The notes below the pieces were generated by a model. The model was not told where the DNA came from, did not search any database, and saw only the letters and a list, made by a program, of their open reading frames with translations. Both the position numbers and the translations under genes were made by a program. Below, one piece after another: positions 1 to 64,000 of a DNA stretch of 64,000 nt (position 1 is its first letter; every line of letters begins with the position of its first letter). Origin of the DNA: Octopus sinensis (Eukaryota); the NCBI RefSeq assembly GCF_006345805.1, contig NC_042998.1, positions 64,480,001-64,544,000 on the forward strand, written 5' to 3'.

Positions 1-486
1 TATAATGATATGAACGCTTATATTTTACAATAAATAACGCGAGTACGCATACGCACATATCTCCTGCAAATCTGAAATTATAATCAATTCAATCCCTAAC
101 ATATCGTAATGTGATTGCATTTCATTGACTTCATAATGCATGGGCGGATTTTTCAACCGATTCCAACGATTTTTATATAAAAATAACGGGGTGTTTTTGC
201 TCTTTCTGCTGTTAAATAAAACTATAGAAAGCAAAAAATGTGCACACAATTTATTATAACTGAACCTTAGCAAAGAGTATGTTTTGTATTTCATTGCAAA
301 ATCACTTCGATTCAGTTTTTCAATCTTAAAATCATTAATGTATAGAATTATATTTATCTCATCCATACAAAAAATTTACCGAAGATTCTATAGGATTTAA
401 CATTTAATCAATAACATTCATATCTCTATATACGCCTTACTGAATACTATAAGTTTGAGCTTCAACAACTTAGAGTATATATATAT

Positions 487-1520
487 ACTGTCTTCGGACC
501 ACTGCTTTTTATAGTGGCCCTCTCAGATATGCCCTCAAAAGCCCGGATAGCCACTCTGGCCAGCTATGCAGACGATACGAAAGTCTCGCAGAAAATACAG
601 AACCCCAGCGATGTTGCACACCTGCAGCAGGAGTTGAATTCAATCTACAGATGGGCTGAGGATAATAATATGCAGTTTAATGCTGAAAAATTCCAGGCGC
701 TGCGCTACCAGCATCCAAAACCGAATATTAAACTTACAGGATACATCGGTCCACAGGGAATTTCAATCCCAGAGCCTAAGTCTGTGAGGGACCTGGGTAT
801 CGACATGAGTGATGTTACCTCTTTCCAAGTGCTCATTACCAGGATGGCGACAAAGTGCATACGACTGGCTGGGTAGATCCTAAGAACATTCAGAACAAGA
901 GATGAGGAAACCATGATGGTCCTCTGGCGGACATTCGTCCTCAGTCGCCTGGATTACTGCTCACAGCTATGGTCACCCACCAGTGTAAAATTAGCAGCGG
1001 ACCTTGAAGCAATCCAGAGAAGATTCACAAAGAAGATTGTCTCTTTGCAACAGCTCAGCTACTGGGAAAGGTTGAAACAGCTAAGACTCTACTCCCTGGA
1101 AAGAAGACGGGAGAGGTATGCAGTAATATATGTCTGGAAGATCCTGGAAGAATTTGTGCCTAATTTTGGCATTGTAAGCTACACCAATGCTAGAACGGGA
1201 CGACACTGCATAGTGCCAAAGATCCCAGCAATGCCATCACTCTTCAGGACCAACTTCTGCAACAGCCTGGGTTTCAAGGGCCCACAGCTTTTTAATATTC
1301 TCCCAAAGAGTCTGAGGAACTTGCAAATCAAAGCTGGACATCTTCCTGTCAAGAGTCCTAGATGAACCTACCTCACGGCAAGAGGTGCAAATGAGAGTAG
1401 CTGTATCAAACTCCATTCTTCACCAAGTGCCACATATTGGACGAGGTTCGTCGTTATAAAAGTGTAGCACAAAACGGCGGTGCATCATCATGGCCGCAGC
1501 TCTGTGCTGAAACTAGAAAA
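487..1520 (+). mobile_element. 5'-truncated CR1-group LINE (RT C-terminal half plus 3' tail), decayed
   Basis: Begins at TVFGPLLF and contains YADD and SLERRRERYAVIYVWKILE. In-frame stop at 874-876 and a frameshift near 1320. Homologous to the RT/3' part of 12900-16147. Ends ggcggtgc..catggccgcag..ctgaaacta, followed by (TA)n. Confidence 0.9.
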
Positions 1521-1626
1521 AAATATATATATATTACATATATATATGTATATATATATGTATATATATATACATAAATATATTCATATATATACATATA
1601 TATATATATATATTATATATATATTA

Positions 1627-1664
<38 letters not shown>

Positions 1665-1911
1665 TATATATATGTATATATATGTAGGTATGTGTATTAT
1701 ATATATTATATATATAAATATATTATATATATTATATATATATATATATAATATATATAATATATATATATATATTATATATATATGTATGTATATATAT
1801 AATATATATGTATGTATATATATATGTATATATATGTATATATATATATATATATAAATATATTATATATATATATATATACATATATATATTCATATAT
1901 ATACATATATG

Positions 1912-1950
<39 letters not shown>
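1521..1950. repeat. Degenerate (TA)n microsatellite tract
   Basis: Direct inspection. One of dozens of TA, CA, GA and GATA tracts in the window. Confidence 0.95.
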
Positions 1951-1951
<1 letters not shown>

Positions 1952-2811
1952 ATGTAATAAATAAAAATATATGCATACATACAAACATATATGTACGTAC
2001 CTACATCTACATGTATATAGTCATGCATATATAAATAAATATACGTAAGTACAGGACACCACAACAAGAAAAGAAGTACAGGACATGCTACACAAGAAAA
2101 AATCCACCGTCGTCAGCTGTCGCTAGTTAACTCAGGCGTGTTTGTTTTCTACATAAACGGCGTTATTGAAACGACGGTTTTTTGAAATGACTTAAAAGTT
2201 TGGAATGTGTTTGGAAGGTCAAATCGAAAACAGGAGTAGAGGAAAAAGGAAAAAAAATGAAAAAAAGAAAAACGGGGAGAGATAATAAAGAAATGAAGAG
2301 AGGGCAAAGTGTACTGGTTAGTGGTCAATAAGGCGGTGAGGGTGATAGAGAGAGAAATATATGAGTCTGTAGACTTGAGAGGGTAAAGTGTAAAGGAATG
2401 TGAGGTATGTAGTGATAGAGCCTAATTGAGGGCAGATGGAGGGTGTAGGGTTAGTAAAATGGTGGAATCAAGAATTTGGGAATATAGGTTAGGTTTCTTA
2501 GAGGACAGGTCAGTGCTTAGAAGTAGAAGAATATATATAAATGTGAATATGTATACACATGCATATATTAAACATGTATATAGAAATTTATACACATCAA
2601 CACCTACATGTACAATACGTATTCATACGTATATGTATATACGTACATACCTATATACGTGTGTCTGTGTGTTTTATCACCCCTACACATGCAGGTATAT
2701 TTACCTTGCATACATACACACACACAGAGGTACATATGTACATACGCATATACATGCAAATAAAATAAAATTATTGTGATATTGAAGTATAAAAGAGGAA
2801 TTAGGGATTAG

Positions 2812-2927
2812 GAGTTATCCTCAGTCGCGTAATCAAGGAACCTGGAGATTAACTATAGTCTGTCCATAGTACTTACTGAACATTACCTGACAGCTTTGGA
2901 TCTTCTTGACTCCATTACTTCTCATAA

Positions 2928-2930
<3 letters not shown>
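2812..2930 (+). mobile_element. Tail segment of the HHR-bearing PLE-derived family
   Basis: aacctggagattaactatagtctgtccatagtacttact aligns with 46555-46595 and, more loosely, with 28843-28882. Confidence 0.6.
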
Positions 2931-2972
<42 letters not shown>

Positions 2973-2984
2973 ATATAATTAAAA

Positions 2985-3041
2985 CTTAGATGTGTTTCGA
3001 CCAAAGATTGGTCCAGGCCAAGTCTAACTTAATAGCACCAC
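2985..3041 (-). mobile_element. Extreme 3' end of the CR1-group LINE family at 27952-28410
   Basis: Reverse complement of tcaggtggtgctattaagttagacatggcctggaccaatctctggtcgaaacatatctaag (28335-28395) with few differences. Confidence 0.8.
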
Positions 3042-3062
3042 CTGATTGATAGCATCACCTAT

Positions 3063-3131
<69 letters not shown>

Positions 3132-5984
3132 CTATGTATATCTCTCTCGGCTATTTCATTTGATATATATATATATGTGTGTGTATGTTTGTGTGTGTGT
3201 GTGTGTGTGTGTGAGTGTGCGTATGTGTGTGTGTATATATATATATATACCCTTAATTATTAATTAGTATTTTATGCACTTGTAGGTTTTTTACGCATGC
3301 TTAACCATAAATAATAATATCCTCATATAAATTTAAATATACATACATACCACCTCATCAAATTTATATCATTCCCATTTGCTTCTATAGTTGTTTCCAT
3401 TTTTATTGTTGTTTTGTTGTTTCATTTCTTTCATCCGGAAGATTGTAACTATCCTGGAGCAAAAAATCTATGCTTGAACAGCCCTAAAGTTTTGGTGAGA
3501 AAAGAATATTGATGAGAGAGGGTAACTCTATATCCCCGTTAAATTTTCGATATTCCGATTCTGATTATTGTTTTATTTTTCTTCTTACTTTGCAAAGTAT
3601 CATCTTCATAAATACGTGTCATTTTTACCTTGTTTTTGTTAGATGTATTTTCCTCTGTCTACTTTGCTCGTTCTATGATGACGCATTGACAACAGCGTCA
3701 AGCGTATATAATTCATGTTATGTCCAGAAGTATATAATACGTTTATTCAATTTCTTCATATTTCTTTCGGAAGGTCCTCTGTTATCAAAAATGTGCTAAG
3801 GTAGCAGATATAAAGAAGCTGCATGATATATGAAGAACAATAATTTAAAGAAAAAAATGATTTAATAAATCAACGCCATTGGAATATTTACATTTAATAT
3901 ATTTTGGATTAAATTTAAACTGATAGGAAAACAAAACTTTAATTGAAGTAAAAAGAGAAAATATAATAAAAGATTAGATTCATGCCAGGCATTTAGTTTT
4001 GTTATCATGTTTTACACTTTTATCGCTTAAATTTCAGAATTGAAACCTTATTAATATGTGATGATTATTTTCAATTTTCTCTATTTTATTACCGAGGTAA
4101 CCTACACTTATTCTCTTACAGCTACAGTAAAATTAAAATCTAAATATAAGGAAACGCAATACGGATATCGACATTTTGATGAGATATGTAAAACAATATT
4201 TAAATTACTTTTAGAATATTAAATTTCTTTTGTGATAACAAGACATACGCGCTAGTAGAACACATGCGAATATATACACATTATTGTATACGTATATATA
4301 TATGTACAAATATATGTCCATAAAAATACATCTCATATATGCTTACATACATTCATGCATACATACGTTCATCCATCCATCCATCCATGCATGCATACAT
4401 ACATGCATACATACATACGTGCATACATACACACATGCATACTTATATAACAATAATTTCGAAATTCGTAGGTTGTATTAATTCAACACAACATATGTTG
4501 CTGCACCCCATACGTTCATTAGGTAAGTCTTTTTCTATAACCATTAGATATTAAGAACTGTCTTGATATTTGTGAATTTGAAATGTTCTCAACTCCCTTA
4601 CAACGTTTCAACGTAGGTTCTTCCTCAAGTATTGTACATTTGTGTCTGTCAGTCAGATCTACCGGCTTTAAGGACATTTATTACTTTATACTAATTAAAT
4701 TCTTCTATATTCAGTTGTTGGACCTTTCTTGCGACATGTCACCGATAAACAAACAAACAAACCACCTAAAAATGATATTCTCTATCCATTTCCTATAACA
4801 TTTTGATTTGAAATAATAGGATTGATCCTTTGCATTGTTATTGTTTTGTCCATGTGTATTCCCGCATGGAACACACGCACCAGTTGATGGGAAGGCATAA
4901 CATTGTTGGTAGTATCTTTTGGTTCCTTTGTTTGTATGTGACTAGTCGCATGAAACGCCCGTCAATCGAATCGAGGAACTTAATAACTGTGAAATAATAA
5001 ATGTCCGCAAAACTCTTTGAAGTTTATAGAAAATTTGATCCTCTTATCTCAGTTTCTCCATTTTCGTTTTCCCTTACACTAAGAGGTTTCCTGGGACTTG
5101 TTTGGGACTTTCTAAGAAAAATAAAATACATTTAACAAAGTCAAGAAAAGCCTAGAAAAGTTTAATAATTCAAATCCAAAGAGAATGAAGGATAATCTAG
5201 AACGAAGCAACCACAAGTTATACAAGATTCACAGAAAACGAGCATATAAAATATAAACCGATGATCAGCAGCCTTATCTGTATCATATGAATACTTACAC
5301 ATCAGTTTGCCTAGTCTTCTATATAAGAATCTTGCGCTGCAAGATATTTAAGAAATGTTTGCATAGAATTTTTGTGATGGCGTGCTAGTTGAAATTCGAC
5401 GCTTTCTTTCGTACATTTCCATTACTCTAGAGCATGTAAACATCACTTGACAAAAGGTGTAAACATATTCGTCCCTCAATGAGTCTCTGTTCTGCTTCAT
5501 AATTTTCTGCGTATAAGTACAATATTTCCTTTTTTGTGTTATGCATATTTGTAAGTGTGTTTATATGTATGTGTATCGTCTGTTGGTAACGTGGACGTGT
5601 GTCCTATTGTGTGTTCATACTCGTCAGTTGTATTCATCAGACTTTATCTTACACATACACACACGCACTCATTATCTCTGTGTGTGTGAATATACTTATT
5701 ATATACAAGTATGTGTGAGTGGTTGATTGTGTGCATATATATATGTATTTATGCGCCTGTTTACATATACGTATATGTGCGTGTGTGTGCATCTGTGTGT
5801 GTGTCTCTGAGAGAGAGAGAGAGAGAGAGAGAGAAAGAAAGAGAGCAACAGGGGAGAGAGAAGTATTTTATTGATAGAATCTTGCCACTAGAAATTAATA
5901 TTAAATAGAATCCCGTAAAAAGCATTTCACATTTCTAAACTATAATCAAATATAAATGCATTTGTTTTATTTAGTATTTGTAAA

Positions 5985-6400
5985 CGCAAGAGTGGCTGTG
6001 GTGTAAGTAGCTTGCTTGCCAACCACATGATCCGGGTTCAGTCCCAATGCGTGGCACCTTGGGAAAATGTCTTCTACTACAGCCTCGAGCCAACCAAAGG
6101 CTTGTGAGTGTGTTTGGTAGACGGAAACTGAAAGAAGCCCGTCGTATATATGTATATGTGTATTTATATATATATGAGTGTGTGTGTGTGTGTGTGTGTT
6201 TGTGTCTGTGTTTGTCCTTCCAACATCGCTTGACAACAAATGTTGGTGGGTTTACGTTCCCGTAACTTAACGGCTCGGCAAAAGGGTCCGATAGAATAAG
6301 TACTAGGCTTACAAAGGATGAGTCCTGGGATGGATTTTCTCGACTAAAGACGATGTTCAAGCATGTCCGCAGTCAAATGATTGAAACAATAAAAGAGTGT
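5985..6400 (+). mobile_element. Full-length tRNA-derived SINE with CORE-like segment, internal TA/TG microsatellite and LINE-like 3' tail
   Basis: A-box-like gtggctgtggtgtaag, B-box-like gggttcagtccc, CORE-like ggcaccttgggaaaatgtc, and tail gcatgtccgcagtcaaatgattgaaacaataaaag. Many related copies occur in the window. Confidence 0.85.
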
Positions 6401-6634
6401 AAGAGTAAACAAAATCAACAGAGAATGTTAAACAAGATATAGTTAATGAGACCTCCGGCTCCTTTAATTTTGATAGATTTTTAGAATTACATATATGTAG
6501 AATTGTGTATTGTCATAAACAAGATGGATTAACATTGAATATACTAAAGAATATGTGGAATCAAAATATTCATGAGATAGTACATACCATTCATTTCATG
6601 GAATCTTGAAATTAGGAGTGCTTATTTTTACAAA

Positions 6635-7602
6635 TACGCTGGTCGTCTGAGAAATTTCTTGGCTGCCAAATGGAATGTGAGAAAATGAGGGTTTTTTTTT
6701 TCTCTACATAGTCTTCCTTGCGGTTTACTCTTCGATCGGTGTTCTCTTTCTCTTGGTAAAGAATGTCATCAATAGAAGATATGTCGTCATCATCCCTGCG
6801 ATACCCTTTCTCAACCAAGTGCTTTTTCTCATTTTATGCGAACAAATCCGAGCAAAAGGATAAATAGTCAACCAGTTCGAAACCACATTCAACCTCAGCA
6901 GCCATTAAAACCGATCTCATTTGGAGTATTTTCCCGATGAAACAGGACCTCTTTCGTCAATTTTCCGGATAGTTTCCTCTTGATACCCTTTTGTACCTCC
7001 CTTAGCATTTTAGCATATTACACTCTATTGATGGTGTGACCTTTGAAACTTGTCAATAAAGGAACAATATCATTTACACCCAAAAAGACTGAGACCATCA
7101 CCTTCCCGGCAGTTGGAAAGACCTTCGCCTTGTTGGAGCAGGTAAGGAATGGTGTTTCGCTTACATGAATTGTCTCTATGCTAGGGGCCAGTAATGACAA
7201 CAATACTCATCCTTAAGAAACTTTCAACGAAGCAAGCTAGATCTCCCACAATGTCAGGTTTTCACGTGACGAAATCAACCTGGTGCGCTTTTGATCAGGT
7301 TTAGATAGCATAGCACTTATCTTGCAGAAACCTCTGTCATACCAAATTCATTGTGCAGAATATTCTCAATTCTTTAATTCTTTAAGTGAAGAGAAACAAT
7401 TAAGTTTCTAATAAGATGGGTTAAAATTAATACATGGTGAAACGTACCAGCATGTTTGAACATTCTTACGAAATATAAGGACAAGCAAATTAGTAATTTG
7501 GATTTGAAGGCAAAATCTTATGAAAGCTTTCTGAAAGTACGGAGCTACCGCTGCTCATTCATACTTCAAAATCTATAACTTCTGGTGACTCACATATACG
7601 TA
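6635..7602 (-). mobile_element. Decayed mariner transposon
   Basis: Minus-strand fragments KAKVFPTAGKVMVSVF, GHTIN, VLFH, ECGFELVD and DYVEK match the mariner transposase order. Many stops and frameshifts. Confidence 0.8.
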
Positions 7603-8673
7603 AATTAACCTACCATTAGAGCAGCACCTAAATGATTCTTTGTCACACTTTCTCACACCACACTTCTCACAATTTTTCAACTTGCAACCCATGAATACAA
7701 TTTATCATATTTGTAATCATTATTATGATCATAAACGTCATACTCAGCCATTATATTCAGCCATCTTTTTTCTTTATATTCTATCTGTAATACTTGTATT
7801 TTTTTCTTTTCTTTATTTTATTTTATGTTTACCTGTGCTTTTCACCTTCATGTGCTCCATTTATTCCATCATATTTTTTGCAATTTTATTTCGTTATCCT
7901 TTATAGCTTCTTGTTTTCATTTTTATGATTTTTCTTCTTTTTCGACAAATTCCATTTCTCTATATCATTTTCTGGTTCTCTTGTCTTTCACTCATATTGC
8001 TTCATATTTTGCAACCTTATTTCTGCCAATGTTTTTTTATTTGCACTGTTACGTTTTGAATTTTCATTATTATCATTACATTTTTTTTCTTTACTTGTGA
8101 TGTTTCTTTTCCATCTACATTTCTCTGATACTCACGAGAGTTTATATGAAAGAAAGCAAAGTAGTTTAATTATAACAGACATTTCTTTTCTGTAGCCGTT
8201 CGGCTGAATCGTCATTTTTACGAATAACCTGAATTAAAGCATGGTACAATTCACTAATAGCAGCCATTTCAATATTACTACCGAATGTTCCATTCTAACG
8301 CATGTATGTTATTCCTGCTCTAAACTGTTAGATTAAGAGAAGGAAAATGCATTCAATTATTGCATAAATGCTGTGTGGCTCCACGATGTGATGGAAATTT
8401 CTGCTGTTATTGAGCAGGAATGACAGTTTAAGCAATTACCATTGCCTGCATCTTGTACCAATTTCTTAATTAGAAACTTGTCTTCTTAGCTTCGTGATAG
8501 AGGATTGGCTAAAAGTGATGATTCTCAATGAATAGAATCAAGTTTTTCACATTTGTCGCTGAATTTAGACGTCGTCACCTTCTGTTGTATTGATGTGCTT
8601 TTAGAGTCAGATTTTGACTGCTATTTCAAGCCTGGTGATATTTCATATGTACATATTGTATATTGTAAATCTG

Positions 8674-8906
8674 CAATAATCTCTCGCAGTATCGCAGTTC
8701 ACCTATCGCGTTTATTAATTAAACTTTTTGTCGATTCCACTGTGGTATTGTTTCACATTTATAAAACAATAAATATACACAAATTATGAATATTATAAAA
8801 AGAAAATATATAGTACAGTAACGATTCTACTTCGCGAATTTTGACCTGTCACGTAGGGTTTGGGAACGTAACGCCCACAACAGTCGAGGAATACGAAGGA
8901 TTACAG
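8674..8906. mobile_element. Tigger/pogo-like MITE, decayed
   Basis: Imperfect TIRs caataatctctcgc and cgaaggattacag. Same family as 11349-11540. Confidence 0.55.
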
Positions 8907-8999
8907 TATAGTCTAAATTATGCAAGAATGAAAATAACACTGGCATCTCATTTTTTTGCCAAAATTACATAAATTAACCTGAAATACTAAAGAATAAAT

Positions 9000-9480
9000 T
9001 CATTCAATAAAAATTGTCATTGGCTTCAACTACAGCCTCCAGATGACTTCGGAACCTCCACCAACTCTTCCTTGTTTAAGTTGGTGAATGCTGTCATATC
9101 CTTGCCTTCAGTTTATTTTTAGTGTTACAGGGAGTTTTCTTGGTCTTTCCCTCAACTGCGCCCCACAGATAATAATCAAGGGGGTTGCAGTTTGGGCACT
9201 GAGGTGGCCAGATGTGGTCACAGAAATTGTCTGACGACTATGACTGTGTTATCCAGTTTGTTTGACATGTCTGACATGGGTGCAGAGTCTTGTTGCCAGA
9301 CATAGGATCTTTGAGCAGCCATCCACTTCCCGCAGGCAACACTAACTTCTCCAGGCACTTAATGTAGGCTTCTGTGTTGAGTGTGAGCCAGTGTGAGAAG
9401 ATGAATGGAAGCATAAAATCACTATCACTAGTGATCACTCCAAACAACATCATCCTGAGTGGATGTTTTATTTTTATAAC
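9000..9480 (-). mobile_element. Tc1/mariner-superfamily (maT/DD37D-like) transposase remnant
   Basis: Minus strand reads MMLFGVITSDSDFMLPFIFSHWLTLNTEAYIKCLE, then WQQDSAP, PNCNPLDY and RFRSHLEAVVEAN across frameshifts. Confidence 0.8.
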
Positions 9481-11121
9481 TCTCAGTACATACATATATA
9501 CGCGCATGTGTGGGTGTATGCATATGTTTGTGGTAGTGGTGATGTCTGTGTCATGGGGTGAAGAAAGTATCTATCAGAATGACTTTTGTTCTAAAGCTAC
9601 AAGCACTCTACGCACCATTTCCTTTGAAGAACCCTCCACGTCAGACATTTACTACATTTCAATTTTATGAATTGTATATTCATATGTATACATATAAACT
9701 CGTTTTAGGGTTTAGTTCAGTTCGACATCTCTGCGTTGTATGCTAAATATACTTCATCCGTTCGTTGATTCTGTCTATCCAAGTAAAGTTTTCTCGCATA
9801 CATATTCTCGTAGCAGTTACAAACGCAAATATTGTATGATTAATTGCTTACAATATTATTTCATCGTTAATATTTTTTCCAACTGATGTACAAATAATAA
9901 CCTTAATATAGGCGGCAAGCGTATAAATATGTATTTAGACAAGATGATTTCCTTTAATTGTCTTCATCGATTAATATAAATTAGGATTTTCTTCCAATAG
10001 GGTTTCAAACTTTTTTTTCTTTTAATCCGTGACATTCTACAATCTGTATGCCAAAAAACGTCGGAAGCTCCACAGATGTTGATATTTTTGTATAAAAGTG
10101 TTGCATATGTTTGCTGTATGCTCACGTGACTACAGGGGAAAATGACCACATTTTATATTTAAAAGCGTGGCATATATGATATACTCACTGTTTATTTACT
10201 TATGAAAATATCACGTTACTACTGGGAATAACAAAAGTTTCTATTGATATTGTACAAACATCTGCAAGATAAACATGTACATTGGTGAATAACATCGCTC
10301 TGTTACCACTATTTGTATTGTAGTGTCATATTGATTAAAATAATTCATAAGATTTAACAATCTGAATCTGAAAACCAATTAAGAGACTAGCCATAAATAC
10401 ACAATGGGCATATTTAATATGGCATTAATCATTGTTTAATTAAAATATTGGGACATGAAATTTTACAACGGAGAGTTAATGGTTTAATGTTTGAGAATAT
10501 TATGGCTTGATGTAATGCTAATACAATCAATCCACATGAATTAAAGATGAATTTATTATACTGACAAGCTACATTTACGAGTAACCATTCATAAAATTAC
10601 TGAGCATGGTAATTTTTCCCTTGTATACACAATTTCCTTACTCTCTTCCGCTATACCTCTACCATATTCTTGCAATCAATTCACTTTTCTCTCGAAGTAT
10701 ACTGTCATGCAAACAAAGTTATCTGAATCGTAAAATTTAGTGCGTAGGATTCAATGTAGAAACACGTAATATAAATACCAATGATGGCCTTGATCATGCT
10801 GACCCATAAGAATAAACAGACAAGCATAATCCCTCTATATTCACAGACACACCCACACACACAGCATATCTGTCAATACTTTTCCCTTTCGTTTTGTCTT
10901 TTATCTTGTTTTGCTTCCTCATTACTGTCTCTCTCTCTCTCTTTCCCCATTTATCTGCCACTATACACACACAGACACAGACACGCACACGCACAGGGAC
11001 ACATAGACACACATCCACACATGTTCAAAGGGTTGAACAGAAAGTCTATTGCAGAGAGAAAGGTTACACGAAAACATGGCAAACGGAAAATTAGACGAAA
11101 GCATAACAAAAGGAAAATTAG

Positions 11122-11158
<37 letters not shown>

Positions 11159-11165
11159 TACAGAA

Positions 11166-11199
<34 letters not shown>

Positions 11200-11348
11200 A
11201 CAAACACACACACACACACGCACTGGATTCTCCTGCCGTTAGACTACGTATGAGTGTACTGCAATTTCTTGTTGAATAATTTGTTTATAAGCAGACGAGA
11301 ATAATCTGACTCTGTACACAAATGCAAACAACATATCTATTGATAATA

Positions 11349-11540
11349 CAGTAATCCCACGCCATATCGCATTTCCCATTTTGAGATTTATTAATGAAAC
11401 TTATTTCGATTCCTCCGTGGCGTTGTTTTGTATTTATGATAAAATAAATAAATACAAATTACAGAAATAATTTTACAAAAATATATATAATACTGTTTCT
11501 ACTTTGCGAATGTAAAACCGTGATAGTAGAGGGTTGAATG
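11349..11540. mobile_element. Tigger/pogo-like MITE
   Basis: TA-flanked imperfect TIRs cagtaatcccacgccatatcgc and gtgatagtagagggttgaatg. Confidence 0.6.
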
Positions 11541-12371
11541 TACTATATATTTATATATATATGGCTGAATGGATAACATGTTCGCTTTCCCAAAACGTGG
11601 TTTCGGCCTCAGGCCCAAGCACAGCACCTTCTTGTTGATTTAGCGATCAATATGCTTCTTGTCAGTTATCTAAAAGAATTTCTAATCATTACTCTATATT
11701 TAGGAAGAGGAATACACGTAACAGTAAAGGGCTTAGTGAATTAATTTGGTATCTAAAAGACCATAATAAACAATTTAATTTAGATTGGTTCTTTCTCTCC
11801 ATTTCTTTCCCTTATGATAAAGGCAAGGAATTTTGTCTTCTCTGTAGATGTGAACTATTTTTATTCATTTTTTCTATACATCCCCTTATAAACATGGGTA
11901 TAGTGCGTTCTTATCGATGTAAAAATCGGCAGAAACGCATCTTTAGTTTCATATAAGTTATATCTATCATTATATATCATTTAAACATTGATTTTCTTCT
12001 TACAGCTTACTTCCACTAGATATGTCTTTTCTCCAGATATTAAGGTTTGATTTAATTCACATATCGTTTAATATTTCTCATTCATTTGGTTTCTCATTTT
12101 TTCCTTCCTTTACCCCTCCTCATTCTATAGGCTACCGTTGACGTTGTATCCTCTAACGTTTTTTTATTAAACTTAATAGCGTTCAGTTCATCACTATACA
12201 TATCCATCAGATTCTATTAAAATGTCTTATTCACTAGTTTTATTTCTTCATTTCCATGGAGAGTAGTTTACATTGTAAAACTCCATTTTATTCCTTTGGA
12301 ATAATACCAATGATACCTTCGAAACATGTCTTTGAAATAAAAGAATTTGAATAACACATGCGTTTAACTCC

Positions 12372-12462
<91 letters not shown>

Positions 12463-12493
12463 TATATATATATTATATAATATATATATATAT

Positions 12494-12549
<56 letters not shown>

Positions 12550-12566
12550 ATTATATAAATATTATG

Positions 12567-12598
<32 letters not shown>

Positions 12599-12899
12599 CG
12601 TTATACAAAATATTTCACATAAACCCGGAGTTTCTACCATTAAAACAAGTTGTCATGTCTTTATTACGTGTGTGATGTTTTGCTACCCTGCTAATTATTT
12701 ATCTATTTTTCCGCGTTGATTTTAAACAAGGAAAAGATGCACACATCTCTGTGTGTCTGTCTGTCTCTCTCTCTTTCTCTCTCTCTCTATATATATATAT
12801 GTAATATAAGGAGTATATCTAAACTTATCTCTAACATAAAGATAAAGAAAAAGAAAAATATAAAAGAAGGAAAAATAGTGCACTGATCTCTGAAAGACG

Positions 12900-15800
12900 A
12901 TCTGCGGATGTGGTGCGCGGTAACCCAACAAATGGCCAGCTTCACCCAGATGTGAGAAGGGCAGCAGCTGAACAACAATCTTTTTTGTGCATGGCACAAA
13001 AAATTGTTCAGCAGCTGACCTGGCTACAAGCACAAACCTGGAACTACCACCACATAAGGCCACCACCAACAGACGCAGGATGACCACCACAGACACCAAC
13101 ACCAACACACAAACCACAAAAATATTTCTACTGAACGTAGGTGGGCTGCTGCGCGGCAACTGTAAAATAACAATCTCATTCCTGAGAGACATTGTGACAT
13201 GCAATCGAGCTATATGCATGGCACTCACAGAAACGCATCTTGGACCCGATATAGGGGATGCAGAAATACACATGCCGCAATATGCAGTCATACCCTCAGA
13301 TAGGAAAGGGAGGAGCCATGGTGGAGTTGCAATGTACATCCCAGATGACCTCACGCCCCAGGTCCTGTTGTCATATTCAAACTGAGTGTGTGACACTCAA
13401 ATTGTACACATAAGACAATTGAATATCGTCATATGCACTACATATCGCCCACCAGATGCCCCAAATCACTCAGGCATATTTGAATACTGCCTAACGAAAA
13501 TAGGAGAAGTCCTCACCAACCTTGAACAACACAACAGTGTATTCTTCATGGGTGACTTTAACTTCCCCAGTGTGGAATGGCCTGGGAGGGGGAGCAGATG
13601 CTCTCAGGGATGACACACCATCAGCAGGCACAGGCAGAGTCCCTGCTCCATCTCACAAATGCCTCTTTTATGGAGCAAATATTTCTGCAACCAACAAAGG
13701 CAGATAATATACTGGATCTCTGCTTCACAAACAATATGGATATTATCCATAATGTTAAAGTGACGCCGACAGTGATCTCGGATCACAACATAATAGAGCT
13801 GTCTATGTATGGACCAAAAGCCCCCGTAGACACACAGCCTATACGAAGCATCCACCATCTCTCCAACTTAAACTTTCATAAAGCAAACTGGAAGTTGATT
13901 GAGAAAGAGAACCTCAAACAGGATTGGCCTAAATGTCTCTTCACACCGGCCATTAACATGAAACACAAACACTTAATGTCCATAATACAAGCCATATGTG
14001 ACAAATATGTCCCAGTGTGCAGGGCCAGCGCACACAAAAACAAAAACAGGATCCCTAGAGAAAGGAAGGTCCTTATGAGACGATGGACAAGGATTGCGAA
14101 CCGCCTGAGCAAGCACACTAAAAGTTGTGACAAGTCTCGGCTCGAGAGAATGCTAATGGAAATTGAGAAAAGTCTGCATCAGTCCCATGAAAAGGAGAGA
14201 GCAGATAAAGAAGCTTGGGTAATAGAAAATATAAAATCAAACCCTAAAGCTTTCTTTAAGTTTGCCAAAGAGACAGCCACAGTGCACCAGAGAATAGGAC
14301 CTCTCTTCCAAAAAGATGGCTCTCTCACAGGAAATCCCACGAGGATAAGTGAAATACTGAACGAACAATTCCAAAGTGTGTTCACTACACCTCTAGGACA
14401 CAGGCAAGTAAACAACCCAGAAGAATTCTTTGCCACTTTACCTGCGGCCAAAGAGGCAAAAATGGAGTACATCAACACTGAAGATGATATCACACTAGCC
14501 CTTGATGAGATTGACACAAACTCAGCTGCTGGACCTGATGGATTTCCAGCGATTCTTCTCAATTCGTGCAAACGAGCCCTTGCAAAACCGCTACAGCTTC
14601 TTTTTCAAAGCTTTCTTGCAAGTGGTAAGCTCCCAGTCAAATTGAAAGAAGGCGTAATATGCCCTATCCATAAGGGATGTAGCAGAGCAGATGCTAAAAA
14701 TTATAGGCCTATCTTTCTGACCTCACACATCAGCAAAGTCATGGAACGAATAGTCCGCAAGAAACTAATCATGTTCCTTGAAGAAAATGACTTGCTGTCT
14801 GACACCCAGCATGGATTTCGACCAGGTAGAAGCTGCCTAACAAAGCTCCTGCAACACTATGACTGAGTGTTAAAACAGCTACTATATGGCTCAAATGTGG
14901 ATGTAATATATCTCGACTTTGCAAAAGCCTTTGATAAAGTCGACCATGGTATGATCTGTCACAAACTGCGTGGTCTCGGCATAGGCGGAAAACTTGGAGA
15001 GTGGCTGCACAACTTCCTAAGAGACTGAAGACAGGCAGTTGTGAGCAATGGAGCCACCTCCAGGGAAACACAAATAACAAGCAGTGTTCCACAGGGCACT
15101 GTCTTGGGGCCACTGCTGTTCATTATGTCCATTTCAGACATGCGTTCAGTTGCTACAATGGCCACCCTTGCTAGCTATGTAGATGACAAAAAAGTCTCCC
15201 ACACAATACACAAAACCCTGAAAATATTGAGCATCTGCAACAGGAGTTGGATACAATATATAGGTGGGCTGAAGACAACAACATGCAGTTTAATGCAGGT
15301 AAGTTCCAGGCCCTGCGCTACCGGCACACAAAGGTAAACGACGTGCAGACTGGATACGCTGGCCCATGAAGAATTGCAATCCCTGAGTCAAATTCAGTGC
15401 GTGACCTGGGCATTGACATGAGCAATGATGCATCTTTCCAAGTGTATGTTACTAATCTGGTGATAAAATGCAGACGGCTAGCTAGATGGATTCTCCGAAC
15501 TTTCAGAACAAGAGAGAAGGAGACACTGATGGTCCTCTGGAAAACATTTGTCCTCAGCCGCTTGGACTACTGCTCCCAACTATGGTCACCACACAATATA
15601 AAACTAACAGCAGAACTCGAAGCAATTCAGAGAAGCTACACAAAGAAGATCGTCCCAATGCAAAATATCAGCTACTGGGAAAGACTGAAAGTATTAAACC
15701 TCTTCTCCCTAGAGCGGAGGCGGGAGAGATATGCGGTGATATACATCTGGAAAATCCTGGAGGGTCTTGTCCCAAACTTTGGCATTCAAAGTTACCCCAA

Positions 15801-16143
15801 CCGCAGAACGGGGCGCGACTGCATTGTACCAAAGATTCACACATCACTATCGAAATACAGGTCAAGATACTGCAACAGCTTAGGTTTCAGAGGACCACAG
15901 CTCTTTAACATCCTCCCTAAATGCCTGAGAGACTTACATGGTGTGGATGTGGGTTTCTTTAAAAGTAAACTGGATCTCTTCTTGTCGGGAGTCCCAGATG
16001 AACCTACCTCACAACAGGAGACGCAGATGCGGGCAGCAGCATCGAACTCCATTGTTGATCAAGTGCCACGTATCAGAGGTGGATTCACATATTAGTGTAG
16101 CTCATTCAGCGGTGGTGCCGCTGAAGGATTTAAGGATTTAAGG

Positions 16144-16147
<4 letters not shown>
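12900..16147 (+). mobile_element. CR1-group LINE with near-complete but inactivated ORF2 (APE endonuclease plus RT)
   Basis: APE motifs ALTETHL, YRPP, MGDFN, DNILDL and SDHN. RT motifs GPDG, QHGFR, DFAKAFDKV, PQGTVLGP and YVDD. Stops at 13383, 14864, about 15026 and 15368; frameshifts near 13590 and 15208. Ends in short ggatttaa repeats, then (TA)n. Confidence 0.95.
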
Positions 16148-16183
<36 letters not shown>

Positions 16184-16185
<2 letters not shown>

Positions 16186-16545
16186 CTTTTTTTCAGAATG
16201 AGAAAAAAAAACCGAGACTATGAAGTAGATTTTAGAACATTTATAAATAGGTCTTACAGCTGTTTTCAGGATATTTATTATATCCCTTCACCGGAGACGG
16301 TGTGAGAAAATGGTTAAGCAATAGTTAATTTATATAACATACGAAATAGAGAGTGAAGTGGAAGAATGAAAACAGATGTAAGATATGCTGGAATATATCA
16401 TTTGTAGATTCACTATTTAGGCAGACTGGTATACATATAAGATTCCAATATATCGTGAGTGAAATCCAATCGTATTTAAAATTGGTCAGAATAGATCAGA
16501 AACCGGCTCTTTTTCTATTGGCAAGAAATCTTGAAATAAAATATG
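16184..16545 (-). mobile_element. PLE-derived terminal-repeat fragment carrying a hammerhead fold
   Basis: Reverse complement aligns over about 250 bp with 46243-46495. Contains an HHR-like fold at 16251-16298. Confidence 0.7.
16251..16298 (-). ncRNA. Minimal type-I hammerhead-like motif, variant core CCGGUGA
   Basis: Minus strand gtct-CCGGTGA-a-gggatat/atatcct-GAAA-AC agct GT-A-agac. Stem I 4 bp, stem II 7 bp, palindromic stem III loop, GUA triplet. Confidence 0.65.
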
Positions 16546-17269
16546 TATAACATATATACATGCACGTGTGTGAATGTATGTATGTATGTATATATATTTG
16601 GATGAAGGTACGAATGTATGTTTGCATGCGTGTGTATTGCTGTTAAATTTGTATCGTTCTCTTATATACTTAATTTCACTATAAACATTAATGCTTATTT
16701 ACATAATTAAGCTTTAAATATGATTGATAAACATTTACGATTCAGAACTAACTTTCAATTGTATACATAACATCGTAAGAACACGTTTGTATACCATGAC
16801 ACCTGTTAACCTTCACAACAAAAGTCTATCTAAGTAAGATTTTTTATGGAGATGTATTCATATCATGAATTAAAGATGATATTGGTGTACCGCTGTATTG
16901 TCTCTGTCTGAAAGGTAAAAATGTGACAATTGTATTTCTTCAACTGACGATTGTTACTACAGAGAGCTTCTGCTATCTCTTAATACTTTCGTTCATTGAC
17001 AGTGACCATGCTAGAGCACCAACTTGTAATGTTCAACTAAATAAATCAACCCTAGCACTTATTTTCTTTCTAAGCATCTGACTTTTATTCTTATTTAATT
17101 CTTATTCACACATCCTACCTTTTTTTATTTTTTATATCTATATATATATATATGTATATTTTTACTATGATATACATATTTATTGCATATCTTGTACTTT
17201 TTTATATTTATATATAATTCTTATTTACATTTGCAAATAACATATCGTACTTTTCGTTTTTTTTTCTAG

Positions 17270-18000
17270 GTATGAATGATCTACTCGGCGTCAGTCTCCG
17301 GAGTGATATTTGATCAAATTATAGAGTGTTTGAGTATCGGTTTAGAGTCTGAAATGGGATAGCTTACCTCATTGCTAGGTAGAATCTTTTTAACTTTGGT
17401 TGGTAATCTACCTAGAAGGAAATCTCTGAAATAAAAACTGATGCCTGGAAGTACTTGGTTTTGTCAGTTTTCATTTCACACCGGTGAAAGTCTTCTTCGG
17501 CCAATAGGTGGGGGTAGTGCAGTGCAAGCTACACCCACTGAAAATTATTCACCTGCACAGGTACTTCCCGTACACGAAATCGTAATAAAATCATTGAATT
17601 GGTTGGCTGGCAGAAACCTAAAAATGCACTTGTAATTTACTCTAAAAATGCCTCAAACAGATTCTGCAAATGACGAAAATGGCTTGGGAACGTAAGGGGA
17701 ACAGGTCTGGCTCGGTAGGTGTCACAGTGTGTCGAAAGCTGAAGTCGGTCGTTATCTTGTCACTGGTCAGACAACCTTCAGGAAAAGCTAAAAATAAACA
17801 TCCTTTGAATTTTGGCTGTTGGAACTGCGCACACTTGATGATAATTTCAACACGAGGCGAGAAAGGCGTACTGCAATTATTGGATGTGAGTTTAATAAAC
17901 ATTTCCTTGATATAGTTGCGCTATCTGTAACTCGTCTCTCTGTTGAGGGTCAAGTAAATGAACCTATTTATGGATATACTATATTTTGGAGAGGCAAATA
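17270..18000 (+). mobile_element. 5' fragment of an RTE-clade LINE (probable 5' UTR plus endonuclease N-terminus)
   Basis: LNFGCWN / RTLDDNFNTRRERRTAIIGCEFNKHFLDIVALSVTRLSVEGQVNEPIYGYTIFWRG matches the RTE/BovB APE N-terminal pattern. The 5' boundary is a guess. Confidence 0.75.
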
Positions 18001-18166
18001 TGTAAAACAGAAGAAAAAAATAACGAAAACAGGGTGTAGGGTTAGTTACGGACGCGTTGCTGTAGTAGAATTATAAATCAGTACCTACCGATAATGGTTA
18101 TATTTACATACTGAAATCTACCCGAAAATAATTGTTGGTTTTTTAAGATTAATAATTATTTACCCT

Positions 18167-18249
<83 letters not shown>

Positions 18250-18261
18250 TTTTGAATAATG

Positions 18262-18794
18262 TTACCATATGGTTTTGTTTTCACGTTATGGAATTTAAGA
18301 AAAATATAAATCATTTTACAATGAGAAAATGTGTTACATATTAAAAAATATTTTGTAATATTCATAAAGTTCAATTAGCGCTTTCATAGTTCGTAGTAAT
18401 CATCAGATTTCAAAATATGTTGAACTGATATTTGAGTTCTTGACAACTATAATAAAATGACTAGCTTCTCCATTTTTACACCTTTTAGAAGTCTCCAAGA
18501 AACCGAAATTTTGTAATACGGTTTGACCAATCCGCAATGAAACTTGAACAGTGTTCCTAAAATTCGGCTTGTAAGAGGTTCAAAAGGGTAAAAGCGTCAT
18601 TTTACTAAAGTTTTAAAGAACTCAGCTGTCAGTGTAATACATTTAGAAATCTGATGATCACTACAAATGCATAAAAGCGCTAATTGAACTTTATGGACGT
18701 TACAAAATATTTTATTTAATGTTTAACACACTTCAACATTGTACAAAAAAATTTACCTTAATAAAACACGTGATTAACAGACCATATTTTAACC
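18262..18794. repeat. Fold-back element with diverged arms of about 225 bp, HHR-like motif in each arm
   Basis: cataaagttcaattagcgcttt..atcatcagattt is mirrored by aaatctgatgat..aaagcgctaattgaactttatg. Confidence 0.8.
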
Positions 18795-21640
<2,846 letters not shown>

Positions 21641-21643
21641 TAT

Positions 21644-21707
<64 letters not shown>

Positions 21708-22699
21708 TATGTATATATATATGGGTGCGTGCGTGTGTGTGTGTGTCTGTATGTTTGCGCACGCAGATGTTTATATGTGGTTTTTATAAGCAGGGGCAAT
21801 TTAACCATTTACCTGTAAGTTGAAGAAAAAAGGATGAAAAGCCTTAATTGAATTTCGAAAACTAGTGTGTACACGTCAGGGGTGTCCTCATCAAACCGAT
21901 GAAACCTGGTGAAACCAGCAGCCAATCTGATTAGGTACACCACAAACCCATTAGCTCCAGAAAATTGAATTCACTAATTTCTATATAGTAAGTGTTTAAC
22001 ACGTTATATATAAACAAAAATGCACACACATACAGACATACAGACAAAAACACACACAGACGAACAAACACACAAATACTCACACACACACACTTATGTA
22101 TAGACACACATATATAAACGTAGTTTATTAGGAAGAAGGAAAGGAAGAAAGAACAAAAGAAAGAACGAAAGAAAGATAGAACCAAAGGAAATATGAAATA
22201 ATTTTGGATGCAGGAAATTAGACGCGGTTTGGCAATATATATTTATACACGAAATATAAGTGCAGAAATATTTCTTGGAGACAAAATGCCAGTGTAAAGG
22301 ATTTTTATGCACACTTATACTCAGGCGCATATATTTACACACACTTACACAGTGGACAGAACAGCATACAAACATGCATACACAGAAATGGATAATTCAT
22401 CGCAATTTTCTTTCAACTTATTCGTTTTAAAATACACAAAATGTGCACACACACACACAGCAATAAATAAATAAAACGAACAAAACAAAAACACAAGCAC
22501 ACTTTGTAAATAAAATCGATGAAGAACCTATGCAGTGAAAATCCTGGCCAAAGAAGAAATATTGCAGTTTCGAAGAATCGATGTCAAATTCTGGAGACAT
22601 GATTACGTGATTCATTGCTTCAAAACGAATGTTTTCTTGTTAAGAAAACTGCTGACTTACTAGTAAGAAATTGCTTTCAAATTTGGTTGGAGGACCAAC

Positions 22700-22855
22700 A
22701 ATTTCAGGAGAGAGTGTAAGTCGCTTATTTGACCTCATTGTTTAATTGTTAATTATTTTATTGACATCGAAATGATGAAAGGGAAAGTCGACCTCGGCGA
22801 AATTTAAACTCAGGACAGAGAGACCTAAAGACAGACGAAATGCAGATCGCCGTCT
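22700..22855 (-). mobile_element. tRNA-derived SINE, second family (Meta/MESC-like central domain)
   Basis: gatgaaagggaaagtcgacctcggcgaaatttaaactcag is shared with copies near 40550, 47690, 57420 and 57915. Confidence 0.7.
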
Positions 22856-23059
22856 TACGATTATCTAAAAAGCAACAGTGAAGCAATTACAGAAAGTTTT
22901 GTAAGTATAAGCACTAAAATTATCTATGGCAATTTTAGAAAGAGACATTAAATCTGTCAGTCAGCATTATACATCGTAACTAGATCATATACCCCACAAA
23001 ATAGTTCACTCTAAAATATTAGGCCTGAAATATATGTTTTAAGGAGTAAATTGCTAAAG

Positions 23060-23264
23060 ATTTAGGGTTACGAACCACTAGGTGGGTAACCACATGCTAG
23101 AAGAAGATCACATACGATCTAACTACAAAGAAAATATGTTCTCCAGAGAAAATTCAACGTGTTCGTTGAATTTTCTCTGGAGAGCATTCTTTCTTTTTTT
23201 GTAGTTAGATCGTATGTGATCTTCTAGCATATGGTTATCTGCCTAGAGGTTTGTAGCCCTAAAT
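23060..23264. repeat. Fold-back palindrome, arms of about 100 bp, 4-nt loop
   Basis: agaagatcacatacgatctaactacaaa..ctccagagaaaattcaacg-tgtt-cgttgaattttctctggag..tttgtagttagatcgtatgtgatcttct. Confidence 0.9.
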
Positions 23265-23469
23265 ATACACATGTATTGAAATATATATATATATATATAT
23301 AATATGTTTGAACGCCACGCATTCATTTCCGAGTAAGATTTATCTTAATAATTTCGATGCAACCCTTATTGCTCTATTTCTATCTCTTTCTAGTTCTCTT
23401 TCTTTTTATCTCTCCCCTTTCATTTCGTTTCTCTTTCCTTCTCTAATTCTTTTTAACTCTCCTTCTCCC

Positions 23470-24280
23470 CTTTTCATACTTTTGGACATTTTCAAAATTT
23501 CTGCGTCTCCTCTCTATGGTAGAGGATGGCTGCTACAAGCTATGCGGTTTCAATTTATCTATCCTTAATTTAGCAGCACGTTTGCCACAGTAAGTAGGAT
23601 GTAGTGCCCACTCAGATGATCTCAAGGCCACAGTGGAGTATTTCTTTGCTTCATTTTCGTTTACAAAAAGCGCCTCCACGGTGCCGAATTCCCGTCTTCT
23701 AGTGTAGAACGTGATAATGTCCTTCACCTCTCTCAAATACTCCTCAACTGCTTCCACCACTACTATTTCTACTTTCTTCGTTGCTATGTTTAACGTTCTA
23801 TAGATAAAAGTCCTTCTCTCGGTATTCTCTAAGACTTCCTTGCGAGGCGTCAGCATAAGACGGTTTCTGTCCGTCTTCAATAAGTCGTTATACTTCTTGA
23901 AATTCTTGTCATTAACTTTTATTTCGCGGATTTGTAGTAGCTCCGCTGACAGGCTTTTTCCAGTGACTGCAGCATAACATCTCGCTTGCACTAGTCTGTT
24001 TTCCATATTCTTCACCACTTCACCCTTTGGAGAAGACAAAGTTAGAAAAATTCCAACAAGTTCAACAATAACAATGCAACAATTCTGGATTTAACAGGTT
24101 CACAACAAAAGGGTAACAATTGCAGTACTCACATGGAGTACTCACTTTCAACTCAAATGCAACGAAAATTGTTCACAGTCAACTGCAACTAACACCAACT
24201 GCAAATCACTAAGAGTTCTTTACTTTATAAAAATGAGTTAGTCTACCTTACTTGACAGTGGTCGGAATCCTTCCACGCCA
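23470..24280 (-). mobile_element. Probable 5' UTR plus ORF1 N-terminal fragment of a non-LTR retrotransposon
   Basis: Non-repetitive 168-codon open frame (23533-24039) with protein-like composition. It starts next to a (TA)n tract and decays by frameshift. The family assignment is inference only. Confidence 0.45.
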
Positions 24281-24326
24281 TATATATATATATATAATAT
24301 ATATATATATACACACATATGTATGT

Positions 24327-24360
<34 letters not shown>

Positions 24361-24364
24361 CGAG

Positions 24365-24476
24365 CAAAACGCTCCCCGTCCACTGGACGGTGCTGAGTTG
24401 TCAAACATTTAAATCAAATATTCTCAAAGCAACTTGTCCGACCGTCCCACTGGCCACCCCTTTGAGAAACACTGAT
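24365..24476. mobile_element. Possible hAT-type MITE end
   Basis: Ends tttgagaaacactg, the reverse complement of a Charlie/MER5-like cagtgtttctcaaa terminus. Partner TIR not seen. Confidence 0.35.
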
Positions 24477-25673
24477 TTAACCTAATTTTGAGACACCGAG
24501 TATTTTTCTCGCGTATGTGTAATATAGATCGCAATAGCAGCTGTACTTGCGGGTACAAATGTACGTTTCCTCGGTTTTATCGATCGTATTCTCATCTGGA
24601 ATCGAATGGAGGATGCTCGAGAACCTAGAAGACACACGCATAGACAGACAGAACGGATATATAATATATATATATATATATATAGTTCTTAAAAACGAAT
24701 ATTGTTCACAATGACTTAGATGTTTCAGGCAGCTGCTATGTCATCGTTGTAATGGCCGAAAATTGGAAATAATTGCCAATAATATTCTTGTTTAAGAATG
24801 ACATGCATACAATGGCACTTACATAAACTGATTCACAGATTGATTGGTAGATACATAGTAAGATAGATAAAATCACTTAAAAATCAAGTAAAGCAGTTAA
24901 ATATCAATGGTAAGCGGCCGAATTGTGTTCCAGAGCAAAAGTAAAACATGATTTGATCTAAGTGTTACAGAATGCAACATAGGAGGAAATCGTCTATATT
25001 AAAAGTTTGACACTTGAACCTCGTTATTAGTTAGTTGGCCTGGCCAAACTGTTTTCGTGTGTCGATGGTTACTATGGTAATAATTTCTGTGACATTTTCC
25101 AGTTCTATTTATGTGTTATTTTCAGGGTAGATTTGAATAACGTAGCCTTTAAGAAGAATAGCGTTTTGAAATATTGTAGTGTGAAATGAACTTTCTTATT
25201 GTTCAGGGTTATGTGATGAGCCTTCTTCGTTATTTCATACCAGGATAGTAGCATTTTGTGGAGAATGTATAGAGAATATGATCCATTCTATAGAAATAAC
25301 TTTGCGCTCACCGTTGCGTTGTAGACAACGAGTGACATATTGGAGATGCTTTATGATATATCCCCTCTTACACATATTCAGAATGGGAGAAGCAAAATGT
25401 CAGAAACAATAAGTCGAAACGAAGAATAAAAAATAAATATATCGACGGAACTGAAATGCTCTCTTATACCTTATTAACAATTGCTGAAATCGCCTTAAAA
25501 TTGCTATCATCAGATCATCTTCATTGAAAAATCAATAACACTTGCTAGTGAAACAAGATCTCATCGTATATTATTTTTATTTTATTTGTTTTCAACAATA
25601 CATATCTAAGTATTTGTGTATGTATATATACATACATATATTTTTTATATACGTCTCCCTTTCTATATATTTG

Positions 25674-25706
<33 letters not shown>

Positions 25707-26684
25707 GTATATAGGCATTTATAGATATCTATATATACATATATATTTTTAGAAGTGTGTGTGTGTCTGTGTGTGTCTGCACACATATGTGAGCGCGCAC
25801 ACACACATTTGTACATACATGTGTGTTTCTGTGCCTGGCAATTAGTTCATGTGCTTATAGAATATCTGTACAGAAACAAACTCGCATACATACATAGATA
25901 CACACATACACACGCACACATACAAATGAAAACACACAAACTCACACAAATGTGTGTGTTCATATTTATTTAACTGAGATTGAAATGAGAAAATAACGAA
26001 AAGCTAATAGAATTTCTATACGCCATTTGTAATAATTAGAAATACGATGTTTATAAAATAAAGTGAAAGAAAAAGTAAAAACGAAATTGCTTTCATATTA
26101 CATTGTCAGTTGATTTTTGTTAAATTATTATTAATCACATTGCTATGTATGATTAAAATTACATCTCCGCTACCACACAATGGCCAATATTGTAACACCA
26201 TAATAAGAAAAGAAACAAAGAAATAATATTCTAAATAATATTAGTTTAGAAAATTATTGTTCTAAATTTTCATAATTGCATGCTATCGGTTCTTGGATTA
26301 AAATAAAAAAAAAAAAACATATCTATATATATTGCGCGATTTTAATTTATTTTGTGAGTTCTTCAAAATACTTCATCTAGAAAACAACTTTATAGAGCAT
26401 TAGACCAATGTTAGAAAAAAAAACCCAGATAAGGAATATAATTTTATTTCTATAACAAGGGAATTCACAGAATTCATATCAAAATTCCTAAAACAAATGC
26501 GGAGATATGTGGAGATGAACAGAACTAGTTCTAGACGTATCTGCCCCATGCTCAAAGACATAAATCATCAAACGTAAATTTAAAAACAAACATCTATACA
26601 TATACAGGCACATACATACATGCATACATAAACACACACACATACATACATAAATACATGCATATATATCTATACGTATTTATC

Positions 26685-26908
26685 TTTTATCTTTCATTCT
26701 TTTACTTGTTTCAGTCATTTGACAGTGGCCATGGTGGAGCAAAAACTCGAAGAAATCGACACCAGGCCTTATATTTTTTTAAGCCTGGTACGTAATCTAT
26801 CTATCATATTTTCCTCGCACTATATGCAGGTACGTGAATACACCAGTGCCGATTGTCAAGAGACGGTGGAATACACGGACAAAAGATATTCATAGTTATA
26901 TGCATAAT

Positions 26909-26959
<51 letters not shown>

Positions 26960-27212
26960 TTTATTTTGGGTATGGTAGATGAGTTCAGCAAAAAGTTAGA
27001 TTCAGATCAATATGGTACTTAAGTGGAAGTACCAGAATTTAGTACGGTATTATCCATACACTTTCGATGTAAGGTGATTATAATCAAACTGAGCAACAAG
27101 GATATCAAGAGGTAATGCAGTACGATCGTTTTATGCAACTCCATTTAATTGAACAAAGCAATCATTACATCAGTTTAAAATGCAGAGCAATCTTCAGCTG
27201 CACAAAGGCATA

Positions 27213-27256
<44 letters not shown>

Positions 27257-27410
27257 CAACAGGCTTCTTTCAATATCCGTCTAACAAATCCATTCATAAA
27301 GTCTTGTTTGGCCCGAGGTTATAGTGGAAGGCATTCATCCAAGGTGCTATGCATTGTGACGGAACCCGGAACCGTTTGCTTGGGCAGCTAACTTCTTAAC
27401 AGACAGTCAC
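26685..27410 (-). mobile_element. CORE-like SINE split by an insertion in its internal microsatellite
   Basis: 3' half at 26685-26900 (ttacttgtttcagtcatttgacagtggccatg) and 5' half at 27258-27410 (ggcccgaggttatagtggaag..gaacccgga). Confidence 0.75.
27116..27202 (-). ncRNA. Hammerhead-like motif with long stem II and G12A change
   Basis: Minus strand tgcag-CTGAAGA-[imperfect hairpin of about 58 nt]-AAA-AC gatc GT-A-ctgca. Perfect 5-bp stem I and palindromic stem III loop. Confidence 0.65.
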
Positions 27411-27862
27411 ACCATGCATAATCATTTGCCATAGAAACACCATTAATACCAAAAGCAATTTTTATTGCGAACTCTACATGGATGTTTTGCTGAACACCGA
27501 TTAGTGAGTTGTTTACTTTGAGAAAACATCGCATACGGTTTCAGTGGGATGAAGGCACACACGTTTATAATGCTGGCTGAGGACAAGTCTGGCACGAGCG
27601 CTGAAACTGTCAGATCACATATTTCGACTACCTCGTTTACTCAGGGGTAAATGAAAATCTTATGCTAGATAAAATATGTGTGCTTTCATGCACCACGCGT
27701 AAATATAAAGGTCCTTTCAATGGAAAACAGTGCAATATTCGGCGGTCTGACAGACCATCCACGTTAAGTTGAATTCTGATATTAATATTAACTCTGCTAC
27801 TACTAATTTTATCACTATATATCTGCCGGCTATTTGCAACACTAGAGGCTGGAATGTAACTG

Positions 27863-27935
<73 letters not shown>

Positions 27936-27951
27936 ATAATATATATATTAT

Positions 27952-28410
27952 CATTGTACGATGTGGAAAATATACCGCCAACTTTGCCCAAACGACCTAA
28001 CATTAGCTTCAAGTTCATCCGAGACTTGGACCACGGCTATACGTCCCCTGCCAATTCAAGATCACAACATACATGTACACTGCAACATAATTTCTTTTCC
28101 TCAACAGGCCCTGCCCTATTTAACATTGTCCCGAGGGAGATCAAGAGGAAAAGGATCCCATCAACTTCAAACAGAGTCTGGATAGATTCCTTCAAAGATA
28201 CCAGACAAGCCACCCATAATTGGATACAACTCACCCAACAAGAACTCACTACTTGAACAAACTGGATATAACTCACCCAACAAGAACTCACTACTTGAAC
28301 AAAACTTGACTTAAACAGGATTCGAATAATCCTATCAGGTGGTGCTATTAAGTTAGACATGGCCTGGACCAATCTCTGGTCGAAACATATCTAAGTTTTA
28401 TCTAAGTTTT
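27952..28410 (+). mobile_element. Short 3' fragment of a CR1-group LINE
   Basis: MWKIY..CPN and HNFFSSTGPALFNIVPREIK. Internal 42-bp tandem duplication at 28221-28304. Tail (tctaagtttta)x2. Confidence 0.8.
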
Positions 28411-28441
28411 ATATATATATATACACGTGTGTGTGTGTGTG

Positions 28442-28929
28442 TGTTAAATAAAATAGATAACAAGGCCAAGGCAATATGAAATCTCTACAACATTTATAAG
28501 AGAAAGGTGGACTTATAGCTGTTTCAGGGAAACAAATGATATCCATCATCAGAGATAACTTAAGGAAGTTTCAATAGAAGGAATTAATAGACTTCCTTAT
28601 ATAAGAAGTTATTTTTGAAAGGGAGAGATAGAGAAAGTATAAAGGGAAATATGAAAATAAAATGGATATTAAAGAAGCTGATGATGGGATACCATTTATT
28701 TCCCTGAAACAACTGTAAGACATCCTTTCTCTTTATAAATGTCTTAGAAATTACACATCACCTTGGTTTTGTTATCTTATTTTATTTAACATATATGCCC
28801 TAACACACACACCGCCTTAGATTCCTCACCCATACTAGTAGTGAATCGGGAGTTTAACAGCAATCCTTCCGTAGCACTTACATATCCCTACATGATTTGG
28901 GATGCCAAAACCTGGATGCCAAAACTTCT

Positions 28930-28930
<1 letters not shown>
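28442..28930. mobile_element. PLE-derived fold-back element: inverted arms 28442-28552 and 28678-28791, tail to 28930
   Basis: Each arm carries CTGATGA..GAAAAC-like core elements (CTGATGA-tgg..ccct-GAAAC-agct/aact). Flanked by (TG)n and (TA)n. Confidence 0.8.
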
Positions 28931-28980
<50 letters not shown>

Positions 28981-28991
28981 TATATATATAT

Positions 28992-29032
<41 letters not shown>

Positions 29033-29169
29033 TGTGTGTGTTTGTGTGTGGTGCGTGTGTGTATGTGTGTGTATATGCATGTGTGGCGGGTGCGTGTATA
29101 TGTATGTATTTGTGAATGCACATATCAACGCGCACGCACACATATAAACGCAAGTACGACTGTGTATTA

Positions 29170-29325
29170 AGTAGATTGCATCTGAAGCACAACTTTGTGG
29201 GTTCAGCCCCTCTATTTGTGACATTAGGAAAGTGTCTTTTACTATAGACTTAGAGTGAATGAACACTTCGAGGCGGTGCACCAAAATGGTCGCGGCCCTA
29301 TGAGTGGAATACGGTAAAAGTAAAA
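29170..29325 (+). mobile_element. Short CORE-like SINE variant
   Basis: gggttcagcccc..gacattaggaaagtgtcttttactatag is joined directly to the tail aggcggtgcaccaaaatggtcgc. Confidence 0.55.
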
Positions 29326-29529
29326 ATATTTGCTACATATAGTGTGCCCTTAATGAAATGTTAGTGTCGGATATTTAACACTAGGTGAAATATCCTCTTC
29401 AGAGCTTGCAAAAGCGACTACAATAGTGAAACGTACGTAGAGAAAAGAGGTCTTCTTTGAACCATTGCATCTATCTATCATTTGCTTCCCACCCACATTC
29501 TTACGAGTTGAGTCTTCTACTATAACTGA

Positions 29530-29539
29530 AAGAAACCCG

Positions 29540-29627
<88 letters not shown>

Positions 29628-29815
29628 GCGTCCGTGTTTGACTACCAGTGTGTGTGTTGATGTCCCCGTAACATACAAGTTTAGCAAAAGACAACTTTAG
29701 AATAAGTAGTAGGCTTTAAAAATTAGTCCTTGCGTCGATTCGTGCGGCTAAAATCTTCTAGGGCAGCACCCCATCTTGTCTGCAGTTAAATGCCTGAACC
29801 ATGTAAAAGATAAAA
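29530..29815 (+). mobile_element. CORE-like SINE 3' half
   Basis: gaaagaaacccgg-(TA)n(TG)n-gtccccgtaac..agaataagtagtaggctt..gcagttaaatgcctgaa. Confidence 0.7.
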
Positions 29816-32227
29816 TGACCATCTCTGTTTCCCTAACTAATTTTCTTTTTTAAATGTTGGTTAATTAAAAAGAAATTTCAAAGTAGTACCCAAGCATGGC
29901 CGCAGTCTAATGATTGGAAATAAAAAAAAATATTTAATGCCTTCTCTGTCATGCTACTAAAAATGTGGAGGGAAATATAACAAAACAAAGATCATTTCTT
30001 CTGATGTTACTATTAGTAAAAATGAAAATTCCCATGCTGTAAATACCCCATGTTTTCAAGATTCATATCATGACAGCTACACTTTTGTATGCGTGTACCA
30101 AATGTGCTACTAAATGGTGAAATAGGAATAAAGGAGAAATGAAAATTTTATTCTTGGCCATCATACTTATGTAATCTAAAAAGATATATTCTATTTGGCT
30201 CACATTGTATAAAGAAACTAACTTAAAGAAAATATTTCCGTGAGAACATTTTAAAAATCTAAGATTTCCATCTTAGCTGTACTCCACCATATTCCCTGGG
30301 TGACAATTCAGGATCGTATACATATTTCTCATGTGCAGCTTTTTGTGGTGATATTACTATACCATTTTAAGGCATATGGAATATACACATGCAATCTTCC
30401 ATAAGACTAGCTATGTGAATAATATCTAAATTTATAGAGTGGAGTGAGAAGTAAACTAACTTGGTTTCCAAATTAAGTCTCATAGGTGGTCATAAGCAAT
30501 ATGATGGAATCGATATTTTATTAAGGCTGACATGCTTATTGAAATATGTTCAGGTTATAAGTTTTCTATGCGAAAAAGGGTTATAGAATTTGAAACACCA
30601 CCGGCAAAGAAAGAAATGCTAAGGGGAACTGTTACAAATAATGAAACTTACAGAATAAAATTTATTATAAGCAATGATACAAAACTTACATTTTAGCAAT
30701 GATTTGAAAGGTTGATTCAAATGGCTTCCATATCAGAGACATAGCAGTTCGAAAAGTTATTTGAGCCCAAATACATCGAAAGGGAAAAACAACAAAATAG
30801 CATTGATAAATAGTTATGAAAGAAGGGAGAACCCAAATATTACGTGGGTATAATCGTCATTTTATTAGGAACATTATCATCATCATTTACTGTTCAATTT
30901 ACCGTACTCGCCAGGGTCAGACGAAGTTTATTGAAGCAGATGCTTTACTGCTGGGTGCATTCCTCTCATGTTTGGAAAACAGGTAATGCTCCACCTTGGC
31001 CAAACGTCTTCACACAATACTGGAAACGAAAGACATTACATTTATGATAGTGAAACTCGCTCACACAAGCCATGTGATACAAAGACAAACAACTACAAAC
31101 TTATAGACACTTAATTCTTTCAGTTTCTGTCTGCATATATAAATTTTTGTGTTTATGAATTGTCATAAACAAACGTATATATGCTCCCGCATGGCCGCAG
31201 TCAAATGACTGAAACAAGTAAAAAGTACAAGAATACATAGAAATCACTATTCATCTAAATGTATACGCAGAAATACACCAAAATTGCGAAGTGTTAGGTA
31301 TCTAGAGAATTACTTTCATACGCCACTTAGTAATAAAGAAAGACATTTCAGTTTACAGAGTCTAAGAGTTTTCATGTCGTTTGCACCCAAAATATTTCGA
31401 AGCACAAATCTTTTTGACGATTTTTATTCAATTTACATTTGAAATAGTTATTACAGTATGCTCCATTATTTACATGGAGGTAAAATGATATTTAACACTG
31501 CATTATCACAATTTTGTTTCGTAATATTCACTGAATTTTAACATGGTATAATGAAATACATTATTAATCATTGCTACAGTAAAACACTTTGTAGCTTTGC
31601 TTATGTAATATTGTGTATGCGTGTGTATATCACAAAATATATTACTGATAGTTTATACATATGTGTGGAGATTGTTTGCAATATTGTTAATACTTATATA
31701 AATGCCAGCCATCCTCGTCATAATGCAAATATATAACTCATATCATAATTTATGTATTCCCTATCAAATCTGAAAAAAAAGTAAAAATCCGAATCAAATA
31801 GAGGTACTGAACATAATTGAAAATGTTATATAATTTAGAGGAGGTTAGAACGTCAAAAGTGAGCCTACACTTCCTGTAAAATATAATCACCGCCCACAGT
31901 TTACTGAGATGCGTACACTTGCGCCTTGTGTGCTGGACTCATAATTGCAAGATTGTGCTTTCGATTCCCTCACCTGGCTGAGCATTTTGTTCTTCAGCTT
32001 CAGGAGTATATTATGATCCCAGTCGCTTAAGTGGCATGGAATACCAGTAACTGTCCTATGTCCTTTGCCCAATAGAGGGATAATGAAGTTTGGCGCATTA
32101 TATACAATAATAATTATCCAGATATAATATAGATATTATATCCAGATATCAAACATCAACAACAATAGTTCATTAAGGAAGAAACATTTTGAAATCAACC
32201 TAAGTTCGATATAAAGAGCAATTTGTA

Positions 32228-32269
32228 AATAATAATAGTAATAATAACAATAATAATAATAATAATAAC

Positions 32270-32301
<32 letters not shown>

Positions 32302-32312
32302 TGATGATGATG

Positions 32313-32345
<33 letters not shown>

Positions 32346-32605
32346 TAATAATGATGGTGATGATGATGATGATGACGACGATGATAGTAATGATGATGAT
32401 CATGACGATAACGATGATGATGTCGATCATGATGATGAAGATGATGGTGATGGAGATGATGATGATGGTAATAATAATAAGAATATGAAGAAGTGGTATT
32501 AGTAGTAGTAGGAATAGTATAAGTTGTAGTAGTAGTAGCGGTGGTGGTGGTGATGGTGGTGGTAGTGGTGGTGGTGGTGGTGATGATGGTGGTGGTAGTA
32601 GTAGT
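32228..32605. repeat. Compound trinucleotide microsatellite (AAT, GAT, AGT, GGT)
   Basis: Direct inspection. Confidence 0.95.
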
Positions 32606-32789
32606 TTCACAATTTGACACAAACGCAGCAACGTCGAGGAGGAGCTAAGTCGATTATATAGACATCCTTGCTAAACTGGTTATCATTTTAACGACCATAC
32701 TAGGGTGTAAGTCGGAAGAAATGCTGCTAAACATGACTGCCAGCTTGCCGCTTTTGATTTTTATATATATATTTATATATATATAATTT

Positions 32790-33267
32790 GACTGCAGCTA
32801 TGCTGCAGCATTGCCTTTAGTCGAAAAAATAGAGCCTAGGGCTTATTCTCTGTTAGCCAAAGCACTTATTCACTCGGTCAATTTTGCTTAACTTAAGTTA
32901 CGGGGACGCAAACACACCAGCATCGGTTGTCAAGCGATGTTAGAGAGACAAACATAGGCACACAAAGACACACACACACACACACACGCACCCATATATT
33001 ATTATATATGTGTGTGTGTGTGTGTGTGTATGTATGTGTATGTGTGTGTGTGTGTGTGTGTATTGACAACCGATGCCGTCAAGACTGATGCTGGTGTTAT
33101 ATATATATATATATATGACGGGCTTCTTTCAGCTTCCATCTACCAAATCCACTCAAGGCTTTGGTCAGCCCGAGGCTATAGTAGAAGACACTTGCCCAAG
33201 ATGTTACGCAGTGGGACTAAACCCGGAACCATGTGGTTGGTAAGCAAGCTACTTACCACACAACCAC
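32790..33267 (-). mobile_element. CORE-like SINE, near full length
   Basis: Reverse complement of the 5985-6400 family (gcccgaggctatagtagaagacacttgcccaag..ggtaagcaagctacttaccacaca). Confidence 0.85.
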
Positions 33268-33339
33268 TGTACTCTAAAACGAATACGTTAAGTCATCATA
33301 TTAAGGTAAAAATTGTTTTGATTTTCGAAACTGCAATGA

Positions 33340-33720
33340 TTCCGTGTTCAATCACAGTATGATGCACCTTAGGTTAGTGTCTTCTGCCTTAGCCACGGTC
33401 CGATCAAATGACTGTGACAGGATTTGGTAGACAGAAATTGAAAGAAGCCCTTCGTATAAATATACACATAGTGTGTGTGTATGTGTGTGTGTGTGTGTGT
33501 GTAGAGGTGTGTATGCATCTATGTCTGTGTGAATTTGTGTCTGTGTCTGTCTACCCCAACACCAATGAAGGTATGCTTACGTTCTCGTTACTTAGGTGTT
33601 GGTAAAACGGTAGGATAATATTAATATGTTTAGTAAGGTGAATCCTGGCATCGATTTGTTCGACTAAAACCTCAATATAGTGCCCCTGAATGGCCGCAGT
33701 ATAAGGACTGAATCGAATTA
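33340..33720 (+). mobile_element. CORE-like SINE, diverged
   Basis: gatttggtagacagaaattgaaagaagccc and tail atggccgcagtataaggactgaa. Confidence 0.75.
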
Positions 33721-34361
33721 ACGATAATATATATAATTAAGATGGGGATTCCGATAGAATCAGGTACTTAAAAAGAAAGGTTATTTAATGTTTGTGGTTC
33801 TGGCAGATCGTTAGTGAGAGTCGAAATATCAAATAGTATGTTTCAGTTGTGTACACAGAAGCAATGAAACCCAGGAATATTTAGCGGCTAATGGTCTGCT
33901 CCAAATTACGCGTTACTTTAAGTAGTACGTTGTTGGTATACTGTAGTTTGTGTGACAAGTTGTAAATCCCTTAATGTATTGTAATCAAATGAATAATAAC
34001 ATGCGATGCATAGTTGTCAACTTATGAGCTTACAATTATCCATTTTCATTCACAACATTTGTGATTATTTCCATTATAGCGAAAAAATCCCTGATTACTT
34101 ACCCCTATTTGGAAATCTTCTACACCACACCATAACGAATAGATGACACAACATTGGTAAAGAAATTTGAAAAGAAAATGCGAAACCGGTTATTTCTCCA
34201 AAAACAATGTCACTATACACAAAATTTTAGCTTATTTTTCCTAACATGATGATTTAAATATATATTTTAAACATAAAATACAAAGCTTCTGTAGTTTTTC
34301 ATTCTATTTTGTTTTTTGTACATCCAATGATGTGCTTTCACATACCAACAACTCCCTCACC

Positions 34362-34422
<61 letters not shown>

Positions 34423-35320
34423 AAATTCAGGGTGAAGACTTGATAAGCTTTAAACACCCTGTTATGTCGATTATACATTGATGTAGGAATACGTTGTTGT
34501 ATAAAGCTTGAAACACGTGTACCGCGACATCCTTCGTGTTCTGTTTTTTATTTCATTTGATATATATATATATATATATATGCATATATGTACACACACA
34601 TATATAGGGGCTTATATTTCGTGCGTGTCTCCTGCGCCGCTTATAAGATGATATAAATGCATATATTTTGAAGATGTACTTCATAAGTAACATGAAGAAT
34701 TGGATACACGACTTACAAGTTCTTCTTTCCAGGGCCTGCCCTTTTAACTTTCGTATCTGTTATTTGTGACAACGTTTCAACATCAATTCATGGCAGTTGT
34801 TGAAGGAACATTATAATATACGATATTTATTGGTTACTACACTTATGCTATTTCGAGTTTATCGGCTGCAACACATGATCCTTATCGTTATATAAATTAG
34901 AAAACAAAGGAAAGTATTTAGTGTCAGAATACCTTCTAAATATATTTGTCATATTTCTATAAAGGACAATGTAACTAGTATTAAAATACTCTCGGCACAA
35001 CTCTACGTATGAAATATATTGTGATGACCACATGAGACATTATTTGATTGCAGAACGAGTAAATGGTTAAATAGGAACAAATGTAACGAATACTAAATAA
35101 TTCTTGCTGTTATACATGAAGATGCTGCTTATCGATCTGTGCTTAATTCCAAAAGGAAGAATATTTTCTGAAATTAAGTTCTAAGTACAGAGTTTTGATA
35201 TCTTAGGGGCATTTAGCTAAATATAAACGTAAACATATTCTCACTCTCTCCCCATCTCTCTCTCTCTCTTTATATACACATACATATATATACATACATA
35301 AATATATATATATACACACG

Positions 35321-35352
<32 letters not shown>

Positions 35353-36098
35353 ATATATTATATATATATATATATATTTGTATATATGCATGTATGTATA
35401 TATATATATATGTTTAAGTATATAAAAAGTATATATGGATATGTATGTATATATTGGTGCCATTAAAAGACGATATGAAATTACGATTTATATAAGAAAA
35501 CATTGATTGCAAGCTAAGAAAGTTAAGATAGAAATTGCATAAAAACAAATATGCAAATTATCAAGTGATGAATGCATAAGACACAAACGGAAAACAGAAA
35601 ATATTCAAGATTGATGAAAATATCTGTAAACAACGAAAATAATAAATAGGTTAGAATATGAGAATTTACAATAAAAAAGAATTAAACTTCATTTAAATCA
35701 GACTGCACTAGATGAACATTAGATTAAGTTTATATATAAAAACAAAAAAAAACATTTAGATATTGTCAGAATGTATATAATGCAAATGAAAACACATTAC
35801 TAAACCAACATTTAAAAATTATCCTCCAAGTCAATGCAGAGATATTTAGAGTATAAACATAGCTTTCGAAAATAAATCAAAGAGAAGCGTTAGATATAAA
35901 TTAAAGATGTTTTAAAATCTGTAGAGAACAAAGGAACATTTTTAGAGGGAAAATTATAACGATATATAAATAAGAACTTTATTTTCATTTCGTATTTCAT
36001 GTAGGAAGTGATATAGAATAAAATTTGAATAGAGGTTAATAACAGATGCTTATTCCTGTACATGCACAAAAAAAGGGGGCGCACGCAAACACTTCTTC

Positions 36099-36146
<48 letters not shown>

Positions 36147-36226
36147 AATTGCAGCGTGGAAGGTGTTTATAAGCCATTCAAGAAACACACAAAAGCCGTT
36201 CGATTCACTTCAACATTTAAGTTTAA

Positions 36227-36276
36227 TTTGTCAAAATATTTTCGTCGCTAAAATCCGCGACCTGTTCACTGACAAA
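36227..36276 (-). ncRNA. Minimal type-I hammerhead fold with swapped G3-C8 core (left arm)
   Basis: Minus strand tttgtca-GTGAACA-g-gtcgc ggatttta gcgac-GAA-A atat T-T-tgacaaa. Confidence 0.7.
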
Positions 36277-36307
36277 GTCCGTGCTGCATCTAAGATACAG
36301 CACGGAC

Positions 36308-36356
36308 TTTGTCAGTGAACAGGTCGCGGATTTTAGCGACGAAAATTTTTGACAAA
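36308..36356 (+). ncRNA. Minimal type-I hammerhead fold with swapped G3-C8 core (right arm, 1-nt deletion in loop III)
   Basis: tttgtca-GTGAACA-g-gtcgc ggatttta gcgac-GAA-A att T-T-tgacaaa. Confidence 0.65.
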
Positions 36357-36498
36357 TTAAACTTAAATGTTGAAGTGAATCGAACGGCTTTTGTGTGTTT
36401 CTTAAATGGCTTATAAACACCTTCCACGCTGCAATTGTTTTCGTTTCAGCACACGATCTCAGATCAAATTACTTGCTATGCGAGTATATCTCCGTAAT

Positions 36499-36531
<33 letters not shown>

Positions 36532-36564
36532 GTATGTATATATATATATGGAGAGAGAGAGAGA

Positions 36565-36640
<76 letters not shown>

Positions 36641-36641
<1 letters not shown>

Positions 36642-36714
36642 CTAGCTAGCTAGCTAGCTAGCTAGCTAGCTAGCTAGCTAGCTAGCTAGCTAGCTAGCTA
36701 GCTAGCTAGATAGG

Positions 36715-36748
<34 letters not shown>
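36641..36748. repeat. (GCTA)17 followed by (GATA)n
   Basis: Direct inspection. Confidence 0.95.
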
Positions 36749-36750
<2 letters not shown>

Positions 36751-37258
36751 TACTGAAATATACTGAACAATTCAGAGATAAAAGACAATATATGTGCTGC
36801 TATCGTAACGGATATTAAAATTTTATTTTGCGGCAGATCTCCATGACTTTCTTCTCGAAAACACAAGCGTTCAAGAGTCATAACAAGAAATGTGACCGCT
36901 AGTATTTGTTGTCTAGTATTTAGCAGGAGTTTAAATGTACAGAAAAGGCTGTTGTTGTATATTGTCTTTAAATTACTTTAATAAAATTCGAATAATATTT
37001 TAGAAAAGTTATGTATCAAAATATAGCACACATACATGCAAAATAATCGGAGGTGTTACTCTATAACACACGTGAAATGGCGTGAAGACAAAAGAAGGAA
37101 ATGTATATCATTAACGTGGACCATCCTAAACAGGATGTTAAAAAATACCAAGGAGTATGTATATACATGAATATATGTGAATGTGTGCCATTGTCTGTTT
37201 GTTTACTTGTTTGTGTGCGTGTGTCTCTATGTGTGTTAGGGAGTATATGCATGTGTAT

Positions 37259-37445
37259 TACGAGGTGATACTGAAAATCTGGCTTTAGGTAAAAGAAAAT
37301 AGAGGAGGGTAAGTTAATTATGATTTAAGTCAGCATATTGCTCTCAGATTCGCACACTTACTACAGCTGTCGTTCTGTTCTTTCAAGCCCTGTAAAAGAA
37401 CTTGGAAGTTTGGGCGTCCAACCAGTTCTTACGTGATATCCTTAA
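37259..37445 (-). mobile_element. Mariner 3' end with TIR
   Basis: TA-cgaggtgatactgaaaa terminus. Minus strand WLDAQTSKFFYRA..CSKCANL resembles a mariner C-terminus. Confidence 0.6.
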
Positions 37446-37669
37446 ATCGAAGAAGTTTTCAGTATATGCTAGGCCTTGTAACAGGATCACAAATTCTTCA
37501 TGGTGTCTAGGGACACAAAATTGACATACTGTGTGCTTTGACCAATTGTAGACCAGGCGGGAGTTGTCGTCCTTCATTTATGGTCAGAGTACATTGATTA
37601 TAGTTTGGGAGGAAGATATAAAAATATAGACATAGTAAAACAGAACAAATGATCACAGTATAGAATTAA

Positions 37670-38491
37670 TAGAGGATCTTCGTCGATGCCTCCACCAAAT
37701 TTGGAAGTGGTCTAACGATTGGGACCTGTGTCTGAACGTGTCAAAGTGTTGTCATCTGCCTGTCGGCTCTACTCCTGCAGCTCAACTTGATTTCGAGCCG
37801 GGTCGTCTGCTGCTGGAGAGGACCGATCAGGTAAAGGACCTGGGTATCTTGGTGGATTCCTCCTTTTCGCCTTCGGCCCAGTGCTTCCATGCTGCCAACA
37901 AAGCACGCGGAATTCTGTTCTTGATTCGACGGTCATTCGGAATGCTCACAGCAGCCATATTCCTACCACTCTATGTCACCCTGGTGAGACCCATATTGGA
38001 GTATGGGATTCAAGCCTCTTCTCCTTATCTCCTCAAAGACATACAGCATCTCAAAAGAATCCAGAAGCTGGCTACCCGCATGGTTCATGGTCTCAAAAAT
38101 TTGTCCTACGAAGGAAGGCTGAGGACGCTCGACCTTTATTCTCTTGAAAGACGCCGCCGCCGTGGTGATCTCATTCTCGCCCACATCATAAGCGGAAAGT
38201 GTAACCTCTCGAAAGAGCTGTTCTTCACTCCTGCTCCAGAGCGTCGGCTGCGGGGTCATTCCGAAAAGCTCTACCTGAGACGATTTCATCTCAATCGAAG
38301 GAGAGGAGCTTTCTCCGTCCGGGTTGCGGATCCGTGGAACAAGCTGCCAGACGAGATGGTGAAGATGCCGACGACCGCTTTGTTCAAAGCCTCCCTGGAC
38401 CTCAAGTGGCCTGAACTCTTTACATGAACACCACCCTGTACTTAACTCCATGTCCCCCTACATGGCCTTGCTATTTGCTTTTGAGCCAAAT

Positions 38492-38530
<39 letters not shown>
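37670..38530 (+). mobile_element. 5'-truncated CR1 LINE, young, with (AACT)n tail
   Basis: Open frame EDLRRCLHQIWKWSNDWDLCLNVSKC..KDLGILVD..LVRPILEYG..SLERRRRRGDLI..FSVRVADPWNKLP to 38427. Tail (aact)n at about 38493-38530. Confidence 0.95.
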
Positions 38531-38549
38531 TGAAAAGTCCATCGATCAC

Positions 38550-39577
38550 ATAGGGAATGCCTTTCAGGAAGGCAACACACCATAGTACGAGGAATATTAA
38601 TGCAGTATATGGGGATCAGAGAAAAGTGTAAGCCTGTGTCAACGGTCGTTCCAGAAATTCCGAGGCAGAAACCTCAGCCTAGTTGACGAGCCTCGTCCTG
38701 AAAGATCTGTGGAGATCGAACAAATTCCCATCGTAACAGCTGAGGAACTAGCGAATAAGGTTGGAGTTGGTCTTTCAAATATTCATCGAGACATTCGGGC
38801 CATCGGATTGGTCAGCAAACTGTGCCTATGTGTTCCTCACAAACTTGCCGTATCTAATAGCGAGCAGAGAGTGAATGTGTGCTCTTTGCTGTTACTTCTC
38901 ACGAATGCATCTTTTGGGGCCGAATAGTGACTGGTGATGAGAAATGAGTTCTCTACAAAACTGTCAAGCACCGAAGACAATGGGTAGGGAAATGAAAAAC
39001 AATAGCACTCCAATCCTAAGAGGGTCTTCACTTATGTAACGTCTTGTTTTCTGTTTGATGGTATATGAAATGCTAAGTCCGCTCTGAACGTTAAAAAAAA
39101 AATGTTAAGAAAGGAGATCTTCTGCGAGCAGCTTCAATGGCTTAAGTCATCGCTAAAAGAAAAATAACGATCTTTGTTTTAAAGTCGAAAGGTGTTCTTT
39201 CATCAGGATGATGCTCGACCACGTACAGCGAGGATGACATTCCAGAAATTGGAGCAGTTTGAGTGGGAAACGGAGCCCCACCCATCATATTCGCCGGACA
39301 TTGCCCCCATCCGATTATCTTTTATTCTGCAGTCTTCAACATAATTTAGACAGAAAAATATATGTACTTTGTAGACGAGGTCAGAACAGTACTGAAATAG
39401 TATTTTTTGTCACGGCAAGTGAATTTCGGAAGAGGAGCCTCGAAAATCTACCACATAGAGGGAAGAGCATTGTAGAAAACGAAAAAGGATATATTTTCGA
39501 TTAAAAGAGAACTTTGCTTATCTTAATTTTGAAAAATAAAAGTATAAAAAAGCATTATTTATGAGATGACCCAATAC
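38550..39577 (+). mobile_element. Decayed mariner transposon (Mos1/Hsmar-like transposase)
   Basis: INAVYG, FQKFR, DEPRP, CVPHKL, RIVTGDEK, FHQDDARPRT and HPSYSPDIAP. Right TIR ttatgagatgacccaata. Confidence 0.9.
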
Positions 39578-40444
39578 TATGGCAATTTTCTTATTAATAT
39601 GTTAATGTTTTGGTAATTCAATTTATAGATATAATATTAGATATGGGATCTCGGTCAAAATATATATAATTTGATTTCCATCTGATGACGGTAGTTATTT
39701 CTTTTAATATGCCATAAAACCTCACTTGGTGAGATTTGTGACGCTTCTTTTATAAACAAACGAAAGGGAAAAAAATGGAAATACTAGAACTTTGCTTGTA
39801 ATTTATTGCAAGTGTCTTAAAAGCTGAAGAAAATACTTCGTAATATAAAAAAAAATGTGTGGATAAAGAATACGATTGACATAGTTGTGGCTTCATGTTT
39901 AATTTGTCTATGTGGTATATATTTGGTTCATTACCTAATATTATAGGGGCAGTCAGAGAAATGAATTTTGTCTGAATTTGGTAGACGGAAACTTAGGCAG
40001 AAGACTGATTCATGTATAGGAATATATGTGTTGGTTTTGACGCTACGGCGTGTGGGTATGTGTGCCTGCCTCTGGATCTTTGTGTGTGTATGTGTTTGTG
40101 TGTGTATGTGTTTGTGTATGTATGCTTGTTTGTGTATGTGGGTGTATGTGTGTGTGTTTATGTGTTCCTGTGTGCACGCGCGCGCGCTCACGTGTGCCAT
40201 CGTGTATGGATTTGTTTATGTGCCGGTAACTGAGAATTTAGCCAAAATGTGACTGAGAGTTTAGATAAGGCATTTTGAAAATATAAAGTTCTGGTGAATA
40301 TTTTATAAATTAGAAATTTAAATCAGTGTTCCAGCAAGGCCACAGTGAACGCGTCAATAAGTAAAAGTATAAAATAATACGAAAATAAAAGAAGGATATT
40401 GTTTCAGAAGCAAAACGATTAACATTGAAAATTATATTATGTAT

Positions 40445-40610
40445 ATTCTTTTCTACTCTAAGCACAAGGCTCGAAATTTTGAGGGAGGGGGTAGGTTGAT
40501 TAGATCGACCCCAGTACGCAATTGTTACTTAATTTTCGACTCTGAAAGGATCAAAAGCAAAGTCGACCTCGGTGTAATTTGAACTCAGAAAGTTAAGACT
40601 GACGAACGAC
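40445..40610 (-). mobile_element. Second-family SINE
   Basis: gatcgaccccagtacgcaattg..aaagtcgacctcggtgtaatttgaactcagaa. Confidence 0.75.
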
Positions 40611-40821
40611 ATTACTAGCTACGGCGGTACACATTCTAAAATTGGAGTAATTCTAGATATTGAGATATAAGAAAGATGAAACACTTTAAAAATTACCGAT
40701 GCATTTATGTTTGCTTTCTGTAAAAAAAATATATTAATCTCCGCCCTCCCAAAATATCAAACAAACATAAGTGAAGTGTACAAGTGAGTAAGGTTAATAT
40801 TTCATAAATAACATCTAAAAG

Positions 40822-41040
40822 ATCGCGGCACTCTGTCCGTTACGACGACGAGATTTAATGATGATCGGATCGACACAATAGCGTGGTCGTGAAATTAACT
40901 TGCAAGTGGCTGAGCACTCCACAGGCACATGTACCTTTAACGTGATTCACAGAGAGATTAAGCATGACACAGAATTTGACAAAGATGGTCCTTTGAAATA
41001 CAGGAACAACTAATTTTTGCAAGCTGAGTTGAATGAGTGA
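40822..41040 (-). mobile_element. SINE-like remnant of a third family
   Basis: ggcactctgtccgttacgacgacgag..gtgaaattaacttgcaagtggctgagcactccacag. Recognised by pattern only. Confidence 0.4.
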
Positions 41041-42287
41041 GTGTGAATAGATTGTATCATAATTCCTTCGACTCCGGAGAGATGATCGTGGCTGTGTTTA
41101 GCTCGAGAACTATAAAATTGCATCCAGCATTGTATTGTCAATAAGCATTATATGACTATGTAGAATGCTTCGATATAAATGTTGTGTTCATAATGTTGAA
41201 TATGAACTGCACTGAATGCAAACAAATTTGATGTGAAACTGATATATTCGGTAGGAGAGCATTCACCTCACTTGAAATCATTTGCCGAATGTCGCTCAAA
41301 TCGAAGTCTACTATTTGGAATAAAAGAGAAATTACTAAATATAACCTTTGTTGCTCTTAAACAGATGTCATGACCGGGTTTGAAATGAGTTCAACCATAG
41401 ACATGTAGGAAGGTTATTCCTAATGAGTATTATTAACGAAGACACGGAGCTTAATTTCTGCTTCAAATATCCTTAGCTACTGGTTATTTCTTTCCAAATT
41501 GAAAAAAGAAAAATATTGAATAGATTCTATATTGAAGAGCTACATCAATCTTCCGTGGCACTGAAGGTTACTTTCATTTATATTGCAGCTATTTGTCATC
41601 CTAACGGTGAGGTGGCGATATATTTAAATATACTTATGTTTACCTGTAATGTCAGATTTATAATTTGGTAAATGAACAAAAAAAGACGCAGGTTTGTCTG
41701 TAACCATGAAACTAAAAATAATGGTGTTCCAATGATAAGTATGCTAAAATTTTCTTTTTCTATAATGTATTGTCTTTCCATATATACTGTATTTAGGACA
41801 GGGAAGTGAGGTAAGACCGGAATGTAAGCATTATAAGTATCTACTGAGCTCTTCAGATCGTAAATCTATCTGCCGAAGACCTTCCTATAGTCTAACATAA
41901 ATATATATTAGAGAATACAGGTAGGTGATAAATAAATGACAGTGTGTCGGGAGTAGAAGAACGATTAATGTACTTCTGTTCAGCAGGGTTGTTCTGGGTC
42001 TGCAGAGCAAGATGAGTGATTGTGCCATTCATTAGAGGAATGCTGTTATATGATAGGCTGCATTAAGATGAGAAATATCCTTCAAGTCTTCAAATTACAT
42101 ATAATATTAAGAAGAGTGTGCTTTAATCATTGAACGTTGCATAGTCTTACGTTAAACCGATGTAATCTATCTATCTCTCTTCCTGTCCGTTTGTTTATCG
42201 CTCGATCGGTCGATCAATCGATTTATGTATGCATATGAGTATGCATATATGTATGAATATATGTATGTACGTATGTATGTATATACG

Positions 42288-42365
<78 letters not shown>

Positions 42366-42572
42366 ACTATCTATATATCTATCTATCTATCTATCTACCT
42401 ACCTACCTATTTATCTGCCTGTCTATCTTGCAAGTAAGGCGTTGGTGTGTCTTTGTGGTATGAAGTTTACTTCGGTACCATACTTTTTCCGGTTTAGTTC
42501 CCACTGCACGGCGACTTGTGCGATGTCTTCTAATCTAGCGTCAGGCCGGCCAAATTTGAAAGAAGACCGTCG

Positions 42573-42620
<48 letters not shown>

Positions 42621-43240
42621 ATGTATGGATGTATGTGTGTGTGTATGTATGTATTTTCTATTTTTTAATTATTATAATTCTTCCACTGAAGATGGATCTA
42701 GTTTCCAACAAACAGACAAGGAATGTAGTTAACAAATACAAATTCACGTTTGAAACTTCAGAACAGTCTTGCATATTTTTTTTCTACTCACAGATATCAC
42801 TTGTATTATACGAATTAGATGTTCGATATCTCTTTCTGATAGTCCCTGTTTATTCAGATGTATGTATGCATGTATGTATGTTTGTATGTATGTATGTATG
42901 TATGTATCTATGTATGTATGTATGTATGCATGTATGCATGTTTGTATGTAGACGTATTGTTTATCGCAACATCAGTGGGGCTGTTCTGTAGGAACGTTTT
43001 TCACCACAGGAGCACTCTCTTTCTGCTGGTCATCGATACAATTTGCACCCGATATACATTACAAGAAGTGGAGAGAACTCTACCATCTTCTGGTTTACGA
43101 TGGGATTACCAGATAATACAGTTTGGAGATATTTATAACCATCGCCAGTGATGAACACACGTCCGCTGGAGATAGTAGTAATTCGCGCCAGATCGTAATA
43201 GAAAATCAAGTGACAATATATATATATATATATATATTAT

Positions 43241-43707
43241 TAGAAAATAGCACCTTTTATCAATTCAAAATGAACAATTAAATTACACCATCTAGAAAAT
43301 TACATATAGCAGAAATATTAAAATTAAAATAACAATATTATACCGATGATTAAGTAAATTTCAAAATAAAAACGTCTATATTTTATTATTATTTTGCAAT
43401 TTACTTAATCATCAGTATATAATTGTTATTTTAATGTTAATATTTCTATTATATGTAATTTTCTAGATGGTGTAATTTAATTCTTCATTCTGAATTGATA
43501 AATGGTGTTTTTTTTTTATTTCTATTTATATATATATATTATATTTTGTGAAATTTGATTTAGTATTTCTAAATTGAATTTTCCACTGTAAGTTAGGAAT
43601 AATATTCCCTCAAATAATTATCATATATATAGAACGATTCTTAGTGCTTAAGACGATAGCGGATCTTCTTCTTGCATAAGAGTTTCCACATAGTGGTAAA
43701 ATTCCCT

Positions 43708-43710
<3 letters not shown>
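43241..43710. mobile_element. AT-rich fold-back (arms of about 130 bp, 43241-43524) plus tail, between (TA)n tracts
   Basis: attaaattacaccatctagaaaattacatat is mirrored by atatgtaattttctagatggtgtaatttaat. Confidence 0.85.
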
Positions 43711-43775
<65 letters not shown>

Positions 43776-43812
43776 CATGCATATATATATGTGAATATAT
43801 ATATATATATAC

Positions 43813-43880
<68 letters not shown>

Positions 43881-43919
43881 ACATAGATATATATATTCAA
43901 TTGGATTTAATTGTTGTGG

Positions 43920-43960
<41 letters not shown>

Positions 43961-44969
43961 CGTGTGTGTGTGTTTATGCCTGCGCATGTAGTTTTGTTCG
44001 CAAGAATTGTTCCTTAACCGTATTTTAGATTACGAAATAAAACACCCGATAGGACGCCATTTGTATACCGCTTAACTTTTAATATTTTCTTACAAACATT
44101 AAATTCATTAGCTACCTAATGAATATTCCGTCAATAATTTGAGGTACCAACTTTGGCTTTAAGAAAACCTTGTCCATGATGCATAGTCCTTCATTTGGTA
44201 TCTACTTGAAAGGCCATCACCTAATAGAAGGTCTTATGACTATCGAGGCCGATGTGAAATTATAATCAAAACGTTAAGATTTACTTATCTCCCTTAAGAC
44301 TCAAAATAATCACAATGTCTGCATTTCTTTACCATTATAACACCACGCAGTGGTTTCTCTCTGAACATAAAAGCCAAAATGGATTATCCAGGCTTTAGAT
44401 TTGGTGTTCATACAGCTATTCAAACCGCTATATATGTATGTTACTTGTCGAATTGAAAGAAGGCAGTCGTAATGTTTGTGAGCAGACAAACATAAAGAAT
44501 GTCAGTATGGAAGCCCCGATCGAATTGTGTAGCTTTGTTACCATCACACTTTCCCAAGAAGCACAACGTTAAGCAAATGGTGAGAGTTAACCACTGGTGC
44601 TCACAACATGCGCTTCAAGAAGCGTTACAAAGTTTTCTCGCATTTTAGGGCGATAAGCAAAGAACGAAAGATAAGATCATAGTAAATGATGTGGAGATTT
44701 AGGAATGAGATTTAGGTGGAGAGAGATCAAATCGGTGTAACGTAAGGCTTTCAAAAGTAAGTTTATTAACGATTCAAACTGTATCATACACGTAGTTATT
44801 AAGGTCCACGCACACACGCACACAGGCACGCAATCACGCATCAACGCATGCATGCACGCACACAACACAGAAGTATATTTGCTTTTGTTTGTGACTCTGT
44901 TTATATACATATACACATAATTACGCATCTCTGTCTGTCTGTCTCTCTCTGTCTCTCTCTCTCTCTATG

Positions 44970-45047
<78 letters not shown>

Positions 45048-45600
45048 CTGTGTATTATCTATCTATCTATTCATATATATATATATATATGTCTGTGTGT
45101 GTGTGTGTGTTTGTGGGTGCACGTGTGTACATACATAATTCATATATATATATGCTTATATATTCATAGGTCCGCTCATATGTTTAACATTGATTGATTG
45201 AAATGTAAGACTAAGTTGTGTAGCATATATATGAGCGTAAATATACGTAGATATACGAGTACTGTAGAAACAGGTGCCAATATTGCGTAATATATTTTAT
45301 CTTTATATTCCAGTAACATCAAAACATACCATAAAAAATGTTTTAAAATAAATTAATAGCGTTTTACTGTGATCTTCAGTAGATATCAATAAATCTTTGT
45401 AGTACAACCAAGTATGTTGATATAGTACTTTGATAATATCCAGAGAACAACAAAAGTTGTTATTTGATTTCTTTTTTCTTTATATATGAAAATGTACATG
45501 GCTGTATATAAATATATTTGCGCGTGTACACACAGAGAGTATAACAGACAGACACATACACACACTCAAACACACACACACACACATATGTATATAACAC

Positions 45601-45638
<38 letters not shown>

Positions 45639-45810
45639 ATGTATATACATATATAAATATTTATTTATATGCATATAAACGTATACATCTATGCATATTT
45701 TCGTTTATATGCCCATTTGCATATATAAAAATTACAATATGTATATGCTAGCATATATCCATATATATATAATATATGTATATTTATATATATATATATG
45801 TGTTTGTGTG

Positions 45811-45856
<46 letters not shown>

Positions 45857-46205
45857 TACATATATGCATATATATACATGTGTGCGTGTGTGTGCGTACG
45901 AGTGAGTGTCTGCGTAGTTTTCTGTTTGACTTTTCTAGTTTTACCTATTATTATGACAATCTTGGGTGTTATATTCAGCGCAAGTTATCAATTATTTTTT
46001 GTGCCAATGTAAATATCATTGTATGTCGCCATGTCATATATGTAAGTTTAGTACAATTCAACGCAAACAATGCTTTACCTCATATGCCTGTTATAATATG
46101 ATCTCCATTGTCAACAAATTATATGCAATGATTTTTTTTATTACTTATAAACTTATAAACTCATACAGACGCATACTTAGGTACCACCTGCACACACACC
46201 TGCAC

Positions 46206-46650
46206 ATCTGTAGTTGTATCATTATTTAGGCAGAATGGTTTATACACCATTCTGCCGAAATAATAGAACTACAGATACAATATCCATGCATATCTCACGT
46301 CTATTTTCATTCCTCCATTTCACTCTCTATTTCATATCTTATCCAGAATAACTTTTGCTTAACCATCTTCTCACACCGTCTCCGATAAAGGGATATATAA
46401 AATATCCCGAAAACAGTTGTAAGAGCTTCTATTTACAAAGTCTCTGAAATCTTTCACAGTCTTTGCTTTTATCTCATTCTGATAATTGTTTTTATATATA
46501 TACACATACTGATATATGACCTACGTTGATCTCCTCATTCACATAATCACCGAACCCGGAGCTTAACTACAGTCTGTCCATAGCACTTACTCAGCATTAC
46601 ATGACACCTTTGAGATTTATTGACGCCATTACATCTCGTAACCTTTCTCT
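46206..46650 (+). mobile_element. PLE-derived element: short 5' inversion, HHR-bearing repeat, short TA tract and tail
   Basis: Hairpin ggcagaatggt-ttatac-accattctgcc at the 5' end. The body matches the reverse complement of 16190-16432 and the tail matches 2812-2930. Confidence 0.75.
46378..46425 (+). ncRNA. Minimal hammerhead-like motif, variant core CCGAUAA
   Basis: gtct-CCGATAA-a-gggatat ataaa atatccc-GAAA-AC agtt GT-A-aga. Confidence 0.6.
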
Positions 46651-46656
46651 GTGTGT

Positions 46657-46700
<44 letters not shown>

Positions 46701-47574
46701 TCATCCATTTATACACATCTACACTCACACACACACACATACATGCATACATAAATACATACATACATACATACATATATACATACATATCCGCTTGTGA
46801 GGCTATAGTTCGGGAAATCCAGGGCTTTGAGGACTGAAGGGGCCCAGGTCTTTAAGGCAACCTTCTTTGGAGAAAGTTAACCTGTATTTAACAATCAATG
46901 GTCTACTGACTCGGATATCTGGCAACTTGTTTGTGTCTAGCTTCCTTGGTATTGCTAGTGAGAGTTGTGATGATGTGCACTACGCAGTCCGTTTAAAACC
47001 GCTGCTCAGGCTGCTCTAAACAGCTATGTGAACATTTATGCCTATCACTTTAAGGAAGAACATGTGTCATAGGACTATACATAGAATCCTGGTCAACGTC
47101 ATGCCTGCGAATGCATTTGCACTCTTTTTGCACAGAGAGGAAATATCACCATGTAGTATATGTATAAGTTCCAACTGGACATTGGTACATATGCATAACA
47201 TCATACGTTTTCAGAGAGCGAGCACTTAGAACAAGCGTAGCACATAATCTCTATTGAATTTATGCACCTAGCATATATGAAATATCATAGACGGCTGTGA
47301 TCGCTCTAAATTTGTATTGAATCCTATCTTGATTTCATTCTTTCATGATCAATACGCTACCAAACTATAGCAGCAGTGTGGTGGGAGTATAAGCGCTTTG
47401 ACCTGAATTTATTGCATTTGCCCAACCACTTTGCTACTGAATTAAAATCCCGGCATACCTTGTTAGTGTGTCACATGTAATCCATCTGTGCTTCAGTCTC
47501 CTGTATAAAGATACGTTCGACACATCCTTTTCATAAGCCTCAGACTCCTTGTTAAGTGTAATGATATTATTTTT

Positions 47575-47760
47575 CATTATTCCACATATATTAGTTTCTA
47601 ATTTTGGGAAACGACCAGCAAGTACGGGGGGGGGATAAGTCAATTACATCAAATGTTCAACTGGAAATTACTTTATAGACCCTGAAAGAAGGTAACGCAA
47701 AGTCGATCTTGGCCTATTTTGAACGTAAAGACAAACGAAAGGCCGCTAAGTATTTCATCC
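47575..47760 (-). mobile_element. Second-family SINE, diverged
   Basis: gggggataagtcaattacatc..gaccctgaaagaaggtaacgcaaagtcgatcttgg. Confidence 0.65.
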
Positions 47761-47803
47761 ACCTGATCTCTGTCTTCATTACTCCTAAAATATTGCAAGA
47801 ATT

Positions 47804-48003
47804 TGTTGTGTCTGGGGAGAGTCATTTTCTTTTTCTACCTTATAGTTTAACCCACTCACCGGTTAAATTTCCACTTATTTCTTATTTTCATTTTCCTAAA
47901 AGTTTCCTTGCGTCTTTCAACCTTTTCAATAGTGGAAATTTTACCGGTGAGTGTGTTAAATAAATAAGGCAAAAAAAGAAAATGACTCTCCCCAGACACA
48001 ACA
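47804..48003. mobile_element. MITE-like element with terminal inverted repeats of about 72 bp
   Basis: tgttgtgtctggggagagtcattttctttt..cactcaccggt is mirrored by accggtgagtg..aaaagaaaatgactctccccagacacaaca. Confidence 0.85.
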
Positions 48004-48952
48004 GAATATGCTTGAACACACGAAGCCAGATAAAGAATATTGCACACCAAATCCAAAAACGAAATACTGCAAGAATATATTTTCTCGGAACGTAAAGGGG
48101 AAAAGGAATTTATTCTTTATTTTCATGAAATGGAAATAATTACTTGGAACTCAAAGTTGTAGAAGCACCAGACTATGGTAAATAGATTATCCAAAAGGAT
48201 GAAAAATATTTTGAAAAACAGTACTAATATAGGTTTTTCTTTCGGATTCAGAAATATATTCAAATCTTTATAATGTGTTTTTATTTTTTTCAGACATTTA
48301 CTCAGTGCAATTGTATATGTCATTTGTTCACGTATATCTTTGTGAGTTGTCTCTTGTTGAATTATAAATAACGTTCTTCTGGCTGTCGTTAAATTACCAT
48401 TGCAAAGTTTATTATACACGTATTAATATTTCAGTGCTTGGAATCAATATAGACATATTTTGAGAAAGATACATATGAACTTACGAGAGAGACAGAATGT
48501 AAATATACATAGAGTAACTTTTCAGATTAGTCTAGTGGAATGATTTACGTGCAGCTTCTGTAAAGCCATAGTATTTTCCAGTTATATTGAGGTAATATTC
48601 TAATCAAATTCGTAATGTAAACGTTAAACTTGGGAAAACATCGCTGCTCTTTATTTGTGAATAACAATGAGAATTTATTTGAAAAACGTTACTACTTCAG
48701 TGCCAGGATGTTGTAAATGTAAATAGAAATTATCATATACACTAAGTTAGCTTCATGGTCAATATCTGACATTGCCCATCTAAATGACATATGCTCAATG
48801 ATTGACCATCTCACATAATATTCTTGACGTCAGTTAAATATTTTTCCTATGTTTTATTTTTAGTAAACTAGAAATACGTCAATTTCAAAATTCGAGTTTG
48901 TTCTGAACAATATATATTTGAATTCAACCGGGGTAGGAGGAAAAGGTATGAA

Positions 48953-49590
48953 ATGTCAGAATCCGATCATTTATAATTCATGGAGCGGAATCCTAAGTTG
49001 TATAGCGAGAAATTAACGAATAAACCAACTTCCGTAATCCTCACCGACGACAAACATACATAAAAATGCAAAACGAGAACCTCTTGTGCTGCTATTTTAA
49101 TTGTGGAGGCCTGTGAAAGAATTGGTTTTTAGAGACTTTTAGAAAACTTGGTGCATTTTCGAAACGAGAACCCAGTTCAGTGGAATGCTTACATTGCTTC
49201 GTCTCTTTCCTTCTATTTTCTAGGTCTGTCTTTTATTACTTCTTTGCTGGATGGTCTTATCGCCAATACCCTTCTAGGACGCTTCAAAGGATATTTATTT
49301 ACCTTCCACATCAACGTTATCGGTTATTTCTTCTCATACACTGAACACATATTTTTAAAAATTATCTTTGAAAATTTCTATTGTTTTCTTCTGAATACAA
49401 CACCTATCATAAACGATTATAATATAAATAAACTTACACCACAAAAACTCAAATATGATAACATTCTTAACAATAACTGTGATAATAAATACAGATTGGT
49501 TATCTACAATAAAGTGTAACTGTTGAATTCTAATTCACAGATATAGCGTTAAAACTAAACTCTTGTAAAATTTATGAAATTCAAAAAGAA
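48953..49590 (+). pseudogene. SLC15/POT (PTR2) proton-coupled peptide transporter pseudo-exon, most like SLC15A3/A4
   Basis: One frame from ATG 48953 reads ..CAAILIVEACERIGF*RLLENLVHFRNENPVQWNAYIASSLSFYFLGLSFITSLLDGLIANTLLGRFK..VIGY. It contains the ExxER motif and a decayed GGxxADxxLGR motif. Stops at 48974, 49061 and 49130. The 3' limit beyond about 49330 is uncertain. Confidence 0.8.
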
Positions 49591-51089
49591 GTAGAAAATA
49601 TTTAAAAAATGGTTTTACAGAAAGAAAATAATTATTTTTTCTAAAGTTATCAGATAAATTATTTTTCATTTAGCATCAGAAGAATGTTTTTACAAATGAA
49701 AGTTAATGAATCGAACTGAGTTCCAAATGGTAAAACGACTCTAGTCTTCTCATAAAAAAAAACAAAAATCTTATGGGTTATAATATGTTATAATACGATA
49801 CAGAAGGTTAGCGTACAAATGTAGAACAAATGTAATCCGAAGCGAAACAGTTAGTGGATGTAGGAGGGACAGAGAAGAAAATAAACAGGACTGTGGACAT
49901 ACAAACGAACAAAATGAGATATCTTAGCGTCAGACAGGAGTCCAAAATAGTAGAGGGTGGTAAAATATCCTGATGGTTTTAATAGAGAGACAACGAGATA
50001 GCGGAAGTGAAATAGAGGAAATGACGAGCAAATGCGATTGCCGGCCGAGAAAAGAGAGAGATAAGACTGACCACTGGTCATGTGTCGGTAGTTTGAGGAG
50101 AAAATTGTAAACGGCAGAGAGAAACAAAGGGAAGACAAAAGAACGAGACAGATAGCAGCATACAAAGAAGGTGGGAATGAGAGAGGGAAGAAAGATAGAT
50201 GGAGAAAGAGCGTGACAGATAACAGCAGAGAAAGAAGGGGAAAGGAGGGGGAAAGTGAGAGAGAAAGAAAGAGAGAGAGAGAGAGACAATGAGTGTGTGT
50301 GTGTGTGTGTGAAAAGGCGAGTTAGAGAAAAGGAGGAGAGAGTCGTACAAAAATATGGAATATATGTGTGTGTGTGTGTGCGTGTTTGTGTACGTGTATT
50401 TGTGTGTGAGTGTCTGTCTATCTGTCCATATAATATACATACGTCTATGTATATATATATATATATATATACATATACAGCCATTCATATGCTTGTAAGT
50501 ATCCGCAAAACGCCTGGATCCATGAATTTAATTTGCATGCATTTCAACCCTTATAACATCGTGATCTATTACTGTTTTACATCACTTGCCACTTATCTCA
50601 CCTCCTTTGTTGGCTGCTGCCAGTGTTCATGAACACGAAGAAAAGTCACAAACTGTAAACGACACTTTATTTCATTAAAAAAGGCGCTGCGTTACATATA
50701 CTGCTCTACCGGTCACTACAAATGTGAGGAATTACATATTTGAGACTAAACATATTGTGAGTCATGTGAAGTTGTCTGAAATGCTATCTTTTACCTCTAC
50801 AAATGTGTAATTAGTTATTAATGAATTACAGCCACGTGGCATTTCGTTATGCAACAATAATATACTATAAAGTATATTACATGTTTGTATGAGTTAACAA
50901 AGAAAGAAAGAAAAATGTTGTAAACAATTAAAGTAAAACAACAAAAGAAAGATGGCACGTCCATGTAGAATACACAACATCAAATAAGTTCATTACATAT
51001 TGCTTTGATAAAGAAAATTTGTAACTGGGGTCAGATATGCTGCTTGTTGTCTTTTATCTTTTACAATATCTTTTACCGCATTGAAGTAT

Positions 51090-51422
51090 TTTAGTCGAAC
51101 AACTCAACCGCTGGACTTACATTTTTGAGCCTAGTACATTTTCTATGAAGCTTTTAGTTGAACCGCTAGGTTACGGGTGTGAAGCGATTGTGAGGAACAA
51201 ACTCAGACACAAGGACACACACACACACACAAACACATACATATATATACACATATCTGTACAACGGGATTCTTTACGGTTTTCCTCTACCGAATGTACT
51301 CATGACTCTTTAGTCGCTCCAAAGCCATACTGGGAGGCACTTGCTCAAGTTGCCACTTACTGGAACTCATCCCAGAAACACATGGTTGGGAAGGAAACTT
51401 CTTTCCATGCCGCCAAGCCTAC
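51090..51422 (-). mobile_element. CORE-like SINE, strongly diverged
   Basis: gaaccgctaggttacggg..ggcacttgctcaagttgccac..catggttggga. Confidence 0.6.
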
Positions 51423-51985
51423 CCACCATACATATAAAATTTACGACATGTATTTTCATAAGATCATGTGAAGATCCCATTATATTTTACGGAATAATTC
51501 TGAAATAATATCGATTGACTGTAACAAAATATATTCCTTTTGCTTTCAAACTTATCTTCTCATTATCAGCAAAAAGAAAACAAAAAGAAAAACGAAAGAA
51601 ATAAACAATTACGTACATAGATGCATGTATATATGTGTATGAACATACGTTTGAATATGTAGATATATGTATGTATGTATTATGTAGCCATATATGGAAG
51701 GATGGAAGGATGGATGGATATATATGCATGCATGTGCGCGTATAAATATTCATGTACATATGAATATGTGAATAAGTTATAGATGTAAATTTAAATACGT
51801 ATATGTGTTCCTGTATGTATGCTTGCTTGCATAATACACACACACACACGTATATATATATATATATATATAAAATATTATTTGAGACAAAACCACTATT
51901 TTGCAAAACAAACAAGGAAAGACTTAATCAATACATAAAATTTAATAAATAGTCAAAAAATTTGGATATATTCCCTAATATTTAT

Positions 51986-52046
<61 letters not shown>

Positions 52047-52139
52047 TATATATATATATAATATATATATATATATTATATATATATATATATATATATG
52101 TATATACATATTACACACACACATATATGTACATATATA

Positions 52140-52900
52140 CATATATATGTATACACAAACATACGTAAAAAAAAACTACACATCAGCGCGCGCGTATATA
52201 TACATATAAATGGTGTGTTTGCTGACGAAAAATAATTTTGCAATAGTTTTTTTACGACTAAATAACTTGTAAAATTCTTATCTAAGAGAACAATTTAACT
52301 TGATTTACAGAATTCTCATACGGAATGCATGGAAAAATAATTTAAGTTTAATGCTGAATAATATATGCATGTCTTTCAGACTTTGTAATTATTCTAAATT
52401 TCGTTAAAAATAATTATATTTCTCCGAAGAATTTTAATGTTTTTCTGAAGAATGTTTACTATGTACATGTAAAATATTATGTTATTGTAAGCAGAGCTAC
52501 AGAAATGAAATGTGTTAAATAATATTTAACGTTTCATGGCAAGTATTAGAACACAAGCAACTGTGTTACTCATCAGATGAATGTTTATGAATTGAATATA
52601 TATGTATTACCAGTGTTTTCATGGTATTATATCCAACTCATTTCCATTACTTCGCTAGAAAAAGATTTTAGTTAGATGGCAGGTTAAATGGGTGTAATAC
52701 TGAAACACACCGGAAAAGTTAGGCAACGAGTGCAAAACATTCAATCATATCTCCCTATGGATTCTGTAAAGAAATCGCCCTCAAAGGACGTGCTGATGCG
52801 CGTAGACACTTTATAGACCAGCACGGACACACATACACACATAAAAAAGCACACGCGTATACACATTTGTAAGTATGTATGTGTCTGTCGATATATATAC

Positions 52901-52955
<55 letters not shown>

Positions 52956-52962
52956 TATATAT

Positions 52963-53009
<47 letters not shown>

Positions 53010-53904
53010 TAAGCATGTCTTTATATGCAGCTACAAGCGTGAGAATATATGCATAAACCATGCAAATCTGTACATACATACATATATATATACACACCCG
53101 TCTCCATCTTTTGTATTTTTGGGGGTAAATTCTCACTATATATATATATGTATACACAAACATACGTAAAAAAAAACTACACATCAGCGCGCGCGTATAT
53201 ATACATATAAATGGTGTGTTTGCTGACGAAAAATAATTTTGCAATAGTTTTTTTACGACTAAATAACTTGTAAAATTCTTATCTAAGAGAACAATTTAAC
53301 TTGATTTACAGAATTCTCATACGGAATGCATGGAAAAATAATTTAAGTTTAATGCTGAATAATATATGCATGTCTTTCAGACTTTGTAATTATTCTAAAT
53401 TTCGTTAAAAATAATTATATTTCTCCGAAGAATTTTAATGTTTTTCTGAAGAATGTTTACTATGTACATGTAAAATATTATGTTATTGTAAGCAGAGCTA
53501 CAGAAATGAAATGTGTTAAATAATATTTAACGTTTCATGGCAAGTATTAGAACACAAGCAACTGTGTTACTCATCAGATGAATGTTATGAATTGAATATA
53601 TATGTATTACCAGTGTTTTCATGGTATTATATCCAACTCATTTCCATTACTTCGCTAGAAAAAGATTTTAGTTAGATGGCAGGTTAAATGGGTGTAATAC
53701 TGAAACACACCGGAAAAGTTAGGCAACGAGTGCAAAACATTCAATCATATCTCCCTATGGATTCTGTAAAGAAATCGCCCTCAAAGGACGTGCTGATGCG
53801 CGTAGACACTTTATAGACCAGCACGGACACACATACACACATAAAAAAGCACACGCGTATACACATTTGTAAGTATGTATGTGTCTGTCGATATATATAC
53901 ATAT

Positions 53905-53960
<56 letters not shown>

Positions 53961-53966
53961 ATATAT

Positions 53967-54013
<47 letters not shown>

Positions 54014-54155
54014 TAAGCATGTCTTTATATGCAGCTACAAGCGTGAGAATATATGCATAAACCATGCAAATCTGTACATACATACATATATATATACACA
54101 CCCGTCTCCATCTTTTGTATTTTTGGGGGTAAATTCTCACTATATATATATATGT
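52140..54155. repeat. Tandem duplication, period about 1001 bp
   Basis: tatacacaaacatacg at 52150 and 53151; tcaatcatatctccc at 52741 and 53741. The copies differ mainly in microsatellite length and a 1-nt indel. Confidence 0.95.
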
Positions 54156-54789
54156 ATATATATATAAACGGAAGATGCAGTGAGAGCTGAGCGGAGTGCT
54201 TGCACTGGTTATAGCTTCCTTGGTATCAAAGTGCGAAAATCGTTCAGTTGGACAAGTCACAAATCGATTGCTCACTATATTTGTTGATAATGTTATTAGT
54301 CTTCAGTTACTGCTAATCGAAGTTAAGCATTGTCTCGAGTAGGTAGACCACAGATATCAAGGCCACCAGTTAAGGGTCAACGATAAGATGATCTTATGGC
54401 ACAGAGCAATGCTGACTTCTAGTGACATGTTATAAAAGCATGAGCTATTGCCTATGTAGTAATTTCATTTTCTAATTGTTTAATCTTTCTTCTTCATTTC
54501 GTTTCTTAAATGTTTGTGGGTGCATCACAATTTCGGTCGGTATAATATTATTTCATTTTCGGGGATATTAGGGAAACTCCTTCGTCAGAGACGATGTGAG
54601 GTGGTTAAATAAAGGGAAATATTAGAGTTTAACACACATACACACACACACAATATATATATTGTTGCCTTGTTGCCTTGTGTGTTCCAGTCTTTTTTTG
54701 CAAGTGTGATTTTATTTTTGCTCTTCCGGTTTTCTTTCTACGAAATAAGGAGATATATTGCGGAACTGTTATTTTAACGAGTTGAGTCT

Positions 54790-54901
54790 ATTCATCCTCC
54801 GATAAGACACATCTACATCGTCGGATGCTCCGGAACCAGTTGTTAAGAGTTCCATACGTGAGGGATCGATGCTAGATGTGTCGAAACAATTGTGATTAAT
54901 A
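54790..54901 (+). ncRNA. Hammerhead-like motif with extended stem II and deleted cleavage site
   Basis: atcct-CCGATAA-gacacatcta catcg..cgatg c tagatgtgtc-GAA-AC aatt GT-[missing]-gat. Confidence 0.55.
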
Positions 54902-54982
54902 ATAAATTCTCGTATATTCATCTTCCGTCTTTCATTTACCATATGTGCCTGTGTGTGTGGCTGTGTGTGTACGTGTGTGTGT

Positions 54983-55054
54983 GTATGTATGCATCATATA
55001 CGATATGTATGTACGAATCATATACGATATGTATGTATGCATCATATACGATAT
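54983..55054. repeat. 24-bp minisatellite, 3 copies
   Basis: gtatgtatgcatcatatacgatat repeated three times; the middle copy has 2-3 changes. Confidence 0.9.
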
Positions 55055-55859
55055 ATTACCTCTTACTCATATACGATATATTTCCTCTTAGTCATATAAC
55101 TATTGCGATTATTAAAATTTTTGTTTCTCTAAGGCAATTATTTAAACACTTGATTTTACTGTAAAATTTTGTGCTTTTATTTCTGGGATATTTCGTAGCA
55201 GCTTTAAAGAGAATGCGCAAACAGCTAGATGATCTCCGTGCTAAATAATTTCGAGAAAATAATTAATAGATAAATACATTTATATCTGCCATATCTGAAT
55301 ATTCCCATAAGATAGAGCACAATATTTTTGTGGCGCCAAAATTTCTGGAATATAGACAATTCCTATAGCAACACTTCTAAATACGGCTCCGAGTCTCATA
55401 ACTTTATTAACTATGAATATAGCAAGTTCCAGTATAATCATTTAACGTCAAGCTATTATATAAGGAAAAGCCGTTATATAAGAAGCTGCCAGAATAATCG
55501 AACGTGGCAAAACTTTTCCTTACAGTAAGTGTCTCCGAAGAAAGTTCTCCTTGACTTGCGTAAATACACGTTATATTTTGGGCTGTGATTACGTCATTGG
55601 ATCGTAAGAGAAATACGTTTCTGGAAGCTTCCACTTAATGCGACATTATTTATTTAATTCGATACTAACCGAGTACTACGCAAATATTGCGCTTGCTATT
55701 TTCATAATTATTATTCTATATAAATCCGGCTGTCAGCGGCTGAGTGAATTTTCGTAGCTGACGAACAATACGTGTATGAAGAGAGAGAGAGAAAGAACAA
55801 TATACGCTTGCATATGTTTGTGAGTTTTTGTGTCTGTGTGTGTAAGTATGTGCATATAC

Positions 55860-56185
55860 ATAGGCAGAGGAGTGGCTATGTGGTAGGAAGCTTGCTTCAC
55901 AACCACATGGTTCAAGGTTCAGTCCTATTGCGTGGCAACTTGGGCAACTGTCGTCAACTATAGCCTCGGGCCGACCAAAGGCTTGTGGGTGAATTTGATA
56001 GACAGAAATTGAAAGAAACCGGTCGTGTGTGTGTGTGTGTGTTTGTGTGTATTTGAGTGTCTGTGTTTGTCCTCACCATCACTTAAACAACCAATTTTGG
56101 CGAGTTTACGTCTTCGCAAAAGACAACAAATGTATAAGTACTAGGCTTACAAAGATTATATACTGGGATCGATTTTTTCGACTTA
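55860..56185 (+). mobile_element. CORE-like SINE
   Basis: gagtggctatgtggtaggaagcttgcttcacaaccacatggttcaaggttcagtcc..ggcaacttgggcaa. Confidence 0.85.
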
Positions 56186-56415
56186 AGGCGTATCTTGTCG
56201 TGAATTGCAGGACATATATGGACTAGAAAAACAGCCTGCAAGTGATGAAGGGTCGTTCCTTGGGTTCCTTGTCTTATTTTTTTTTTGTTTCTTTCGTTGC
56301 TTGAAAGAAAAAGCCCCTATTCCATGTCCTCGTCCTTCGTATTAATTGTTGTTTATGTTTTGTGACGTCTTGAGTCCACATATACATATGTATATACGTA
56401 AACATGTATATATGC

Positions 56416-56461
<46 letters not shown>

Positions 56462-56480
56462 ATATAATATATATATATAG

Positions 56481-56570
<90 letters not shown>

Positions 56571-57151
56571 TGTATGTATATATATATATGTATATATATA
56601 ATATATATATATATACATATGTATATTTGTTGGCAAAAAATGAATTAGACAGTGGAGACACACAAGGAAATCGAACAAAAGCAAACATAGAGGGTATTTA
56701 GACCGGAACGAAAGGAGAACAGTTAAAACTGGAAAAGATATTTTTTAAAGAGAGAAAATAGGAGAGGGAGGAAAAAACACGTCCACTCGTTTAGACGTTT
56801 GCTCCGGAAAAGAGAGATAGTCATGTAAGGAAATGACAGACGGACGATGGTCACGTGAGAGCAACGACAGAGAGAGAGATATATAGATAGAGAGAGTGTG
56901 TGTGTGTGTGTGTGTTATAGGGAAAAGCGGAGAGGGAGACACACACACATAGCACATGGTGAATGAGGAAGGTGAATTAGAGAAGGATGGAGGAAGAAGA
57001 AACTAAAGAGGAGAGGAAGAAAACAACAATGAGAATCCAAAATAAGGTGAAGATAAACTTACTCGGAAACGGATGTGTCGCGTTCAGTTAAATAATAAAT
57101 ACATATATGTTCATACACACATGTATATATATATATATGTGTGTGTATATA

Positions 57152-57257
<106 letters not shown>

Positions 57258-57309
57258 TATATATATATATATTATATAAATATATAACTAATGGGTACAA
57301 ATAATCAGG

Positions 57310-57515
57310 ATATTACTCTTTTCTATTCTATACGCAAGGTCAGCAATTTTTGAGGAGGGGGCAGTCAATTAAATCGACCCTAATACATAAAAAGTACTTA
57401 ATTTATTGATCCCGAAAGGATGAAAGACAAAGTTGACCTTGGTGAAATTTGAACTTAGCTCGTAAAGACAGACGAAATTCCCATTTCCCTCGGGTGCTAA
57501 TGTTTCTGCCAGCTA
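57310..57515 (-). mobile_element. Second-family SINE
   Basis: cccgaaaggatgaaagacaaagttgaccttggtgaaatttgaact. Confidence 0.75.
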
Positions 57516-57789
57516 TCATTTTCTGTAACATATTAGTATTCTCATCATCAAAGCCATATCCCGGAGCTGAGTGAATGATTTGGTTGCTATGATGAAAATG
57601 AGCAGCTCCAGTATGCTGTTGGTTGTGATTGTTAGTGAAGTAAAATGCAGAAAATTTAAAAGAAGTAATTATTGTTAAGGATACAACGAGGTATCCTTTT
57701 CTACAAATCGAAACTGCGACCGTATGAGAGTAAACATACAAAACCTGAAAGCTAAGCGTACGAATGAAAGATAACATATATATATATTT

Positions 57790-58017
57790 CTTTATTGTCC
57801 ACAGGGATGGGGATGGCTAAATATAGAGGGGACAAACAAGGACAGACAAAAGAATTAAGTCGAATACATTTATCCCAAAGCGTACCCGATATGTATTCAA
57901 TCCACCCCGAAAGGATGAAAGGTAAAGTCGACCTCGGTGGAATTTGAACTCAGAACGTAACGGCAGACGAAATACGGCTGAGCGTTTCGCCCGGCGTGGC
58001 AACGATTCTCACCGCCC
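57790..58017 (-). mobile_element. Second-family SINE, best-preserved copy
   Basis: Minus strand ggcggtgagaatcgttgccacgccgggcgaaa..ttctgagttcaaattccaccgaggtcgactttacctttcatcctttcgggg, with a B-box-like gagttcaaattcc. Confidence 0.85.
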
Positions 58018-58302
58018 TAACAATAACATACATTGTCAACAATCCGAATACATTGAGTTGTATGTAAATACCTTGTAAATTACTTCAGCGTATTTATATG
58101 AAGTTAACCAGTTCTCCATTTATACCGTTTACCTAGTTTGTATTAATTTGCTAGGTTTGTGATGAGTATTTTCCAGTTTGAATGTGTGCGTTTGAATGTT
58201 TGTTTTTGTTCGCTGCAATTACTATTCCTTCCTTACTGCATACACGTGCCTCGTCTACGACGGTATACTCCATCCTCCATGCTCCTAGTTCTCCTGCTCC
58301 TC

Positions 58303-58343
<41 letters not shown>

Positions 58344-58367
58344 TACAATTTTTATACTATCATGATT

Positions 58368-58434
<67 letters not shown>

Positions 58435-58745
58435 CAATTTTTATACTAGTCATGATTATATATATATATATATATATACATACTCACACACAAACTTGCG
58501 TGTGTGTTTGCGTGTGTGTTTGCGTGCGTGTGTATATACTTGTGTATGTACTTGTATGTGCGTACGTGAGTGCTTGTGAGTGTTTGCATTTTACAACTTT
58601 ATCTTTTTCAAGATAGTTGCAGCTGCTTCATACAGTCACATTTATATAATTATATATTTCTTTATCTTATATCACAATGCTTGTGTATTTACTGTGATTC
58701 GGTCACACCTGCCCAGTTTTGGTGATACTGCTTCCTCAGCAATCT

Positions 58746-58787
58746 TATCATCATCACCATCATCATCATCATCATCATCATCATCAT

Positions 58788-58841
<54 letters not shown>

Positions 58842-58851
58842 TATTATTATT
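58746..58851. repeat. (ATC)n changing to (ATT)n
   Basis: Direct inspection. Confidence 0.95.
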
Positions 58852-61606
58852 GAACGTTGGAAGAGAGAGCGGGATTTAGTTAAGAAACTAGACAAGGCTC
58901 TTGAGACTGGCATCGCGACCGACGTGTTGGCGGCAGGGTTGGCCGTCGACCAACACTTTGACGCCAAACACGAAGGCTGCGTTGTCAGAGCTAAGGCACG
59001 TTCGCTAAGCGGGGAGGGGACTAGAGCCGCTTGATGGGCCCTCGTGGCGGAGGCGAAGCGAGGCAACAAAGCAACCATTCGGTCCTTGGTGGACCAGAAC
59101 GGGCGCGAAGTTACCGAGCCGAAGCAGATGTGTACGGTGTTTCAGCGGCACTTTGCTCAACTGTTTGGGAAAAGCGGTGGAACGCACATTGGTGCAGATT
59201 CGGTGTGTACCTGGACGGCCTACCGCAACTCTCGGACAGCGAGGCAGAGTGCTGCGAAGGACCGATATCTGCCTGGGAAGTGGAGGAAGCGATGAAGAGT
59301 TGCACGAGAGGTAGATCGCCGGGTTTGGATGGTCTGCCCTACGAGCTTTACACTTCAATGCCAGACTTGTTTGCGGGCCTGTTGGCAAACGTCTACTGCA
59401 ACTGGCAGCAAAACGGAAGAATTCCTGCTTTTGTCTGTCGAGGGGTGGTGGCTTTGCTAAAAAAGGAACCAAACAAGGGGGACGTTATAGGGAATTTGAA
59501 AATTTTGGCCAAGGTGCTAGCCAAGAGATTGGCGCTTGCCGTGGACAAGCTGGTCGGCAAGACGCAGACATGCGCCGTGCCGACCAGGTCGATACACGAC
59601 AATATCCATCTCATGCGCTATATCATAGAGAGGGTGGGTAAGGACGCTGGCGCGGGTGGGGCTTTGATCAACTTAGATCAGAGTAAAGCCTTCGATAGGG
59701 TCGACCATCGGTACCTGGCAGCTGTTCTCAAGGCAGCCGGCTTCGGTCCAGTCTTCCGCGGGTGGATAGCTGCTTTATACAGCAACATCTGCTCGGTGAT
59801 ACGGGTGAACGGTCACCTTTCGGAACCGTTCGACATCTCGCTTTCGGCCCGCCAAGGATGCCCTCTCTCCACCCTCTTGTACATATTGACTCTCGAGCCA
59901 TTACTGCGCAAGTTGGCGGCTTTGAGGGGTATCCCGCGCGATCTAGAAGGCGGAAACAGCGTGTCTGCCTATGCCGACGACGTCACCCTGATGGTGTCGA
60001 GCCACAGGCATATTGGCCTGATTGGCGAGACACTAAACGAGTACGAAGCGGTGACAGGGGCAAAAGATTAACGCGGAAAAGTTTGTGGGCTTGCAACTAG
60101 GCACCTGGAGAGGCAAGCCCATGCCGTCCAACAGCGTCGTAGGGCGCTAGACAGACGGACCCGTTAAACTGCTCGGGGTCTGTTTCGGTCCGGACCTCCA
60201 GTTGGATAAAAACTGGGAAGAGGTGACGAGCAGGGTGGCACGTCTCACCCAGAAATGGGCCGAGAGGAAGCTGTCCCTGAAAGGTCGAGTGGAGGTGGCA
60301 AATGCGTACATCGCATCCGTCATCTATTACCGCTTGACCGTCGTCCCTTGTCCTAACCGCTGGTTGGCCAAGCTGGTACGCCTGCTCTTCGACTTTTTGT
60401 GGAAGGGTCAGGTGCCACTGGTCAGGCGATCCATCTGCTGTCAACGACCACTGAACGGAGGCCTTGGAATGCCGTGGTACTGATGCGCAGACATGCGCTC
60501 AGACTGCGACATCTCAAGCGTTTCCTAGACGGTGAACAGGTGTGGTTGTCTTTTGTCAGACGCGACTTTCCGCAGCTCGTCTCTTTGACAGAGCTGCAGA
60601 CCTGGATCAAACGTAGACCGAAAAGGGCGCTTGGCACCTCGAGTGCCGTCAAGCTCTCTCCGCCCTCCGCCAGGCGGGCAATGCGATCGGTTTCAGCTCC
60701 ACTCTAGCGTTCTATAGAGGGTTAGTGCAGGGAAAAAGGCGACGACGTTCTCGGGGAAAATCTAGGGGTTGACGATAACGAACTGAGCGGTCTGTTCGGA
60801 AGGACTTTTTGGCCGGGGCCAATGGATAATTTCCAGAGGTCGCTCGCCTGGCAGTGCTACCGAGGGGCTCTGCCTGTTCGGGATAAACTCTACCGGCACG
60901 GAAGTGCCGTCAGCCGGGCCTGCCCGAGGTGTTGCCAGGACGACGAAACCGTTCTGCACGCACTCGTCCAGTGCCCGAGTATTGCTGAACTATGGGTTTA
61001 TGTTGAACAGCTACTGTCACGTGTAGGACGGATCCAGCTATCAGCCGAATCCATAGTGAAGATTTCCCCACCGACCTCCTTTAACAAGGAGGCCGAGGCC
61101 GTTTTCTTGTGCCTAGTGGCTGTGGCGAAAGAGGTTGTATGTTGGACCCGTTTGAAAGGGCTAAAGTCAGACACTTTCCTCTTTGGTCAAGGCCTCATCA
61201 ACTTTTTCAAGTTTCACTTGAAAAGGAAGATGAGGTTAGAGAGGGGAGTGCTGTCCGATAGCAAGTTTTCTGAAAGGTGGGTGAATTGTGCGAGAATGCC
61301 AGTATAAATGGACCAGTTCTCAGGTTTCGCCTGTGATTCAAAATGGTAATATAAAAGGAGAAAAGGGACTCTCTACCCCCCATTTTGACCAGACTCCCGT
61401 TGGCTTTTATGGGGTTTTTTCCACCAGGAACCTTTCGAAGCGCCTCCCCCTATTGGGAGTTTTTCCTTGTTACAATTTTTCGTTGTTAAACTGTTTTTAC
61501 ACGATTTTTTCACAAACGGACAAAACTCTTTGTAACCTTTCGTCCTGTTTTGTCCCTTTATGTTTTCTAATCATGTGTGTCAGCCCTTGTGGCCAATAAA
61601 AAAGAA
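58852..61606 (+). mobile_element. 5'-truncated Tx1/L1-clade LINE ORF2 (RT plus C-terminal zinc knuckle), inactivated
   Basis: SPGLDGLPYELY, LDQSKAFDRVDH, RQGCPLS, AYADDV, GGLGMP and CPRCCQDDETVLHALVQC. Several frameshifts and stops. GC-rich relative to flanks. 3' UTR ends aataaaaaagaa. Confidence 0.93.
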
Positions 61607-61658
61607 TTAATTATTATTAATATTATTATTATTGTTATTATTATTATCATTATTATTA

Positions 61659-61727
<69 letters not shown>

Positions 61728-61741
61728 TTATTATTATTATT
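61607..61741. repeat. (ATT)n/(TAA)n microsatellite
   Basis: Direct inspection. Confidence 0.95.
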
Positions 61742-62702
61742 GTCTTTGCACAGCTTCTATCGGTGGAGATGTACTACGGTGCCAGCTGTTCACTACCAGT
61801 GAACTAAGGTAACACACTTTATTCTTCGAGCAGCTTCTGGAGTATTCGGGCGATTCCAAGTAGTGCTGTTTCCTGCAAGTACTCCACCCTTATTGCAGCC
61901 CCTATTTGTTTCACGTAGTTTACAAGATTTTAGTCACTGTTCCCAGACCTCCGTCAATTATTAGTACTATACCACCTTTTTCATCTACAACAACTGCTTA
62001 ACATCTCATGCTAACCTGCCATATCTATTGACATTTCTTTTTTCCTTGTCACATAATTTGTTGTCAGCTAGGCATGCTATATCTATGATCCAGCATCGTT
62101 AGCTGTCTTTCTCAATTAACACTATGTCTGGCTTCCGATTCTTTATCTCATGTTCGCACTGAATCATAACATCCCATAGGATCTTCGTATTATCATTTTC
62201 AATGATACATTCGGGTTTATGTTCGTTTATTTTTTGCACTGTAAAGTCTATAATTGTTGCAATATGTCAAATGGACAATCCTTGCCATATTGTCATGACG
62301 CCTCTTATATTGTTTCTGGGCTAGTGGCGTACATTGACTGGAAATACGCCATGTGCTTTTACCGTTTTGTCCACCAATTCTGCACTTAACACTTTCTGAT
62401 GTGTATTTTCTATTCTGTATTTGATGTAATCCATAGTTATTGCTTATTAGTTATCCATAGCCATTTTCCTCTCTCTGTCTTATCTTCAGCATCTCTATTA
62501 AATTCTCAATCAATTCTTTTCTTTATCCACCTCTTTTCAGTTTCAGTCATTCTGAATTGCTTCTACAGTGCTTTATCTTTTTAATCTTCAATCTTACACA
62601 AGCCTGACCTTCTTATTTCAAAAATTAGTGGTACTGTGGCATTTTAAATACCATTCTATGTTGTTTTCCTCTGCTCTAACGCTGTGTTCACATCCAATCA
62701 GT
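61742..62702 (-). mobile_element. 3' fragment of an R4/Dong-type LINE with restriction-like endonuclease
   Basis: Minus strand gives SQCTPLAQKQYKRRHDNMARIVH, IIENDNTKILWDVMIQCEHEIKNRKPDIVLIEK, WIIDIAC, GGLGTV and LQETALLGIARIL. Not in the ORF track because of stops. Confidence 0.85.
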
Positions 62703-64000
62703 ATGTGTAATCATCCATTGGGATTTCTATATATTTTCCTCCATTCGTTATTGAATGCAAAAATACTTTAATATCAATCGTCTCCAATTATTCTTCTTTC
62801 TTGTTGAATTTAAAACACCGGCGTTTCTGTAATGTAAGTTAGAGAAACAGTGAAACATTGCAAAATATTAAATCCCGCAACATAATGCTTAGTCTTCACT
62901 AATACATAAAATTATATTGCAGATTTATATGGCCGATTTTATAACTTATTTGAAATTTTCCGTTAATACCTTGATTTGTATATTGAATGAATTAGGTATT
63001 CAGTGTTTGGTTATAACGTGCATTCTGATACAAATCTATATTTCATTAGGGTATTGTTTCAGACATAAAAGATCAAAAATAAACTTTACACCTTATTAAC
63101 ATACCGCCTTAGCATATACATACCAGACAACAAGATTTTACTAATCATAGTCCCATATATAAGATAATCTATGTATATGAGTTTTTGTCATAACTTCCCA
63201 CGTTCAGTGTAATACGTTTTGCTGTAATTCATACATGTCTGTAACAATTTACTTACGCATCACATCCTTTCTATGCAATAACTTGTATATCTAAAAACAT
63301 ATCTCAAGTTGAAAGGTTGCTACACGTACACCAGTGTTATTCAAAAAATCAAGTTACAAACGATAGATTCCATGTTCAATCAGCTGCACAGCGATTTACG
63401 CAAAAGCATTCTACCATTAGCATTGGGTCAGTGAAACCTTTTTGAAATGTGGTGAAGATCGTGTATAGTATATTGCCTTTTTGAAGAGCGCTACCTACTA
63501 ATGGTTGCGGTGTTCGCTCATGAAACCTTCTTTGATTATACCTATTTGCCTTTCTACCTTTAGACACAGAAACGCATAGTACAAATGTGCCCTTCCTTTT
63601 CATTTTTGGGAATAAGTAATTTATAATCACGGGTCTTGGCAATCCGAAATAATGAATTCAATATTTTAGTTCACTAATATAACGAAGTATATCAGAAACT
63701 CTATATTATAGGCGTAGTATGGTTGACTGGCACACAAACATAAGTTACTCTGTTTCTTTCCAGGTTCATGGCGTCTTGGGAAAATCGACATTGGAGGAAA
63801 ATGTCCCTAGGACTCCGACTGACTAATATTTAATGAGTGAAATTGGAGAGATGGAAAATATGCAATGAATGAGGTGGAAAATTTAAGAGTCTCTCAGTCT
63901 TTTCTTCTCACACTCTGTTTCGCTGATTCTACGTGAGAATCATGTTAACTCTACAAGAGTTCGGAAAATCCTCAGGCATTTTCACGTTCCTTAAATAAAC

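Follow-up and report, generated by a model that had tools for sequence, protein, structure and literature searches.

The hammerhead motif described here carries G3 and C8 in place of the canonical C3 and G8, and this swap is the state of a repeat family across at least three organisms. The motif was found in an inverted pair of arms lying in (TA)n, within a 64-kb stretch of AT-rich animal DNA with many microsatellites (hereafter the window, meaning that stretch at its full length). It is probable, in our view, that the feature is the 3′ end of a Penelope-like element (PLE) bearing a minimal hammerhead with a fixed G3-C8 pair, which most plausibly works like the minimal hammerheads (min-HHRs) of PLEs. 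Judging from sequence, we give a little less than an even chance to the bolder proposition that G3-C8 is an active natural core, fixed in a repeat that ranks among the most abundant of this animal lineage and independently arisen elsewhere, in a phage contig.

An inverted pair of arms within a (TA)n microsatellite

The features of the locus are the following.

36104..36142, no strand: (TA)n microsatellite, left target (sequence)
36143..36291, minus strand: left arm, an inverted 5′-truncated copy of the 3′ end of the element, reaching the inner end point and without tail (blastn, 98% to the right arm; junction)
36227..36276, minus strand: minimal type I hammerhead motif of the left arm, with G3 at 36269, C8 at 36264, palindromic helix III intact and predicted cut at 36234/36233
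36292..36292, no strand: centre of the palindrome, 1 base separating the arms
36293..36440, plus strand: right arm, a sense 5′-truncated copy (arm alignment; family coverage)
36308..36356, plus strand: minimal type I hammerhead motif of the right arm, with G3 at 36315, C8 at 36320 and predicted cut at 36349/36350
36441..36498, plus strand: extension of 58 nt (the tail), on one side only and part of the family (contig coverage, junction)
36499..36530, no strand: (TA)n microsatellite, right target (sequence)

Aligned with blastn, the arms 36143-36291 and 36293-36440 differ in 3 of 149 columns (2 substitutions and 1 indel). The indel is one A missing from loop III of the right arm, where nearly all other copies have it, and the palindrome of that loop is kept in the left arm only. 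The original prediction had the motif present twice, over 36227..36356. Its elements are placed as given and both arms do carry the motif, but the element is larger (36143-36498), and the two arms are a single duplication or insertion event, so that they amount to one observation and not to two independent ones. In other copies, seen in public contigs, the sequence upstream of the arm differs from the inverted arm, and the palindrome is therefore specific to this locus.

A minimal hammerhead with a reversed 3-8 pair

On the plus strand of the right arm, stem I (36308-36314/36350-36356, 7 bp) leads into a core with G3 at 36315, C8 at 36320 and A9 at 36321, followed by the extra G (36322) and by stem II (36323-36327/36336-36340, 5 bp), which opens with G10.1-C11.1. 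G12 lies at 36341, A15.1 at 36344, U16.1 at 36348 and U17 at 36349. The left-arm motif runs on the minus strand from 36276 to 36227, with its AATATT palindromic helix III intact. Each arm has the core GTGAACA, one extra G, GAAA, a short helix III, U16.1 and U17, and the stems, core, extra G and U17 announced for each arm were all recovered at their coordinates. The residues expected of a type I hammerhead are present (U4 G5 A6, A9, G12 A13 A14, A15.1-U16.1 and H17). The literal consensus has C3 and G8; the motif has G3 and C8, and these can form a Watson-Crick 3-8 pair. The description of a core off consensus only at positions 3 and 8, with the pair restored, is accurate, all other core positions being matched. 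Traits of the PLE min-HHRs are also found, namely an extra base between 9 and 10.1, G10.1-C11.1 and a short palindromic helix III (the palindrome being privately lost in the right arm); the extra base is a G, outside the H of the min-HHR consensus.

Folding of the isolated motif recovered helices I (7 bp) and II (5 bp) in the minimum free energy (MFE) structure, with z-scores of −2.4 to −3.5. The MFE structure also pairs G3 with U17, which lengthens stem I, a pairing absent from the earlier description.

To estimate chance expectation, we used a descriptor allowing any Watson-Crick 3-8 pair, which retrieved only these 2 sites in the window. Equally good sites numbered 0 in 40 dinucleotide shuffles and 0 in 150 order-2 Markov windows; a looser descriptor gave 0.175 sites per window in shuffles and 0.007 in Markov windows. 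An Rfam scan of the window returned no match at gathering score; with the limit relaxed to E 10, 36100-36520 gave 31 matches, none of which belongs to a hammerhead family (clan CL00010). Rfam misses the motif. Matches of 36100-36520 to Rfam miRNA and snoRNA families, all below gathering score, were discarded as hairpin artefacts.

Near-perfect 149-bp inverted repeats in a TA context, together with a motif that lacks an Rfam hammerhead match, would also fit a foldback DNA element or a palindromic MITE in which a hammerhead-like string occurs by chance. We consider this very improbable: the palindrome is local, the family extends 58 nt beyond one arm end, and the chance rate was 0 in 190 simulated windows.

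The 3-8 pair in public contigs

The arm, or part of it, was present in 22 of 24 public runs (11 studies, organisms A to D). Four runs from 3 studies were aligned to 36293-36470 at 80% likeness, and variants with a share of at least 2% were recorded. These runs were X12 (organism C; 6,357 matching contigs), X13 and X9 (organism B; 14,682 and 6,522) and X19 (organism A, whose RNA status is a guess; 432). Such contig numbers indicate a very abundant family. Forty variant rows were listed, and 5 further places are known from tallies of change types only. By these tallies, two of the five are C>T changes in X13, and the other three are one A>G and two T>C in X19; X12 and X9 were fully accounted for.

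Among the variants listed, none reached 2% between 36308 and 36337 in any of the four runs. At G3 no run showed a variant reaching 2%, and at C8 the same holds for X12, X9 and X19, X13 having the 2 C>T without a listed position. The tallies place every G>x and C>G change elsewhere, and at this share reversion to C3 or G8 was seen in none of the four runs. At the other core positions, no variant of at least 2% was found in the three large runs, save possibly the 2 C>T of X13, while X19 has changes at G12 and C11.1 in 10-12% of its depth (2-3 contigs). Loose ends before 36347 yield a consensus for the main subfamily, in which loop II differs but stem II and A7-C8-A9-G are the same; this consensus begins at A7 and is too short to reach G3. 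Each indel listed either lies in loop II or puts back the A of helix III, and with it the palindrome. We take the common 36347 T>A to be the allele with the helix III A in an ungapped alignment, as the two jointly account for nearly the whole depth there. We conclude that the G3-C8 swap characterises the family in at least three organisms.

In the stems, the sole common variant was 36352 A>G in stem I, at 11-22% and one-sided. No compensatory double-sided stem change was seen among the aligned contigs, and loop II varies. The proposed check, whether GTGAACA is the family consensus with covarying stems, showed G3 fixed (C8 in 3 of 4 runs) and, among the aligned contigs, no double-sided stem change. 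The prediction was to fall if other copies failed to conserve G3, C8, the core or the stems; checked on public contigs, it stood. These figures are to be read with the depth over the core, which is 6-15% of peak as loop II variants clip the alignments; conservation was therefore measured on a subset leaning toward similar copies, and most of the data come from organisms B and C. CpG sites within the ribozyme appear less decayed (0.05-1.2%) than two CpGs further downstream (3-16%), but this difference was set aside, being confounded by the alignment bias.

A family-wide swap might also descend from a dead or near-dead hammerhead, the change having occurred in one master copy and been amplified since, as insertion needs no cleavage, with stems persisting by descent or as a protein-binding hairpin. 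We consider this unlikely, if worth weighing. Family-wide identity may merely reflect a recent burst. On the other hand, two transversions exactly at paired positions, with the rest intact, are what selection on the 3-8 pair is expected to leave, and subfamilies differ by a replaced loop II yet retain the same stems and core.

The carrier element

The feature would be the 3′ end, or pseudo-LTR region, of a Penelope-like retroelement family with a high number of copies, and the (TA)n insertion would consist of a tailed sense copy and an inverted, 5′-truncated, tailless copy. We infer PLE membership of the family from its architecture, i.e. 5′ truncation, an inverted truncated copy, a one-sided tail and a hammerhead near the 3′ end. 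As hallmarks of PLEs, the portion of PMC8557442 covered describes 5′ truncation, (TA)n targets, a tail on one side and, next to the copy, a second one that is inverted and truncated. Contigs run on through 36441-36470, and 57 X13 contigs exit into (TA)n at 36440, so that the family ends at either of two points, which lie 91 and 148 nt beyond the predicted cut. According to the covered part of PMC11167929, the PLE tail is the interval between two reverse transcriptase (RT) start sites downstream of the hammerhead; the tail here is 58 nt, against the 30-40 nt described for PLEs in the text covered. One contig joins 36438, through a TA run, to the sense flank of 36308, and represents a head-to-tail copy. 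A separate joint in X13 links 36364 to 36308 with one base between them, at a depth of 431, and may be a 58-nt hammerhead-only tandem.

No RT or GIY-YIG gene linked to the family was found at the locus, and a scan of 16 of the 81 ORFs gave RTs of LINE-type appearance elsewhere in the window. Two short frames downstream of the motif gave no protein homologues in a low-power search. A 31-codon ATG-started frame runs on the plus strand from 36406 to the tail end at 36498; it has no homologue found and could start the ORF of the parent element. Short family words were absent from the consensus file for Naiad, Chlamys and Hydra (Craig et al. 2021).

The empty homologue search and the lack of a match to the Naiad, Chlamys and Hydra consensus text would also suit a real ribozyme on a short non-autonomous element, retrozyme- or SINE-like and of ∼200 nt, mobilised in trans. 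So would the weak consensus upstream of ∼36290 (agreement 0.54-0.56 in the three large runs), where many copies may start. We regard such a carrier as quite unlikely. Metazoan retrozymes, in the covered part of PMC7229834, have canonical type I hammerheads in tandem repeats, and, as far as the PLE literature covered goes, a tail with an inverted truncated copy is a PLE signature and heavy 5′ truncation is normal for PLEs.

Other repeats were noted in the window. LINE-type RT fragments (RVT_1, a weak endonuclease match and zf-RVT) occur at 415-876, 13562-14866 and 59025-61307. A GC-richer open frame without Pfam match, at 37639-38531, ends in a (TAAC)n run; we take it to resemble the 3′ end of a CR1/L2-type LINE. 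Next to it comes an apparent mariner-type transposase in a decayed state.

Expected activity of the swapped core

C3 and G8 form a tertiary pair, and in the anole PLE hammerhead the double change C3G/G8C partly restores cleavage (PMC11167929, part covered). In a full pairwise scan, the G:C swap alone among the double mutants of the CUGA region gave a strong rescue (PMC9901934, likewise covered in part). Chemically, the swap is anticipated, and the natural motif may be active. With the swap family-wide, Rfam blind to it and engineered C3G/G8C regaining activity, the view that this is a natural covariant motif missed by pattern searches has held up.

In transcripts of tandem copies, two motifs would pair through the AATATT palindrome, or the protein of the element would aid folding. 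Motifs so paired or aided would cleave slowly after U17, with G12 as the base and the 2′-OH of nucleotide 8 as the acid, held by the reversed 3-8 pair. In the text covered, cleavage by min-HHRs is weak and requires either a dimer or a lengthened helix III (PMC4209133), and the anole PLE hammerhead needs the protein of its element to cut (PMC11167929). The self-duplex of the AU-only palindrome is marginal, at −0.2 kcal/mol. As modelled, the G3·U17 pairing and the extra G may dampen activity. A G as extra base reportedly impaired a viroid hammerhead in work by de la Peña and Flores in 2001. We liken the G3·U17 pairing of the MFE structure to the C3-G17 pairing, a known trap (PMC3884650); the same paper mentions, from unshown data, that G3-C8 performs better when combined with G17 than with C17. 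An extra G also occurs at 9/10.1 in motifs of the Hydra clade (PMC8557442, part covered).

These points bear on descent from a dead hammerhead, which the G3·U17 pairing and the extra G would favour. In the covered part of PMC11167929, hammerhead mutants insert normally in vitro, cleavage being dispensable for PLE insertion, and a dead motif could therefore hitchhike; in the same part, no RNA-seq reads ended at the cut. Against it stands the rescue of activity by the swap in engineered constructs (PMC11167929 and PMC9901934, parts covered). A working G3-C8 hammerhead of the PLE type remains our preferred reading for the family.

For the locus itself the outlook is different. Folding of the RNA of the locus gave a hairpin of ∼149 bp (−259 kcal/mol, z −39), and each strand of the locus carries one sense motif. 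Since either strand is transcribed with the antisense arm first, the RNA of the locus should fold into this ∼149-bp hairpin and bury both motifs. One hairpin of the whole RNA, with one sense motif per strand, makes activity at the locus unlikely. The palindrome, a by-product of PLE insertion, should silence both motifs here and not supply a dimer. From the fold we infer that this motif is an inactive copy and a likely substrate of ADAR; palindromic repeats and lizard Penelope are heavy ADAR targets (PMC5625713, part covered). A>G and T>C changes made up 25 of 38 variant places in X19, against 3/13, 4/20 and 2/12 in the other runs (Fisher p 0.002-0.011), a comparison of one run (organism A, guessed RNA) with organisms B and C. 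This excess hints at A-to-I editing of family transcripts, read without matched DNA. Over 36293-36470, it includes changes in GAAA.

G3-C8 in viral, prokaryote and metagenome sequences

As a control for the rarity of the swap, viral contigs were searched with stem II held to one sequence. For C3-G8 the estimate was about 1,900 matches, with 114 of 126 examined folding; G3-C8 gave 18 matches, only one of which (L014) folds well; and the unpaired G3-G8 control gave 37 matches, with 2 weak folds of near-identical sequence. Near absence of G3-C8 from viral hammerheads suggests that the swap is disfavoured, a further point for a dead descendant. L014 (= L422) lies on the reverse strand at about 95-35 of a 169.7-kb viral (phage) contig and has a complete type I fold with G3-C8, 5-bp stems I and II, a long helix III and A17. 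It is a singleton without relatives, and gave no Rfam match at E 0.5. A second hammerhead-like viral locus, L008, was rejected for want of a valid helix I/III junction. A further locus, L171, resembles a type III hammerhead (Rfam Hammerhead_3, 34 bits, below gathering score) with a 2-nt core insertion.

The family-specific pattern had no match in metagenome contigs. A looser G3-C8 pattern gave 3 weak, chance-like folds there among the best 120 of ∼1,800 loci, and 3 weak folds in prokaryote genomes among the best 120 of ∼750 loci.

Significance and comparison with known hammerheads

In structural work on the active hammerhead core, the tertiary pair between positions 3 and 8 is the central finding, and reversing it to G-C is a routine rescue control in the laboratory. 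Fixation of the reversal in a family of thousands of distinct contigs is a natural experiment on the dominance of C3-G8. It lets one ask whether N17 and the 9/10.1 base co-adapt, and it bears on whether PLE hammerheads are under selection for catalysis. Ribozyme censuses based on CUGANGA or Rfam undercount. If the core is active, a hidden class of reversed-core hammerheads has been missed by Rfam and CUGANGA descriptors, and the family could rank among the largest natural ribozyme sets in these genomes.

G3-C8 is a natural variant of a known ribozyme, apparently unreported in nature. A catalogue of PLE hammerhead variants by Lünse in 2017 is said to be large and could include it. In the literature covered, natural 3-8 pairs are C3-G8 or U3-A8 (with one U3·G8), and G3-C8 was found in engineered uses only, for a scope that stops short of Lünse 2017, Przybilski & Hammann 2007, Arkhipova 2017 and Hammann 2012. 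Natural G3-C8 is likewise absent from the covered parts of PMC6155905, PMC6765202, PMC7229834, PMC6962438, PMC10085705 and PMC11014351. A word search of the Perreault 2011 supplements was uninformative, as it found neither G3-C8 nor the U3-A8 positive control. In the Craig 2021 supplement, six G3-C8 words occurred at 14 places, none in an evident hammerhead context, though line breaks may hide matches. The idea that Naiads 'lack' hammerheads owing to the swap was dropped, being unsupported by this word search.

The nearest relatives are the min-HHRs of metazoan PLEs (Cervera & de la Peña 2014). In the part of PMC4209133 covered, they share with the octopus family the type I topology, the 9/10.1 extra base, G10.1-C11.1, the short palindromic helix III, the massive dispersed copies and the occurrence of opposite-strand pairs within 100-700 bp. 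They differ in that none of the 56 motifs of Fig. S3 has G3 (53 have C3 and 3 have U3), whereas the octopus family has an extra G, not H, and a stem I of 7 bp. The Hydra, Naiad and Neptune clades of PLEs share the tail and the inverted truncated copy; Hydra and Naiad also share the (TA)n targets, and a microsatellite target bias is cited for Neptune. In contrast to our family, all 34 rows of the hammerhead table have C3-G8 (Craig et al. 2021, PMC8557442, part covered).

Two precedents exist for a changed pair. The U3-A8 covariants (Perreault 2011, PMC3088659, and the Schistosoma PLEs of PMC4209133, parts covered) are also natural compensatory 3-8 changes first missed by descriptors. U3-A8 takes two transitions and keeps a pyrimidine at 3 and a purine at 8, whereas G3-C8 takes two transversions and reverses the pair. 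Engineered C3G/G8C hammerheads (the PAc PLE of PMC11167929, and PMC9901934, with Martick & Scott 2006 as cited alongside them, in the parts covered) have the identical core pair and are partly active; unlike the octopus family, they are laboratory mutants and not natural alleles, in another scaffold and N17 context.
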